Below, piece after piece: positions 1 through 64,000 of a DNA stretch of 64,000 nucleotides. The notes below the pieces were generated by a model, which was not told the DNA's origin, searched no databases, and saw only the letters and a list, made by a program, of their open reading frames with translations. The number at the start of each line of letters is the position of its first letter. Positions within the stretch are counted from its first letter, which is position 1. Both the position numbers and the translations under genes were made by a program. The stretch comes from Squalus acanthias. Taxonomy: Eukaryota. The stretch lies in the NCBI GenBank assembly GCA_030390025.1, contig CM059429.1, positions 118,172,001-118,236,000 of the forward strand. Reading direction: 5' to 3'.

Positions 1-167
1 TCCCTCGCCGCTGCAGGTTGGGTCAGCTCCACGCTGACAGGTGCACCTGGGGGAAAGGCGCGTGGAAGCAAGTTGACACCGGGTTCCTGACCCGCTGTCA
101 AAAAAAACAACTTTCCCACCCGACCCGCCACTGATCGTGCCCGCTACCACCGTGGAAAATTCAGCCC
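1..167. mobile_element. End of a Harbinger/PIF-type non-autonomous element (truncated by window edge)
   Basis: Ends in ...GGAAAATTCAGCCC. Its reverse complement (GGGCTGAATTTTCC...GGTGGGAAAGTTGTTTTTTTTGACAGCGGGTCAGGAACCCG) matches the left end of the element at 25373. Confidence 0.7.
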
Positions 168-1279
168 TGTGTGTTTGTGAGACGGGGGTTATGCTGAAGC
201 ACTTATGAAATCGCTGTACTTGGAATCAAGTTAATTTTCCTCGCACAGTTCATTTTATTCACTTACCAATGCCATTTATCGCAATTTGCAATTTGTCCCT
301 GTAGATGTGCTATCGTGTGTTTTTGTCCGTGGGTTATACTGGCTATTGGGCACAAGCTAATGGGGTTTTCCCTGTTTTACTATCAGTTCTGGCAGTTGGT
401 GGGAAAGTGACAGGAACCATAGAAAGAAAAACTTTGACTTTTCCATAGCAAGTCCTTCTTCAAGAGATCCTAATTGTGATTGCTTGCTCCATAGAAATCT
501 CTCTAGATTTAGTGGAGGGGTGGAGTTCAAGAAATGTATCTGTCTTCTCCTGGCAGGCATATCAGAATATGATTAATGTGATTCAGCTTCGTGATTATTT
601 TACATTCAAATCCAAATGCTCAGCTCTACTGAAGACCTAAAAATAGTACCACTTGAAAAATAAGTATATCGGATTTAAGAGTAGGAGTATGAATCAGCAG
701 AAATCTGGGTGGAAATGAGCAGAAACCTGAAATCTGGGGTCAGTTGAATCTTGGTTCATATAACCTTAAGCTTTTATCCATTTCAATATCTGAAACTCAG
801 TTGTATGCACATTGAAGGACAGAAATACCATCTCAAGATCACTTGTCAATTTGTTTTGAAGAGCACAGTTGGGCATAGGCGATTGTTCTATTGAGAGCAG
901 TTGTTCTATTGTGAGCAGTTGTATTTTTCCACAAAATAGTGCAATAACTGCCAATGCTTCACGCTCATCCAGTAAATCTTAAATGTCTTGGATCACCAAG
1001 TTAGGAATGCCAACTTCCTTAAAATATTTAAAATCAGGCTTCATTTTGCACCAGAATTGGCATTAAGCCCAAGCAATGTGAGAGTGATACCCTGAGTGGG
1101 TCCTGCAACGCTGCATTCTGGCGTCACGCCAGGACTTGACTCCAGAGTGAAACTGTCACTTTGGCAGCCATGTTAAGTGGAAACTATTTTGCAGTGACGC
1201 AAGTGTGACAATATAGTGACACCTTGGTATTTATCGAGGTGTACTCACAATTTGGTCCATCTCAAGAGAAAATGAAACC

Positions 1280-1600
1280 CTACTCCAGAAAGTTATGTAG
1301 CCATATGTTTGTTAGCAGTAATATCATCTGTAAGTGATTTTACTGAGAATCCTACAGTCAGCTCTTTCAAGAGATTTGCAATAGCCTGAAAATTGCTAAA
1401 ATAAACACAGCTCCATTGCCTTCTCATGCAGTAGGGATGGCCAGACAATTCAACAGAATATTAGAGGAATAATTGCCCTTGGACTCAGCTGATTATGACA
1501 GGATTGGGATGGCCACCTGTCTATTGTAATGATGGGACATAAGGCCTCAGTATGTCAGACTACCAAGCAGGCACTGTTTATGATTCATTCTAGATGTAAC
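1280..1600 (+). pseudogene. Highly degenerate Gypsy/Ty3 LTR-retrotransposon integrase fragment
   Basis: Manual translation from 1359: QLFQEICNSLKIAKINTAPLPSHAVGMARQFNRILEE*...(frameshift) QDWDGHLSIVMMGHKASVCQTT. This parallels the Gypsy rve motif LFQEVC..LGIKK.RTTPYHPQSDGMVERFNRTL...DWD.HLP.L.MAYRSSVHETT. Confidence 0.6.
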
Positions 1601-4600
1601 TAGAATGTAGTCAATTTTGGGAAGCAGACAGTTCACTAGATTTTCTGCTTATGCAGTCGTGAATGAGGAGCGCTGCCTTCAACTCACTGTTCCTGTCTAT
1701 GATGGTCTTCGAATGGAACATTATGAAGTCATATAAAGTGGAAGTAATTGCCTGAATATATAATATATATATATCCCTTTTTACAACGCTGACCATGGGT
1801 CTGTTCAATACAGTATAATTGCTCTTTAATTTCTTTATGTTGAATAATACACTAGCAGTATGAATGAGAAATAATTGAGTATGAAAATTTGCATTCCTTA
1901 AAGATTTAATTGGGAGCTTTTATTTCCTTGAGGAATAATTTGAACTGATCTGATCAAGGGATCGTGCGAGTTCTACGACAAGTCCGCCTTCTGCTGCTGC
2001 AGCCTCCACTGACAGCACTGCATAAGCTCTGCTGCGCAAGTAGAAAAAGGTGCATGTTGAAGCTTGCTGATGCACAGTCAGCCAACGTGTGCAAAAGTTT
2101 GTTTGTGCCTATTATGCTGTTATTTAAAAGCCTTCCAATGAGTGGAGGAGCCATTCTTGATCTGATCACGTAATGGTTTATTTATACATTTCCACCGCTG
2201 AAGGTTTTATGATTAGACAGCAACCTGCAGACACGGTTAATTGCACAATAGGCCATCATTCACTGGCACGGAGATCAGATTATAATGCGAACTTCCTCAG
2301 GGAAGCAGATATAGTTCCAATTAGAGGACAGATTTATTTTTATTGTGAAGGGCTACAGCACCATTATATTCAGTGCTACTGTAAAAGCTATTTGTAAACC
2401 AGACGGCAAAGACGACCACTTAATGTTGCCAAGTGGGGGAATGACAACGGTGTAAACTGGCTTTGAATTGTGTCAGTCAGTGCCCAGCTTGTGTTTTCAC
2501 TTACACAACATGAAATTGAATTGCATTTCTGGAAACAAATTTAATTATGCAAGAGAAATTATCAGCAGTTTCATATTTTTGCATCAGTTTCTGCTTTGTC
2601 TCTGTGGCCCCTTTCCCCACCACAATTGGACAAGGAATGCGTACAATAATAGCACAAAAGTAAAAATAAATAACTCTTCTGTGCTGAGTCATAGAGGTAC
2701 TGGAAAGTGCGTAGTGTTGTGTTGAACTGCTTGTCTTTTGTATCAAGTGTTACTAGTATGTAATATAAGTGTCTGCAGGATAAACACATCTTCCCAACCT
2801 TTTTGGTTGTGTATACATTTAATAAAACACTCTAGGTTTCTTTGGGGTTCTGGGGAACTTCTTTTTTCATTTCCTTTTTTTCCCTGGGCCACTTCCCACA
2901 GATGGTAGTCCCCCCTTTAATTCCTTCCACCTTGTTGCTGCTTTTTAACTTGACAATATTTGCCTGGGGTACTGCATTGTGGGAGGAGGGATGTTGAGCA
3001 CCAAGCATCTACTGTAAAAATTGCACTATTTTCAAGCTTCCGAAGTTGTCATGTATTTTCTTTGATCCTGCCCAATAATATTGCTGTTGGTGGAGTTATG
3101 TTGCTCCTATTTAACCCATCCGTTCTTTCTGTGACTTGGTTTGCTCTTATAGATCTGTATTAAAATGGTTCATGAGCACTTGTTCTTGATCTGTACATCA
3201 TACAATCATAGAAATTTACGGCACAGAAGGAGGACATTCAGCCCATCGTGTCTGTGCCAGCCGAAAAAGAGCTACCTAGCCTAATCCCACATTCCAGCTC
3301 TTGGTCCATAGCCCTATAGGTTACGGCACTTCACGTGCATATCCAAGAGCTTTTTAAATGCAATGAGGGTTTCTGCCTCAATCACCCTTTCAGGCAGTGA
3401 GTTCCAGACCCCTATTACCCTCTGGGTAAAAAAAGTTCTCTTCAACTACCCTCTAATCCTTCTACCAATTACTTTCAATCTGTGCCTCCTGGTTATTGAC
3501 CTCTCTGCTAAGGGAAATGGATCCTTCCTCTCTACTCTATCTCGGCCCCTCATAATTTTATACACCTCAATAAGGTCTCCCCTCAGCCTCCTCGGTTCCA
3601 AAGAAAATAACCCTAACCTATTCAATCTTTCCTCATAGCTAAAATTCTCCAGTCCTGGCAACATCCTCGTAAATCTCCTCTGTACCCTCTCTAGTGCAAT
3701 CACATCTTTCCTGTAATGTAGTGACCAGAACTGCACGCAGTACTCTAGCTGTGGCCTAACTAGTGTTTTATACAGTTCAAGCATGACCTCCCTGCTCTTA
3801 CATTCTATGACTCGGCTAATAAAGGAAAGTATCCCGTATGCCTTCTTAACCACCTTATCTACCTGTCCTGCTACCTTCAGGGATCTGTGGACATGCAGTC
3901 CAAGGTCCCTCTGTTCCTCTACACGTCTCAGTATCCACCTTTTATTGTGTATTCCCTTGCCTTGTTAGCCCTCCCCAAATGCATTGCCTCACACTTCTCC
4001 GGATTGAATTCCATTTCCCACTTTTCTGCCCACCTGACCAGTCCATTGATATCTTCCTGCAGTCTACAGCTTTTTCCTCACTATCAACCACACGGCCAAT
4101 TTTTGTATCATCTGCAAACTTCTTAATCATGCCCCCTACATTGAAATATTAATCATTGATATATACCACAAAAAGCAAGGGACCTAGTACTGAGCCCTGT
4201 GGAACCCCACTGGAAACAGCCTTCCAGTCACAAAAACACCCATCAACCATTACCCTTTGCTTCCTGCCACTGAGCCAATTTTGGATCCAACTTGCTACTT
4301 TCCCTTGGATCCCATGGGCTTTTACTTTTGTGACCAGTCTGCCATGTGGGACCTTATCAAAAGCCTTGCTAAAATCCATGTAGACTACCTCAAACATGCT
4401 ACCCTCATCGTCCCTCCGTTACCTCCTCAAAAAATTCAATCAAGTTAGTCGGACATGACCTTCCCTTAACAAATCCATGCTGACTGTGCCTTTCTAAATG
4501 ACGATTAATATTGTCCCTCAGCATTTTTTCCAATAATTTGCCCACTACCGAAGTTAGGCTGACTGGCCTAAACAATGGTACAACGTTAGCAGTCCTCCGG

Positions 4601-6143
4601 CACCACACTTATAGCCAGAGAGAATTGGAAAATGATGGCCAGAGCCCATGCTATTTCCTCCCTTGCTTCTCTTAACACCTGGGATACATTTTCATCTGGG
4701 TCAGCCAATTTATCGACTTTCAAAGATGCTTAACCCCTTAATATTTCCCCTCTCACTATGTTTATCTCATCTAATATTTGACACTCCTCCTTAACTACAG
4801 TGTCTGCATCGTCCCTCTCTTTTGTGAAGACAGATGTAAGGTATTCATTAAGAACCATATCCACTTCTTCCACTTCCACACACCGGTTACCTTTTTGGTC
4901 TCTAATAGGCCCTACTCTTTCTTTAGTTATCCTCTTGCTCTTTATGTATTTATAAAACAGCTTTGGGCTTTCCTTGATTTTACTTGACAATATTTTTTCA
5001 TGCCCTCTCTTTGCTTTCCTAATTTCCTTTTTCATTTCACCCCTGTACTTCCTCTACTCCTCTTGGCTTTCTGCAGTATTTATCTGACATAAGCTTCCCT
5101 TTTTCTCTTTATTCTACCCTGTATGCTCCTTGACATCCAGGGGGCTGTAGGTTTGGGAGTCCCACCCTTTTTCTTTGTGGGAATAAATTTTCTCTGAATC
5201 TTCACTCTCTCCTCCTTGAATGCCTCCCACTGCTCTGACACTGATTTACTTTCAAGTAGCTGTTTCCAGTCCACTTTTGCTAAATCACATCTCATCTTAG
5301 TAAAATTGGCCTTTCCCCACTTAAGAACTTTTATTCCTGCTTATCTTTGTCCTTTTCCATAACTACGCTAAATCTAACTGAATTATGATCACTACCACCA
5401 ATATGCTCTCCCACTGATAACCCCTTCCACCTGCCCAGCTTCATTTCCTAAAACTAAGTCCAGAACCGCCCCCTTGGGCTTGCTGCGTATTGGCTAAAAA
5501 GGTTCCCCTGAATGAATTTTAAGAATTCTGTGCTCTCTATACCTTTTACACTGATTCTATCCCAGTTAATATTAGGCTAGTTGAAATCCCCTGCTATTAC
5601 TGCCCTATTGTTTTTGAAGTTCTCAGAAATTTGCCTACATATTTGCTCTTCTGTCTCCCTCTTTGGGGGTCTATAGTACACTCTCAGCAGTGTGATTACA
5701 CCTTTTTTGTTCTTCAGTTCAACCCATATGGCCTCATTTGATGATTCTTCTAACATATCATCCCTCCTCTCAGCTGTAATTGTTTCTTTAACCAATATTG
5801 CGAGCCCCCTCCTTTTTTATCCCCCTCTCTATCTCCTCTGAAAACTCTGCAACCAGCAATGTTGAGCAGCCACTCCTGCCCTTCTTTCAGCCATGTTTCA
5901 GTAATAGCTATGATATCGTACTTCCACGTGTCTGTCTATGCTCTCAGCTCATCTGCCTTATTCACTCGACACCTTGCATTGAAGTATATACCATTAAGCA
6001 CTGCCAAACCCCTTTGTTGTCTATTTTCTAGCCTTTGTATTCTTTGCCTTCCAAATTCATTACTAATTTTCTGCCTTTCATTTCCAGCTTTGCTTCTCTC
6101 CCTTCTGAGTCTATGCAGGATCCCGTCCCCCTGACAAACTAGT

Positions 6144-7094
6144 TTAAACCCTCCCCAACAGCACTAGCAAAATCCCCGCGAGGATATTGGTCCTGGCCCT
6201 GCTAAAGTGCAAGCCGTCCGGCTTGTACAGGTCCCACCTCCCCCAGAATGGGTCTCGATGCCTCAGGAATCTAAAGCCCTCCCTCCTGCACCATCTCTCC
6301 AGCCACGCATTCATCTGCTCTATCCTCCTATTTATGTACTCACTAGCACATGACACAGGGAGTAATCCGTAGATTACTACCTTTGAGGACCTGCTTATTA
6401 ATCTCTTTCCTAGCTCACTAAAATATGCCTGCAGGACCTCATCCCTCCTTTCTACCTATGTCATTGGTACCGATATGGACCACAACCTCTTGCTGTTCAT
6501 ACTCCCCCCTCAGAACGTCCTGCAGCCGCTCAGTGACATCCTTGACCCTGGCACCAGGAGGCAACATACCATCCTGGAGTCGCATCTGTGGCCGCAGAAA
6601 TGCCTCTCTGTTCCCCTAACTATTGAAGCCCCGATCACTATTGCTTTTCTGACCTTCCTCCTTCCCCACCCTCCCCCCACCCCCCGTACAGCTGAGCCGC
6701 CCATGGTGCCATGGACTTGGCTCTGGCTGTACTCCCCAGAGGAACCATCGCCCTCACCAGTATTATACAGGTTAGAGTGCAAGATGCACTCAGGGGACTC
6801 CTGCACTAGCTGCCTGGTCCTCCTTGTCTGTCTGGTGGTCACCTATTCCCTCGCTGCCTGCAAACTCTTAAGCTGCGGAGTGACCACCTCCTGAAATGTG
6901 CTGTCCACGTAGCTTTCGGCCTCGCAGATGTACTGCAGTGACGCCAGCTGCAGCTCAAGCTCCGAAACCCGGAGCTTGAGCTCGTCCAGCTGACGACACT
7001 TCCTGCACATATGGTTGTCCAGGACACGCGAAGCATCCTGGACTTCCCACATGGCACAGGGTGTGCATTTTACGAGACTGAGGTGCCCTGCTAT
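6144..7094 (-). pseudogene. CR1 ORF1 remnant: CxxC..CxxC zinc finger, leucine zipper and SGNH/GDSL esterase
   Basis: CTPCAMWEV...CRKC followed by heptad leucines; GDS motif mutated to GAS; DGLH motif retained; broken by stops and frameshifts. Confidence 0.85.
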
Positions 7095-7126
7095 GCCTCT
7101 ATTTAGCAGACTACTAACTAAACTTC

Positions 7127-7293
7127 AGCAAAATACTGCAGATGCTGGAAATCTAAAATAAAACCAGAAAATGCTGGAAATACTCAGCAGGTCAGGCAGC
7201 ATCTGTGGAGAGAGAAACAGAGTTAACGTTTCAGGTCGATGATCCTTCGCCAGTTCTGACCTGCTGAGTATTTCCAGCATTTTCTGTTTTTAT
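7127..7293 (-). mobile_element. Short Penelope-like foldback insertion (family B pLTR + inverted partial copy) in the CR1 5' region
   Basis: 15-bp TSD TACTAACTAAACTTC at 7112-7126 and 7294-7308; inverted arms 7157-7195 / 7256-7294; degenerate hammerhead (CUGGCGA...GAAACGUU) on the minus strand. Confidence 0.9.
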
Positions 7294-7709
7294 TACTAAC
7301 TAAACTTCTTAGTTTAACCCACTGCCCTAATTAGAGAGAAAAAAGACAAAATTATTTACACAAGTGTAACAAGAACCACTGAGATACTAGACACAAAGAA
7401 CCTAAATATTAGATATCTAGATACTTAGAGTCCTCCTTTTGAGTTGGACGTGAGAAACCGCCTTCCTCCTCCTCCTCCTCCACCGAATTCCTACTATCAC
7501 CAAATTCTTCCACTCTGCTTGTGATCCACTCCAATTGCAATTCACCCAACTCTGACTCCAAGCTCTGTGCTCAAGCTCTCTTAATCTTGTCTGCTTGCAA
7601 AATATTAAAATATATAATTTTTTGAAACACAGTGGCACCCATCACTTTTGGTTTTAACCCAGAAGGAATGTGAAACCTGTGTGTGTGTGTGCGCATGGCT
7701 GTGGTGGGA

Positions 7710-7806
7710 ACTACATAACAGTGACTGCATTTCCAAAGTAATCCATTGGTTGTAAATCACTTTAGAATGTCGTAAGTATGCGATAAGGTGCTATATAAAT
7801 GCAAGT
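7710..7806 (+). mobile_element. 3' tail of DeuSINE (SacSINE1-like)/L2
   Basis: Ends in GGTGCTATATAAATGCAAGTT, like the tail of the SINE at 48232-48675. Confidence 0.6.
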
Positions 7807-7947
7807 TTTCTTTTTTTTTTCTTTCTCTGTTTCTCATGATAACAGTCTGCCATTGAATATTTTCTTCCCTGTTGAAAACCCACTGCAATTTTACAATATA
7901 AATATGTCCTAGTTAACCACATGATGTGAAGAATGTAAGGAATCCAA

Positions 7948-8390
7948 GGGCTGGATTTTGCCGGTGCTCAGAGGGTGGGTTTGGAGGCGGGTCCGCTGTC
8001 AAAATCGCAAAGATTGACCGGGTAGCAAACCCACTGTCAACCCGCCTCTATTACATCTCCGTTGTAATAGTGGACCTGCAGCTGATAGTCAGCTATCCAC
8101 TTGTGCTCCCGCCAGGTTTCACTGGAGTGTTTCACATCAGGCGTGCTTCACGTCCGAAAAGGGTTAAACTAGCTAAAACGTTTTAAAATGGCATTACAGA
8201 GCCAATTTAGGGCTTGTTAAGGGCTTTAATGGCCTCTCCCGCCTCTTGGAGGCGGACGGAGTCGGGAACCCCGCGACCGATTTTGCCAAAATTGCATGGA
8301 GTCGGGATGGGGTCGGGACCCCCGAATCTGCTACTTTAACCCCCCACACGCCTCCAAACCCGACTCCACGGGGCATTCAAAATCCAGCCC
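7948..8390. mobile_element. Harbinger-type MITE
   Basis: Perfect 13-bp TIR GGGCTGGATTTTG / CAAAATCCAGCCC; left end homologous to the reverse complement of 14020-14123; TSD not clear. Confidence 0.85.
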
Positions 8391-11300
8391 TAGGAGTCTG
8401 AGTAACACTTAACGATGGTGCACAGAGTCTCCAAACGAAAGGCCTGAAGCATTCGAAGAGCTGCTTGGAGAAGTTTAAGATTGCCAATAAATTTTAGTTC
8501 AAATGAAGATCTGGAGGGGTGAGAGGAACAAAAATATAAGTGTGCTTATATTTCTAGAAATATTGGGAAGATTAATGATGTAGGCGAGATGGGACCCATA
8601 GGATAATCATATTTTATTTTCTTATGCTCTATAACCTATATAATGGTAAGTTGAAGCTTATTTCTTGCAGTCATTATGTCAGCCACTTATCCTTTTATGT
8701 GAACATGATTGCAAATTAGTCTTGTGGAGTGCACAGACAGCAACTGCTGCCATAAACAGTGGACCAAAAACTGAATAACATTCCCATGTACAAACCATAC
8801 ATGGAGTGCCATATAATCTTTCTTTCACTCTCGCTCGCTCTTTCTTTATCTCCTTCCTTTCTTTCTCTTCTTTTCTTTTCTTTCTTTCTGTCTCTCTCTT
8901 GCTGAAAAACATGATGTTTATATGTATTAACTGTCAGAATGAAGCAAGGTAAGAGGAGTAGATTAGCACTCCATCCACTTGGATCTGAGAGAGATTACCT
9001 GCAGTGATTGGACTTCATTAGACATGAAATTGCTATTGGATTCTATTGCTGAACACCAGGAGGTCCCCCAACAGTGTCACTAACACTACTTGGTCCTTGC
9101 AGTCTCTCATTTTCTCTCTTGCTCTCTCTTTCCTCTGTTTCCCCCCCCCACACCCATTGCTTTATCCATCGCAGAGGGTAAAAAGCTCAGTTAACTCTGC
9201 CAGGATTTGGACACCACAGGCCCCAAAGATGGTGCTGAACCAACTTAGCTACCCACCGTAACTCCAGGGCAGATATTATTTCCTTCCCTCTGTGATTTAA
9301 AAATACTTTTTATAAAATAAAGATCACTGTAGAATCTCCATTCTTTAATATGTGCAGATGAAGCATCTCACCCTAGAGATCAGCAAAGGTACAGCTATCG
9401 ATAGAAGATGACTGTGCAGTTAATAACACAGGTCTAGTAATTTTCGAAGCTGCTGTCAGACCTGATAGATTTGCTGAAGGCCATGAAATTAACAAGTTGA
9501 AATGAGCAGCTTCATGACAAAGGGAGCAGTATGTCCTTATCTTTTCGGTTTGAAAAAGCTTCACAATTAATTGATTGAACTATTTTTTCCTCGGTCTTGA
9601 ATTTATATACTTTTAAACTGATGTATGGATTAAATAGCATGTCTGGAATCACTCACCCGGACGCTCCATTAAACCTACAATGATCTGATTTAATGTTCGT
9701 TGTACTGTTAACTGTTCGAGACAAGGCCTTTTGAATTATAACTTCAGCAGCCCCAATATTTGGGTGTCTGCAAAACTGATGTCCGATGCCTTAAAGCCCA
9801 AAGGGGCAGTGCAATGATGCAAATGTCTTCAGACATCAGAGAAGATGGGCATAGTCTTGTTTCTCTTACCCTCCACCAGAGAGATAGCAAATACAGGTGC
9901 ATACACTCCACTAGACTAGTAGAGAACTGAGGCTCACTCACCATAAGACCTTGCATACCATAAGAAATGTACAAGAGTAAATGTTCTTTCTTAGTTTTGG
10001 CCTCCTCATTTTATGAAATGTTTGTTCTCTTGTCTCTTTCCTACACTGTCATTCCTGACGTAGTTTGTGGATGCACATGTCTTTCTTTTCTGTTCTTAAG
10101 GAGATTAATTTATGCATCAGTACTTCACTCATCTGATTCTTTCCCTCTTCCCTCTACTTGGTACGCAGCTGAATTAATGGGGAACTTAATGTATGGGTAG
10201 ACACAATGTTCAACTGCTCCATCATGTAGCACATCTCTCTGCACTATTTTCCTATACTACCCAGCTGTCAATAATCCTGCCACTTGTCCAGCCACAGATG
10301 CCTGCTGCCAGCCAAACAGATTCCAGGATGACAAGAAACTTATGGTGGAACACTGGTAATTATTTTGCACAGCAGGGTATTTTTTTTCCCCCCCCACACA
10401 AGGTTCTACCGCTTTTATAATAAAAAAGCCGAACAGCCACCAAGACTTAGTTGAGTTACTTTTATGTTTTGATTAATAAGCTAAAAACTGATCCGTGAAG
10501 AACGTTGAATTTTTAATTTGATACAGTGATTGATTCTGGTGTATACTGTCATTCAAATGTGCAAAAAGCTAATTGTGAAGCAATGCAGCTTGTTATATTG
10601 GTAATACTAGACAAGAGAATTGATTGTTTTGGTTTAATGGGGCACTGTCTTCATGAAAAGGAGCTTGGCAATTTTATTTTGTTTGTTTACAAATGAATAA
10701 TGTGATCAATATTATTCAAACATATCCTGTCTCTTGTGCATGACATGATTCTGATGAAAATGGGACATGGCTTGTGTCTCCCCAGAAAAGGAGTTGTTTG
10801 CACACAAGATTATATTCTTCAACAGATATTGTAACCATTTTAAAACTGTAACCTTCCATTTGTGTGGCATGAATAATTAAACATTCAGCAATCCCAAGCC
10901 TCTGAGCGAACACAAGATTGCCAACATTAGGGTAGCCTTGTATTAATGATCTTTGTGTCCTCGTGACTAAAATTACACAACCGGAACCAGATATATTTAA
11001 TGAAAACTGTACCTTTTCATTCACTTCCTATGTGCCTTCTTTTTGATATTACTGCATGTATAATCTCTTTTGAACAGTGTGAAGTATCTCTGTCTGTTAG
11101 GAGCTGCCTGAACAAGTCTCGGGGGCCTGGCACTCTCCAGGATTGGGATTAAACCTCAAGACACATCTCTGATCACACATGTTGGTGCAACCCAGAAATA
11201 TTGCATGAAAGGGATCAAAAGCCAGCATTCTGTTGGTGGAATTAAATCTAGGCTGTAACCTGGCCTGACAGTAATGTTGCACTGAGAATGTGCTCAACTG

Positions 11301-11450
11301 AATTGGCACCAGTCGCAAGATTCAAATGAATCCAGAATGGCGATGTGTTCAGGAGTCAGACAGTACAGGATAGTGCAGGTTCAGCACACAGCATTTCAGT
11401 AAAAAATCAGTAATATGTATCCTGTTAAATGGTTCTAATTATATCATTAA

Positions 11451-11580
11451 CATAGGATAGGATAGGATATACGGCACAGATATAGGTTATTCGGCCCAAC
11501 CAGTCCATGCCGGTGTTTATCCTCCATTCGAGCCTCCTCCCATCTTTCCTCATCTAAGTCTATCAGCATAACCCTCTTTA
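11451..11580 (-). mobile_element. CR1 3'-terminal fragment
   Basis: (ATAGG)n tail followed by GGCACAGATATAGGTTATTCGGCCCAACCAGTCCATGCCGG, similar to the CR1 3' hairpin at 3220-3260. Confidence 0.7.
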
Positions 11581-12603
11581 AACCTCATTAAAAATGATAG
11601 ATGGTGACAAATATCCTTCCAATGCCCATCACTGACTTGGTACCACTTTCTATGCTACCTTGCTTTAGTGCATTCTTGCAATTTGCTGGACCAATCCATA
11701 ACAGGGAAAACATTTTATACCATTAGAAATGTATAGTGACGATTTACTGAAATTATGCATACTCATTTACCAGGGTCAGCGGCAGAAATATTTTCTTCCA
11801 GGCAGTTCCTTGAGTGCAGCAAATACCTGGCATATGTTTCACAATAATCACACCCCCAGAGATTTGTATTTACTTTTTCAGCCTTGATCTTGTGAAAGCC
11901 GAAAGCTCACACTGCTGAAATGAAAAGTAAATCATTGAAGATGCAGTCTTTATTGAGCCAACTGCTGTGATACTGTCTGATCTTTCCACCTACCAGCAAC
12001 AAGGACTGTAGTTTCTGAGTTTTATTATAAAACAACATTGCTTTTAGCACAGGTTCTTTATATTTTGGCATCTGTTGAAGTACGTTATGATTGCATAATC
12101 TTTTGTGGTCAGAGAAAGTGGAGGAGGCCATATAAAAGTTCACTTTCTCATACAAAAATAGTTGCTTTTTTTTGACATGTCTGAGTGGATACTACATTAC
12201 TTACTGATTATCAATTGTTTTGGCATTGTGCAAATAATATATCCCTAAAAAAAAAGCATAATAACAAGTACAGTCCTCGCAACAAAAAGTGGTTTATCAT
12301 AAAGCTAAGGCACTTCCAGGCCTTGCATGTGGGTCACAATGATTGGTGAACCCAATAAACAGTAGTAGGCAGATCCTTGTGTCTATAATGGAGAGCAAAA
12401 AGAACCTTTACATAAAAGAAAGCCCTTATTAAAGCACTATCTTATCCTTAGAACAAACAGTATAGTGCCAATCCTTGCATAGAGGTGGGGAAGGAGGAGT
12501 TAAAGAGGATTCCTTTGTTTGGAAAGTTGTCTTAAAGCAGTTATCATTAGAGGATAAGGGAAGTTCTTAGACCCTAGATTTGTTCCTTAGATGGAGATTG
12601 GTC

Positions 12604-12627
12604 GGGGGGGGGGGGGGGGGGGGGGGG
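12604..12627 (+). repeat. Poly-G homopolymer (24 nt)
   Basis: Directly visible. Confidence 0.9.
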
Positions 12628-13335
12628 CGGCAGGGAGAAGATATCTAAAACATGACCGCTTTAGAGGGATGAAAAGGGGACGAGGAAGCCCTATTTATCC
12701 AGAGACTACAGAGAGCTGCTTATTTGCTAGTGACTGATCTCATACCATAAGTTCCTGGACTAATTCCAAATATTCCTGGACAAATGCATTTATGAATTTT
12801 TGTGCGAAGGCGCTGGGGAGGAAATTGCCTTGGTGTGAAGCACAAGCTATGCAACTATTTTCTTCTATTAGGTAAATATTTAAATATTTTTAAAGTGTTC
12901 TTATAAAATTTTGAACAACTTTGGTAAAGTGGACTTATAAGGACATATTGTACCTGTGGTGTAGAGTCTTATGTCAACAAGTGCAAGTCATAACATTGAG
13001 CGTGTCATCCAATGCTCAGCGCACCTGATTTTGTGACGGGCATGTTGGCAAATTTCTGAGAGACTGCTCTACTGGCATGTGCAGGCCTCAGCAGCTGCAA
13101 ATAATTCTATCTAGTTTCATACTGAATTTCACTTTCTGGCGAGGGCCTACCCGCAGTGTTAATCTGGCCAATCAAAATTGGGTGCATCAGCGCTGAGCAA
13201 GTGAGATATGCTTCTTGAAGGAGGTGGCTGTTGTTGAAGCTGCATCTAAGAGTATCATTTTTTTCCAACTGGGACCATTGTGCAGAGGTTTTTTTAGGGG
13301 GAAACAATCATTAATTTTGGTACACTGCACTTGTC

Positions 13336-14123
13336 GGGCTGGATTTTACCTTTCGGTGCGGCCTAGGGGTGGGACAGCTTCCTTCTGGGTTCCGATCCTG
13401 CCCCCAACGACATCCGACACAAAGACGCAATTTTGCGTCAATTGACCTTGTTAAGCCCGCTCTGTGGGCTTGCCAGCCAATTAAGAGAAAGCCGGTGTCA
13501 GATGACGTCAGTTGATGACGTGTCATCTGCCGGTTTTCTTAAAGGGGCCACGCACAATTTTTTTGACAGGTGATTTTTCAGTGTTTGACAGCATTGAGGT
13601 GCTGTAAACACTGACAATCACTGTACAAAGGTGAGCCCTTGAACCCAGGCTCTCCAGTGACTCCCTCCTTAGGCTAGAACAGATAGCAGCTGCAGGTGAG
13701 GCTACAGAAGGGATCTGTCACTGGTGAGAGAGGTCTCCCAATGATTTTCCCAACATTTTCTTACCTCTGAAACTCACCAGTGTACCATTGGATCTTTCAC
13801 ACCACTTCTGCAGCTGTCATGAATGAAGAAACATTACAGTAGACCCACAGCATGCCACACTTACCCTGGAGTGGTGTCCGGATGTCGGGAAGCCCACAGT
13901 AGACCTGGCAAAATTGGAAAAAGCCTCTTAACTGCATGTTAACAACCTATAATCTTCTTCCCGCCGCTAGGTGTTGGTCCATGCGCAAATCGGGGACCCG
14001 ACACCTGGGAATGTTGTTTGGAGGTGGGTTGACAGCGGGTTTCCTGCCTGCTGTCAATCTTTGCGATTTTGCCGGATGTCCCGCCTCCAAACCCGCCTCC
14101 TGAGCGCCGGCAAAATTCCGGCC
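13336..14123 (+). mobile_element. Internally deleted Harbinger/PIF element
   Basis: Imperfect TIRs GGGCTGGATTTTACC / GGCAAAATTCCGGCC. 13588-13670 (CAGCATTGAGGTGCTGTAAACACTGACAATC...ACCCAGGCTCTCCAGTGACTCCCTCC) is homologous to the start of the Myb gene of the 25373-27055 element. Confidence 0.8.
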
Positions 14124-15335
14124 ATGGTCTTTCTTTTTCACTTAACAGTTTTCTATTGAAAGTACAATATATTTTCTCTATCCAAGAACTGAGGAATGAT
14201 GCAATCGGCCTGATTTTAAAATAATGAAACGCCAAGATTTGAGAAATTGGGTTGTGACCTGTTACCTCATGGTTTTGGCTTATAAACATTTTTTCTTTGG
14301 TTGCCACCCTTGGGAGATGCTATGATGTGACTGGCAGTCACGGGTGTCATTCAAACTCTGGTCTCCAAGGAGTTCAGATCAAATCAACTCGATCACGCTT
14401 AAGTATATAGAACGTATTTGAAAACACCAGAGAATGTCAAGTATTCAAATAAAATCTGGAAAGCTATTTTTAATTCTATTTAATGTTCAATAGGCCAGTT
14501 AACTGTGTTTGGATCATCCAGCTGTAACTAAGAAACACTATATATGGCATCACTCTTTAATTTACTAATGACATAACCATCATCACTAATCAGCAGTGTT
14601 TTAGCTGAAGATTCCAGTAAAATTGAAGGGTTCTAATATTATGAAAAGGGTGTTCACAATATGCTAATACAGCAAGCTCAGGCTCAGGCTGACAGCCTGG
14701 AGTTGTTTCATCCATTGGAGCTTGGCAGCGCTCCAAGGAAGATTGGGTTGAAAATAGATCCAATCTCATCACTGTCAGCGAGCCTCCCATTCCAGATGTT
14801 TCTTTTTAAAGAGGTTTTGCATTCGAACTAACGTTATTCATTGCCTCAGCTTTTCTCAGTCACTTTTAAGCCCCCTTTGCTTGATTCAAAGCATCTGTAC
14901 ACACTGTGCACAGTTCGATCATCAGAAAGGATGTTTCCAGGCATAGTTTGGTCTATTTTATGTGAAGCTGGCTTTGGGATTGTTTGCCACAGGCCAAAAC
15001 CATGCATTGATTTTTTTAAAAAATGTTTTTTTCCATATATAAAAAATGTCGTAAAAAAGGCCCAGACAGTAAAGCAAAAGGCACCTGTTCTGAACTTTGG
15101 GGGAGGGATGTTGCATGTTTGATTTCGGCTGTAAGTTTGTGATGAGCCAAATCTTGCTGAGGTGCGGCACCTTGTGGCGTCCGCCACTAGTTAGACTTTT
15201 TCCTGCACCCTTCAGCTCTCAATTTTTTTATGTCATAACTTGCTGGAAATGCGAGGGCAACAGGGTATCTGAGACTTTGGTGACCGATGGGACCAGCAGT
15301 GTATCTCTTTAACCAATGAGATTTAAGGATTGAGA

Positions 15336-15420
15336 AAGATACAACAACAACTTGTATTTTATATAGCACCTTTAACTTGGTAAAACGCCCCAAGGCGCTT
15401 CACAGGAGTGTTATAAGACA
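15336..15420 (-). mobile_element. L2/DeuSINE-type 3' end fragment
   Basis: ACAACAACAACTTGTATTTTATATAGCACCTTT...CCCAAGGCGCTTCACAGG, the reverse-strand form of the shark L2 tail. Confidence 0.65.
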
Positions 15421-15539
15421 CACAACAGGAACATCAGAGAAGGAGAGTGAATTAGAGTCAAATCAGGTAGAGGGAAAGAAAGATTGGATTAAGAGAGATA
15501 AAAGAGACTAAGGAAAATAAAAAGAAAATGTAAAAAATT

Positions 15540-15950
15540 TAAATTTGACATTTTTTAAATCTCTAATAAGTATTTTCTACAGGCAGGAATGAGACTCAGC
15601 AGTTTAAATTGTTCCTTTTCTGGGCCGGTGAGATTGATTGGCATTGTATTAACAATTATCATATTGTTAAAAGGGTACATACGCTATTAATTACCAGCCC
15701 TAACTTTCTGCAGCGAGTCTAATGGACAATTAATGTGCAAATCCAGCAAGTTCTTAAAAATAACGGGGAGACTAAGGGCGAGATGCCGTTTGTACAAGGC
15801 AAACGACGGAGCGGCGTAAACCAACCAACATGTTCTGGAGAGTCACAAGTCACAGCGTATCTCTAATCCCCTGAATTTACTGGCCGATTTGCGCATTAAT
15901 AATGGCGGGTGTCATTAACACGCCTTTATTTTTCCAGGAAGATGAGGCCC
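15540..15950. mobile_element. Old DNA-transposon (probably Harbinger-like) terminal fragment
   Basis: CpG-richer segment ending GGAAGATGAGGCCC, resembling the ...GGCCC termini of other elements here; other boundary unclear. Confidence 0.35.
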
Positions 15951-16466
15951 AATGTGTTGTCAATGGGGAAAAAATAGTTACTAAAATATAAATCTGACCA
16001 ATGCAATGGAGCTTCAGTGAATGCTGACTGGCTTGGAATTTCATTTCTGTAATTGATTTCTCTCATTTTGTACATTTGTCTTTTCACCTCTGCCATTTAA
16101 CCATCTCCTGCTGGCTGACCTGTTGAGTGTTTCCAGCGTTTTCTGTTTTTGTTTCGAAGTCAAATAAAACACTGAACGTGAATGGCACAAATTGGGTTAA
16201 TTACAGGATTTCCTGTAAAACAGAAGAGGAACATTTAATCGCTGCTCACTTTCTTGAGAATCATCTCATGCATGCAAAGTAAGCAGCTTGGCCACATCCC
16301 TCACAGAAGGCTGAATTAAATTGATCGCATCAATTAGGAAAAATACATGGCTTTTTTTGTTTAAAAATATTGTAAGACATGTGTCTGCCTTTGGTAAAGG
16401 AAGTGACTGTTTCATTTGGGGAAGGAAGGGTGATGGAAGATTATAACCATATTTTATTAATTTGTC

Positions 16467-16974
16467 GGGCCCAGACTCCGCGCTGAGCTTGCAGCATGCG
16501 CCCCAACGGAGAGGCCCAAAGCCGTCCCACAATTGGGCCGCATTAACATTTAATCCGTGAGCTGTCAGCGCCGGTTACACCTTCACAGGCAGCTCGCACA
16601 TTGCAAGTGCTGAATGTCGAGCTGCTTGTTGAGCTGGCGGGGGCATGAAGCTAAGCTCTGTGAGGGGGGTTGGAGCAGGCAACGGGATGGGGGGAGGGAG
16701 GTGATCGCTGCGACTGGAGTCGGAGGAGCGGGGGTAGGTGGGGGTTGGGTGGTGTGGGGGGGAGGTGATCGCTACGACTGTGGAGTCGGAGGAGCACTCC
16801 AGGCTCTGGCTTCACAGGAATTTTTTAAATTATTTTTAAATGTTTAAAAAAAACTCTTGCCTCTTGTTGGGGGCCGCAGGGGGTGCTGAAGAATTCTGAG
16901 TGGGACAGGCACTGGTCAGGCGCGGGATATTGCGCCCCGGAAAATGGGTGCAACAAGGACCAATCTCTACCCCC
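16467..16974. mobile_element. GC-rich MITE (Harbinger-like)
   Basis: Sharp GC transition; starts GGGCCCAG and ends ACCAATCTCTACCCCC (similar to the TIR at 43232-43247); internal duplication GGAGGTGATCGCT.CGACTG(TG)GAGTCGGAGGAGC. Confidence 0.6.
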
Positions 16975-17992
16975 AAAACTGTGAAATTGGGTTAAATCCA
17001 TGATGATCGATGCCACTCGGTGAATTGCAAGGCAGTAATCTCTTTGACGGGTTCAGTTGAAGGAATAGACTTTGAGAGCAAAGCTTGATTGGTTTAAATT
17101 CATCATCTGAACCACAAGATTGAGCTAAAGCCTGATAATTGACTGAGGTTCCCATTATTATTTATGATATGAAACATGAGTGTGTGTAGCAGGAGTTAGT
17201 TGTACAGTATTTCAATGTTACAATTTTTTCTGAAAATGTACAATGAGGGTTTCAATTTTTTTAAATTATCTTTTGTAGATTGAACTGCCATGTGATGCAG
17301 GACTGTGAAGAATACCAGTTTAATAATCTAGCTCCAGTAGTATTGCCAAGTTATTTTTGATTGTGAAATTTGGTGTAATTCACACCCATATACATCATCT
17401 GACAATTTTAGCTTTGGCTATGTATTTTGGAAAAACTTAAATGAGTTATGAGCTATTCAACACTAATATACAAAAGGACCAAATTGGTCATGAAACTTTC
17501 TCCAAGAACCATTTTTGTAGATTGCTTAACTTTTTTTTTAATTTGTGTCCTTATTGCTTTTTGTTTACATTCAAACAGTCAAACAAAAATAATTTAAAAA
17601 GAAATAATTGTCACTGCTTCTAGCCACTCTTTATTGATAACCTACAAAGCATTCACTTGAAGTGACGTGAAACAGTTGCCTAACATGACTTGTTCAATCT
17701 CCCTCAGATCTGCCTTTGGAACCATCCCAGGAAAAAATAATGAAAGAGCTTTTGTTGCAGAGACTAAATGAATTGAGTGCTACTAATGTAAATGCAGCTA
17801 CCAATAAATCTTCAACCCCAGTACAAACGTGGTTTCCTCTTTTCTTTCTGAACACTGAGGATTGAGAGTGAGAGCAGCACTGAAAAATTGGTGCATTGTT
17901 AAACAATGGGGCATGATTTCCTATTGATTTTTGTATCAAACTATATTTATAACTGTACACTGCTTCAGGCAATCTTGAGTTTAAATTTGTAC

Positions 17993-18361
17993 GGGGCAAC
18001 TTTCCGACTTGGTGTTTCTGGCAGGGAGCCTCACCTGCCGAAATGCATATCGGAAATGCAGGGCATTATTCAGTGGTCTTCCTTCTGAGCCTTGCCTCCA
18101 CAACCAGTTCCAGCAGCTACTGCAAGAAGAATGCACCTCCCCTTTAAGAGGTGCACACTGCTTTTAAGAAGTGGAGGCCAGCTTTAATTGGAGCTGGTCT
18201 TGCACCAACTTGGGCCCCCTGCTGAACGTTCAGCCACTCTTCAGCACTGGACTGAACATTACAATCATGTAAATTAGCAGGCAGCACAAAGTTTACGTGC
18301 TGCCTGCAGTCCTCCAAATGGGCGCGGGTTGATCGCGCATTGCCTTATCCAATTTCTAGGC
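17993..18361. mobile_element. Degenerate MITE (Harbinger-like)
   Basis: GGGGCAACTTTCC start and CCAATTTCTAGGC end; GC-richer interior. Confidence 0.45.
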
Positions 18362-18500
18362 TGATGTTTTCACTTGCGGGCGGGACGAGAACTAGGGGTC
18401 ATAAATATAAGATAGTCACTAATAAATCTAATAGGGAATTCAGGAGAAACAACTTTACTCAGAGTGGTTTGAATGTGGAGCTCACTACCACAAGGAGTAC
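18362..18500 (+). mobile_element. CR1 ORF2 C-terminal fragment
   Basis: Translates MFSLAGGTRTRGHKYKIVTNKSNREFRRNNFTQ (CR1 TRGH..K..FFTQRVV motif). Confidence 0.85.
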
Positions 18501-18589
18501 TGCCAGAAGGGCTGTGTGCCACTTTCATCAAAATTACATTATATGTAAGAGACCCAGTGATGAATTTCAATGTGATGCATGTAACAGAC

Positions 18590-19350
18590 AAATGAAGAAA
18601 GGCTTGTCAAATCCTGCATTCATCTATAAAGAGGAAAGAAAGAGTAATGCTTTGGCTGCAGACCCTTTGTCACAACTGACATCTGAAAGGTAAGTGAGCT
18701 CCCTAATAAGATTGAACAACAAGAAAAGGGGAGGGAAAAGCAGCAGGAGCTCCAATTATAGAGAGGAATTTAATGGGATGAATGGCTTGCAAATTGTAGG
18801 AAACTGCGGTGTAACAATGCGGTGTAAGGCAATGATAACGTATTAAAAGAACAAGAGTGTAAAAATAGCTAAATGAGTGAAAAGCTCACAGAAGGAGAAG
18901 GCAGCAAAATGGGAGGGCGGGGGTGAAGAATAAAAAGCTGCAGATGCAGGAGTTTTTCCCAATTTAGATGAGACTGCGAGGAGCAAAAACTGCATACTAA
19001 ATTGGGAGAAAGTACACTAGATAGGAGTCAATGCATGTAAGTCTTTGTGTCTCAGAGGAATGTTTGGATCCTGGGTAGTGGTGTGAAAGGAGTTGCATGG
19101 GAAATTATAATGTATTCACTGCCCATAGTGTGGTTTCCCCTGTAATGCTGAACACCCTCTATCTGCATATGTGATCCTGGCCTCTCATACCATTTCAACT
19201 CTCCCTCCAATTCCCACTCTGACCTCTCCACCTTTGGCCTTTTGTACTGTTCCAGCCAAGTTCAACACACGGTTCAGGAACCATATCTATGCTTTCTCCT
19301 GGGCACTCTGGAATCCTCTGGTCTGAATGTTGAATTTATAAACTTCAGAC
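18590..19350. mobile_element. Old Penelope-like remnant (inverted pLTR + GIY-YIG C-terminal relic)
   Basis: 18600-18680 resembles a decayed reverse pLTR (CATCTATAAAGAGG...GACCCTTTGTCACAACTG). 19190-19350 resembles 39470-39634 (CCCACTCTGACCTCTCC...GGCACT...CTGAATGTTGAATTTATAAACTTCAGA). Confidence 0.55.
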
Positions 19351-19821
19351 CTTCGCTTTCTCTTCCATTTTTTTTTTAAGCAGTGGGCACGAGAGTGCGA
19401 CATTGACCTTTTGGAATATGGAGAAGGAAGGAGAGGAGGATTGAGAAGTTTTGGTTACAGTGTATAGTTTGAGGAGCGTGCAGAGGTCTGTGTCCTGGTG
19501 TTGGTCTGTCGTTTTTCTCCTTGAATACTCATGCACTTCCTATTTTAAACTACAAATGCAGTCTTTTTTCTATTTCCTCTATTTTCTTTTGTGTTGGCGT
19601 CCTCCATGATTTTCACCAGATTGGCTCTTTTCATGCTTCTTTTTGTTTTAATGTCTTTTCATGGTCTCACTGAGCTATTCTTGAATATCATCCATCAAGG
19701 TCCTACTTTTCTACTGAGCAGTTTGCAGGCCATTCAACGCATTAACTTCCCGTCTATGATTCCACTACCTGCAGTTTATAACCCCACAACCAATGCGTGT
19801 TCTTTATTTCAACCTTATTAA

Positions 19822-19969
19822 GGGCGACTTTTTCAATTATCAGCCTGCGCATTGTCCCGCCTCTGTTAAACCCGGAAGTGGGCGGGTTGGGGTCGGGTTT
19901 GAGATTTTTAAAATTTGAATACCTCGCCTGACCCCCATCCATCCTTTTTTGGGGGTTTAAATTCACCCC
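19822..19969. mobile_element. Short Harbinger-type MITE fragment
   Basis: Ends GGTTTAAATTCACCCC + ATA; similar to the right end of the element at 34236-34973. Confidence 0.55.
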
Positions 19970-21214
19970 ATAGTCTTTAAAGAGCATTCTGTCTGGTCAT
20001 TGTCCAGGTTCGTAAAAAGTGGTGGTCACAATAACTTGATATGTGATGTAAAGATGCAAATAGAAAAACTGCATTGTAAATGTTTGGTCTGCAGGAGCTA
20101 TCGTGACTGCCAACATACCAGGAAAAGATGTTTCTGAATTTTTCAGGACCTGAGCCTTTGCAAACTCACTGGAGGGAGGGGGAAACCATTTAAATGAGAA
20201 TTGTTCCTCTCTCAAATTTATTGCTGTTAAATACCAAATGTATGGCAAGAATTTGAAAATGGCAAAGCCTTGAAGATGATACACTAACACTTTTACTCAT
20301 AATAGAGGCCATGGTAATTCACTCATAGCCAGTTTTCACATGGACAATGATGGAACATCCCAATGTAAATACAATAAAGAACTTACCTGGACCAGCATTG
20401 AGATATTTTGATATGATAAGGTTCTATTTAAAAAGTACATTTTTATATTTGTCCATGTTTTTCTTCTTTTGCATTTATTTGTTATTTCTTTGCTTCTTAA
20501 CGGTGGACTCAGGAGGGACAGAATTAGTGAAGTGTCATGTTGCTGATGTAGCTCTGCCATCATAACTGTTGAAGCAAGATATTCTGCAAATGTACCTGTA
20601 TAACTGATACCTCACTGCAGGAAGGGGCTTCCCTTGCCTTCCTCATACTCACATGGCTTAAACGTTATATCTTTGTAATTCAATCAACATTTGATTTAAA
20701 AAAGTATTGGTCCAGGTAAATTCTATTTACACAATGAAAGTGCTGACCAATTCCACCAATGTTGCATTTGCTTCTCCTGAGTTCATTTTTATTCTATTTA
20801 TTAAGTTTTGAAATTATTTCAGAAGTCTGGCAGTGCAGATGGTTAATATTTCACTGCAGTGAGTGACTGAGTATCAGTTTATCTAAGAGTTTACTAGTGG
20901 TTGAATTTACATTGCACAATGAAATAGGGATGAATCACGTTGATACAGTCTGTGTCACGAACAATCTGAACCACGCTTCCTCCTACTGGAGTGATTTCAA
21001 ATCTTGTGATAGCCATAGAAATAAAGGACAATGATTATAACATTTGGGTTACTACTTGCCGAATCATTTCAGTGATGGTTTATCATTAATGATGTTTTAG
21101 GAGCCATCTTCATTCCTAATGTACAGCAGTCTGTTTGCTGCACAGAGCCCAATCCTGTCTTCATCTGATTTCATGTGCATTTTCCAACAGGAGTTATTGA
21201 ATAGCAAAAAGGAG

Positions 21215-21370
21215 AAGGAAACCTGGCTGTTCTATTCCCCCCACCCCCAACCTAATGAGGATGAGGGTTATTGTAACACTTCTACTGGTGCCTCTTCAGA
21301 GATCAGTTAACTCAGCATGCACTGATGATGAGACCTGGGACCTTCCTGATCGGTATGGTGCTACACTGTT
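21215..21370 (-). mobile_element. LF-SINE-like remnant
   Basis: GAGATCAGTTAACTCAGCA...ACCTGGGACCTTCCTGATCGGTATGG, the reverse-strand form of the LF-SINE 5' region; similar to 57520-57550. Confidence 0.55.
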
Positions 21371-22195
21371 TATACAATGACAGCGCTGACTGATTCCATC
21401 AATAATGCATTCACTTCTACTAATTTGTACCCAGCACCATCTTAAGTTCATCAGAAGTGCAGTATTCCGAAGATTTTTCTGGCCCTTTGAGAGATAGTAT
21501 CACACTGGTGATATTTTATTGGTGGTGGAGTCAGTTTTATAGTATAATAAATAAATTGCTTCAGTTATGGTTTATCACTAAAGCTGTTTTTGAGCCGTCT
21601 CGTAATCCTGATCATTTTTACAATAGTGTACAGAATACTCAGGGGGGAAGAATGGGGGAAGATTGTTCCGTTTTTAGTTTTGTTAATCTATTTTCAGGGT
21701 TTTTAACAGTATACTTTTATTAAATAAGCCAAAGGGCATGGTTTGTACTCCAGTGGAAAAAGCTGGAAATTAATATTATGGACAGTTCTGTTTATGGTTC
21801 AGCATCATAGCTCATACTTATAAATGATAGAATACTAATAAAAGATTAGTGACGCCAGTTTGTGATCAGTAAAGGCTGGCAAGCACTAAAGGATTAAATG
21901 GCTGTTTTGGTTTTCTTTACAGTTATCTCTGAATGACTGCCTAAGTGACAGAAAGAAATGGTTATATGAAACTCTAGACCACTTTGGGGAATAGACTTTA
22001 TAAAACTCGTCAGCGAAAGCAGTGATCTGATGTTACAGAAAAGCATACCGCTCCTGATGGAATTGCCCTCAAGCTTGTATTTGTGTTGTCTGCTAGATTT
22101 AAATAGATGTGAAATATTCTCAGAAAGCAAAGAGTTTATACTGATACATGTCCTGTAGCTAGGTGTACACATGTGACTGAAATTCTAGAATCTTT

Positions 22196-22475
22196 TTTTC
22201 CTTCATTCTGCCAGTGGATTTCACACTTCTTTCAGCCTTAATCTGTCACATTAACACCACCTCTAGCCTTGCATATCTCTTAATGTCTCTTCATCTCCCC
22301 CTTTGTTCCTTTATCCCCTCCCCCTTTTCCCAGCTTTACCCTGGCCTTAAATCTATTTGATTTCCGGCTCTTCCCAGTTCTGATGAAAGGTCATCGACCT
22401 GAAACGTTAACTCTCTTTTTCTCTCTCCACGGATGTTGCCTGGCCTGCTGAGTTTTTCCAGCGTTTTCTGTTGTT
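22196..22475 (+). mobile_element. 5'-truncated Penelope-like insertion (family B pLTR)
   Basis: 14-bp TSD ATTCTAGAATCTTT at 22182-22195 and 22476-22489; contains an intact hammerhead motif; homologous to 39700-40000. Confidence 0.9.
22376..22412 (+). ncRNA. Minimal type I hammerhead ribozyme motif (PLE-type)
   Basis: AGUU-CUGAUGA-A-AGGUC-AUC-GACCU-GAAA-CG-U-U-AACU: stem I AGUU/AACU, stem II AGGUC/GACCU, palindromic stem III ACGU. Confidence 0.85.
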
Positions 22476-22861
22476 ATTCTAGAATCTTTACATCGACTGG
22501 TATTAAAACAACTGAAAAAATATATGGCAGAAAGCTATTGTCATATTGTGCTCAGTGTTCAATTTGAAATGTTTATCTTACACACAGTACCTAGTTGTTG
22601 TGCAGCAACAGATTAGTTACAGATTTAGTTAACTGATTTGTTTTCTTGTTTTAAGGGCCAGTTGTCTGGGTAGTGTAATGTGATGTCTCAATATACTAGT
22701 TAGCTGCTATTTATCAGCTAAAATGAGGAGTTTGATTTACCAGTTTGAGAATTTTATACCATTCCTTTATTAACGTGGGAGTCGTAAATCGTGTGCGTGC
22801 TATCAGAGAATGATAAAATGAAGGACTACTATTCTAGTCAGACATGACCAAACCTATGGGC

Positions 22862-23300
22862 TTGGGCAGTACAGTGTGTTAATTGATAGCATTCCTGGCT
22901 CTGGCTCAGCAGGTTGTGTGTTTGAGCCCCACTCCAGGACTTGAACATATAATCTACACTGACATTAAAATGCAGGTGTACGTGAGCTCTGCATTGCCAG
23001 ACGTTCGGTCCTTCGGATGAGAGGTTAAACTGATGCCAGGTCAGGTAGATATTAGGGATCCCATAGTATTAATGGAAAAAAAAAAGCATGGCACTATTCA
23101 ATGAAGAGCAAGTAGTTCTCCTGATGCCTCTGCCAATATTCTGCCCTCAACCAACACAACTAAAAACAGATTAACTGATTGTTAATTCTGGGATCTTGTG
23201 TGTGAAAATGCTGCTATACTGGCCTACCTGTCATTAAACTTCAAAGTAATTTAGTGTTCTATGATGCTCTTTGAGATGTGATAAAGTGATATATAAATGT
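22862..23300 (+). mobile_element. Degenerate DeuSINE (SacSINE1-like)
   Basis: Colinear with 48232-48675 (GTTTGAGCCCCACTCCAGGACTTGA...CTTCGGATGAGAGGTTAAAC...CATGGCACTATT...GAAGAGCA...ATATAAATG). Confidence 0.8.
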
Positions 23301-23757
23301 ACACAGTACTTTAATCTCTTGGATCTAAGTTTGAATCAAGCCCAGAAAACCTCTTGTCGATGAATAAATGCAAGGGTTCTATTGGATATGAGTTTGGGGA
23401 GGCTCCTGGAGACCATGGGGCTGAAATTCTTTCTTCACTAACTTCAATGAAAAGTAGGCATGAGTTAAAAAGGGTGGAATTTGGATAAAGGGCATGATTG
23501 GACTATTCTACAGTCTTTAGAAGCCTCTAATCATTCCTATCCTTCCAAAAATTGATTATCAAACATTAGCAAAAAGTGAGTGAAAAGGCTGGATTTTGCT
23601 CATTAAGGTTATTAATGAGGAACTTGTACAGCATTCTCCAACTGCTTAGTCAAATCAAAAAGGGAGTTTTACTTATCTGACCAGCACGTGCAGGAAAGCA
23701 TCAGTACAGCAATGACTGAAGGAAAACGTACACAGAAGATTTTAGAAGCTACAGGTA

Positions 23758-23864
23758 AGAACATAAGAAATAGGAGCAGGAGTCGGCCATCCGGCCCCTC
23801 GAGCCTGCTCCGCCATTCAATAAGATCATGGCTGATCATCGACCTCAACTCCACTTTCCCGCCC
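23758..23864 (-). mobile_element. CR1 3'-terminal fragment with TSD
   Basis: AGAACATAAGAAATAGGAGCAGGAG.. tail as at 52636; CAGGTA duplicated at 23752-23757 and 23865-23870. Confidence 0.9.
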
Positions 23865-25372
23865 CAGGTATAGCAGCACTTGGCAGGTGGAGCAAGAGAA
23901 AGAGGAAAGATTACCCTGGCAACACAGCAGGCACTACTACCTCAGGCAGTGTGTATAGTGCAATATAGTCTGCTTCCTGGGCATGGCCGAGAAGCAGTAG
24001 ATGAGGATGGGATCGCCACGGAAGTTCTGCTGGTTTGGCTGAAATGTGATTTCTAGTTCATGAAGATCTGCAGGAACAATAAGCCATCTGCAATTGATGC
24101 CCCTTGAAGGCGCTATATAAATTCAAGTTGTTGTTGTTGTTATGCGCTACCGGTGGCATGAAGGCCACCACAGGCTATTTCGGACATCAGAGAGGTCATC
24201 TCAGGAGTTAGCTGGCCACTGCTTCTTTGCACAATTGACATTTACTTTTCCTCACACTAAAAGAACAAGATATAATGAAGGTGAGTGGACTTTATTAAAT
24301 TGTATCGTGTCATGTGTGTGGTCCTGCAACATTTTGCTTCCAGTGCTTTGTCCTCTTCCCTATTCTCGTTATGCATGTGACCTACTGCAATGTACTCCCT
24401 TAGTTGCACTGGTAGGTGTATCTGACAAATCGATCAGCCTGTGTTACTGTAATCGCCAGTGGTGTTGCTACATGCTCCGTAGCAGACTGCAGTGCAGACA
24501 ACGATTCCTCCATGGCATCACTCATGGGAAATGCGATGTAAGTCTATGTGTTGGATGTCTCCCACACTATGCAGATCACCATCTAATCTTGTGTGCAAGT
24601 AAGCAACTGACTCCTCAGTACAGTCCTGTTACTGGAGCAGCCTTCGTTGTAAAGTAGATCCACTAGGTTCTGTATCACAGTCCAACTCTACAGGAATACT
24701 TGGCATGTTGGACTTTTGCCTTGCATCAGTTGGTCCAATATCCGCCAGCATCAGTGTTAGCATTACATTACTTCTGCTCTGCAATTTAGCCTGTGGCTCT
24801 TTTGTAACCTTGCTATGGTCTTCCAGACTATTTATGTTGCTGAATGAGACAAAAAGCAGCAGTGGCAGTAGATGCTCTAGTCAGTGGTCCTTTTGGCGTC
24901 AGCTGCAGAGAAACAGTGTTCTCTTAGCCCTGGGAAGAGAGCAGATAGTATGTCAAGTAAATAAACACAGTTAACACTTTAGGTACTGCATTGTCATTCT
25001 CTGTTAAGCTGCTTGGGGAAAAAAATTGAAATGTCAGGACTCATGAGACTATGGCACAAAACTAAGCATAATCTAGTCTTAATTGGCATTAAATTAGATA
25101 CCTTACTCAAAGCTGCTGCAAGCATGCCTGGCGTGTGAAATATGAAGAAAGATTACACTGATGCAGTGTGAGCTGCTCTACTGAAATTGTGATTGAGGCA
25201 CCTTGTTGTCAAAAACTGGAGGAGACTAACCCAGCACAACAAATTGCACAACACTTTCTTCAATGCAGTTCTTGATCTATGAGAGAGGTAGATTTGTCTT
25301 TGGGTTCGTTGAGGATATCTTGGGCACTTGCACTGTTCTTGTGTTATTTTGATGACAAGTGTGAGTTTCACT

Positions 25373-27055
25373 GACTGGAATTTTCTGGGGGTCAGTGGGT
25401 GGGATTGGTGGGGTCAGGTGGGAAAGTTTTTTTTTGACAGCGGGTCAGGAACCCGCCGCAACATGCCTTTCTCAATGTCTGGTCTGTCTGCACTGAGCAG
25501 ACCCAACAGACGGGTGGGCAACCCAATTAAACTTCTTATAATCTACTTAACAGACCCTTAACAGGCTTTTTTTTAACTTACTTTTTAACTTTAACTTCAT
25601 GGTCACGGGAACCACGCTGTTCGGGGACCACGGCTGTCAACCTGAGGCGGGAGTTCAGTGTCCATTGCTCCAGCTGATTACTTGACAGCTCCCACCTGAC
25701 AGATCATCACTTTCCTCAGCCACAAGCTGTTTCTTAGTCCATTTCCAGCACAGATTCTGCAGACTTTACACTTTTTACTCTCCATCCACTCTTACCTCAT
25801 TGGAAGAACTCTCTCACCATTGACAGAATGCTTCTGCCATCTCTACTTCACCTGCCATCTATTCCATCAACATGGGTGCCCTTTATACTGTCTCACCTTG
25901 GTCCTCAGAATCTGACCACGATCAGCCCCAACACCAGCATCACCAGCAGCACCAACAACAACACCAACCTTCTCCGCAATCACCTGATGATGCACAGGAC
26001 AGAGGGCATCAGCACCCGAGCACATGCTACCCGGGAGGCCAGGGATGGCCTCACCATGGCCAGATTTACTTCACTTAATGCTGTACACCCTGGCTGCTAC
26101 ATGATGCGCCAGGTTGGCACCACCCCACACCAACACCATAAAGCATCCCTACAATGTCCAAGCCATTCCTTTCACACTCATCACCATTGCTGGGGTTACT
26201 GTTCTGTCTCACCATTCACTGCAACTCACTAAACCACTTCCAAGGGTGCACACAAATCTGTCCAAGAACGCAAAGTATTAAAAATATAGGTATCAATGTT
26301 AGACAGCACATTAATAGAAACTTTACATGAACATTGGATAAAACACCCAAGTGGCTACCCTTGTGTGTTGTTAGTTGGTATGATTGCACTAGGATGAGTG
26401 TGAGGGGTGGCTAGTGAGATAGGGAAGTGATAATGTAGATAGAGAGGGATGGGTGGAGGTGCAAGGTAAGTTGGTGTGAGTAAGGATGTGCAGGGGTAGG
26501 GAAGGCAGAGTGATGGGGATGTGATGAGAGGTACAGCAGGATGAGGTTGAGTGTGGCTTTGTACTAACATTTCGTGATCTACTGAGATCATTTAAACGTT
26601 TGTAGCACTGCACCCTGGTCTTCCTGACCATATGCCTGCTGCTGTCTTCCTGTGTATTGTGCAACCAGGCTGTCTTGGTCTCCTGGGGAGGTCTCTTCCA
26701 TCCATTGGAAGGGAAGAGGACCTCCCTGCGTGCTCTGACTCCCTCCACAAGCATATGGAGGGAGTCATGGGAGAGCCTGGGTGCAGCGATTGTCAGTGTT
26801 TGCAACACTTCAATGCTGTAGAACACAGACAGCACAAATGTCAGTGATGTGGCCATGGTTCCTTTAATGAAACTGGCTGATGACGCGTCATGAATGACAT
26901 CACCAGACCAGCTTCCTCTAATTGACCGGGAAACACGCTGGGCGGGCTTAACGAGCCCCATCAACGTAAAATAATTTTCCAGAGTGGGATGGAGCCAGCA
27001 GCAGGGTCGAGACCCGCCGCCGACGTCGCCCACCAAGCTAAGGAAAATCTCGGCC
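25373..27055. mobile_element. Internally deleted Harbinger/PIF transposon with convergent transposase and Myb/SANT gene relics
   Basis: Imperfect TIRs GACTGGAATTTTC / GAAAATCTCGGCC with ACT on both flanks (3-bp TSD); Myb/SANT-like ORF on the minus strand; transposase-like C-terminal motif REARDGLTMARF on the plus strand (about 26030-26070). Confidence 0.85.
26569..26814 (-). pseudogene. Harbinger Myb/SANT-like (trihelix, NAIF1/MSANTD-like) DNA-binding protein exon 1
   Basis: AAPRLSHDSLHMLVEGVRARREVLFP...TKTAWLH...RKTRVQCYKRLNDL; followed by a donor-like GTTAGT at 26568-26563. Confidence 0.8.
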
Positions 27056-30000
27056 ACTGATTTCAGAGATGTACCGGTAAAAGGCAGTTGTTACAGCCTC
27101 CTTTTCCTTGCAAATTAGTTGTTCGATTTTATTACTTGATGCTTTACTCCGGCAGTGCTCTGTGATATTTATTTGTTCACGGTTTCATTTCTAAGAAAAC
27201 TCGACATAGGAAAATCAAAAGAATTATACCAATTAACAATTTTTTAAAAAGAAAATCAGCATACAAGGACATAAGACAGAATCCTATTCAACTAGCCTCA
27301 TTGTGAGCAGAACTTGCACTCATTATATTCTATCCTGTGTGTGGTTTTTATGTCTTTTTAATTTTTTTTCTCGCTTTTTGCTTAAAAGTATTCCTCGGAA
27401 GAACTATTGATTCAACATCCAGTGCTGGGTCAATTGCAATGGGATTTTTGGTGTAAACTCGATCTCCACTGCTCTGAGATGGATTGATGTAAGCAGCTCA
27501 GAATCAGGGGCATGTTTCCTTTGAAGAGCAACAAGCTTGTGATCTGTAGCTGCTCTTCCTAAAATGGGGAAGACGGGGATTGTGCAGATACCTAGATTTT
27601 GTGTGCTAGAATGGCAGTGAGTTACAGATAGACATTGTACTTTTGTGTTGAATTTTATGTAAAATCTGATTCCAGGTTAGTCAGTTGGTGTAGTTCAGCC
27701 ACAGGTAATTGTTCCAGTATATGAAGTACTGTTGATTAGTATTTAAATCTTAGGAGGTATCTTAATATTTTACTGTACACGTTTATGTGAAAATTGACGG
27801 CATTGCTGTTGGAGACTTGTCATCCAAGACTACTGATTACAAAGAAGTACTTTAAAACACTGTGCTATTATATACCACTACAAAGTAGAAATTAGTAACA
27901 GATTATTGGCCCTTAGTTCTTTATCCAAAAGTGCTTTGGAAAGGAATTTATCAAGAATGTTTTTGATACGTGCTGTAAATCTCATTGCTAAAGTCCTTTT
28001 TAATGCAGCTTTGATCAGAAACAGATATAAGGAAATACAAAGAGAAAAATAATCTTTTCCAATCTATTGTCCAAAATCTATGAATGCATAGTTTTGAAAA
28101 AAAGCTATTTTAATTGGAACCATGTTTTTAGGTTGGGATTCTAAGCTTGCTGCTCAGAGCACTGCAGATCACCCAGCTTTTTAAATAACTGCTCCAGCAG
28201 GATAGCTGCCCCACTTACGTTGCATCAAAACATTTAGCTATAAAATATTAAAAGTCTTGTTTATGGCATGCACTTCTTTCCATCAGCATGTCACCAGTTT
28301 ATAATGGGAAAACTTAGGTCAATACTTTTTAATAGTCCTATTTAATAATTTAAGAATCCTATTTCACCATCACGCTTTGTTGATGAACTGATTTAATTGC
28401 TCAAAATTCTTTTTGGAAAAAAAATTTCTGCCAATCTTTTTCCCCAAACAGAAATTTCTATGTCTAAAATAAAGTTTTAATCATTCTTAAAAAGTTACAT
28501 ATTTCAAAGTAAGTTGATTTAAATGTACGCACTTGCCTTGTACTTTGTGTCTTTTAATAATCTTCCTGAAAACTTTGACTTCAAGGCTGCACTCAGCCTG
28601 TCTCAAAAGCCTGGGCTTTGACTGGGTATTTTTCCTCTGAACAACTGAGGAGTTTCGAACCACATCTGTGCATTCTGAGCACATGCTGTTTGCAGAATTT
28701 CCCAGGATACATCCATAGGTTTCTAAATTGAAGTAAAGGGTGTGTCCCCTTATCTTGTGAGAATTTAAGAATTTCTTCACGTTTTACAGAAGACTTTGAA
28801 ACAAATGGAGATTGAATTCTCAAAAGTTTCTTTCAGACAAGTCTCTCATTTAAAGTACAGTATTAGCAACTGTTCCTTTTCTTTTATGAAGTGCTCACTT
28901 ATACTACATCTGCAAGTAACGGGGCTGTGATTAGCACATGTGGGATTAACAGCATATGATTTTTTTGACAGAAAGCAAAGCAAAAATTGTTTATTGAGAA
29001 TGTATTTTTTCCTTTGCTCAGTCAAAAGATTTAAAATTTACTTTTAAAAAATCTTTTAAAATAATTTTACATACAAACTAGGAGGCTGCATAATTGATGA
29101 ACCTTTGAGTATTTTATGAGGTAACTGTTATTTGTTTAAGGAAATTTATGTTTATTAAAGACTGTATTAGCCGTCAAACTCAGTAATAGTGGATTAAATA
29201 CTTGAAAGTAGGAATGAAAAGCCAGCTGATGGTGGAAAGCCTGATAAAGGTAATGGGGCTGTTTTGAGGGGAATGGGTCAAAACGTGGGTGGGGGGGGGG
29301 GGGGAGGTGTAGCCCCTGATTTTCCGAACGGACCCAACGGCAGTTTCAGTCCCATTCTCTGGGCTCCACTACCCCACAAGGCTGCTAAACGCATTGTCCC
29401 TTCCAGTACTGCCAGATTTTGCCCCCATTGCTCTTAAATTCCCTCTGCATTGTTGCTGGAGCCCAGGATGCATCTCCCTCGAAACTTCCCGCACAGTTCC
29501 AGATCTATGCTCATTAAACTCTTAAGATTGCATTCACATTGCTCCCTGATCCCAGCGATCTCATTCTCTCAGATCCCAGGACTGCGCTCAAAGTAGTGCT
29601 GGACCCAGAGACCTCATCCCAGAACTACCAGGCTCTTCCTCTCTTTCACAGTGCTCTCTTATTTCAGGGCTTTCCCCAATGCTGATAGATTAGTCTCCCA
29701 GATAATACTACATGGCATAATACCCCATTTCTTATAAAATCTTTGACTCAGGATGAGCACCGCGGAGATCTAAAGTATGTAACATATATTAATGTCGATT
29801 GTGGAAAACAGATATATCCTCTGGTTCTGCCACCAGCAATAAGCACTCCCAGATTAGGTGTAGTACAGCCAGATACAAAGTAACCTCTCTGTGCTTCAAC
29901 CTCAAGTTTTCCCACATCAGTGTGAACTTTTCCATTTTAACCAATGATAGCTGAAGCACATTATTCTTGAGCTTTGGGAAAAGGTAAAATCCCTTTCAGA

Positions 30001-31882
30001 ACTTCTTAAAAAATTGTTATGCTATCTTTTGCTGTTACTAAGGATATACCTCAGTGTCATGTTCTTGAAATGTCAACAAGCACCTCAGAAATTGGCACAA
30101 CAAAATTGTTGTGTATTGTGCAGAAATTGCTGCTCATGAAGTGATCTCAATGTTCTGGTTAGTAGCAAATCATTTTAGGAATATGTATGAATATATTCCA
30201 TCTCTTTTTGCTTTTCTGCTTCATGCTTTGTAACCATCAAGTCCCTTACAGCATTACAGGATCTGGCCAAAGTGGACTGGGATCAGCTACTTGTAGGAAA
30301 ATCCACATCAGAGCAGTGGGAGTCTTTCAGAAAGGAAATAGAGAGAGTACAACGGCAACATGTTCCCGTAAAGGTCAAGGGTGGGACCAACAAGCCCAGG
30401 GAACCCTGGATGTCAAGGGATATACAAGAATGGATTAGGAAAAAAAGGGAGGCTTTTGGCAGATACAAAGGACTAAAAACAGTGGAAGCCCTAGAGGAGT
30501 ATAGAAAGTGCAGGGGGGTACTTAAAAAAGAAATTAGGAGAGCGAAGAGGGGGCATGAAAAAACACTGGCGGGCAAAATAAAGGAAAATCCAAAGGTGTT
30601 TTATAAGTATATTAAGGGCAAGAGGATAACCATGGAAAGAGTAGGGCCCATTCGAGACCAAAGTGGCAATCTGTGTGTAGAGTCGGAAGATGTAGGTGAG
30701 GTTTTAAATGAATATTTTGCATCTGTATTCACTATGGAGAAGGACGATGTAGGTGTAGAAATCAGGCAGGGGGATTGTGATATACTTGAACAAATTAGTA
30801 TTGAGAGTGAGGAGGTACTAGCGGTTTTAGCGGGCTTAAAAATGGATAAATCCCCAGGCCCAGACGAGATGTATCCCAGGCTGCTGTGTGAGGCAAGGGA
30901 GGAGATTGCAGGGGCTCTGACGCAAATTTTCAGAACATCTCTGGCCACAGGGGAGGTGCCAGAGGACTGGAGAACAGCTAACATAGTACCATTATTCAAG
31001 AAGGGTAGTAGGGATAAACCAGGGAATTACAGGCCAGTGAGCCTAACATCAGTGGTAGGGAAATTATTGAAAAAAATTCTGAGGGACAGAATTAGTCTCC
31101 ACTTTTGAGAGGCAAGGATTAATCAAGGATAGTCAGCATGGCTTTGTCGGGGAGATCATGTCTAACCAATTTGATTGAATTTTTTGAGGGGGTGACTAGG
31201 TGTGTGGATGAGGGTAGTGCAGTTGAAGTGGTCTACATGGACTTCAGTAAGGCTTTTGACAAAGTCCCACATGGGAGACTGGTTAAGAAGGTAAGAGCCC
31301 ATGGGATCCAGGGCAATTTGGCACATTGGATCCAAAATTGGCTTAGTGGCAGGAGGCAGAGGGTGATGGTCGAAGGTTGTTTTTGTGACTGGAAGCCTGT
31401 GTCCAGTGGTGTACCGCAGGGATCGGTGCTGGGTCCTTTGCTGTTTGTAGTGTACATTAATGATTTAGATATGAATGTAGGAGGTGTGATCAGTAAGTTC
31501 GCAGATGACACGAAAATTGGTGGAGTGGTAAATAGCGAGGAGGGAAGCCTCAGGTTACAGGACGATATAGACGGGTTGGTTAGATGGGCAGAACAGTGGC
31601 AAATGGAACTTAACCCTGAAAAGTGTGAGGTGATGCATTTTGGGAGGACTAACAAGGCAAGGGAATATACAATGAATTGTAGGACCCTAGGAAGGACAGA
31701 GGATCAGAGGGACCTTAGTGTGCATGTACATAGATCACTGAAGGCAGCAGGACAGGTAGATAAGGTGGTTGTAAAGGCATATGGGATACTTGCCTTCATT
31801 AGCCGAGGCATAGAATATAAAAGCAGGGAGGTTATGATGGAGCTGTACAAAACGCTAGTTAGGCCACAGCTGGAATACTGTG

Positions 31883-32097
31883 ATGTGGAGATGCCGGTGT
31901 TGGACTGGGGTGGACAAATGTGAGAAGTCGCACAACACCAGGTTATAGTCCAACAGTTTTATTTGAAATCACAAGCTTTCGGAGCGCTGCTCCTTCGTCA
32001 GGTGAAGTGAAGAGATGTATATCGGCACAGCATATATATGCTGTGCCGATATACATCTCTTCACTTCACCTGACGAAGGAGCAGCGCTCCGAAAGCT
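31883..32097 (-). mobile_element. Penelope-like foldback mini-insertion (family A) with perfect 128-bp palindrome
   Basis: TSD TGGAATACTGTG (31871-31882, 32098-32109); palindrome 31972-32099 centred in CATATATATG; the ORF track shows the same peptide on both strands. Confidence 0.93.
31969..32005 (-). ncRNA. Minimal type I hammerhead ribozyme motif (PLE-type)
   Basis: Minus strand UCAC-CUGACGA-A-GGAGC-AGC-GCUCC-GAAA-GC-U-U-GUGA: stem I UCAC/GUGA, stem II GGAGC/GCUCC, palindromic AGCU stem III. Confidence 0.85.
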
Positions 32098-34235
32098 TGG
32101 AATACTGTGTGCAGTTCTGGTCGCCACACTATAGGAGGGATGTGATTGCATTGGAGAGGGTGCAGAGGAGATTCACCAGGATGTTACCTGGACTGGAGCG
32201 CTTCAGCTATGAAGAGAGACTGGACAGGCTGGGGTTGTTTTCCTTAGAGCAGAGAAGGCTGAGGGGGGACCTGATTGAGGTATACAAAATTATGAGGGGC
32301 ATAGATAGGGTAGATAGAAAGGAACTTTTCCCCTTAGTAGAGAGGTCAATAACCAGGGGGCATAGTTTCAAGGTAAGGGGCAGGAGGTTTAGAGGGGATT
32401 TGAGGAAAAACTTTTTCACCCAGAGGGTGGTTGGAATCTGGAACTCACTGCCTGAAAGAGTGGTAGAGGCAGGAACCCTCACAACATTCAAGAAGCATTT
32501 AGATGAGCACTTGAAACGCCATTGCATACAAGGCTACGGACCAAGTGCTGGAAAATGGGATTAGAATAGACAGGGCTTGATGGCCGGCGCGGACACGATG
32601 AGCCGAAGGGCCTTTTTCTGTGCTGTATAACTCTATGACTAAAAATCAGAATGTGGACTGAGGAGAATCTTTGGCTACAAACTTGTGTACTTCTATTGCC
32701 TGAAACAATGCTTTGTCGCATCAATGCACTTTGCCGCTGATTCATTTTAAATTAAGAGGTTGAGTGGCATGGTTTGTTAGCACACAGGAACCAGGGTTTG
32801 AAAGACTCCGTTGTTTCAGCTAGCTATAACAATCTTGTATGATATGAGTTTCTAGTAGATACAGGTCCACAGCAAAACACAACCTACAATTCAACACATA
32901 TTGCACTGAATTGGAAATCTCATTCTGTGACAACAAGTATGACTACAGTATTATTGGAATGGAAAAGTTCATACTGATGTGGGAAAACTTTTTCTGAGGT
33001 TGAAGCACAGGGAGCTTACTTTGTATGTGGCTATACTACACCTAATCTGGGAGTGCTTAATGCTGAAAATGGGTGCCCAAAATGGAAAAATGTCACCTTA
33101 AATGAATTTTTTTTGGAAGCATTTTCCTTTGTGCTTTTTAAAATTAATTTGAACCGGTTAGTATTTGACCGAATGTTCAGAGCTGGCACATATTTTTCAG
33201 TTTCACATACTAGGTTCTTAGCCTGAAATGGAACTGTCTAGCCACATGCTTCTTACCCGTCTTGTCTTGTTTTCCTTCCCGCAACCCCCGCCCCCCCCCC
33301 CCGCCCCCCGGCAGATGTTGGGATTGAGGCAAACAGAAGGAGATTTAACATATTTGTGCATCTCAGCTGTTAATTTCTAAAGTGGTACTTGCATATATTA
33401 TTATATCAGCAGAAAATGTTAATAAAATCTCTACTTTAGTTATACATATTACTATTGGGGGCCTGAGTATTAAAAGCTTCACTTATTTACATATTTAGAT
33501 AAGATTTGTTGATGGCGAATGAAACTTAACCATTACCTCGACATCAGGTTGAGGGGGTGGGGGAGCAGAACTCTTGATATTCATCCCTTTATTTTCGAAG
33601 AGTGACTTCAATTTAAAGTGTAAATTGATCTGTAGGAAACAGTGAGTGTAACACAATGTTAGAAGAGCTGTTTACTTAGTCATGATGTATTGTGGTATTT
33701 ACAATGGGAGCTGTATTCTATTCTGCTTAAATAGTCAGACATGCTCATACCTTCCAGTGGAATTATGTTGCATTAGTAATATATATTCTCAGATTATTAG
33801 GTAGTGACTCTCTCAATTTAATTGCTTTCCCCTCTCCATAAATGGTGAAAATGTAGAACTGGTTTCAGCCCAGGCCAGTCTTGCCTTCTGACCTGAATCT
33901 GTACTGTTGTTTAGTGGCAATGTAATTGTCATCTACACACATGGCAACCGAGAAAATTGGCAAAAGCTGACATAAAAAAAACCTGCCCATATTATATGCA
34001 TTATGACATATGAAAACAAGTCATTATACTGGAAATGCAATGGGAAAAAGCTTGGAGGCCTGGAATTTAATCTGTGGGTGCAACCCAGAAGATAGACGCG
34101 AAAATGTGCCCATTCTGCCAATGTCAATTTACACTCAAATTTCCTGCAAATCTCATAAAAATATGCCTGAACGTAAAATGGATGGAAATCAGCGTAAACA
34201 ATCGGGGCCCAACAGAAGTGCCAAACTTACACGAT

Positions 34236-34973
34236 GGCCCCGATCTTGACTGGGGCGGGTTTTGTGAGCGGGGAGAGGAGTCCCCTGCATACTTTGGAGT
34301 TTTGACTTCAAGCAGGTGCCCGGAAGCCAGCCTGATTAGCAGACTTGGCTCCTTGTCGGACGGGGAACACTCTGGAAGAGACCACAGGGCAGGAGCAGGT
34401 TGGGAGACTGCAGCTGGGTTAGTGGGAGCATGGTGGGTGGGGGGCAGATCGTGGGGGTGGTTGCTGATCCCTTGGGTGGGGGGTCAGATACCGGGGAGGC
34501 GGTGGTTGCCGATTCCTGGGTTTGGGGGGGGCGGGGGGCGGAGTGGGAGTCCAATCCCCGATCCCGGGAGAGGGGATCCGATCCTCGATTCCGGGAGCTC
34601 CGATTGAGGGGTTGGGGGTCTGATGGTGGGTAGGGAAGAAGGTAAGCTTGGTGGGCCAGGAGGAAGTACTCCTGCTTCTCTTGGCCCACAAGCAGTGCTG
34701 TAAAGGCACTGAGCTTTTTAACAAAGCAATCCTCGCCTCCCTTTAGCAGCTGGGTTTCCCAAGGCCCGGGAAACTCAGCTGGCCAGGGAAAACCTGGAAG
34801 ACAGGTTAACTGAGGCACACAACCTCATTATAATATTTAAATAGCCAACCCGCCCCCCCGTGTGCGGGTTGCTTCCCCCCCGTCCCACCTCCATTAAAAC
34901 TGGAAGTTTATTAAAATTTTAACATCCCACCCGACCCCAACCCACTTATTCTTTGTGGTTAAAATTACCCCCC
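34236..34973. mobile_element. GC-rich Harbinger-type MITE, probably nested in an older DNA element (about 33950-35490)
   Basis: Starts GGCCCCGATCTTGAC and ends GGTTAAAATTACCCCCC + ATA; G-rich interior; flanking DNA is CpG-richer and ends GGAAATTCCAGGCC at about 35488. Confidence 0.6.
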
Positions 34974-37394
34974 ATATATTTCTTTGAATATAAAAATTAA
35001 AGTTTCAGCTCATTTAACCATCATTTATGCAAATTTGGCAGAGCATGTACAAAAAAACTGCAATGGGGGAAGCTTTTCAATTTTCAACTTTTAATGTGAG
35101 TTATACATATGCCATAAAAATGCATTTAAAGAAACAGAAAATACAATGTCGGTCTCGAGGGTTTTTGTTTTAAATGCTCAAAAATGAAATAAAACACCAG
35201 AGAAATGACTTTGTTTCTGGCTGCGCTTGAAAATCTGAATTTGAAGAGAGCAACTGGGCAAGTGCGACTGCAGAAAACCTTCAAAGAAGGCTAGAAACTT
35301 GAGTGGGACGGTTATTATGGGTGGAGGAATCGATAGACGATCGCAAAAGATCGAGGAGATTTGGGCATATTTACTTGCATGCGTAACTGATGTGTGCACA
35401 AAATGCCGCAATTTTTTCCACCGTGTATTTTATTTGCACCCAGATTGCGCGAGTCTCTGGGCACAAATACGCAGGAAATTCCAGGCCGGAGGATCTTAGT
35501 GGGATTCTAGTGGCAAACGGTATGCTTTGGGTTGTGGGAAATCCCTGGTTAGCTCTATATTGGAAATCCTGCATACGAGAGACAAAGTTCCAGGCAATAA
35601 CGCTGCCTTGGAGCTACAGAGGAGAAGCCTACTGTGTATCATAAGAAAAGTTTATATTTTTGTCTTTGAACTGAAACATGTACCTACTTTCCATTTAAAA
35701 CATTTCCGTTTTAAAAGAATTTTGTGGAAGTATTGTATAATAATAAAATAATTTTCATCCTTGAAAGAGACCGCATCCTACTCTTGATATTAGTTCCCAG
35801 TTCAAACACAATTGAATATTTTAAGCTTATCAGTACTTGGCCTCCAACTATTCCATGTTACGTTTTATCTTGTTATTGGAACTTCACAACAGCACATGAA
35901 TCGCTTGGCTCCTCGGGAGCAGGTTGTAACATGTGCAGAGTACTGTACTTTCACAACTAATCCTAATTCCTAAGGGAATGGATGTTACCTGCAGCATTTC
36001 TAAAAGCATCCTTCTGTTATGTAAGGAATATTGCGGTCACTGAGGTTTGCTGCAGCAGATGTTCGGACGTGAACCATACAAGATGAACCAAACACAGGCA
36101 TCTGAATGGCATTCCTTTTAAAATCTGCAGCAGAAGAGAGTTGCACAATGTGGATCTTCTAATGATATTCATTATTCTGTAATGAACACCTGTTTTCTTT
36201 AGGATGTCCCAAGTGATGTCATTAACAGAAGTGATTAACCATTACTAGCTTTTCCCTGCTGCTGTTTTTTTTTGGCAAGTGTTTTTATTAGTTAAGCGGA
36301 AACGAGACCAAATGAACAGCCCTGGTATCGATTTGTAACTGGCCTCAAGCTTCTTGATGTGACTCTAATAAACCAGTTGAGGACAACAGATACTGAGTGC
36401 TTCATTACCCAGCACTATCACAGAAATCGCTATTTAATTCCAGGAGATAAAACCTAACAAAACCTCTCCCTCTTTATTTTGTGGTGTTTAAGGACACTGA
36501 GAGGTGGAGACAATCTTTATAAAGTCCTGGCAGTTTAGGTAACAGAGGGGAAAAAAACAACAAACCCCCTACACTTCATTGACCTTGCCTGATCATTTGA
36601 TAGAAGTTGCTTGTAAATTTGCGATTTGGCAGGAAATACAGTTTGTCCTTGAATAGTGAACCAAAATGACACTCCCAAAGAGGTTGGGGCCAATCCAAGA
36701 ATACATGTTTTCATGTCGTACCAAAGTAGTAGTGTAACTGCGAACAAGCATTGCTAAATTGACTGAGAAGCTACCCACAATATTTTCAGTGTATAGACGA
36801 GAGTTCTGTGTGTTCCAGGAGGACACCCGAATCTCATAATATAACTGGTGTTTGTGGGTGAGTGAAGTACAGGGCTTCTGTTGTCAGTTTTTTGGTGTTA
36901 CTTCTCATATCTGCAAGTAGTTTCTGAAGTCCTGCTAAACAGTTAGCAGACTACACCACAGCACTTGAACCTGTCACTCCCAGCGAAAATCAGTGAGAAC
37001 AAATGATTCCCAGTGCAGCTTCATATGTTTATCCTTCCAATTTTCACAATGTGCACATGGTCGGTGTTTGAAATGACCTGCAGTAAAATGGTGAAAAGAC
37101 ATTTGCTACCACTGCTTTTTCTTTTTATATTTGTTTGCTCGACTTGTGTGCACAAAATAGACACCAAATATATCTTTTTGTAGTACAGTTGTTAAGCTGA
37201 AAATGCTAAGTGTCAGTTCGGTGTATTAAACCATGCTTGCACAATCTAATGATCACCATGCTTGTTTCAAGCGAGAATTTTACCCATGCAGTGAATCCCG
37301 TAGAAAGTAACTGATTTAATAAGAAAAACAGTTTTGATGCAGGCTGTTGTGGTAGAAGATCCTTTAATATTTTATGTGGTTGTTTGTAAAGAAA

Positions 37395-37548
37395 AGAAAG
37401 AACTTGCATTTATATAATGCCTTTCATGTCCTCCGAGTGCCCCAAAACGCTTCAGTCAATTTTGAAATGTAGGGGTTGTTGTTTTATAGACATGTGGCAG
37501 CCAATTTGTGCACAAGATCTACGAACAGCAAATTAGATAAATGACCAG
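37395..37548 (-). mobile_element. DeuSINE 3' fragment
   Basis: AACTTGCATTTATATAATGCCTTTCA...GGCAGCCAATTTGTGCACA..AATGACCAG; compare 46000-46125. Confidence 0.7.
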
Positions 37549-38727
37549 CAAAGGCACAGGAACATTACTACCACTTGGAGGATTAGATTTTGCCAATCTA
37601 AATTACAAGTGATAAATATGATTTTTTTTTAAAAGCATAATTTTGATGGGATGTCTGTGACATTTTACTAGTAGACTTTGAGTTTTAACTGGTGAAATGA
37701 TACTGTTGTAGGCTCGTTGTGCTACGTCTCAAGCTAGCAGTTGATTGACAGAATGGTTTATTGGCAGAAGGCTGTTGGGATGAGGACATGGGACAAGAAT
37801 GCTAAGAAAGCAAGCCCAGCTATAAAAAGAATCCGCACACTGTTTATTTAACGGGAATGGATGGATGACGGTTGCTGAGCTTCAGCAGATGAAAGTAATA
37901 GCACCTTATGCCAGCTTCAATAACACAAATTTGATTTTCTCTTTTTTGCTTTTTGCATTTTTCATTTTGTCTCTGGCTGCAGACTGACGGCTTGTATCAA
38001 AGCTTTTAAGAAAACAACAAGTGTACTCCAAATTCATAGTGTGATGAATGGCTGCTGACTCTTTGTTGCAGTGCACACATGGTTTTACCTGTGTGTGTCT
38101 GTCAGCCCCTACAGTGATTCCTGCATTATATCTTACAGTCTGGAGCACTAGTAAGCTGAATAAAACAAGTTTTGGAGCACACCTTAGCTTATGGACAATT
38201 TTCGCATTAAAAGCAGTTGGAAGTGCTTTTCTCATAACCCTTTTCAATTGTGTTTTACTTTCCCTTTGAGGACTGCATTCATGCACTAATTATGATGCAT
38301 TGCCTTCAGCCTTATCCCATCCTGGCTCTCGAGGAGGGTAGATAGGATAGAATGGGGATTTTTTTTTCTAACATAAGGTTGTTCAGATATTTACTTTTTT
38401 TTAAGCACTGTAAATCCTTAGACTGTGGCAATTCTGGAGAATTACACTCTCAATCTCCTTGGGCCAACTGCTTTTTAAAAGTTTTCAACTTGCACTCTGA
38501 GGCCAAAACAAACTATTATTACAGCAAAGTAAAGCTGCACAGGCGTCAGGAACTGTATTACTGAAATGCTAACTAAAATAAACTTAAAATAAAACATTTT
38601 AAATTTTAGACGTTTTAAACCTTAGTTCTGCTTCCTTTGCCTTTTTTTCCACCTCCACCCCTTTCTATTTTTATTATTTAACTTTATCTTCCACTTTATT
38701 TATAACCAGTATACGCTGTAGCTGCCG

Positions 38728-38804
38728 TGAAACGTTAACTCTGTTTCTCTCTTCACAGATGCTGCCTGACCTGAGTATTTCTAGCATTTTCTGTTTTTAT
38801 TTCA
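38728..38804 (+). mobile_element. Penelope family B pLTR fragment
   Basis: TGAAACGTTAACTCTGTTTCTCTCTTCACAGATGCTGCCTGACCTG..; hammerhead 5' half missing. Confidence 0.8.
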
Positions 38805-39443
38805 TGCTATCTTAATGTTTGAAATTACTTTTTACACAGTATTTACATTGGATTTTATTTGGGAGTCCCAATTTTCCTTTACAAATTGTTTTTTTAAAAC
38901 CATAAACTCTCAATTTGCTGCATCCTTCTCCAGTGGTTGAGAGTTATAAGGATAAATACATATAGAGAATGCTAAATGCTGTGGAACATGATAGCCTCTG
39001 AGCTGCAGGGACCATGGAAATGCCAAGACAGGCAACCAGTCAGGAATGTCTAATGTACACTGTAGATTTAGATACAAATTTTAGAGTTGTGCTAGGTTTA
39101 TCTTTGGAATGCAGGGAGATGAAATGGATTGGCGCGAGTCCATGACAGAACAGATTGCACATAGTCTGTGGAGGGAACAGTCTTGATGGGCCAAATTGCT
39201 TTTTCTCATTTTATGCTTTCTTAAGCTGTTGAAAAAGTCGCAGAGTTTGGATTATGCATTTCTTCGTTACCATTTTCAGTATCATTTCACGATCAGTCTT
39301 CAAGAGCTTCAATGTTTCCCCACAGAACATTAAATTTGTGTGCATTAACTATCTTAGGGCAGTTAATCATCATAGCATTAAATGCTTTTGTTATGAATGA
39401 GCTGGAGAAAAAGCACAAGGAGAGATGATCAGGTACTCCAAGG

Positions 39444-40035
39444 GTGACCCCGAGCTTCCGGTCGCTTGTCATTTTAATTCACCGCTCCACGCCCACTCAG
39501 ACCTCACCGTCCTCGGCTTCTTGTATTGTTCCACGGAAGCTCAGCGTGAGCTCGAGGAACAGCACCTCATCTTCCGATTAGGCACTTTACAGCCTTCCGG
39601 ACTCTCTATCGAGTTCAACAATTTCAGATCATAACTTCGTCCCCACCATATTTTATCCACACTTTTGGTTTGTGCCTTTTCCCCTTTTTTTTTCTCCCCC
39701 ACGGCAGCTGTCTTTCATTCTGCCAGCATTTCATACTTCACACTTCTGAGCCATCTTTTGTTTCTTAACCTGTCCTATTACCATCTCGCCTTGAGCATCT
39801 CTTGATGTCTCTACTTATCACAGACCTCCCCTTTTGTTCTTTTATTCCTTCCCCCAGCCTCCCACTTGCTTTTTTTATCTGTTTCATTTCCTGCTTTTTT
39901 CTCCGTTCTGACGAAGGGTCTTCGACCTGAAACGTTAACTCTGTTTCTCTCTCCACGGATGTTGCCTGGCCTGCTGAGTTTTTCCAGCGTTTTCTGTTGT
40001 TTCAATTTTCCAGCATCCGCAGTATTTTGCTATTG
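39444..40035 (+). mobile_element. 5'-truncated Penelope-like element: GIY-YIG endonuclease C-terminus, 3'UTR, hammerhead, tail
   Basis: PVACHFNSPLH.HSDLTVLG...RELEEQHLIFRLGTLQPSGLSIEFNNF* (to 39634) is the typical PLE endonuclease end; 9-bp TSD ACTCCAAGG at 39435-39443 and 40036-40044. Confidence 0.93.
39905..39939 (+). ncRNA. Minimal type I hammerhead ribozyme motif (PLE-type)
   Basis: GUU-CUGACGA-A-GGGUC-UUC-GACCU-GAAA-CG-U-U-AAC. Confidence 0.8.
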
Positions 40036-40475
40036 ACTCCAAGGAAGTACGTTGCTTCCTGTGGTGCTGGGAACCGTGGAATTGTCACCAATGAAATTCA
40101 GCTTTTTTGGGTTGAATGATGTAATGTTAAGTTGCTGTCCTGAAATTTTGCCTGATCACTTGTCGTCAGTCGCTTCCTTTCAGGAGATTAAATACATTTG
40201 ATAAAGTTTATTGTTGGGATTGTGTAATTATGTTGTAATAAGGCAATTTTCATCATAAATATGGACTAGGAATTTATAATGGGAAAATTTGACATAAGGT
40301 GCCAGCCGGTGTGAGATTCTTAATGTATTTCTGAGATTGTACAACTGGGCAGAACAATTTGTAAATTGTGCAGCTTTATTAATCCATTCTCTGTGAAGGA
40401 GGATTGAAAGTTTTGGTCCAAATGAGATTGTGTTACTCATCTGCTGTGGGCTATAGTATGTAGGTGGAAATCTTT

Positions 40476-40800
40476 TTGCCAACCCTCTAAATTGTCCTTG
40501 TGTCTCCAGGAATTATAGTTTAATGTCCTGAACACTGCTGTGAGCAACCCAGGAGAAAAGTCAGAGGGGTATTTTCTTTGAGATAGGGAAATACGGTTGT
40601 TTGACAGAGCGGGGCAGTTGGAAGTAGGAGGTCATATGATGAAACCTCCAAGAATACATCCAGCCAGAGTTTGAAATGCTATACTGCTTGATGTTGTCAA
40701 ACCATGATCTTTGTGGCCATCTGCTTCCTTTCCTTGAGTTGTCCATTCATATGGTGGGTGTTGGCTTTCCATCTTTGCCACAAATTGCTTGGCAATACGG
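40476..40800. mobile_element. Decayed hAT-type (AGGGTTGCCAAC-like TIR) MITE
   Basis: TTGCCAACCCTCT...TCTCCAGGAATT start and TTGGCAA end; related termini at 56320-56343. Confidence 0.45.
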
Positions 40801-42332
40801 GAAGAATACCTGCTGTTAACGGGGGCAACAATATGTTGCTCAGTAAAAAGTAACGTTGTCTGAATGTAAAACATATTATTAGATGATAAAGATGGAGCAG
40901 TTTATAGAATATATGCCCTGCAGATTCTGCTTTCAGTTGGCATTTTATTCCACGAGCAAGGAAAACTTGATTGGACTATTGGGCCGTTGCTTCATTAACG
41001 GAGCTGGAAAGAATGTACAAATTCTAGCCATGAACGTGACATTAATTGCCTGCTCGTGGGTTAACTGGGATCTAATTGTTACAAAAATTGGCTCCGTTTC
41101 ATTGCGCTTCAGTCTTACAGGAATCTGTATCTTTACTACTTTGAATGGAGCATTTGTGTGCAGATTTACTGGCAGGCTTACAGTGCCTGTGGGCATCATT
41201 ATTGCTTGAATTGCAGAATTTTCACTTAAATATTACCCACATTAATGCATACCTGGACCACTTTGTTTACAGTCACCGCTTGCTCAGGGTTCCTGTGAAC
41301 AGAATGTGGGTAAAATTTTGCTAATGTCTTTTGAATTGTCAGCAAGTACTATCTGATTAGGAATATTAGTTCTGGGTCTCTTGATGTGAGCTTGTTGACC
41401 TGAACTAAGAACCCTCAGCAGTGATGGATGGCGGTTCAGATTTGTTACTTTCCAAAGGGTGTTTGCTGATCTGCTGGGGTTAATAGCATTCGGTAGTGTT
41501 CCCTGTAAGGTAGTCAAACAGCAATTATCTGCCTCATTTGACTGACTAATAGATTGGAGATTTTTTATCAAGGGCAAAAAAGAACTTTAACAAAAAAAAA
41601 ATGACAAGAGTGCCAGATGTGGTGTAAGAATTCATGAAAACTGAAATGAGAAAGATCTGCAAAAAGTATTGAACATCGGACGCTAAGAGGTAGTGAGAAT
41701 GACGGAAGGAGACAATTGATGGGGGTTGGGGGCGCGGAGGCAGGCGAATGAGGTGTATTATTCAATTACGTGTGTGCGCATCAGAGAAGGGATTAAGAAG
41801 AATCTGTGAATCAGCAATTTGTCGTCATAAAAAAAATCCAAACCCTAACATGCAGAAGAAGATTTTAAAGGGACACTGTTTTCATGAAATGGTTCTGTAG
41901 GACTTTTAATTGTGTAGAGAGAGGGAGGTGTGGGAGAAGTCATATGCATGTTCATCATGATAATGTTATGCAGAAGCAACTTTATAAATTTTGGCAGGAT
42001 TATATAGACAATGAACAGTTTGCTCCCGCTTAATGCTACAGTATCTTCCTTTTCAGGAACTGTAATTATATATTTTTAGAACTAACCGATCTCCTATGAC
42101 GTTGGTCATGGTAAATTGGATGATACGCAATTTTATAAGGACGAGTGCTACATCACACACAAGGTATTATTCCACTGATAAAGTAGAACTCAGACCCTTT
42201 AAGGCAAAAAAGGTTATCTATCTTTGTAAATGTCTTTTTCACTCTCTTTCCCCCCTTCCCATGTGTCCCTCTGTCTCCTTTCATTGCATTATCTGTGTCT
42301 GACTCCCTTTACCATTGTTTCTGTCTCAAACT

Positions 42333-43622
42333 TTGTATACTCTCTGGAGTTTAGAAGAACGAGAGGTGATCTTATTTAAACATAGCGGGGAGAAATTCGG
42401 TATCGCCCCGTTTGGGGTGCAATTATCGGTCGGGCGCAAAGTTTAGCGCCTGGTGCTAATTATTGCCTCCGACTGCAAACTTGGCTTCTATTGCCCCTGG
42501 AGGTGATTGGAGCGCTAAATCAGGTGCTACACACCTCTCTAAGGCGCTAACGCCGAGGAGCGAGGTGCTACCTCAGAGCGCTGATGAAGCTCGTGATGTC
42601 AGTCAGCAATGGAACACTGACACACTGGCGCCGGCCAGTTCTTAAAGGGGAGGGTCGATCTTGCTCTCCATCCACACCCTGCTCATTGCAGCCTTGAATC
42701 TCGGCCTGTAGAGACCTGTACATCAAATCTGCTGGAAAGAACAATGGAGAGGCCCAGGGAAAGAGCTCAGAGTGCAGCCCCCAAAGTCTCTTCTAAATCG
42801 ATGCAAGGAAGGTCAAATTAAAATGAACCTGCAAAATGATGCTCAGTACCCAAAACTCCTTCACACAGCGTTGAATCTCTCTCGAAGTCTCTCTCTCAGA
42901 ATGCGTGGTGCAAAAATGTCGGTGACAAAAAAGGCAGGAAGCGGTCGCCTTTAAACAGCGCTCCCCCAGTCCCTTCCCGACTGCAAAACGCTCCCCTCAA
43001 CCTGTCATTGCTAGCGGTAAGGCAGGGGACGCCACTCAATATCCAGTCTAGGGCGTTGCACGCTCGACTGACATCACGATCTGTGGGTACGAGATCGTGG
43101 CGGTAGAGTTTAGCGCCGCTGCAAAATGTCTGGTCAATTTCGCGAACGGCGCAAACATCGCCGCGCCCGGGCACTAGTTGCTTTGTGCCTCATTAGCGCC
43201 CTCTTAGGGCGTTAACGGGAGGCGCAAAGCAACCAAATTTTTCCCCCATAAGATTCTGAGGGGGATTGGCAGGGTAGGTGCTGAGAGGTTGTTTCCCCTG
43301 GCTGGAGAGTCTAGAACTAGGGGGCATAGTCTCAGGATAAAGGAGTTGACCATTTAAGACTGAGATGAGGAAGGATTTCTTCACTCAGAGGGTTGTGAAT
43401 CTTTGGCATTCTCTACCCTAAAGGGCTGTGGATGGTGAATCGTTGAGTATATTCAAGGCTGCGATCGATAGATTTTTGGACTCTAGGGGAAATCATGGGA
43501 TATGGGGATCGGGCGGGAAAGTGGAGTTGAGGTAGAATATCAGCCCTGATCTTATTGAATGGCAGAGCAGGCTCGAGGGGCCGTATGGCCTACTCCTGCT
43601 CCTAATTCTTATGTTCTTATGT
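42333..43622 (+). mobile_element. CR1 3' fragment split by a Harbinger element
   Basis: TACTCTCTGGAGTTTAGAAGAACGAGAGGTGATCTTATTTAAAC[ATA] resumes at 43248 as ATAAGATTCTGAGGGG..., ending in the TTCTTATGTTCTTATG tail. Confidence 0.92.
42385..43247. mobile_element. Harbinger-type non-autonomous element nested in CR1
   Basis: TIR GGGGAGAAATTCGGT / ACCAAATTTTTCCCC; ATA TSD; removing it restores the CR1 sequence; Myb-start-like MERPRERA at about 42744. Confidence 0.88.
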
Positions 43623-44525
43623 GTCTCCTAAGAGGGAGGGATGGAGATGGGGGAAGCAAAGGCGGGGAAACCACCTCAGCAGATAGGAGGAACTATTCCA
43701 GGTCACATTTTACTGCTCATGGAGGGGTTCCAATGCTAGGTAGTTGTGGGGTGGCGTTTGAACTATACTAGATGCTATTTTGCTGCTCAGTGGGTGGCAG
43801 GCTGTGCTAAGCCAGATCCAGTTTTATTGCACAGTGGAGAGGGAGAGATTGAGATGGGCCTGGTTAAAGTTTCATTTTTCTTTTGGACGGGGACAGTGTT
43901 TGAGGTGTTCAGCGTCCTGTTTCACTGCTCAGTAGATGGTGGGCCTAGCTATGCCTGATCCTGTTCTAAAGTTTTTTGGTGTTGGCAGGATTTCATGGTT
44001 TTCTTTTACTTCTGGTTTTAATGCTCAGTGGGAGGAGGTAGCTTTACAAGGTCCAGTTTCTTTGCTCAGTAGTGGAGGGAAGAGTAGTTGAGCTGTGCCG
44101 TGTCCAATCTTGGTTTCCAGAGAAATGCAAATCTGTAACTGTGATCTCTACTATTAATTCAAGGATTGCTCTTCAAACTGTTCAACCGATACTGTTATCA
44201 ATTGATCTTGAGCACAGTATTCCAAAATTCAAAGGCAATAAGTGATGCAGGTTTTTACAGTCAGCTCAGGCACTTCTTTTGCGAGATAAAGTGTTCACTG
44301 GTGTGATCTTCTTGCATTACTTCAGACACTGCTTTCAAAACTGCTAAATTGCTATGTTGGTTGGGGAGGAGGGTGAAGAATATTTTGCTTGCATTATGAC
44401 TTTTGAAACGTAGACCCATGAAAGAAAGATTCTCTGACACACTACGAATTGAACGATGACCGGATGAGTTCTCAAATTATAAGGTTGTAGGAGACGAGCA
44501 ACGTAAAGGACACCGTGAGATCGAA

Positions 44526-44538
44526 AGTTCAAAGGTCA
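44526..44538 (+). promoter_or_regulatory. Consensus DR1 nuclear-receptor element (AGTTCA-A-AGGTCA), overlapping a TCF/LEF-like TTCAAAG
   Basis: Exact motif match in unique CpG-retaining sequence; function not shown. Confidence 0.35.
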
Positions 44539-44559
44539 GTACAGTGGGTTTGTCACATA

Positions 44560-45000
44560 GGCCCTGCTTTTAGCTCCAGGAGGATTCCCCACTCAGGCCT
44601 GAGTTAAAATTACAGTCGGGTCTCAATGATGTCATCAGGCTGCAACCAAAGTTCCCTTTAAGCCGCGCCGCTGCACAGCTCTCTGGACCTCCCACGCAGC
44701 CGACTCGCCGGCTTTTCAATGGGAAAAAATCATGCATGCGCGGTATTTTGAATGGGCCGTGCAGCCCCTTTAAAGGGGCCACACTCCCCCAAAAAATTAA
44801 TGGGAACATTGGCCGCAACATGCATATATAAAGAAGGACCCTGTTGGCTCCGGGCACGTGTCCTTGCTACCTGCTCAAGAGAGCTGGTTAAAATTGCAGA
44901 TGTTGCGATCATGTCGGCTTTCGGACAGGTAAGAGCCAGGGCAATTTTAACTGCCTACTCGCCAGGCTTTTGCTGAGCGAGTAGGGTTAAAATCACCCCC
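44560..45000. mobile_element. Harbinger-type MITE
   Basis: ATA flanks both ends (44557-44559, 45001-45003); ends GGCCCTGCTTTTAGC / GGTTAAAATCACCCCC. Confidence 0.7.
44647..44811. mobile_element. hAT MITE (165 bp) nested in the Harbinger MITE
   Basis: TIR CAAAGTTCCC / GGGAACATTG; 8-bp TSD GCTGCAAC (44639-44646) / GCCGCAAC (44812-44819). Confidence 0.8.
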
Positions 45001-45041
45001 ATAATCTTCGTTGAGCTCCACTGTACTTAAGGTGATCTTCA

Positions 45042-45060
45042 TAGCGCCACCTGCAGCCAC
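45042..45060 (-). promoter_or_regulatory. CTCF-like motif
   Basis: Minus strand GTGGCTGCAGGTGGCGCTA versus consensus CCASYAGRKGGCRSYA. Confidence 0.4.
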
Positions 45061-45987
45061 AGTACCAATCAACTATTGCAATATTATTACCAGATTCTAC
45101 AATATGCTATTGATGTTTCTTGTAAATACACGTACTTATAAGCAGCTTGAAGGTATGAGTGTTATTGATATTGCTCCTCATGCCATAATTTATTTTCTAT
45201 AAAGGGATTTGCTTAGATTTATACTAGATTTTATGACCAAATCGTAATACAAAACACCAAGGTATAAAATTTAGGAAAACAACTGGATTTAATGTTTGTC
45301 TAATAATTTTGTAAACTTTCAAATAGCAAGAACAGGTGCTGAGAATTCCCAAGGTTCACAGCCGTGTGATCTTTTTGTCATTTAGCAGAACTTAACTAGA
45401 TGGCAATGCAGATCATTGAACAGCACAGGCCTGTACGTCATGCAGGAGCATTTTATATTCTATTCTCAGTAGGAGAAAACGTGTGAAGCACTTTAGTGTG
45501 GTTTTTGGCTCAGAGTGGAACAAGCAATTTTGAAATAGGATCAAAAGCTTCACTGTACAGCAGTGCTGAGATACATTACTGAGCATTTGATGGGAAAAAG
45601 TATACGGTGGCTCACTTCTAATTTGTATAAAATTTAACTGTTTGGGATTTCTTAATGTCATTTTATGGTACAACAAGGAATTTAATATGAGGAAATGAGT
45701 AGTGAGAGAGTGGTGGAGTGTCGTTTTACGGAGCGAATATTGACAGCACTGTGTCAGCCAATGAGTTGGAGGTGGGGACGGGGTGGGGCGGGACTTGTGG
45801 TTTTAATTTAAAGTCTCTGAAATGCAACCCTTTTAATGTTCTTGCTATTTCAGTGTGGTAACATGTAAGTCAGCCCCCACAATTCTCAGCACCATCAGTT
45901 CCCAGACTTGCCTGGGCTGTGCGGAAGAGGCACCAAACTGAGACTGAGGTTCTTCAACACACAGGGGGAGAAAGTCAATCTGGCCTC

Positions 45988-46415
45988 CCGTTCTCAGGAC
46001 ATGCCCAAGTGCTTTACAGCGAATGAAGTACTTCATGAAGTGTAGTCACTGTTGTAATGTAGGAAACGTGACAGCCAATTTGCGCACAGCAAGCTCCCAC
46101 AAACCACAATGAGATAATGACCAGATAATCTATTTATTTAGTGATGTTGGTTGAGAGATAAATATTGGCTAGAAGAGAACTCCCCTGCTCCTCTTCGAAA
46201 TAGTGCAATGGGATCTTTTACATCCACCTTAGAGGATAGACAGGGCCTCGGTTTAGCGTCTCATCCAAAGGACGGCACCTCTGACAGTGCAGCACTCCGT
46301 CAGTACTGCACTGCAATGTCAGTCTAGATTTTGTGCTCAAATCTTGGGAGTGGGGCTTGAACCCACAACTTTCTGACTCAGAGTAGAGAGTGCTACACAC
46401 TGAGCCATGGCTGAC
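45988..46415 (-). mobile_element. tRNA-derived DeuSINE (SacSINE1-like)
   Basis: Minus strand GTCAGCCATGGCTCAGTGTGTAGC (A box)...GGTTCAAGCCC (B box) followed by the Deu core (AGGTGCCGTCCTTTGGATGAGACGCTAAACCGAGGCCC..AAAGATCCCATTGCACTATTTCGAAGA). Confidence 0.9.
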
Positions 46416-46879
46416 ACCATTACAGCATTGTGGTATTGTAAAAATTTGTTTTCACCATAATAAACCGTAATGCAATTAATTTGGACTAGATTGACTCGGT
46501 GGGATTTAAAAAAAAAAAAATTTGGTATGTCCTGAAGCAATTCACTATGAAGCTGCTCCATCTGTCTGTGTATTGCTGCGCCTGTGATAGTTTCAAATAA
46601 CTTGTTCTATTGCCTTCAAAACTTAACTCAGCATATGTGTAATGGAATTTCTTATTCATCTTAACTGAGAATTAAAGTTCAAAATATCTGATCGAAGGAA
46701 CAGCAGCTGTTGTAGCACCAGAGCAACAGGTGCAGCGTGTGTACTTCTGTATCATTTTACTAATTAATGACTTGTCGGTTGTTGGTTTAAAGCTGGGAAA
46801 TCCGAAATAAAACAAAGACAAAAGCAAAACAATTATGACTGAGGGGAGAAAAAGAGAAAGATAGGAATGTACAAAACTG

Positions 46880-47191
46880 GGTGGGGTGGGGCTGGCAGTG
46901 GAAGACCCATTGTGGGCCATCTGGCTAGTCTCATGCTATGAGCTTTTCTTGTATGTGTTGTACTCTAACCTGTGGGTGTTGGGGTGTAAGCAAGTTAGCC
47001 ACTCTCCTCCTCAGATGGGAAAAGCTCGCGGCTTTGGGAGACTGACCGAAAGGCTGGCCGCCCGAAGTCCACACCGGGGGGTGGGATCTACGCCCTTGTT
47101 CCTTCATTTTCACCACAAGCACCATTAATTTTAATATGCACACCAGCGGTGCCGTCTTCCCACTGGGAGTGCATATTTGTAAAATCGGCCC
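46880..47191. mobile_element. Degenerate MITE fragment
   Basis: Ends GTAAAATCGGCCC (Harbinger-like TIR); left end unclear. Confidence 0.4.
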
Positions 47192-47204
47192 TTTGAAGTT
47201 CACT

Positions 47205-48900
47205 CCAATTGAGGCATGAGCAACTGATCTAGAATTTCCTTATTTAACCCTTTTCCCCTTTATTGAACAAGAGTGTAAAATTTACCATCTTCTGTCCTTT
47301 GGCACAATTCCTGTTTGCCAAGATTTTTGAACAAATTATGACTCCACTGTCTCTTACCCAACTTCCTTCAAGATTCTGTGATGCACTTAGTCCTGTTTTG
47401 AATATTCATCTCCAGTAACGGCTTTTTCACATCCTCCTCAGGTGCTCCTCCTGCCTCCTACTTTCATCTTCTGTAAATAGTAAGTCAAGAATTTCCGCCA
47501 TTCCCTTACTCTTCCAAGTACAAGAACATCTCTTATCCACCCCATCTTTGACTAATCTTTTATTATCCATGTGCTTATAAAAGACTTTACTTTTTCCCTT
47601 TGTGTTGAATGCTTGTCTTCCATACTGTCACTGAGCCGTCCTGATCTTCCTTTTTGCTTCCATTCTACACTTTTTGTGTCCTAATTTTCTTCTGTATTAT
47701 CCTTGATATATTTATTGTATGTCTTTTTTAACCTCATTTTTGCTCCAAATTCTCTCTCTATGGAACTTCAATTTTTGACTTTTGGTGGAAATGCATTTAA
47801 TCTGTATCATCTTCAACTCCTATTGAAATTTCTCCCACTGCTAGCCTGCTGTTTGAACTGACACTTATTCCCAACTAATTAGTCTGCCCTGAATCCGGTT
47901 TCATCCCACTAAGATTAGCTAATTTTTAATTCAATACCTTTTATCTCTTCTGCTTTTCATTTTCTTCATCTGTTTTCAATTCGGTTACGGCCAGTATTTC
48001 CAAAGTGTTCTTCCTTTAGCCACTTACCTGTCCTGTTTTGTTATCCAGAACCAGATCGAGCACTGCATCATTTCTTATTGGACGTACAACTGCGTTCCAA
48101 GAACCCCTCCCCATTATTACAATTCTGTTACTACTTAAATGCTTTTAAATTGTCTCAGAACCTCATCCTCAATTTGTTTTGCACCATTTGGTCATCTATA
48201 ATATACCCCTACTATGATAACATCCCATCGTGTCAGCTGTGGCTCAGTGGGTAGCACACTCACCTCTGAAGGTTGTGGGTTCAAGTCCCACTCCAGGGAC
48301 TTGAGCACATAAAGCTAGGCTGACACTTCAGTGCAGTACTGAGGGACCACTGCACTGTCGGAGGTGCCGTCTTTCAGATGAGATGTTAAACCGAGGCCCC
48401 GTCTGCTCTCTCAGGTGAACGTAAAAGATCCCATGGCACTATTTCGAAGAAGACCAGGGGAGTTATCACCGTTGTCCTGGCCAATATTTATCCCTCCACC
48501 AACACAACAAAAACAGATTATCTGGTCATTCTCACATTGCTGTTTGTGGGACCTTGCTGTGTGCAAATTGAATGCCGCATTTCCCACTTCAGAAAAAAAA
48601 AGTACCTTCATTGGCTGGAAAGCGCTTGGAGACGTCCGGTGGTCGTGAAAGGCGCGATATAAATGCAAGTCTTTTATCTCTTATTTATTAATTCAACCCA
48701 GACAGACTCCAACTGAGCACCACCATCGATAAAAGCTTACCTTTCTATGGCTGTAATCCAACCCTTCAATTAATAATTCCACCTCACGTTTTTTTTTTCC
48801 CCTTCTCCGTCTTTCCTAAAAATATTTTATAGCCAACATATTTAGTCTCGACTGAAGGCAAATTTCCATTAAGGCTACAACATTTTATCCCGCCATTCTA
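47205..48900 (-). mobile_element. Old CR1 ORF2 (endonuclease/tether) relic interrupted by a SINE
   Basis: Pyrimidine-rich sequence colinear with 4560-5950 (e.g. TTATAAAAGACTTTACT, TCTCCCACTG, CCAGAACCAGATCGAGCACTGC, GTCATCTATAATATACCCCTAC). Confidence 0.6.
48232..48675 (+). mobile_element. Full-length tRNA-derived DeuSINE (SacSINE1-like)
   Basis: A box TGGCTCAGTGGG, B box GGTTCAAGTCC, Deu core GGAGGTGCCGTCTTTCAGATGAGATGTTAAACCGAGGCCCC..., L2-like tail GGCGCGATATAAATGCAAGT. Confidence 0.92.
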
Positions 48901-49099
48901 CTTCATTTCAGCAATATTTTTTCTTAATTCATTCTTTGGATAGATGTCCTTGTCCTGGGGCCATTAAGAGTCAGCCACATAAGCGTGGGACTGGGAGGGG
49001 GCAGATTCCCTTCCAGTTGGATTTTTATGACAATCTGGCAGCTTTGATTATTATTTTTTCTGATGCCAGTCTGCAAATTAACATTAATAAATTCAGTTT

Positions 49100-49430
49100 A
49101 ACAATTTATCAATGAGCACAATTGACAGGGTAGACGGGGAATAACTTTTCCCTCTATTGGGGCAATTCAGAACAAGCAGACACTTTCTTTGATATTGAGC
49201 TAAAAGCAAATCCAGGAAAATGTCTTTGTGTAAATGTTTGTAAGAGTGTGGGTGTACTGCCCCACAAGGCCATAGACGTATAGTGAATTGAAGTACTAAA
49301 AAAGGAGTTAGATACTTACTTGGGAAGTAAGATTTTAAGAGATGTGGAGAGAGGGTAGGGAATTGGGAGTAAAGCGATGGAGCTGTCACGGCTAACAAAA
49401 TAGCAGAGCAGAAAGGCTTTTTTATGTTCC
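49100..49430 (+). mobile_element. Old CR1 3' fragment
   Basis: GACAGGGTAGACGGGGAATAACTTTTCCCTCT...AGAACAAG..AAGGAGTTAGAT..GATGTGGAGAGAGGGTAGGGAATTGGG. Confidence 0.6.
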
Positions 49431-51301
49431 CAACAAAGCAGGGAAAGAAATGCTGAAGGATGGGCACTGTTGGGATCAACACACCAATGTTATTTGTGAG
49501 CTGATGCGTTGCTCTATTTCTCAGCTCGAGAAAGTAAAGCTGCCCGGACTGTTTGACAGGTGGAATATTTTAGTTCTGGCGTGTGTTAATGCATGTTCTG
49601 TTTGTTTATGTTGAGCAGAGACGCCGTTTTAAATGTAGTTTATACCTGGCACGGGCTCACTGGTCTCCCGGGAGATTACTCACTTTCAAAGTATTTGGTC
49701 AGAGCTGAGCAGATGGCTGAGTGGCTGCATCATTTTCAATTTGATCAGTGATGAGTTCTGTCATATGCTGACTGCTGTCAATTTATCCATTAGTGTATAA
49801 CTATTACTGTGTTAGCTGACGGAGACAAGTGGACTAAGTGGCTGATAATGGACTTTTCATTGATCAGTTTTGATTAAAATCTGCTTAGACTACTCTTTTT
49901 TCTTACTTTTGAGATGTATGTTTTTGTTGCCCTTCAGGCCAGGGAATGCAGTAGTGTTAGTTGAAAATGCAATGCTTGAGCTGCCCATGTGCTGTCTCAA
50001 GCAGTGTGGTGTTTACTGTAAGATCACCCAGGGTTGATATTCCTGTCTTTTTTCTTACCTTTTCATGGCAGGATGTTCATGTATGTAACTTTTACTGCCC
50101 AGTAGCTTTTTGGGAAAGATGTCTGTGAAACCATTTGATGCCAATTAAAGCTGTCCAGAGATGCGACTGAATGTGTGATCCAAACTTAATTGGCACAAAA
50201 ACACAAACCCATTCGGATCACCCACCAGAGGTTAAAAACAGCTGTCAAGTTTGTTTTATCAACATTTGTTTTGTTCTCTGCACAAACAAGAATGGGTTAC
50301 TAATTAATATTGACATAAGAATTGCGATCTTTGCCGGAGTTCCTTCTTTTGTTGGGTGATATTGATACTGATTTTGACAGAATTCTGGGGTTGTGCAGCT
50401 TTGCAACAGGGGTCACACTTTGCTTCCCTTGGGGAGGGAGGTTGGGCGTTTACAATTTAATTTGTTCCTGAGGGGGAATGGGTTGGTTAAGATACTCTTT
50501 TATGAGACGGGATCATAACTCTTTCGCGCACCCCTCCCCCCCGCCCCCCACACTTCCATACCCCAAAGAGCTTTTGCTCATAAAAAGGACATTTGTGTTT
50601 CTACAAACTCAAGTAAAAGCCAAACTTAATTTACACTCGTATGAAAATAATCATGTAAATATCTTTAAGAAGAACCAAGTATAGAATTTTGCCTCGAAAT
50701 ACTGCCTTTAATCTGTTATCTGTGATCTGGCATCTACAGAACTAATTTCCGATAGATACTACATTGCGATGCTTTACTACATTCCTGCACTATATAAATG
50801 CAAGCTGTTGTACAGTAGCGTTCAATAAATGTACAGATTCAGTCTTTAACCATACTATTCATTAACTGAATTAACAGTTGCAAAATTTAAGCTGTGCTTT
50901 GGTGCAAAAATGGTGGATAATAGGCAGCAGATTGATCTAGTGAGTTTTTAAATTCATTCTTGGGCTGTGGCTGTCGCAGGCAAGGCCCATCCCTGGTTGG
51001 TGTTGTGGAGGTGATGGTGGGCCACTGGCAGTCCGTGTGGTGAACGTGCTCCCTCAATTCTGTTGGGCGGTGAAGTCAGTGTAACTTCAGGCAAGCTCTG
51101 GAATTCTCTTAAACTGTAAACAGATCTGTGTGAAGGTGTCCATTTCACTGGTAGTTTGCCAGTAATATATGGAAATGCAAGTTTGTTCTTTTAATGATTT
51201 TTACCCCTTGAAAAATGAAAAGATTTTAGTACTAGAATTAAACCAACATAATTAGATTTTTTTGTTTATTTGAAGGTATCTGCGTAATAAGAAACAGGCT
51301 G

Positions 51302-51700
51302 CAATCTTTCTCCTCCACGTCCTCCTCCTCCATGCCCTCCTCCTCCTCCACACCCCCTCCTCCTCCTCCACGCCCCAATCTTTCTCCTCCACGTCCTCCT
51401 CCTCCACGCCCTCCTCCTCCTCCTCCTTCATGCTCCACGCCCTCCTCCTCCTCCTCCTCTTCCTCCACCCCCTCCTCCTCCTCCACCCCCTCCACCCGCC
51501 TCCACGTCCTCCTCCTCCACGCCCCCTCCTCCTCCTCCACGCCCCCTCCTCCTCCTCCACGCCCCCCTCCTCCTCCTCCACGCCCCCTCCTCCTCCTCCA
51601 CGCCCCCCTCCTCCTCCTTCTCCACGCCATTCTTCTCATCTTTCTCTTCCTGCTCCTCGTCTTCCTTCTTTCTCCTCCTCCTCATCTTTGTTTTCTCCTC
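51302..51700. repeat. C/T-rich low-complexity minisatellite (CTCCTCCACGCCCC / (CCT)n)
   Basis: Directly visible; causes the spurious Pro/Glu/Gly/Arg-rich ORFs. Confidence 0.95.
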
Positions 51701-51901
51701 ATAGAATCATAGAAATTTACAGCACAGAAGGAGGCCTGATTGCAATTTCTGCATCGACCCTCTCTTTTGTTAAAACAGACACAAAGTATTCATTAAGAAC
51801 CATACCCATGTCTTCCGCCCCCACACACAGGTTACCTTTATGGTCCCTAATATGCCCTACTCTTACTTTAGTTATCCTCTTGCTCTTAATGTATTTATAA
51901 A
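51700..51901 (-). mobile_element. CR1 3' tail fused directly to an internal ORF2 piece
   Basis: CATAGAATCATAGAAATTTACAGCACAGAAGGAGGCC joined to sequence matching 4803-4955. Confidence 0.85.
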
Positions 51902-52635
51902 TACATTCTCATCTTCATTCTCTTACGTAAGATTTGTTACTAGCAGTTGCCTAAGAAGGCCAGGCTGGAATGCCCTCTGATTTTCCCTCCTTCCCTGTAG
52001 GGAGGTGCCTAATCACTGCATGGAACCTTTGTATATTGTCATTCAGATGTAGGGATCATGGACAAGGACTCAACTCCTACTACTCCATGGCGTGTGGTGT
52101 TCCAGCTCCAGCATTCTACATTACTGTGACTTCTTCACAAAAGATATTAACCACAGAGTTTGCGAAGTATGTTTTATGCCAGGCACATTGTTTGAGATGC
52201 AGTGGTCATAAGGTACAGTGTACAACCCAAGGCAATGTTGATAATGACCTGTCATCTTTGGTCATTTAGGATCAGAATCACCAGCAGAATTTTGAACTGT
52301 TGTGAAATTGTATATTTTGTAAGAGTCAAGTGTATGTTACAAACAGAATCATAGACTTCAGAGAGGTGGAATGTGGGAACTTATGGAACTTGTGACATTG
52401 AGCAGCATGTAATCTATTAGCTGTGGAGACCTGGCAGTTGCATTTCCTCATGTGACTTCTTAAATTGCTTTCTTCATCCCATCATTCCCTTTTCTGAAGT
52501 TAATTAAATGTGAGAGAACTGAGGCAATCAAATGTGCATGAAAGAAAAATGTCTGCAAAATTGATTCTCAGCTGGTGAGCTTACAATAGTCAGGAAGAGG
52601 CCTTGTTAAACATGTATGCTTTGATGGTTAGAGTG

Positions 52636-54822
52636 ATAAGAACATAAGAAATAGGAGCAGGAATAGGCCACTTGGCCCCTCGAGCCTGCTCCGCCATTCA
52701 ATAAGATCATGGCTGATCTTGGGCTCAAAGCCACTTCCCCGCCCGCTCCCCATAACCCTTCACTCCCTTATCTTGCAAAAATCTGTCTATCTCCACCTTA
52801 AATGTATTTAATGACCCAGCCTCCACAGCTCTCTGGGGAAGAGAATTCCACAGATTTACGACCCTCTGAGAGAAGAAATTTTTCCTCCTCACAGTTCTAA
52901 AAGGGTGACCCTTTATTCTGAAACTATGCCCCCGAGTTTTAGATTTCCCCACGAGGGGAAACATCCTCTCTGCATCTACCTTGTCAAGCCCCCTCAGTAT
53001 CTTATGTTTCAATAAGATCACCTCTCATTCTTCTAAATTCCAATGAGTATAGGCCCAACCTGCTCAACCTTTCTTCATAAGACAACCCCCTCATCTCAGG
53101 AATCAACCGAGTGAATCGTCTCTGAACTGCCTCCAATGCAAGTATATCCCTCCTTAAATAAGGAGACCAAAACTGTACACAGTACTCAAGGTGTGGTCTC
53201 ACCAATACCCTGTACAGTTGTAGCAGGACTTCCCTGCTTTTATACTCCATCCCCCTTGAAATAAAGGCCAACATTCCATTTGCCTTTTTGATTACTTGCT
53301 GTACCTGCATGCTAACTTTTTGTGTTTCATGCACAAGGACCCCCATGAACTGTAGCATTTTGTAATCTCTCTCCATTTAAATAATAATTTGCTTTTTTAT
53401 TTTTCCTGCCAAAGTGGATAACCTCGCACTTTCCCACATTATACTCCATCTGTCAAATGTTTGCCCACTCACTTAGCCTGTCTATATCCCTTTGCTGATT
53501 CTTTGAGTCCTCTGCACAACTTGCTTTCCCACCCATCTTTGTATAACCCACAAACTTGGCTACATTACACGCGGTCCATTCATCCAAGTCATTAATGTAG
53601 ATTGTAAATAGTTGAGGCCCCAGCACCGATCCCTGTGGCACCCCACTAGTTACCGTTTGCCAACCGGAAAATGACCCATTTATCCCGACTCTCTGCTTTC
53701 TGTTAGTTAGCCAATTCTCTATCCATGCTAATATATTACCCCCAACTCCGTGAGCTCTTATCTTATGCAGTAACCTTTTATATGGCATCTTATCGAATGC
53801 CCTCTGGAAATCCAAATACACCACATCCACTGGTTCACCCTTATCCACCCTGCTCGTTACATCCTCAAAGAACTCCAGCAAATTTGTTAAACATGATTTC
53901 CCTTTCATAAAACCATGCTGACTCTGCTTGACTGCATTATGATTTTCCAAATGCCCTGCTACTGCTTCCTTAATGAAGGACTCCAGCATTTTCCCAACGA
54001 CAGATGTTAGGCTAACTGGTCTATAGTTTCCTGCTTTCTGTCTCCCTCCTTTCTTAAATAGGGGTGTTACATTTGCGGTTTTCCAATCCGCTGGGACCTC
54101 TCCAGAGTCCAGGGAATGTTGGTATATTGCAACCAATGCATCCACTATCTATGCAGCCACTTCTTTTAAGATCCTGGGATGCAGGCCATCTGGTCCAGGG
54201 GACTTGTCGTCTTTTAGTCCCATTATTTTACCAAGTACTTTTTCCTTAGTGATAGTGATTGTCTTTAGTTCCCCCCTCCCTGTGGCCCCTTGATTATCCA
54301 TTATTGGGATGCTGTTAGTGTCTTCTACCGTGAAGACAGATACAAAATATTTGTTAGGAGTCTCTGCCATTTCCCCATTCCCCATTATTAATTCCCCATT
54401 CTCATCCTCTAAGGGATCAATGTTTACTTTAGCTACTCTCTTCCTTTTTATATACCTGTAGAAGCTCTTACTTTCTGTTTTCATATTTTTGCCAGTTTAC
54501 TCTCATAATTCATCTCTCTTTTTTAGTCATCCTTTGCTGGTTTCTAAATATTTCTCAATCTTCTGGCCTCCCACCAATCTTGGCAACATTGTATGCCTCA
54601 GTTTTCAATTTGATACCATCCTTTACTTCCTTAGTTAGCCACGGATGGTGCTCCCTTCTCTTAAAATCTTTCTTTCTCACTGGAATATATTTTTGTTGAG
54701 AGTTATGAAATATCTCCTTAAATGTCCACCACTGCATTTCAACTGTCTTACCTTTTAATTTATTTTTCCAGTCCACTTTAGCCAGTTCTGCCCTCATGCC
54801 ATTGTAATTGCCTTTGTTTAAG
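52636..54822 (-). mobile_element. 5'-truncated CR1 LINE (second subfamily)
   Basis: ORFs 54555-54863, 54149-54484 (KSPGPDGLHPRILKE), 53453-54145 (RT; FADD mutated to FVGY), 53002-53376 and 52725-53021; (ATAAGAAC)n tail. Confidence 0.96.
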
Positions 54823-55672
54823 ATCAGGACAACTGATATTCTTTGCATGGACTCTGCTGTCATTGGGACGCATTGAATTATGACTTACATGTCATATATA
54901 ACCAGCAATGGTGAAGCAAAAGACATGAAAATGCACAAGTCAATGGGAGTGATCTTGCATGTTTTTCAATAAAGCCTTGTTACTGAAGAGTATTTGAGGC
55001 GCTAGATCCTTTATCTGCTTAACGGTGATTGTACAAAAGCTGTCTGCATTGAACTTTTATGTCCAAACGCTTTCCTTGGGATTTAATTACAAATGACTGA
55101 GTTCATTGTCGAAGCTGATGTGCTGCCACGTGGCATCCTTACCTGACGTAGGAAATTGAGCAGCTTATCTTTACCTTCAGTTCCAATTAAAGGGATGATT
55201 CTTAAACCTGTTAGTAAGAGAAATCGCTTCCCTAAATCCTGCTGTTTTGGATCTGCATATGATTTGTGTGTTTAAGTTAGTTTTGAGGTGGTGGTGTGGG
55301 GGGTGGTGGAGCAACTTAGCTGCAACCCTGCTCTTTCACAGCCTCCAGTCCATTTCCTAAATTTGGGTCCTAAGATGCGATTAGGACCTGGATGCCATTT
55401 AGGTCTCTAACCGCTTTGCTATTGTAAGTTCCTCAACCCGCCCAGAAAGCATTGGTGGTGCAAGTTTGGAGGTGGCCATTTCCAGCAATATTTCAAGGTA
55501 TTCTCAGCTGCTCTCCGGTAAAATGCTGGAAAGTTTTGGAAGATATTTTGCTTCTGTTACATTGTGGTTTTTAAGCAGGGCACATCGTCCTAAACTCAGC
55601 TCAGCACCAACATTTTAAACCAATTCCTGGGCTTGGAATCAACAAATGAGGATTTTCATCGAATGATAAAAA

Positions 55673-55900
55673 TTATAGCACAGGAGGAGGCCATTCGGTC
55701 CCAGTGCTGGTGCTCTTTCCTGTAACCCCATTAAACCCTGATCATTTTATATTCCTCCTTTTCAACAACTTATCCCATTCCCTTTTAAATGATGTTTTAC
55801 TCTCTACCTTAATAGCCACTTTTGGTGAAGGATCCTATGGTTTAATAGCCCTCAATTCCCTTCCCCCTTGGTTCTTCCAGTGAGAATCCTCTGTCTCCAT
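55673..55900 (-). mobile_element. Old CR1 3' fragment
   Basis: ATAGCACAGGAGGAGGCCATTCGGTCC...TTATCCCATTCCCTTTTAAATG. Confidence 0.6.
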
Positions 55901-56343
55901 GCCCCCATTCCCTATTTCCCCTCTCACACCACCCCCATTCCTTAGTCACCCTCTCTCCACGACACCATTCCAGGCTCCCTCATTTTCCCCATTCCCGGCC
56001 CCAGTCTCCCTCTCTTTCCTCCCCCCGCCCCCCCCCCCCCCTTCCTCCTCCTCCTCCAAGGCTCCCGAGTCCCCTCCTGACTGTTTCTGGCATACCAGCC
56101 GGTCCCCCGGCTCTGCAGTCGTGGGCGGGTGACGTCACTGGGCCAGAGGCTTCTCCGCAGCAGCAGCCGGTTACGGAGCGTGGGGGTGGCGGGTGCGGGG
56201 GGGGGGGTGCACAGCTGTAGGTGCTGCTGCAGCGAGTCATTTAAAGCTTAAAGATCTCCCGGGCTGCGAGTAGCAGTGCCCGGGAGAGACTGGTGCCCCA
56301 TTCCGGGAGACTCGCAGGCAATCCAGGAGTGTTGGCAACCCTA
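55900..56343. mobile_element. GC-rich hAT-like terminal fragment
   Basis: Ends CCGGGAGACTC..CAATCCAGGAGTGTTGGCAACCCTA (reverse complement of TAGGGTTGCCAAC); contains TGACGTCA. Confidence 0.55.
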
Positions 56344-56815
56344 ACACTGCAATGTTAATCAAAGTACAATGGGTACACCACACTAAATCAATAGCTTATG
56401 CACAATCATGCAGATGTATTTTCATAAGTTGTTGCACTGAAGGAAATGGAAAGCTTTGTAGTTTGTACCTCCCACATGGTGACACTACAAGGATAACATT
56501 TGAAGTGTGAAATGAGAGAGGGCACTTTGGCTAGACTGGCATCTATGATTTTATCTCTAAATAATGTAGCAAACTTCATGGTCTGTCTTGGTTGAATGGT
56601 AATAGCTAAGAGCTTCTGAAGTGGCTGCACCGCCCCCAGTACCTGTAGCACTGGGAAAGTACTAAGCAAACCCCTATCGTTATCTCTAGCTTGACAGAAG
56701 TCCACAGTGGTCATTTTTTTTTGGCTTTGTGGATTTTGCCAAAAATTGCAGGTGGTGAGGACATTCAAATGTTTACCTTTTACTTTGCACTCAACATTCA
56801 GACTAATGGGGGTGG

Positions 56816-56927
56816 GGGAGCAATTTTAACCTAACCCCATTTAAGTCAGTGGAGAGTCATATTGGGCGGGGCGTTCCACTCGATTCCATCAGTTTTCTGA
56901 TGGACGAGTTAGGTTAAAATTGTCCCC
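56816..56927. mobile_element. Tiny (about 112 bp) MITE
   Basis: 20-bp TIR GGGAGCAATTTTAACCTAAC / GTTAGGTTAAAATTGTCCCC. Confidence 0.75.
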
Positions 56928-57514
56928 TAGGTGTAAAAAGATGGTTGGAATTGCAGTGTGAATTTATTAGAAATGATAGTTGTAACTGTGACTGGGAAGT
57001 GATTAGGAGAGGGGCAGAGGCAATGTTCTCTCTTTGTCTGCCCTATCATGACCCGACTTAGATTGATTGCATTACCTTTACTGTTACTGCACAAATGATA
57101 CAAGTGTATACATTTGTATCTGGATGACTATTTACATTATTATGGTATATTTGTAAAAATGTAATATCTTTAAGGCCTCTTGTCTTATCAAGAACTAGAG
57201 CCTTTTATTTATTGTATTAATTGTACTTATTCTTTTTTTAAGTCAGAGCACTGCCACTATTTACAAAACGTTCCTGAGTTATATCAGCCTAAACTCTACA
57301 TGACAGCAATTTAGTATTTATGTAAAAAAAGTGGCAAACTAATTCATTTTGATGTTCCTTCCCCTCTCTACAGTGTTGTAATTAAAAATGCCAGTTAAAT
57401 TGATTACATATTAGTTGATGCAACTGAAGTGAACTGCACACCAATTATCGTGCTGCAGAAAAATTTCGCACTGCCTGAAAAGTAAATAAATTGTGTCCTG
57501 CTCATTACTTCTCG

Positions 57515-57700
57515 ATCAACCTGTGCTGAGTTAGCATATCTCAGCCGGGACCAACCAGGCCCCTGTTCCTGAGCATAAACAGGTGACCCCTGCGGGAAAG
57601 GGCACTTCTGTGGATGTCTGGTAAGAACCAGATCAGGCTTGGCCATTGCTGCCCTATGTTCAGATACCCAACTAACAGTAAGTGTCGTGGGATCATGCAT
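57515..57700 (+). mobile_element. LF-SINE-like remnant
   Basis: CTGTGCTGAGTTAGCATATCTCAGCCGGG...GTGGATGTCTGGTAAGAACCAGATCAGGCTTGGC. Confidence 0.55.
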
Positions 57701-58548
57701 GAAGGAATGGGGGCTTGCGCAAGGCACTGAAGGGAAGTGGAGCTGTCACCCAGCGTGAGTTCAGCACCTTCAGAAGAAAAGGGGAGAACATTGAGGTGGG
57801 GAAATGCAAGGAAAAGCTTTGGGCAATGATTAAATCCAGCAGTGAGTTGGTGCACTTTCCTTCACATAAAATGCACTTTTTTTCCCTTCCTTTTATGTGT
57901 ACAGGGTTAACACCTAGGCACCTTTTTTTTCAATATACTACATTTTTGCCAGAAGTGGAAAGAACCATATAAGAATTCATAATTATTTCATCTCTTATAA
58001 TACCTTTTTGTCATTAAAAGCACTCCTGCACATCCAACCATTCATGTTTTAAAGCCTCTTTAGAGCAGGCACTTACAATTTAATTTGTATCAGTTTTCAG
58101 ATATGAAAATTGATGTTGTTTCAACGATACATTCCAAATTTATTATGCTTCCACGATACAAAAAAAGTGAACATTGCTGGATGTTATCAGGAAAACTATA
58201 GTTTCATCAATTTGTTTGAAATTTCATTGTGTAAATCTACAAGGTCTATTACTGAATATTACTCACCTTTTGCATATTCTGAATTATTAAAGTTTGAAAA
58301 AGTAGCATTTTTGTTTTGGCCGCTTCAGTTGGATACATTGTACGTTCAAAGAATAGCACCGGTCAGCAATTTCGGGAGCTTTTGAACACAGCTTTATATA
58401 GCTATATCAGTCGGGCATTACCTTTGCATTATTGCTAACTATTTTTTGAGTTCGGAATTAAAGCTGTACAAAATCTTCAAACAGAAAATATTTTATTGAC
58501 ATTTTCCCCTGCTGTTTGAGGGCAGGTTTCAATGGAATGCGTAATCAA

Positions 58549-58706
58549 AAGATGTGCGGGTTAGGTTGATTTGGCTATGATAAATTGACCCTTAGTGTTA
58601 GGGGGATTAAATACGTGGGGTTACGGGGATAGGGTGGGATATGTGTCGGTGCAGGCTCGATGGGCCGAAATGGCCTCTATCTGCACTGTGGGGATTCTGT
58701 GATTCT
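58549..58706 (+). mobile_element. HE1-like (V-SINE) 3' portion
   Basis: AAGATGTGCGGGTTAGGTTGATTTGGCTATGATAAATTGACCCTTAGTGT (V-domain) plus CR1-like tail GATGGGCCGAAATGGCCT..GATTCTGTGATTCT. Confidence 0.8.
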
Positions 58707-58914
58707 GTAATCCGGATCATGAGAAACTTTAGGAACAGGAAAAGACCAGAATGAGCTCAACCCCACTTAACCTGCCTTTTCAAAATGTCCCCTTCTGTTT
58801 TTAGCAACATAGCTACATTTATGCTATCTGCTTTAGTAGCCTTCCCAGGTAACGCGTATTCCCCGTGTTTATTGTCCTTTTGGATGAATAAGCACTGGCT
58901 GAATTTCCTCCTTA

Positions 58915-59690
58915 TTACAATAATAACAACTTGCCTTTAGTGCAGAATAAACGTTCCCAAGCGCTTCATAAAGGTGTAAGAAAAAAATGGATGCCAAGCC
59001 AAAAACAGGAGATATTAGTTGGAGTGACCAAAACTCGGTGAAAGAGGTGGATTTTAAGGAGAGAGAGAGACAGAGTGATTTAGGAAGCTTGGACCGAGGT
59101 GACTGAAGTCACTGCCACCAATAGTGGGGAGAAGGGAGGGGGATGCACACAAGGCCAGAGTCAGAGGAATGGAGAGTTTCGAGGTGGGGGGGTGGGGGGT
59201 TGTAGGGCTGGAGGAGGTTACAGAGATGGGATGGGGTGAGGCAATGAAAGAGATTTAAACATAAGGTTGAGAATTTTAGATTTGAGGTATTGGGGAACCA
59301 AGCTACCGAAGACAGGGGTGATATGTGAGTGGGACTTATGCGTGATAGGATAGCGGCAGCAGAGTTTTGGATGAGCTGAAATTTACGGAGGGTGGAAGGT
59401 GGGAGGCTGACCAGGAGAGCAATGCAATTGTTGAGTTTAGAGGTGACAAAGGCATGGATGAGGGTTTCAGCAGCAGATGGGCTAAGGTATGAACAGAGGC
59501 GACTGATGTGACGGAGGTGGAAGGAGGCGGTCTTTGAGATGGAGAGGATATGGGGTCAGTGGAGACGGTGGCCGGGCAGGGAGATGGAATCAGTGGCACG
59601 GGTTTGTGGTGGGGACCAAAGACGATGGCTTCGGCCTACCCAACATTTAACTGGAGGAAATTGGAACTCATCCAAAACTCAATATCGAGC
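58915..59690 (-). mobile_element. L2 LINE 3' fragment
   Basis: Minus strand 59413-59488 translates LSPSAAETLIHAFVTSKLNNCIAL (L2 L.HAFVTSRLDYCN motif); L2 tail near 58920. Confidence 0.85.
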
Positions 59691-60129
59691 ATGTGATTGC
59701 CTCTTAATGCCCTCTGAAGTGGCCTAGCAAGTAACCCAACTGGAAATAATTGCTCCCACCATCTTCTCAGGGCAACTAGGGATGGGGTATGAATGTAGTC
59801 CTCGCATTATCACTCACATCCTGAGAGCAAATAAAAAAATATATAACTTTTGCATTTTAAATATGAGATGACAAGTATGCTGTGTGAGTGCCGAGCCCAG
59901 TCCATCTGCTTATGTGTACTGGTGTGCTGAGCCAAGCTAACCCTGGCAGATGGATAGATTGTGAGAGGCTGCATGACAAAAGTAATGGTTAGCACTCTAC
60001 AGAGCATTGAAGTAGTGAAGAAAGTGCAAGGGACCTGACGTGGCTGTCCAATTCCTTTACTATTTTGGGAAAGGGGAGGAAAATGTGTTTTTTTTTATTA
60101 TTATTACTCCCGGGGAAGTAGCTGAAGGA

Positions 60130-60956
60130 GGAGATAGATAGGCTAAGTGAGTGGGCAAGAACATGGCAAATGGAATATAATGTGGAGAAATGTGAAGTTA
60201 TCCACTTTGGTAGGAAAAATAGAAAAGCAGAGTATTTTTTAAATGGTGAGAGATTGGGAAATGTTCAGAGGGACCTGGGTATCCTTGGACACGATTCATT
60301 GAAAGCAAGCAATTAGGAAAGCAAATGGGATGTTGGCCTTTATTACTAGAGGATTTGAGTATAAGAGTAAAGATATCTTCCTTCAATTATGTAGGGCCCT
60401 GGTGAGACCACACCTGGAGTATTGTGCACAGTTTTGGTCTCCTTACCTAAGGAAGGATATACTTGCCATAGAGAGAGTGCAACGAAGGTTCACCAGACTG
60501 GTTCCTGGGATGGGGGGGTTGTCCTATGAGGAGAGTATGAGTAGACTAGGCCTATATTCTCTAGAGTTTAGAAGAATGAGAGGTGATCTCATTGAAACAT
60601 ACAAAATTCTTACAGGGCTTGATAGGGTAAATGCAGGGAGGATGGTTCCCCTGGCTGGGAAGTCTAGAACCAGAGGTCACAGTCTCAGAATAAGGGGTTT
60701 GCATTTAGGACTGAGATGAAGAGAAGTTTCTTCACTCAGAGGGTGGTGAATCTTTGGAGGGCTGTGGAGGCTCAGTCATTGAGTATATTCAAGATAGAGA
60801 TCGATAGATTTTTGAAAATTAAGGGAATCAAGAGATAAGGGGATAGTGCAGGAAAGTGGAAATGAGGTAGAAGATCAGCCATGATCTTATTGAATGGCGG
60901 AGTAGGCTCGAGGGGCCGAATGGCCTACTCTTGCTCCTACTCTTATGTTCTTATGT
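60130..60956 (+). mobile_element. CR1 3' fragment
   Basis: ORF 60330-60719 LVRPHLEYCAQFWSPYL...TRGHSLRI; TCTTATGTTCTTATG tail. Confidence 0.95.
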
Positions 60957-61449
60957 AGGAGTTTTAAGGAAGGTCGTGAACTTTGTACAGGCTGTGATTG
61001 CTGCTTCATCGCTGCGGCACAGAAGTGCAGGAAAATGAAACCTGTTACTTAAATTCTGTTTGTAGATCAGGCAGAGAGTGCAAAGGCCGAGCAGAAAGCA
61101 GAGGTTGTTTGCACGTTTTTAACTCGCACACAGGCATAAAAGGCAGCCAGCCAAGAATGGGAACAGCAAGGTATCTTTGGATGTCCGTTTCTTCAAATGT
61201 TTGTGCAGCTGAGGCTCAGCTAGCCTACCCTTTTGCGAGAACAAACAAAAAGGCTCAGTTTAAAATGATACGCCACTGGTGTGTACTTTATTTATGTGTA
61301 TACAAATTTCAAAATGCCAAATCTTTGAGGTATAATCAAACAGTAATAGATTTCATGTGTCACCAAATTTCATTGTGTAAATCTACAGAGTCTATTATGT
61401 CAGGGAGTGAAGAGTTGATGGGCATAAGCATTAGTTTGAACTTTGAGCG

Positions 61450-62060
61450 CAATTGCGGTGTGGGGTGGCAAGGTGGGGGCGACAAGAGCGTGAGACCCTG
61501 ATCATTGTACCACCCAGGTACACTTTAATTTTTCACAAAATACACCCACCTGAAGCCAGTGATAATGACGCAATGGCCGGAGCATAAGCGGACAGCAAAC
61601 CACTGTCGGGGACCTAAGGAAGCTATCCCCGGCAAGGTAAATAATATGGAGGCTTGTTCCGAGATGATCGTGGACATGGGAAAACAACGTGAAGCTTGGG
61701 GGAAGATTCCTTGTTGGGCCTGGAGGAGCTGGCCCACAAGGAAAGAGATTTAAAAAATCAAACATCATTTACCTGGGCCTCTTCTCGCCATGGAGCCAAA
61801 TCACGGCAGCATTCCCAGGCGTGGTCGGCACTGTGCGTGATTTACACAGCTGGAGGTTAAAATCACTGGGTTCCGAGTGAGGTCATTGGACCCTGACTTT
61901 TGAATAATTGAGGCCCTTGTCAGCCTGCGGCAAGGGCCTCAAACCCCTCCCAAAACATGGGAGCAAAAACCGCGGCTAGCGAGAATACAACGTGAACGTG
62001 GCGGTTTGGGCGTACTACCATTTTAACTCTCTGCATGCCACATTCTCCTTGCGGGTGGAG
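61450..62060. mobile_element. Probable decayed DNA-transposon/MITE sequence
   Basis: GC/CpG-richer block with GGTTAAAATC-type motifs shared with local MITEs; termini not resolved. Confidence 0.3.
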
Positions 62061-62582
62061 GGGCTTTGCTTTCTGGTTTTCTTACTTGATCCTTGTTTGA
62101 TAGGACACTACAATAATGCATCCTTTTTAAACTCTGAATTCATTCAAGTACTGATCATCATGTTTTAAATACAAGGAGTCTTTTCCATTGGTTGATAAAT
62201 GATGTGCTAATTACATTTCTAGTCTTGTTATCCCAGTTAGAATGGCTCCCATTTTTAGATGATTGTTCTCTCATTTAGTGGGACTGTTATTGCTCTCACG
62301 AGATAACTCATTTTACAAAGTAGGTCACCACCAAACGAATGGGACATTTTTAAAGATGTGTTAGGGCAAGACAAATTTTATTGATTTCAGATTGGAGAGC
62401 CAATCTGTTATTCAATTTTATAATCGATCCGCCTTACATAATATATAACTTGCTGTTCTATCAATTCACTCTTTCATTTTTAATGAATATATAGAACAAG
62501 ATTTGTAACTCAGCTGGACTCTTTAAAATGCAGAGATCATAAAAGCTTCAAAGCTTGGTCCATCACTGTTGTTGGTAGAGAG

Positions 62583-62805
62583 CATGATGTGGAGATGCCG
62601 GTGTTGGACTGGGGTGGACAAAATTGAGAGGTCGCACAACACCAGGTTATAGTCCAACAGTTTTATTTGAAATCACAAGCTTTCGGAGCTATCGATTGCT
62701 CCTTCCTCAGACTTCACCTGAGGAAGGAGCAATCGATAGCTCCGAAAGCTTGTGATTTCAAATAAAACTGTTGGACTATAACCTGGTGTTGTGCGACCTC
62801 TCAAA
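62583..62805. mobile_element. Penelope-like foldback mini-insertion (family A), 87-bp perfect arms with 7-nt spacer
   Basis: 12-bp TSD GTTGGTAGAGAG (62571-62582, 62806-62817); arms 62624-62710 / 62718-62804; same outer end TGATGTGGAGATGCCGG as the 31.9-kb copy. Confidence 0.93.
62714..62755 (+). ncRNA. Minimal type I hammerhead ribozyme motif (PLE-type)
   Basis: UCAC-CUGAGGA-A-GGAGC-AAUCGAUA-GCUCC-GAAA-GC-U-U-GUGA. Confidence 0.85.
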
Positions 62806-63766
62806 GTTGGTAGAGAGAGCAGAGTTAGAATAAATAAGAGCAACTCGTGGCCAATGGAAGTCCAGTCACTGAATGGTTACAGCACAGAAGGAGGCCATTT
62901 GGCCTGTTGAGCCTGTGGGAGAAGCTTGGGAGAAGTGACTTTAAAACTGGGCAAAGTAGAAATGGGACAGATTGGATGGAGCTTTGAAGCCACCATTTCA
63001 CTTCAATGCTTAAAAATTGAAAAAACTTCAGTGCTTCAGAACTGGTTGAGTGTTCCCAGTTATCTGCCATTTTTTTCATTTGGGATGTGGCTTAAGCCAT
63101 GGATTATGGAACAGACTTAGAAGCCAGGTAAGTGGGTTTTCACATCACAAACAAGGCAAGAGAAGTAGATGGGAGTTTATAAACTTTGCAAAAGAAAATT
63201 CTAACATTCACTTGTATGTTAATATTTTGCCATCATGGGATTTATGTTCCCCTATAGCTGATTGCTGGAGCATTTCAAAGTAATTGGTCATTCACCTTTC
63301 TCCAAAAGGTTATAAACACTGTAAAAGTGGTATTGGGATTGGCAAAATAAGACCTGATTTATAACAGGAGTTATTCTCATTAATAACCAACCAATCAAAT
63401 GCATGAGTAGCAAACCCAAAACAATATCCTGGAGAGGAGCAAATTTGGATTTGTTTAGCCCAAGCTGAAAAACATTTGAGTTGTGATTTTCCAGTTCTTC
63501 TTTAAACTAAAGATGCCTCTCTGCCCATGTGCATAGAAGGAAAGAAAGGCAAAATGTCACTTTGCATATGTATTTACTGTCCTCCTAACTATTTTGCCTT
63601 CCATCACCTTCATATGCATGTACCGTTGTTTTCAAGGGGAGGAAGGCTAAGTATGCATTTGATCTCCATCAGTCTAGTGGGTGTGACTGAGCTCTTTGTC
63701 CAGTGCTGGGTATACATTGTGCTCTCTGATGGTGTATGGTGAAGGATAGGTATGTATTTGATCCTT

Positions 63767-63945
63767 AAATAAAAACAGAAAATGTTAGAAATACGCAGCT
63801 GATCAGTTAGCATCTGTAAGATTAAAAAAAGACAGATAATGGGGAAGGTCACACACCCATCATATCTGTCTTCTCTCTTTGCAGCTGCTGTATATTTCCA
63901 GCATTCCTGTTTGTTGTTTTAGATTGCAAGCATTTGTAGTTTTAT
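63767..63945. mobile_element. Old foldback of Penelope family B pLTR
   Basis: AAATAAAAACAGAAAATGTTAGAAATAC... followed by inverted ...TATTTCCAGCATTCCTGTTT..; hammerhead decayed. Confidence 0.6.
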
Positions 63946-64000
63946 TTTAATTTATTATTATTTATTTGCTCCTTTCCTGACTGATCAGAGAGTTGGGCAT

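Follow-up and report, generated by a model that had tools for sequence, protein, structure and literature searches.

The 215-bp insert that interrupts a LINE in this 64,000-nucleotide stretch of Squalus acanthias DNA (the window) is probably a normal, if very short, insertion left by an endonuclease-bearing Penelope-like element. Its arms were probably joined at the element's native TATATA, and its short arm was probably attached through local similarity to the target rather than through a ribozyme-made end. The insert, hereafter copy 1, is a dead stub, without a reading frame of its own and with one intact hammerhead motif. Published work on Penelope elements already describes inverted arms, tails on one side, palindromes at junctions and pairs of hammerheads on opposite strands. 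The locus comprises the following features.

About 30260..32640, plus strand: host LINE, 5'-truncated, its reverse transcriptase frame broken by the insert (Pfam RVT_1, E 5e-25; frame analysis; other LINE copies uninterrupted at 31882).
31871..31882, plus strand: left target-site duplication; its last 2 nt double as the tail end (tail terminus 31881 in read contigs).
31881..31920, minus strand: tail of about 40 nt, on the minus-strand long arm only (read-contig termini 31881 and about 31921; the short arm of copy 2 stops at the equivalent of 31918-31921).
31881..32035, minus strand (sense): long arm, the 3' end of a Penelope-like terminal repeat (91% identity to copy 2 at 62585-62710; thousands of related contigs per run).
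31969..32005, minus strand: complete minimal type I hammerhead motif (descriptor scan, fold, compensatory pairing relative to the second family of the window).
32005..32010, minus strand: initiator-like TCACTT with its A at 32008, a likely transcription start (5' ends of other copies cluster there; the copy 2 arm starts at the equivalent of 32008).
32032..32038, unstranded: native TATA-like run, with the self-complementary TATATA (32033-32038) centred on the axis 32035/32036 (native departure after 32038 in four runs; word scan).
32036..32099, plus strand: the shorter arm, inverted and 62-64 bp long, which mirrors 31972-32035 exactly.
32066..32098, plus strand: incomplete hammerhead core that stops at the predicted cut, with a 1-bp stem I; predicted inactive.
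32098..32109, plus strand: right target-site duplication; its first 2 nt double as the last 2 nt of the arm.

The original prediction described a 215-bp insert between target-site duplications and a perfect, loop-free palindrome of 128 bp, and both descriptions were borne out. The insert occupies 31883-32097 between two identical 12-bp duplications (31871-31882 and 32098-32109), and 31972-32099 is identical to its own reverse complement (64+64 bp, spacer 0); the longest half-palindrome after shuffling the window (n=20) was 7-9 bp. The palindrome closes with a TG that also opens the right duplication, and the tail end of the element likewise has TG in common with the left duplication. Owing to these overlaps, the true duplication is 8-12 bp long, and the plus arm ends at -1, 0 or +1 relative to the predicted cut. 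A young age had also been proposed, and this is supported by arms that are 100% identical and by a single majority difference from the family over about 158 bp. The host LINE, which we take to belong to the CR1 clade, contains one frame change besides the insert, near 31106-31123, and picks up in register beyond it. Contigs that cross the insertion site uninterrupted are other LINE copies and are no sign of an empty allele.

Both arms were found by descriptor scan and folding to contain CUGACGA, an extra A, a 5-bp stem II and GAAA-GC-UU, with predicted cuts at 31973/31972 on the minus strand and 32098/32099 on the plus strand. Stem I measures 4 bp in the minus copy versus 1 bp in the plus copy. 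The minus copy has every feature of a minimal type I hammerhead (CUGANGA and GAAA core, extra base after A9, G10.1-C11.1, palindromic 15.2-16.2, stem I of 4-5 bp), and the plus copy falls short in stem I. Across 6 rows, which amount essentially to one comparison between two families, 8 of 11 hammerhead pairs were changed on both sides. The complete minus-strand hammerhead and the plus copy stopping within 1 nt of its predicted cleavage site were therefore correctly recognized at the outset. The accompanying picture of two back-to-back ribozymes is not supported: each arm carries a core, but only one core is complete, and the hairpin would silence it. Two active ribozymes are not expected, given the 1-bp stem I of the plus core and the predicted arm-to-arm pairing. 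RNA read through the insert from either strand is predicted to form a 62-bp hairpin between the arms, which would bury both cores. When two short copies were cofolded, the lowest-energy form was an inter-copy stem II duplex rather than an active dimer. Rfam returned no match at the gathering score across the whole window and 18 matches at E<=10, none to a hammerhead family; microRNA and snoRNA matches were sub-threshold and reflect the perfect hairpin only.

In the accessible part of Cervera and de la Pena 2014 (PMC4209133), minimal hammerheads share with copy 1 the extra base between positions 9 and 10.1, G10.1-C11.1, the palindromic 15.2-16.2 and a 4-bp stem I, whereas stem II is 5 bp in copy 1 and 7-8 bp in Schistosoma. 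The same part of that paper documents opposite-strand hammerhead pairs 100-700 bp apart in metazoan Penelope-like elements; in contrast, the cores of copy 1 are just 68 nt apart, and one is without stem I.

The family is very abundant, and its termini were located in read contigs. Contigs from four runs were compared with 31790-32055, which covers the left junction and the centre, and 15,494, 12,594, 35,477 and 2,395 contigs per run matched the LINE flank and element together. One run, X5, is a second sample of the same organism and was about 55% read. Joints were called at a 90% likeness setting with short sides, and repeats can produce such joints. Terminus 31881 was represented by 137, 114, 343 and 16 contigs in the four runs, with mixed flanks, and terminus 31921 by 35 contigs in X5; six of the nine flank-to-element joints listed end at 31916-31923 and one at 31881. 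These two termini fit the two reverse transcription start sites that define the tail in vitro (Frangieh 2024, PMC11167929). Joints that return to 31881 or 31921 could represent partial tandems, and no full element was observed. Two further inverted stubs lie in the window.

62571..62817, unstranded: copy 2, of the same family, with a 12-bp duplication, a tail arm, a tail-less inverted arm and a 7-nt asymmetric centre.
7112..7308, unstranded: copy 3, of the second hammerhead family, with a 15-bp duplication, a tail arm and a 39-nt tail-less inverted arm.

Copies 1-3 are each a 5'-truncated insertion with an adjoining inverted copy, and four opposite-strand joints occur among those listed from the contigs. 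The tail is confined to one end, being about 40 nt in copy 2 and 30 nt in copy 3; in copy 2 the duplication is exactly 12 bp, and the element adds 2 more tail bases. Duplications of 12, 12, 15 and 14 bp were found at four of the five hammerhead-family stubs examined in the window, and none was found at the fifth. A Penelope-type origin, as first suggested, is thus supported by the hammerhead type, the one-sided tail, the inverted arm and the 12-15-bp duplications. Pfam analysis of 73 of the 79 window frames of at least 92 aa (six low-complexity frames at 51241-51897 being omitted) identified no Penelope-type reverse transcriptase, GIY-YIG or other Penelope protein; the matches were two RVT_1 and one sub-threshold GDSL-like, and none of these frames links a reverse transcriptase or GIY-YIG gene to the family. 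An exact-pattern scan of metagenome and viral contigs yielded 0 loci.

That the short arm of copy 1 stops at the predicted ribozyme cut is probably due to chance, although a random arm end would fall within 1 nt of that cut only about 3 times in 100 by a rough estimate. The target resembles the element at the arm end, with TG and a nearby AGCT in common, so joining at this point has a ribozyme-free reason. This microhomology account is no less coincidental than an arm ending at the cut: the same TG is available at 10 positions along the arm, and the AGCT match requires a 1-nt slip. Priming of one arm at a ribozyme-generated RNA end had been put forward. As a rule this is not supported, because other end points are found in two of the window's three inverted stubs and among the read termini with the best support. 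In copies 2 and 3, the short arm continues 52-68 nt beyond the cut and stops at the tail-less terminus. In the window, one of three short arms ends at the cut, and in the contigs no loose end at 31971-31974 was present among the 24 of 663 rows listed. Because the listings cover 24 of 663 loose ends and 15 of 22 joints, a minor peak at the cut may exist. Three listed rows touch the cut region, namely two deletions with ends at 31970 and 31972 (one contig from X3, another of the runs, and one from X5, with 2-3 nt of microhomology) and one X5 joint leaving at 31972.

These rows, together with an arm end at -1 to +1 of the cut, lend some credence to an account that we nevertheless consider unlikely, in which the right target end primed synthesis of the short arm on hammerhead-cut RNA, starting at the 3' end of that RNA. 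The cDNAs would then have annealed at TATATA, and the cut would have served as a minor third priming site in addition to the tail and tail-less sites. The last target base could pair with the terminal U of the cut RNA, and copy 2 requires two separate copying events. The Anolis enzyme, a predicted dimer, extends both target strands and primes weakly from template 3' ends (PMC11167929). However, the same work found uncut RNA to be the dominant substrate, cleavage to be dispensable and not one read to end at the cut, and minimal hammerheads are reported in the literature not to cleave as monomers in vitro. The account also applies to one of three short arms in the window, and the target microhomology offers another reason for the same end. 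In the contigs, 5' ends cluster at 32005-32012, upstream of the hammerhead core, which argues for uncut RNA as the template. A literature search whose coverage left out most subscription journals and supplements returned no tabulation of inverted-arm ends against the hammerhead cut and no description of TATA-centred palindromes.

Far less probable is that the short arm once extended to the tail-less end and lost part of its length to a later deletion, perhaps during cruciform resolution, with the breakpoint falling on the TG of the duplication. Long perfect palindromes are prone to deletion, TG provides microhomology, and other copies have deletion breakpoints at 31970 and 31972. Nevertheless, such a deletion must have left the entire 12-bp duplication and the palindrome centre intact, and cruciform-driven loss mostly takes out the centre.

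The absence of a spacer is explained by the element itself. In all four runs the native element matches the window up to 32038 and then departs from it, so TATATA is native and lies on the palindrome axis; because this self-complementary word sits exactly at the centre, the spacer is zero. The centre of copy 2 and all four inversion centres listed for other copies are asymmetric, and the zero spacer is therefore site-specific. TATATA lies 30 nt upstream of the initiator-like A (32008), and the gap from the TATA-like run to the TCACT motif is 21 nt. Near the initiator, the read contigs listed show joints at 32006, 32008 and 32012 and loose ends at 32005-32006. The accessible part of Arkhipova 2013 (PMC3846280) describes palindromes where inverted copies meet, as well as a TCACT initiator-like motif separated by 20 bp from a TATA box. 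The Drosophila Penelope promoter has been described in the literature as TATA-less, so the promoter reading is not general. Contigs of X3 continue across the centre as far as about +15, their summed depth falling from 52.8 to 3.2, an extent that fits a real fold-back, since 31-letter words would reach about that far. Contigs of a second organism also extend past the palindrome centre. In X5, about 55% read, and X17, by guess an RNA run, there was no cover past the centre, a hole that proves nothing.

Because centres and arm lengths vary among copies, the stubs are truncation products rather than a replicating unit, and the special miniature product originally envisaged is not supported. The same variation, seen among copy 1, copy 2 and the four inversion joints listed, makes it highly implausible that the palindrome is copied as a unit, in the manner of a preformed non-autonomous mini-element (retrozyme- or MITE-like). 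Such an element would be non-coding and abundant and would carry a hammerhead motif, as here, and Penelope terminal repeats have been proposed in the literature as the source of animal retrozymes. However, depth is about 53 past the centre versus tens of thousands just before it, and the tandem array that forms part of the retrozyme definition is absent: copies 1 and 2 are each a single inverted insertion without head-to-tail hammerhead units. In the accessible part of Li et al. 2026 (bioRxiv 10.64898/2026.07.22.740005), animal non-LTR retrozymes resemble copy 1 in being short, non-coding, Penelope-derived and equipped with a type I hammerhead, but they form head-to-tail tandem arrays, whereas copy 1 is a single inverted insertion of a structure variable among copies. 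An assembly or read fold-back artefact is just as hard to credit: none of the contigs listed spans 31790-32055, a stretch that ends before the right junction, and X3 is possibly the sample that was assembled, but the duplication around the insert is exact, the LINE returns in register, sister stubs are built alike and X3 contigs run past the centre.

For the ordinary Penelope-like insertion that we favour, the following course of events may be proposed. An element protein acting in trans would nick the target strands about 12 nt apart, as the duplication suggests. The left target end would then prime reverse transcription at the tail end of uncut RNA through the 2-nt microhomology at the junction, by analogy with Frangieh 2024. 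The cDNA would pass the hammerhead and the likely start site and, 30 nt farther on, enter the TATA-like run; given this extent, a longer transcript would have supplied the template, in the form of its downstream terminal repeat. The cDNA end may then fold back at TATATA or anneal there to a second cDNA, so that only a spacer-free palindrome would result. The mirror strand would finally be joined to the right target overhang after 62-64 nt, probably at the common TG and nearby AGCT. The cDNA fold-back of the original prediction is supported as a plausible route, and for copy 1 fold-back and two-cDNA joining cannot be told apart. Copy 2 did not arise by simple cDNA fold-back, because each of its arms holds sequence absent from the other.

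Inverted, 5'-truncated Penelope insertions in the accessible parts of Arkhipova et al. 2013 (PMC3846280) and Craig et al. 2021 (PMC8557442) share several traits with copy 1: terminal-repeat arms inverted head to head, a tail of 30-40 nt confined to one end, duplications of 8-15 bp, an inverted-junction palindrome and, about 20 nt from a TCACT initiator-like motif, a TATA-like run. Copy 1 differs from them in that it includes no reading frame, its palindrome is the whole 64-bp arm without a spacer (18 and 38 bp in the rotifer cases), and its short arm does not continue to the tail-less end but stops at the hammerhead cut. Poseidon of Anolis carolinensis (Frangieh et al. 2024, PMC11167929) is alike in that its tail is set by two termini, uncut RNA is used and both target strands are extended, which would yield inverted products; its reading frame begins inside the hammerhead, whereas copy 1 shows no such frame. 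The main text of that paper contains no analysis of inverted products or TATA-centred joins.

Copy 1 alone matters little, being one among very many stubs of a known kind. The stub family, however, is a mechanistic fossil. It records the two termini at which reverse transcription begins, the point at which it runs off, which lies close to the likely transcription start and upstream of the ribozyme and hence on uncut RNA, and how the arms are joined, at a self-complementary word or asymmetrically. It is conceivable, if doubtful, that hammerhead-cut RNA ends constitute a minor third Penelope priming site, with stubs as footprints of in vivo cleavage, and that the TATA box of the terminal repeat is a recurrent joining hot spot. 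If so, ribozyme cleavage in vivo, unreported for animal Penelope elements in the literature surveyed, would show as genomic footprints, and TATA joining would yield symmetric two-way TATA-initiator units and 62-bp perfect hairpins. Because this genome has so many young copies, the role of the hammerhead in animal Penelope elements is directly testable here by arm-end counts. If ends did pile up at the cut, this would be evidence for a ribozyme acting during insertion.

The perfect 128-bp palindrome with a 0-nt spacer at 31972–32099 was confirmed, palindrome halves in the shuffled window control (n = 20) reaching only 7–9 bp. It lies in a 215-bp insert (31883–32097, copy 1; long arm minus, short inverted arm plus) for which the original prediction had claimed a target site duplication, and sequence comparison within the window found an exact 12-bp duplication on both sides (31871–31882 and 32098–32109). 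The palindrome runs 2 nt into the right duplication, and the tail end of the element has 2 nt in common with the left one. The arms and duplications of copy 1 carry no mismatch, and in read contigs copy 1 differs once from its family majority in ~158 bp (at 31919) and the host LINE once from its own in ~90 bp; insert and LINE, both proposed as young, are young by these measures. We take the LINE clade to be CR1.

Features in the window (first family, copies 1 and 2; second family, copy 3 and relatives)
~30260–32640: host LINE, 5'-truncated, with a reverse transcriptase (RT) domain match and one frame change besides the insert
62571–62817: copy 2, first family, 91% identity to copy 1, exact 12-bp duplication, tail arm and inverted arm
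7112–7308: copy 3, second family, 15-bp duplication, 39-nt inverted arm
22182–22489: non-inverted stub, second family, 14-bp duplication
~39700–40040: non-inverted stub, second family, no duplication found
38728–38802, 16109–16153 and 63760–63839: other positions of the second hammerhead family

Further features lie in or beside LINE sequence. At 31816–31820, an A+T-rich stretch of the host LINE, nine listed joints tie other LINE copies to element ends, which suggests that Penelope elements have inserted several times, independently, close to a single site of the LINE, although with sides of 21–27 letters they may be a repeat artefact. Directly upstream of the LINE at 3206–5286 is a sub-threshold GDSL-like match (6147–6455, minus strand, E 7e-06), perhaps left over from the esterase of a LINE ORF1. 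A low-complexity pyrimidine-rich tract (51241–51900) adjoins a 150-bp piece common to two LINE copies (4803–4956, 30600–30767).

In earlier reports, inverted 5'-truncated copies with a one-sided 30–40-nt tail are typical (PMC8557442; PMC8969392), junction palindromes are common in Penelope-like insertions (PMC3846280) and opposite-strand hammerhead pairs are already known (PMC4209133). Copy 1 behaves like such an inverted, 5'-truncated insertion in every structural respect examined, including the inverted arm, one-sided tail and minimal hammerhead traits. The proposed Penelope-type origin was supported, and by its structure copy 1 is likely a Penelope-like element. Compared with animal retrozymes, as defined in bioRxiv 10.64898/2026.07.22.740005, it lacks the tandem arrangement, and a retrozyme identity was rejected.

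The minus arm reads, in order, stem I of 4 bp, CUGACGA, an extra A, stem II of 5 bp and GAAA-GC-UU, followed by the predicted cleavage site (the cut, 31973/31972). Cervera and de la Pena name four sequence traits by which the minimal hammerheads of Penelope-like elements in animals are known (PMC4209133), and the minus arm shows all four. Between the first and second families, 8 of 11 stem pairs changed on both sides, and 91% of cells pair in register against 20–41% when slid, figures that amount in effect to one comparison between two families. Among the differences listed within the hammerhead in read contigs, insertions fall in loop II (31985–31988); loop II of copy 2 is 5 nt longer, with the stem retained. 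An Rfam search of the window did not recognise the hammerhead. The plus copy ends, as originally noted, within 1 nt of its own predicted cut (−1 to +1). As it keeps only 1 bp of stem I, it is predicted to be inactive. Read-through RNA is predicted to fold into a long hairpin (−157 and −150 kcal/mol for the two strands) that would bury both cores on either strand. Of the two back-to-back hammerheads originally proposed, the complete minus motif stands; given the truncated plus copy and the predicted hairpin, the locus holds one intact motif rather than two working ribozymes.

Four of 21 read-contig runs were compared with 31790–32055 at 90% likeness. Organism A supplied X3 and X5, two different samples, and also X17, guessed to be RNA; organism B supplied X6. 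Each run gave 2,395 to 35,477 matching contigs, flank and element counted together. In all four runs, the native element tracks the window up to 32038 and then diverges (32 contigs in X3, 25 in X5, at least one piece in X6, 8 in X17). TATATA at 32033–32038, a self-complementary word whose centre is the axis 32035|32036, is therefore native to the element. Whether one cDNA end folds back on this word or two cDNA ends anneal at it, the product can only be a palindrome without spacer. The inversion centres of other copies are asymmetric in all four cases listed. At 32042–32050 the summed depth amounts to 52.8 (X3) and 24.6 (X6), dropping further out to 3.2 and 0, as expected for a fold-back read in 31-letter words; X3 is possibly the sample that was assembled, and none of the listed pieces displays the fold-back directly. 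The organism B signal past the centre may, tentatively, come from an independent event at this word, because its dominant subfamily differs from copy 1 at 31922 and 31930.

The A (32008) of an initiator-like TCACTT is preceded, 30 nt upstream, by a TATA-like run. Arkhipova et al. describe a nearly identical arrangement for a Penelope repeat of a rotifer (PMC3846280); the Drosophila Penelope promoter is TATA-less (PMC2377424). The run and initiator-like site are likely a promoter. Three of four listed inversion joints begin at 32006–32012 and one further joint lies at 32008; X6 adds loose ends of 18 contigs with mixed long flanks at 32005 and of 53 contigs at 32006, the latter perhaps reflecting another subfamily. 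From these positions we infer a template that begins 7 nt ahead of the core, and so is uncut RNA, with RT often running off its 5' end. This agrees with Frangieh et al. on the Anolis Poseidon element, where ribozyme cutting is unneeded, zero RNA reads end at the cut, two internal RT start sites define the tail and both target strands are extended (PMC11167929). On the plus strand the palindrome repeats this layout in mirror image (32036–32099, with the A at 32063), which predicts a promoter working both ways that would read into the 3' part of the LINE.

Ends elsewhere favour the tail (~40 nt, 31881–31920) and the tail-less terminus (~31921). Loose ends with mixed flanks occur at 31881 (137, 114, 343 and 16 contigs in the four runs) and 31921 (35 contigs, X5); among nine listed flank-to-element joints, six end at 31916–31923 and the other three, singly, at 31881, 31901 and 31940. 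The second family, older-looking, has 14–15-bp duplications, an optional 30-nt tail and stems fully compensatory to those of the first family. The inverted arms of copies 2 and 3 end at their own tail-less termini, ~52 and ~68 nt beyond the cut. Copy 2 has arms identical over 87 bp, and where they meet the tail-less arm contributes 7 additional bases. Since each arm holds private sequence, simple fold-back of one cDNA is ruled out, and two copying events are needed. Its short arm spans exactly the initiator-like A (32008 equivalent) to the tail-less end, like run-off cDNA from an RNA 5' end.

The short arm of copy 1 is atypical, ending at neither tail nor tail-less terminus. The target shares TG at the arm end, with AGCT just beyond the duplication after a 1-nt slip; within the arm, TG alone is available at 10 positions. 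The arm end thus coincides both with the predicted cut and with the target similarity, each by rough estimate a few-percent event. Fold-back synthesis followed by microhomology joining to the target would give this end, and because the atypical end suits that route, we consider the whole account probable. Priming on a hammerhead-cut RNA end, as originally suggested, comes second and is unlikely: the copy 1 arm does end within 1 nt of the cut, but this link is one case, two of the three short arms in the window end at the tail-less terminus, and none of the 24 listed loose-end rows (of 663) falls at 31971–31974. Three listed rows in the cut region count against the preferred account: two deletions with 2–3 nt microhomology, reaching to 31970 and to 31972 (a single contig in each of X3 and X5), and an X5 joint departing at 31972. 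There may still be a minor peak at the cut, since the tables used cover 15 of 22 joints and 12 of 35 rows of a further joint table, and short-sided joints at 90% likeness may come from repeats. Later trimming, a unit mini-element and artefact jointly take the small remainder of probability. Exact-pattern scans of metagenome and viral contigs gave 0 loci, and a literature search found, among the papers retrieved, no tabulation of arm ends against the hammerhead cut.

The striking symmetry of the palindrome appears to have a simple cause in the sequence itself, and copy 1 is a real, young, well-formed stub of an already known kind.

What the first reader, a model, noticed from the sequence alone, without database searches (positions are those of the whole stretch)
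62571..62817. Second independent foldback of the same hammerhead family: fixed outer end, variable fold point
Seen: same terminus (TGATGTGGAGATGCCGG...) as the 31.9-kb insert but a different 12-bp TSD. The 87-bp arms are perfect, the turn falls immediately at the CUGA core (7-nt spacer ACTTCAC), and the stem II loop differs (AAUCGAUA vs AGC) while GGAGC/GCUCC is kept. Inference: these are not copies of one MITE. Each is generated anew at insertion from different active PLE subfamilies, always keeping one arm with the full 3' tail and one truncated arm, so the process recurrently seeds long perfect hairpins (dsRNA/siRNA, ADAR substrates) in the host genome.
Basis: partly seen in the sequence, partly recalled or inferred. 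Interest (0 to 1): 0.7.

Follow-up and report, generated by a model that had tools for sequence, protein, structure and literature searches.

The report
Back-to-back Penelope retrotransposon stump
This hairpin is two short copies of the ribozyme-bearing end of a very common Penelope-type jumping gene inserted back to back, a layout already described for that class; its fold point likely marks where the element's RNA begins, and nothing here shows that the hairpin is used by the host.

Summary
The insert is a head-to-head pair of pLTR ends of an endonuclease-bearing, Neptune/Nematis-type Penelope-like element. Its subfamily has a copy with an 892-aa RT + GIY-YIG-type ORF. It is not a MITE: 58 distinct junctions in 65 simple inverted copies, TSDs 8-15 bp. 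'Inverted copy plus one-sided tail' is published (PMC8557442, PMC3846280), and this scan found it before, here and in other genomes. Corrections: the fold point is not freely variable; arms pile up at the A of ACTTCAC, 30-32 nt behind a TATA box, likely the transcription start. 21 of 97 copies have no inverted arm. Mechanistic clue: exactly one arm carries the tail, either arm may be longer (47 vs 42), and the two arms are short or long together (61 of 65). This best fits one RNA copied twice, once from each target strand. No expression, siRNA or editing evidence could be obtained. Known kind, modest interest.

The parts
62571..62582 (+). left target-site duplication GTTGGTAGAGAG
   Evidence: single copy in the empty site, record 9
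62583..62623 (-). unpaired PLE 'tail' (41 nt); ends at the ORF start codon (CAT at 62583-62585 on +)
   Evidence: 98.4% over 128 nt to the 5' pLTR/ORF start of L179
62624..62710 (-). tail-bearing arm; stops at C3 of the hammerhead core, so its motif lacks the 5' strand of stem I
62711..62717 (+). spacer ACTTCAC: the first 7 nt of the tail-less arm, holding the 5' strand of stem I; starts at the predicted transcription start (initiator-like A)
62711..62755 (+). complete minimal type I hammerhead motif: CTGAGGA 62718-62724, extra A 62725, stem II GGAGC/GCTCC 62726-62743, GAAA 62744-62747, palindromic AGCT in place of stem III, predicted cut after 62751, GTGA 62752-62755 pairing with TCAC
   Evidence: read from the sequence against the features in PMC4209133; no Rfam hit at gathering score
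62718..62804 (+). tail-less arm, ending at the inner edge of the tail
   Evidence: 98.9% over 94 nt to the pLTRs of L179 and L176
62806..62817 (+). right target-site duplication (one extra A at 62805)
31871..32109 (+). the other insert (AGC-loop subfamily) with its TSDs, folded in the ATATAT of the TATA-like box and lying inside an unrelated RT-coding repeat
   Evidence: joint 31870->32098 in contigs of X14/X15

Best explanation
The insert is two short copies of the end repeat (pLTR) of an endonuclease-bearing Penelope-like retrotransposon lying head to head between a 12-bp target duplication, and it was likely made in one event in which the element's protein copied one RNA twice. Inferred steps: the protein cuts both target strands about 12 nt apart. 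One 3' end primes reverse transcription at the outer start site (at the ORF start codon, giving the tail). The other primes about 37 nt further in (no tail). Both cDNAs run towards the RNA's 5' end. When the protein sits on the 5' pLTR of the transcript, that end is the transcription start at ACTTCAC, just before the hammerhead, so both arms are only 90-130 nt. End-joining then trims and fuses the two cDNA ends; here it removed 7 nt from the tail-bearing arm. The hammerhead is copied uncut, as a passenger. A transcript through the locus would fold into an 87-bp hairpin that buries the motif, but transcription is not shown.
For: Shown: arms are 98-99% identical to the pLTRs of L179, which carries an 892-aa ORF with DKG, YIDD, CX4CX2C and VVY..C..C..YIG motifs; its relative L123 hits Pfam RVT_1. 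75 of 97 tail-selected non-duplicate loci have an inverted arm; in 65 simple cases the second arm ends at -27..-41. In pairs picked by the hammerhead and not by the tail, 23 of 23 auto-called pairs had one tail-bearing and one tail-less arm. TSDs in 70 of 73, 8-15 bp, median 12; control 4 of 300. Neither arm of this insert contains all of the other (tail only left, ACTTCAC only right), so plain snap-back cannot have made it as it stands. Over 112 pairs the tail-bearing arm is longer in 47 and the tail-less arm in 42. Arms are both short or both long in 61 of 65 (Fisher p 7.5e-12). 0 of 22 long ORF-bearing simple pairs have a partner that stops at the start-site class. Among long-long pairs of the AATCGATA group the ends correlate (rho 0.91, n 16; replicate rho 0.82, n 13). 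Arms share the allele at a three-allele site in 45 of 48 versus 23.6 expected. TATATA lies at -30 in 77 of 90 subfamily-A copies and at -31/-32 in 17 of 20 subfamily-B copies, although the sequence between differs; no AG precedes ACTTCAC. Contigs of two other organisms have loose ends at exactly 62711 (5 and 10 contigs). Literature: an anole PLE cuts and extends both strands, uses two RT start sites that bound the tail, is predicted to be a dimer, and does not need ribozyme cleavage (PMC11167929, parts 1-2 of 4 read); a TATA plus TCACT initiator-like pair in rotifer pLTRs (PMC3846280, passages).
Against: In subfamily A the 16 long-long pairs show no length correlation (rho -0.29). The excess of near-equal ends (9 of 16 versus 1.7) did not replicate (3 of 12 versus 1.7, p 0.25). 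Mixed long/short pairs exist (4 of 65; 2 of 25). Five of 54 long-long pairs are exact palindromes, which a hairpin turn explains just as well. Recurrent 1-nt stem II loop insertions differ between the two arms in 8 of 48 loci, which fits two RNAs or error at a hairpin. Allele sharing could also reflect one subfamily being active at a time. In vitro the two strands did not differ in start-site use (PMC11167929). The transcription start is inferred from motif geometry and end pile-up; no 5'-end RNA data were available. Samples come from the first 44-89 Mb of one contig, selected by exact motif matches.
Confidence: 0.6

Rival explanations
1. Self-priming or fold-back: one cDNA (or an antisense template, as proposed in PMC3846280) turns on itself to make a palindrome, and later asymmetric deletion at the centre produces the spacer.
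For: Explains shared alleles, long/short concordance and 5 exact palindromes among 54 long-long pairs. The 31.9-kb insert folds inside a self-complementary ATATAT. Central deletion of palindromes is known in animal cells (recalled, no call).
Against: Predicts the tail-bearing arm to be the longer, but it is 47 versus 42, with tail-less arms up to 2.5 kb longer (L126). Needs an extra step to stop the second arm at -27..-41 and join it to the target with a clean TSD. Ends pile up at the predicted start of the sense RNA.
Confidence: 0.2
2. Two separate RNA molecules, one per subunit of a dimer, each prime one target strand.
For: Arm-specific 1-nt loop insertions in 8 of 48 loci and 3 of 48 discordant alleles; no length correlation in subfamily A; L021 joins parts of two subfamilies.
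Against: Independent RNAs should often pair a 5'-pLTR arm with a 3'-pLTR arm, and two tails or none. Seen: 4 mixed of 65, 0 of 22 in the long set, 0 of 23 same-type pairs; one double-tail locus (L213) and one with both arms ending at -60 (L178).
Confidence: 0.15
3. A non-autonomous fold-back element (MITE or fixed SINE-like hairpin) copied as a unit.
For: The exact 22-nt junction occurs 27 times in the genome. L007 and L009/L010 share one junction with different TSDs.
Against: Of 10 of those 27 examined, 2 are different junctions; of the other 8 the tail is on the ACTTCAC arm in 5 and on the trimmed arm in 3, with different stem II variants, outer ends and TSDs. 58 distinct junctions in 65. 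The L007 junction has only 3 copies. TSD length varies from 8 to 15.
Confidence: 0.02
4. The pile-up at ACTTCAC is a splice acceptor, a ribozyme cut or an RT stall at the hammerhead fold, not a transcription start.
For: In D. virilis the pLTR intron ends at the 5' end of helix I (PMC4209133, passage). The stop coincides with the 5' edge of stem I.
Against: No AG before ACTTCAC and no constant upstream exon at junctions. The predicted cut is 36 nt away (-91), where only 3 of 162 ends fall, 2 of them explained by TCAC microhomology. A stall acting on each arm separately would mix long and short arms.
Confidence: 0.15

Closest known systems
Inverted 5'-truncated pLTR with one-sided 30-40 bp tail in EN+ Penelope-like elements (Craig et al. 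2021, PMC8557442, Fig. 2 legend; passages read)
   Same: Head-to-head inverted copy, tail at one end only, strong 5' truncation, hammerhead in the pLTR.
   Different: Here both halves are usually pLTR stumps with no ORF, and their inner ends pile up at one base. That pile-up and the arm-length coupling were not in the passages read.
Adineta vaga Pen2/Pen2a (Arkhipova et al. 2013, PMC3846280; passages read)
   Same: Inverted pLTR, 31-bp tail, 8-10 bp TSD, TATA box plus TCACT initiator-like motif in the pLTR, palindromic junctions.
   Different: That paper favours self-priming on an antisense template; the symmetry and start-site stop seen here favour two sense-templated cDNAs. Copy number here is in the thousands.
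Poseidon of Anolis carolinensis in vitro (Frangieh et al. 2024, PMC11167929; parts 1-2 of 4 read)
   Same: Both strands cut and extended, two RT start sites bounding the tail, ribozyme cleavage dispensable.
   Different: Penelope/Poseidon clade; its ORF starts inside the hammerhead and the tail lies in the ORF. Here the ATG is at the tail's outer end and the linker has the CX4CX2C motif. Joining of the two cDNAs was not shown there.
Minimal hammerheads of metazoan PLEs (Cervera and de la Pena 2014, PMC4209133; passages read)
   Same: Extra nucleotide between 9 and 10.1, G10.1-C11.1 pair, short helix I, palindromic 15.2-16.2, variable stem II among families in one genome.
   Different: Activity of this motif was not tested; in the hairpin it is predicted to be buried.

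Membership tests
EN+ Penelope-like element | single ORF with RT and C-terminal GIY-YIG endonuclease linked to the same pLTR | tested here: met
   L179: 892-aa ORF between two AATCGATA pLTRs, 98-99% identical to the arms. RVT_1 E 1.2e-8 on L123. Pfam GIY-YIG did not score on our copies; it is assigned from motifs read by eye and from PF01541 listed on many homologues.
EN+ Penelope-like element | pLTRs in partial tandem or inverted arrangement | tested here: met
   L123, L124, L176
EN+ Penelope-like element | 30-40 bp tail at one end only | tested here: met
   tail-less arms end at -27..-41 in 65 of 65 simple pairs; that range was part of the class definition, and 2 other inverted loci fell outside it; 23 of 23
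EN+ Penelope-like element | DKG motif and CCHH-type cysteines between GIY and YIG | tested here: met
   ADKGG and VVYLIRCRKECTAAWYIG; definitions from PMC8557442
Neptune / Nematis clades | CX2-5CxxC linker between RT and EN | tested here: met
   CHGKLCKTC
Neptune (versus Nematis) | placement in an RT tree with named references | not tested
   no reference sequences held; no tree built
Minimal type I hammerhead | core CUGANGA / GAAA / NUH, helix I, helix II, palindromic 15.2-16.2 | tested here: met
   read from the sequence for the right arm; the left arm lacks helix I; Rfam gave no hit
Minimal type I hammerhead | self-cleavage | not testable with these tools
   needs an assay
DNA MITE | many copies with fixed internal structure, terminal inverted repeats and constant short TSD | tested here: not met
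Non-LTR retrozyme | head-to-tail tandem units each with a hammerhead | tested here: not met
   head-to-head pair; definition from bioRxiv 10.64898/2026.07.22.740005, part 1 of 5 read

The most novel reading that the evidence does not exclude
Thousands of these stumps are a fossil record of an undescribed PLE insertion step: an asymmetric RT dimer copies ONE RNA twice at staggered start sites, one cDNA per target strand, and both run off at the same 5' end. Insertions primed on the 5' pLTR become promoter-less hairpin stumps ending at the transcription start. This would replace self-priming as the origin of PLE inverted repeats.
Probability: 0.45. Interest if true: 0.55.

Novelty: new member of a known kind. 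Interest (0 to 1): 0.27.

Why it matters
How Penelope-like elements make their inverted structures is called undefined in PMC8557442 and left open in PMC11167929. The counts here give three testable predictions: a start site at ACTTCAC, one tail per pair, and one RNA per pair. The locus itself is an ordinary dead stump. A host role for the hairpins would matter only if they are shown to be transcribed and processed; nothing here shows that.

Tried and rejected
Rfam: no match at gathering score in the window. Pfam: no hit on two ORF pieces of L015; no GIY-YIG hit on L123. PDB sequence search: nothing significant. Host gene: 32 of the 39 stop-to-stop frames of 110 aa or more were scanned and gave only two RT hits; shorter exons were not sought, so intronic versus intergenic is unknown. 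Expression and editing: only contigs of other organisms were offered; the three RNA-guess runs did not cover most of the unique flanks, which is no evidence either way. Ends at the ribozyme cut site: 3 of 162, not separable from microhomology. MITE, splice-acceptor and retrozyme readings were rejected as above. Rows dropped: L010 and L055 as duplicates of L009 and L054; 32 of 97 loci were not 'simple' and were left out of the pair counts. Of the 48 long loci, 22 simple pairs were used; the rest were single-armed, complex or ambiguous. In one search, eight second hits of the same pair were skipped; L272 is an alignment artefact of a more diverged subfamily; several 92%-identity loci could not be called; one L252 pair was overwritten and restored. 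The 25 pairs set B were read by hand, leaving out L133, L176, L178 and L179. Literature searches that found no account of the start-site pile-up or arm coupling: (listings only; open-licence library, most subscription papers absent; supplements not read). PMC2377424: passages only.

Full report
Observation. The insert is as described. Arms 62624-62710 and 62718-62804 are perfectly complementary over 87 bp around ACTTCAC, and GTTGGTAGAGAG is duplicated at 62571-62582 and 62806-62817. The fold is far beyond chance (z -27.6). A contig from another organism joins 62570 straight to 62806, the empty site. The unpaired end is 41 nt (62583-62623); its first three bases are the reverse complement of the element's start codon. 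The 31.9-kb insert has 64-bp arms, no spacer and a different TSD.

What it belongs to. A 38-nt piece of the tail has 7,252 exact matches in the genome; the AATCGATA stem has 6,603 and a variant 3,802. Following long copies gave intact frames: 920 aa stop-to-stop in L123 and L124 (AGC-loop subfamily) and an 892-aa ORF in L179 (AATCGATA subfamily), 93.5% identical to the first. The window's arms are 98-99% identical to the L179 pLTRs and 88-91% to L124's. The protein has an RT domain, DKG, YIDD, a CX4CX2C linker and a GIY-YIG-type end read by eye. Its nearest database relatives are labelled as shark proteins, then turtle and invertebrate ones, many with PF01541. By the definitions in PMC8557442 this is a C-terminal EN+ PLE of Neptune/Nematis type; no tree was built.

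Not a MITE. Coordinates below count from the A of the start codon in the 3' pLTR of L124. Of 97 non-duplicate tail-selected loci, 65 are simple head-to-head pairs, 8 have a complex centre, 2 are other inversions, 21 have no inverted arm and 1 ran beyond the stretch. The 65 show 58 distinct junctions. TSDs were found in 70 of 73, 8-15 bp, median 12, against 4 of 300 in mispaired flanks. The exact junction of this insert recurs 27 times. Among 10 examined, 2 are other junctions; of 8 true ones the tail lies on the ACTTCAC arm in 5 and on the trimmed arm in 3, with different stems, ends and TSDs. So the same fold arises repeatedly and independently.

The fold point is not free. Arm ends pile up at -126/-127, the A of ACTTCAC: hazard 0.168 per nt, against 0.028 just inside (-115..-125) and 0.0025 beyond (-135..-160). 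Genome-wide, 19,103 arms of the AGC subfamily reach -127, 13,064 reach -130 and 11,986 reach -134: 32% are lost over three bases and 8% over the next four. TATATA lies 30 nt upstream in 77 of 90 AGC-type copies and 31-32 nt upstream in 17 of 20 AATCGATA copies, with a different spacer; no AG precedes the A. An initiator-like TCACT behind a TATA box was described in rotifer pLTRs (PMC3846280). I infer a transcription start; this is not measured. The predicted ribozyme cut is at -91, where only 3 of 162 ends fall.

How it is likely made. Four facts constrain the mechanism. (a) One arm has the tail and the other lacks it, also when loci are picked by the hammerhead (23 of 23; exceptions L213 and L178). 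(b) Either arm may be longer at the centre (47 versus 42 of 112); in this insert neither arm holds all of the other. (c) Arms are short together or long together (61 of 65; 0 of 22 long ORF-bearing pairs have a start-site-class partner). In the AATCGATA group long ends correlate (rho 0.91, n 16; replicate 0.82, n 13), but not in the AGC group (rho -0.29, n 16), and the excess of near-equal ends did not replicate. (d) Arms share a three-allele site in 45 of 48 (23.6 expected), though 8 of 48 differ by a recurrent 1-nt loop insertion. An anole PLE cuts and extends both strands from two start sites that bound the tail (PMC11167929). The simplest reading is one RNA copied twice, once from each target strand, with both cDNAs running to the RNA's 5' end and then trimmed and joined. 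Junctions are blunt, overlap by 1-13 nt or carry short inserts, as end-joining gives. I put this at 0.6, fold-back with later central deletion at 0.2 and two RNAs at 0.15.

The dsRNA claim. A transcript across the locus would fold into the hairpin and bury the one complete hammerhead motif (predicted). Whether it is transcribed is unknown: no raw RNA reads were offered, contigs of other organisms cannot show it, and no host exon was found among 32 of 39 long frames. Most copies are no longer perfect: 11 of 48 have no difference over 70 nt, mean 1.6.

Comparison with what is known. The inverted truncated copy with a one-sided 30-40 bp tail is the published PLE layout (PMC8557442; PMC3846280; PMC2377424). 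Minimal hammerheads with variable stem II families are published too (PMC4209133). Six searches of the open library gave no account of the start-site pile-up or of arm coupling (listings only). This scan's earlier notes report the same architecture at least eight times in this genome, and the start-site stop and double copying in other genomes; these are unchecked AI notes, not support. Verdict: real, a member of a known kind, with a useful but unproven mechanistic clue. Interest 0.27.

Noticed in passing
window 32036-32099: The tail-less arm of the 31.9-kb insert ends at about -91/-93, the predicted hammerhead cut site, not at -27..-41 as in the other simple pairs; TG is shared with the TSD. 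One case; it could record priming at the end of a self-cleaved RNA, or be chance.
   Followed up: partly
L007 and L009/L010 (G000:C1:3.43 Mb, 3.97 Mb, 3.98 Mb): Two insertions with different TSDs share one exact junction (-200/-134); only 3 copies exist in the genome, all within 0.55 Mb. Possible local re-copying of a hairpin or gene conversion.
   Followed up: partly
L169, L174, L053 junctions: Short inserts at the fold repeat nearby arm sequence, like templated insertions of end-joining (resemblance recalled, not tested).
   Followed up: no
stem II loop, 8 of 48 loci: Recurrent 1-nt insertions in the hammerhead loop on one arm only: two templates, RT error or assembly error at hairpins.
   Followed up: partly
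L201:5505-7987, L206:4260-7975, L128: Very long near-perfect palindromes of the element (arms of 1.2, 1.85 and 2.2 kb), two of them centred at the same element base on both arms.
   Followed up: partly
L021, L014, L193: Nested or chimeric insertions that join pieces of different subfamilies of the same element.
   Followed up: no
P0016: A database protein named as an epsin-2 isoform includes about 260 aa of this element's RT region: exonisation or a gene-model error.
   Followed up: no
window 51300-51700: Pyrimidine-rich (CCT)n-type imperfect tandem repeat of about 400 bp.
   Followed up: no
window 45.9-48.6 kb: Inverted repeat pairs about 2 kb apart (46052-46331 versus 48311-48594, 79-84%), possibly an old DNA transposon.
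   Followed up: no
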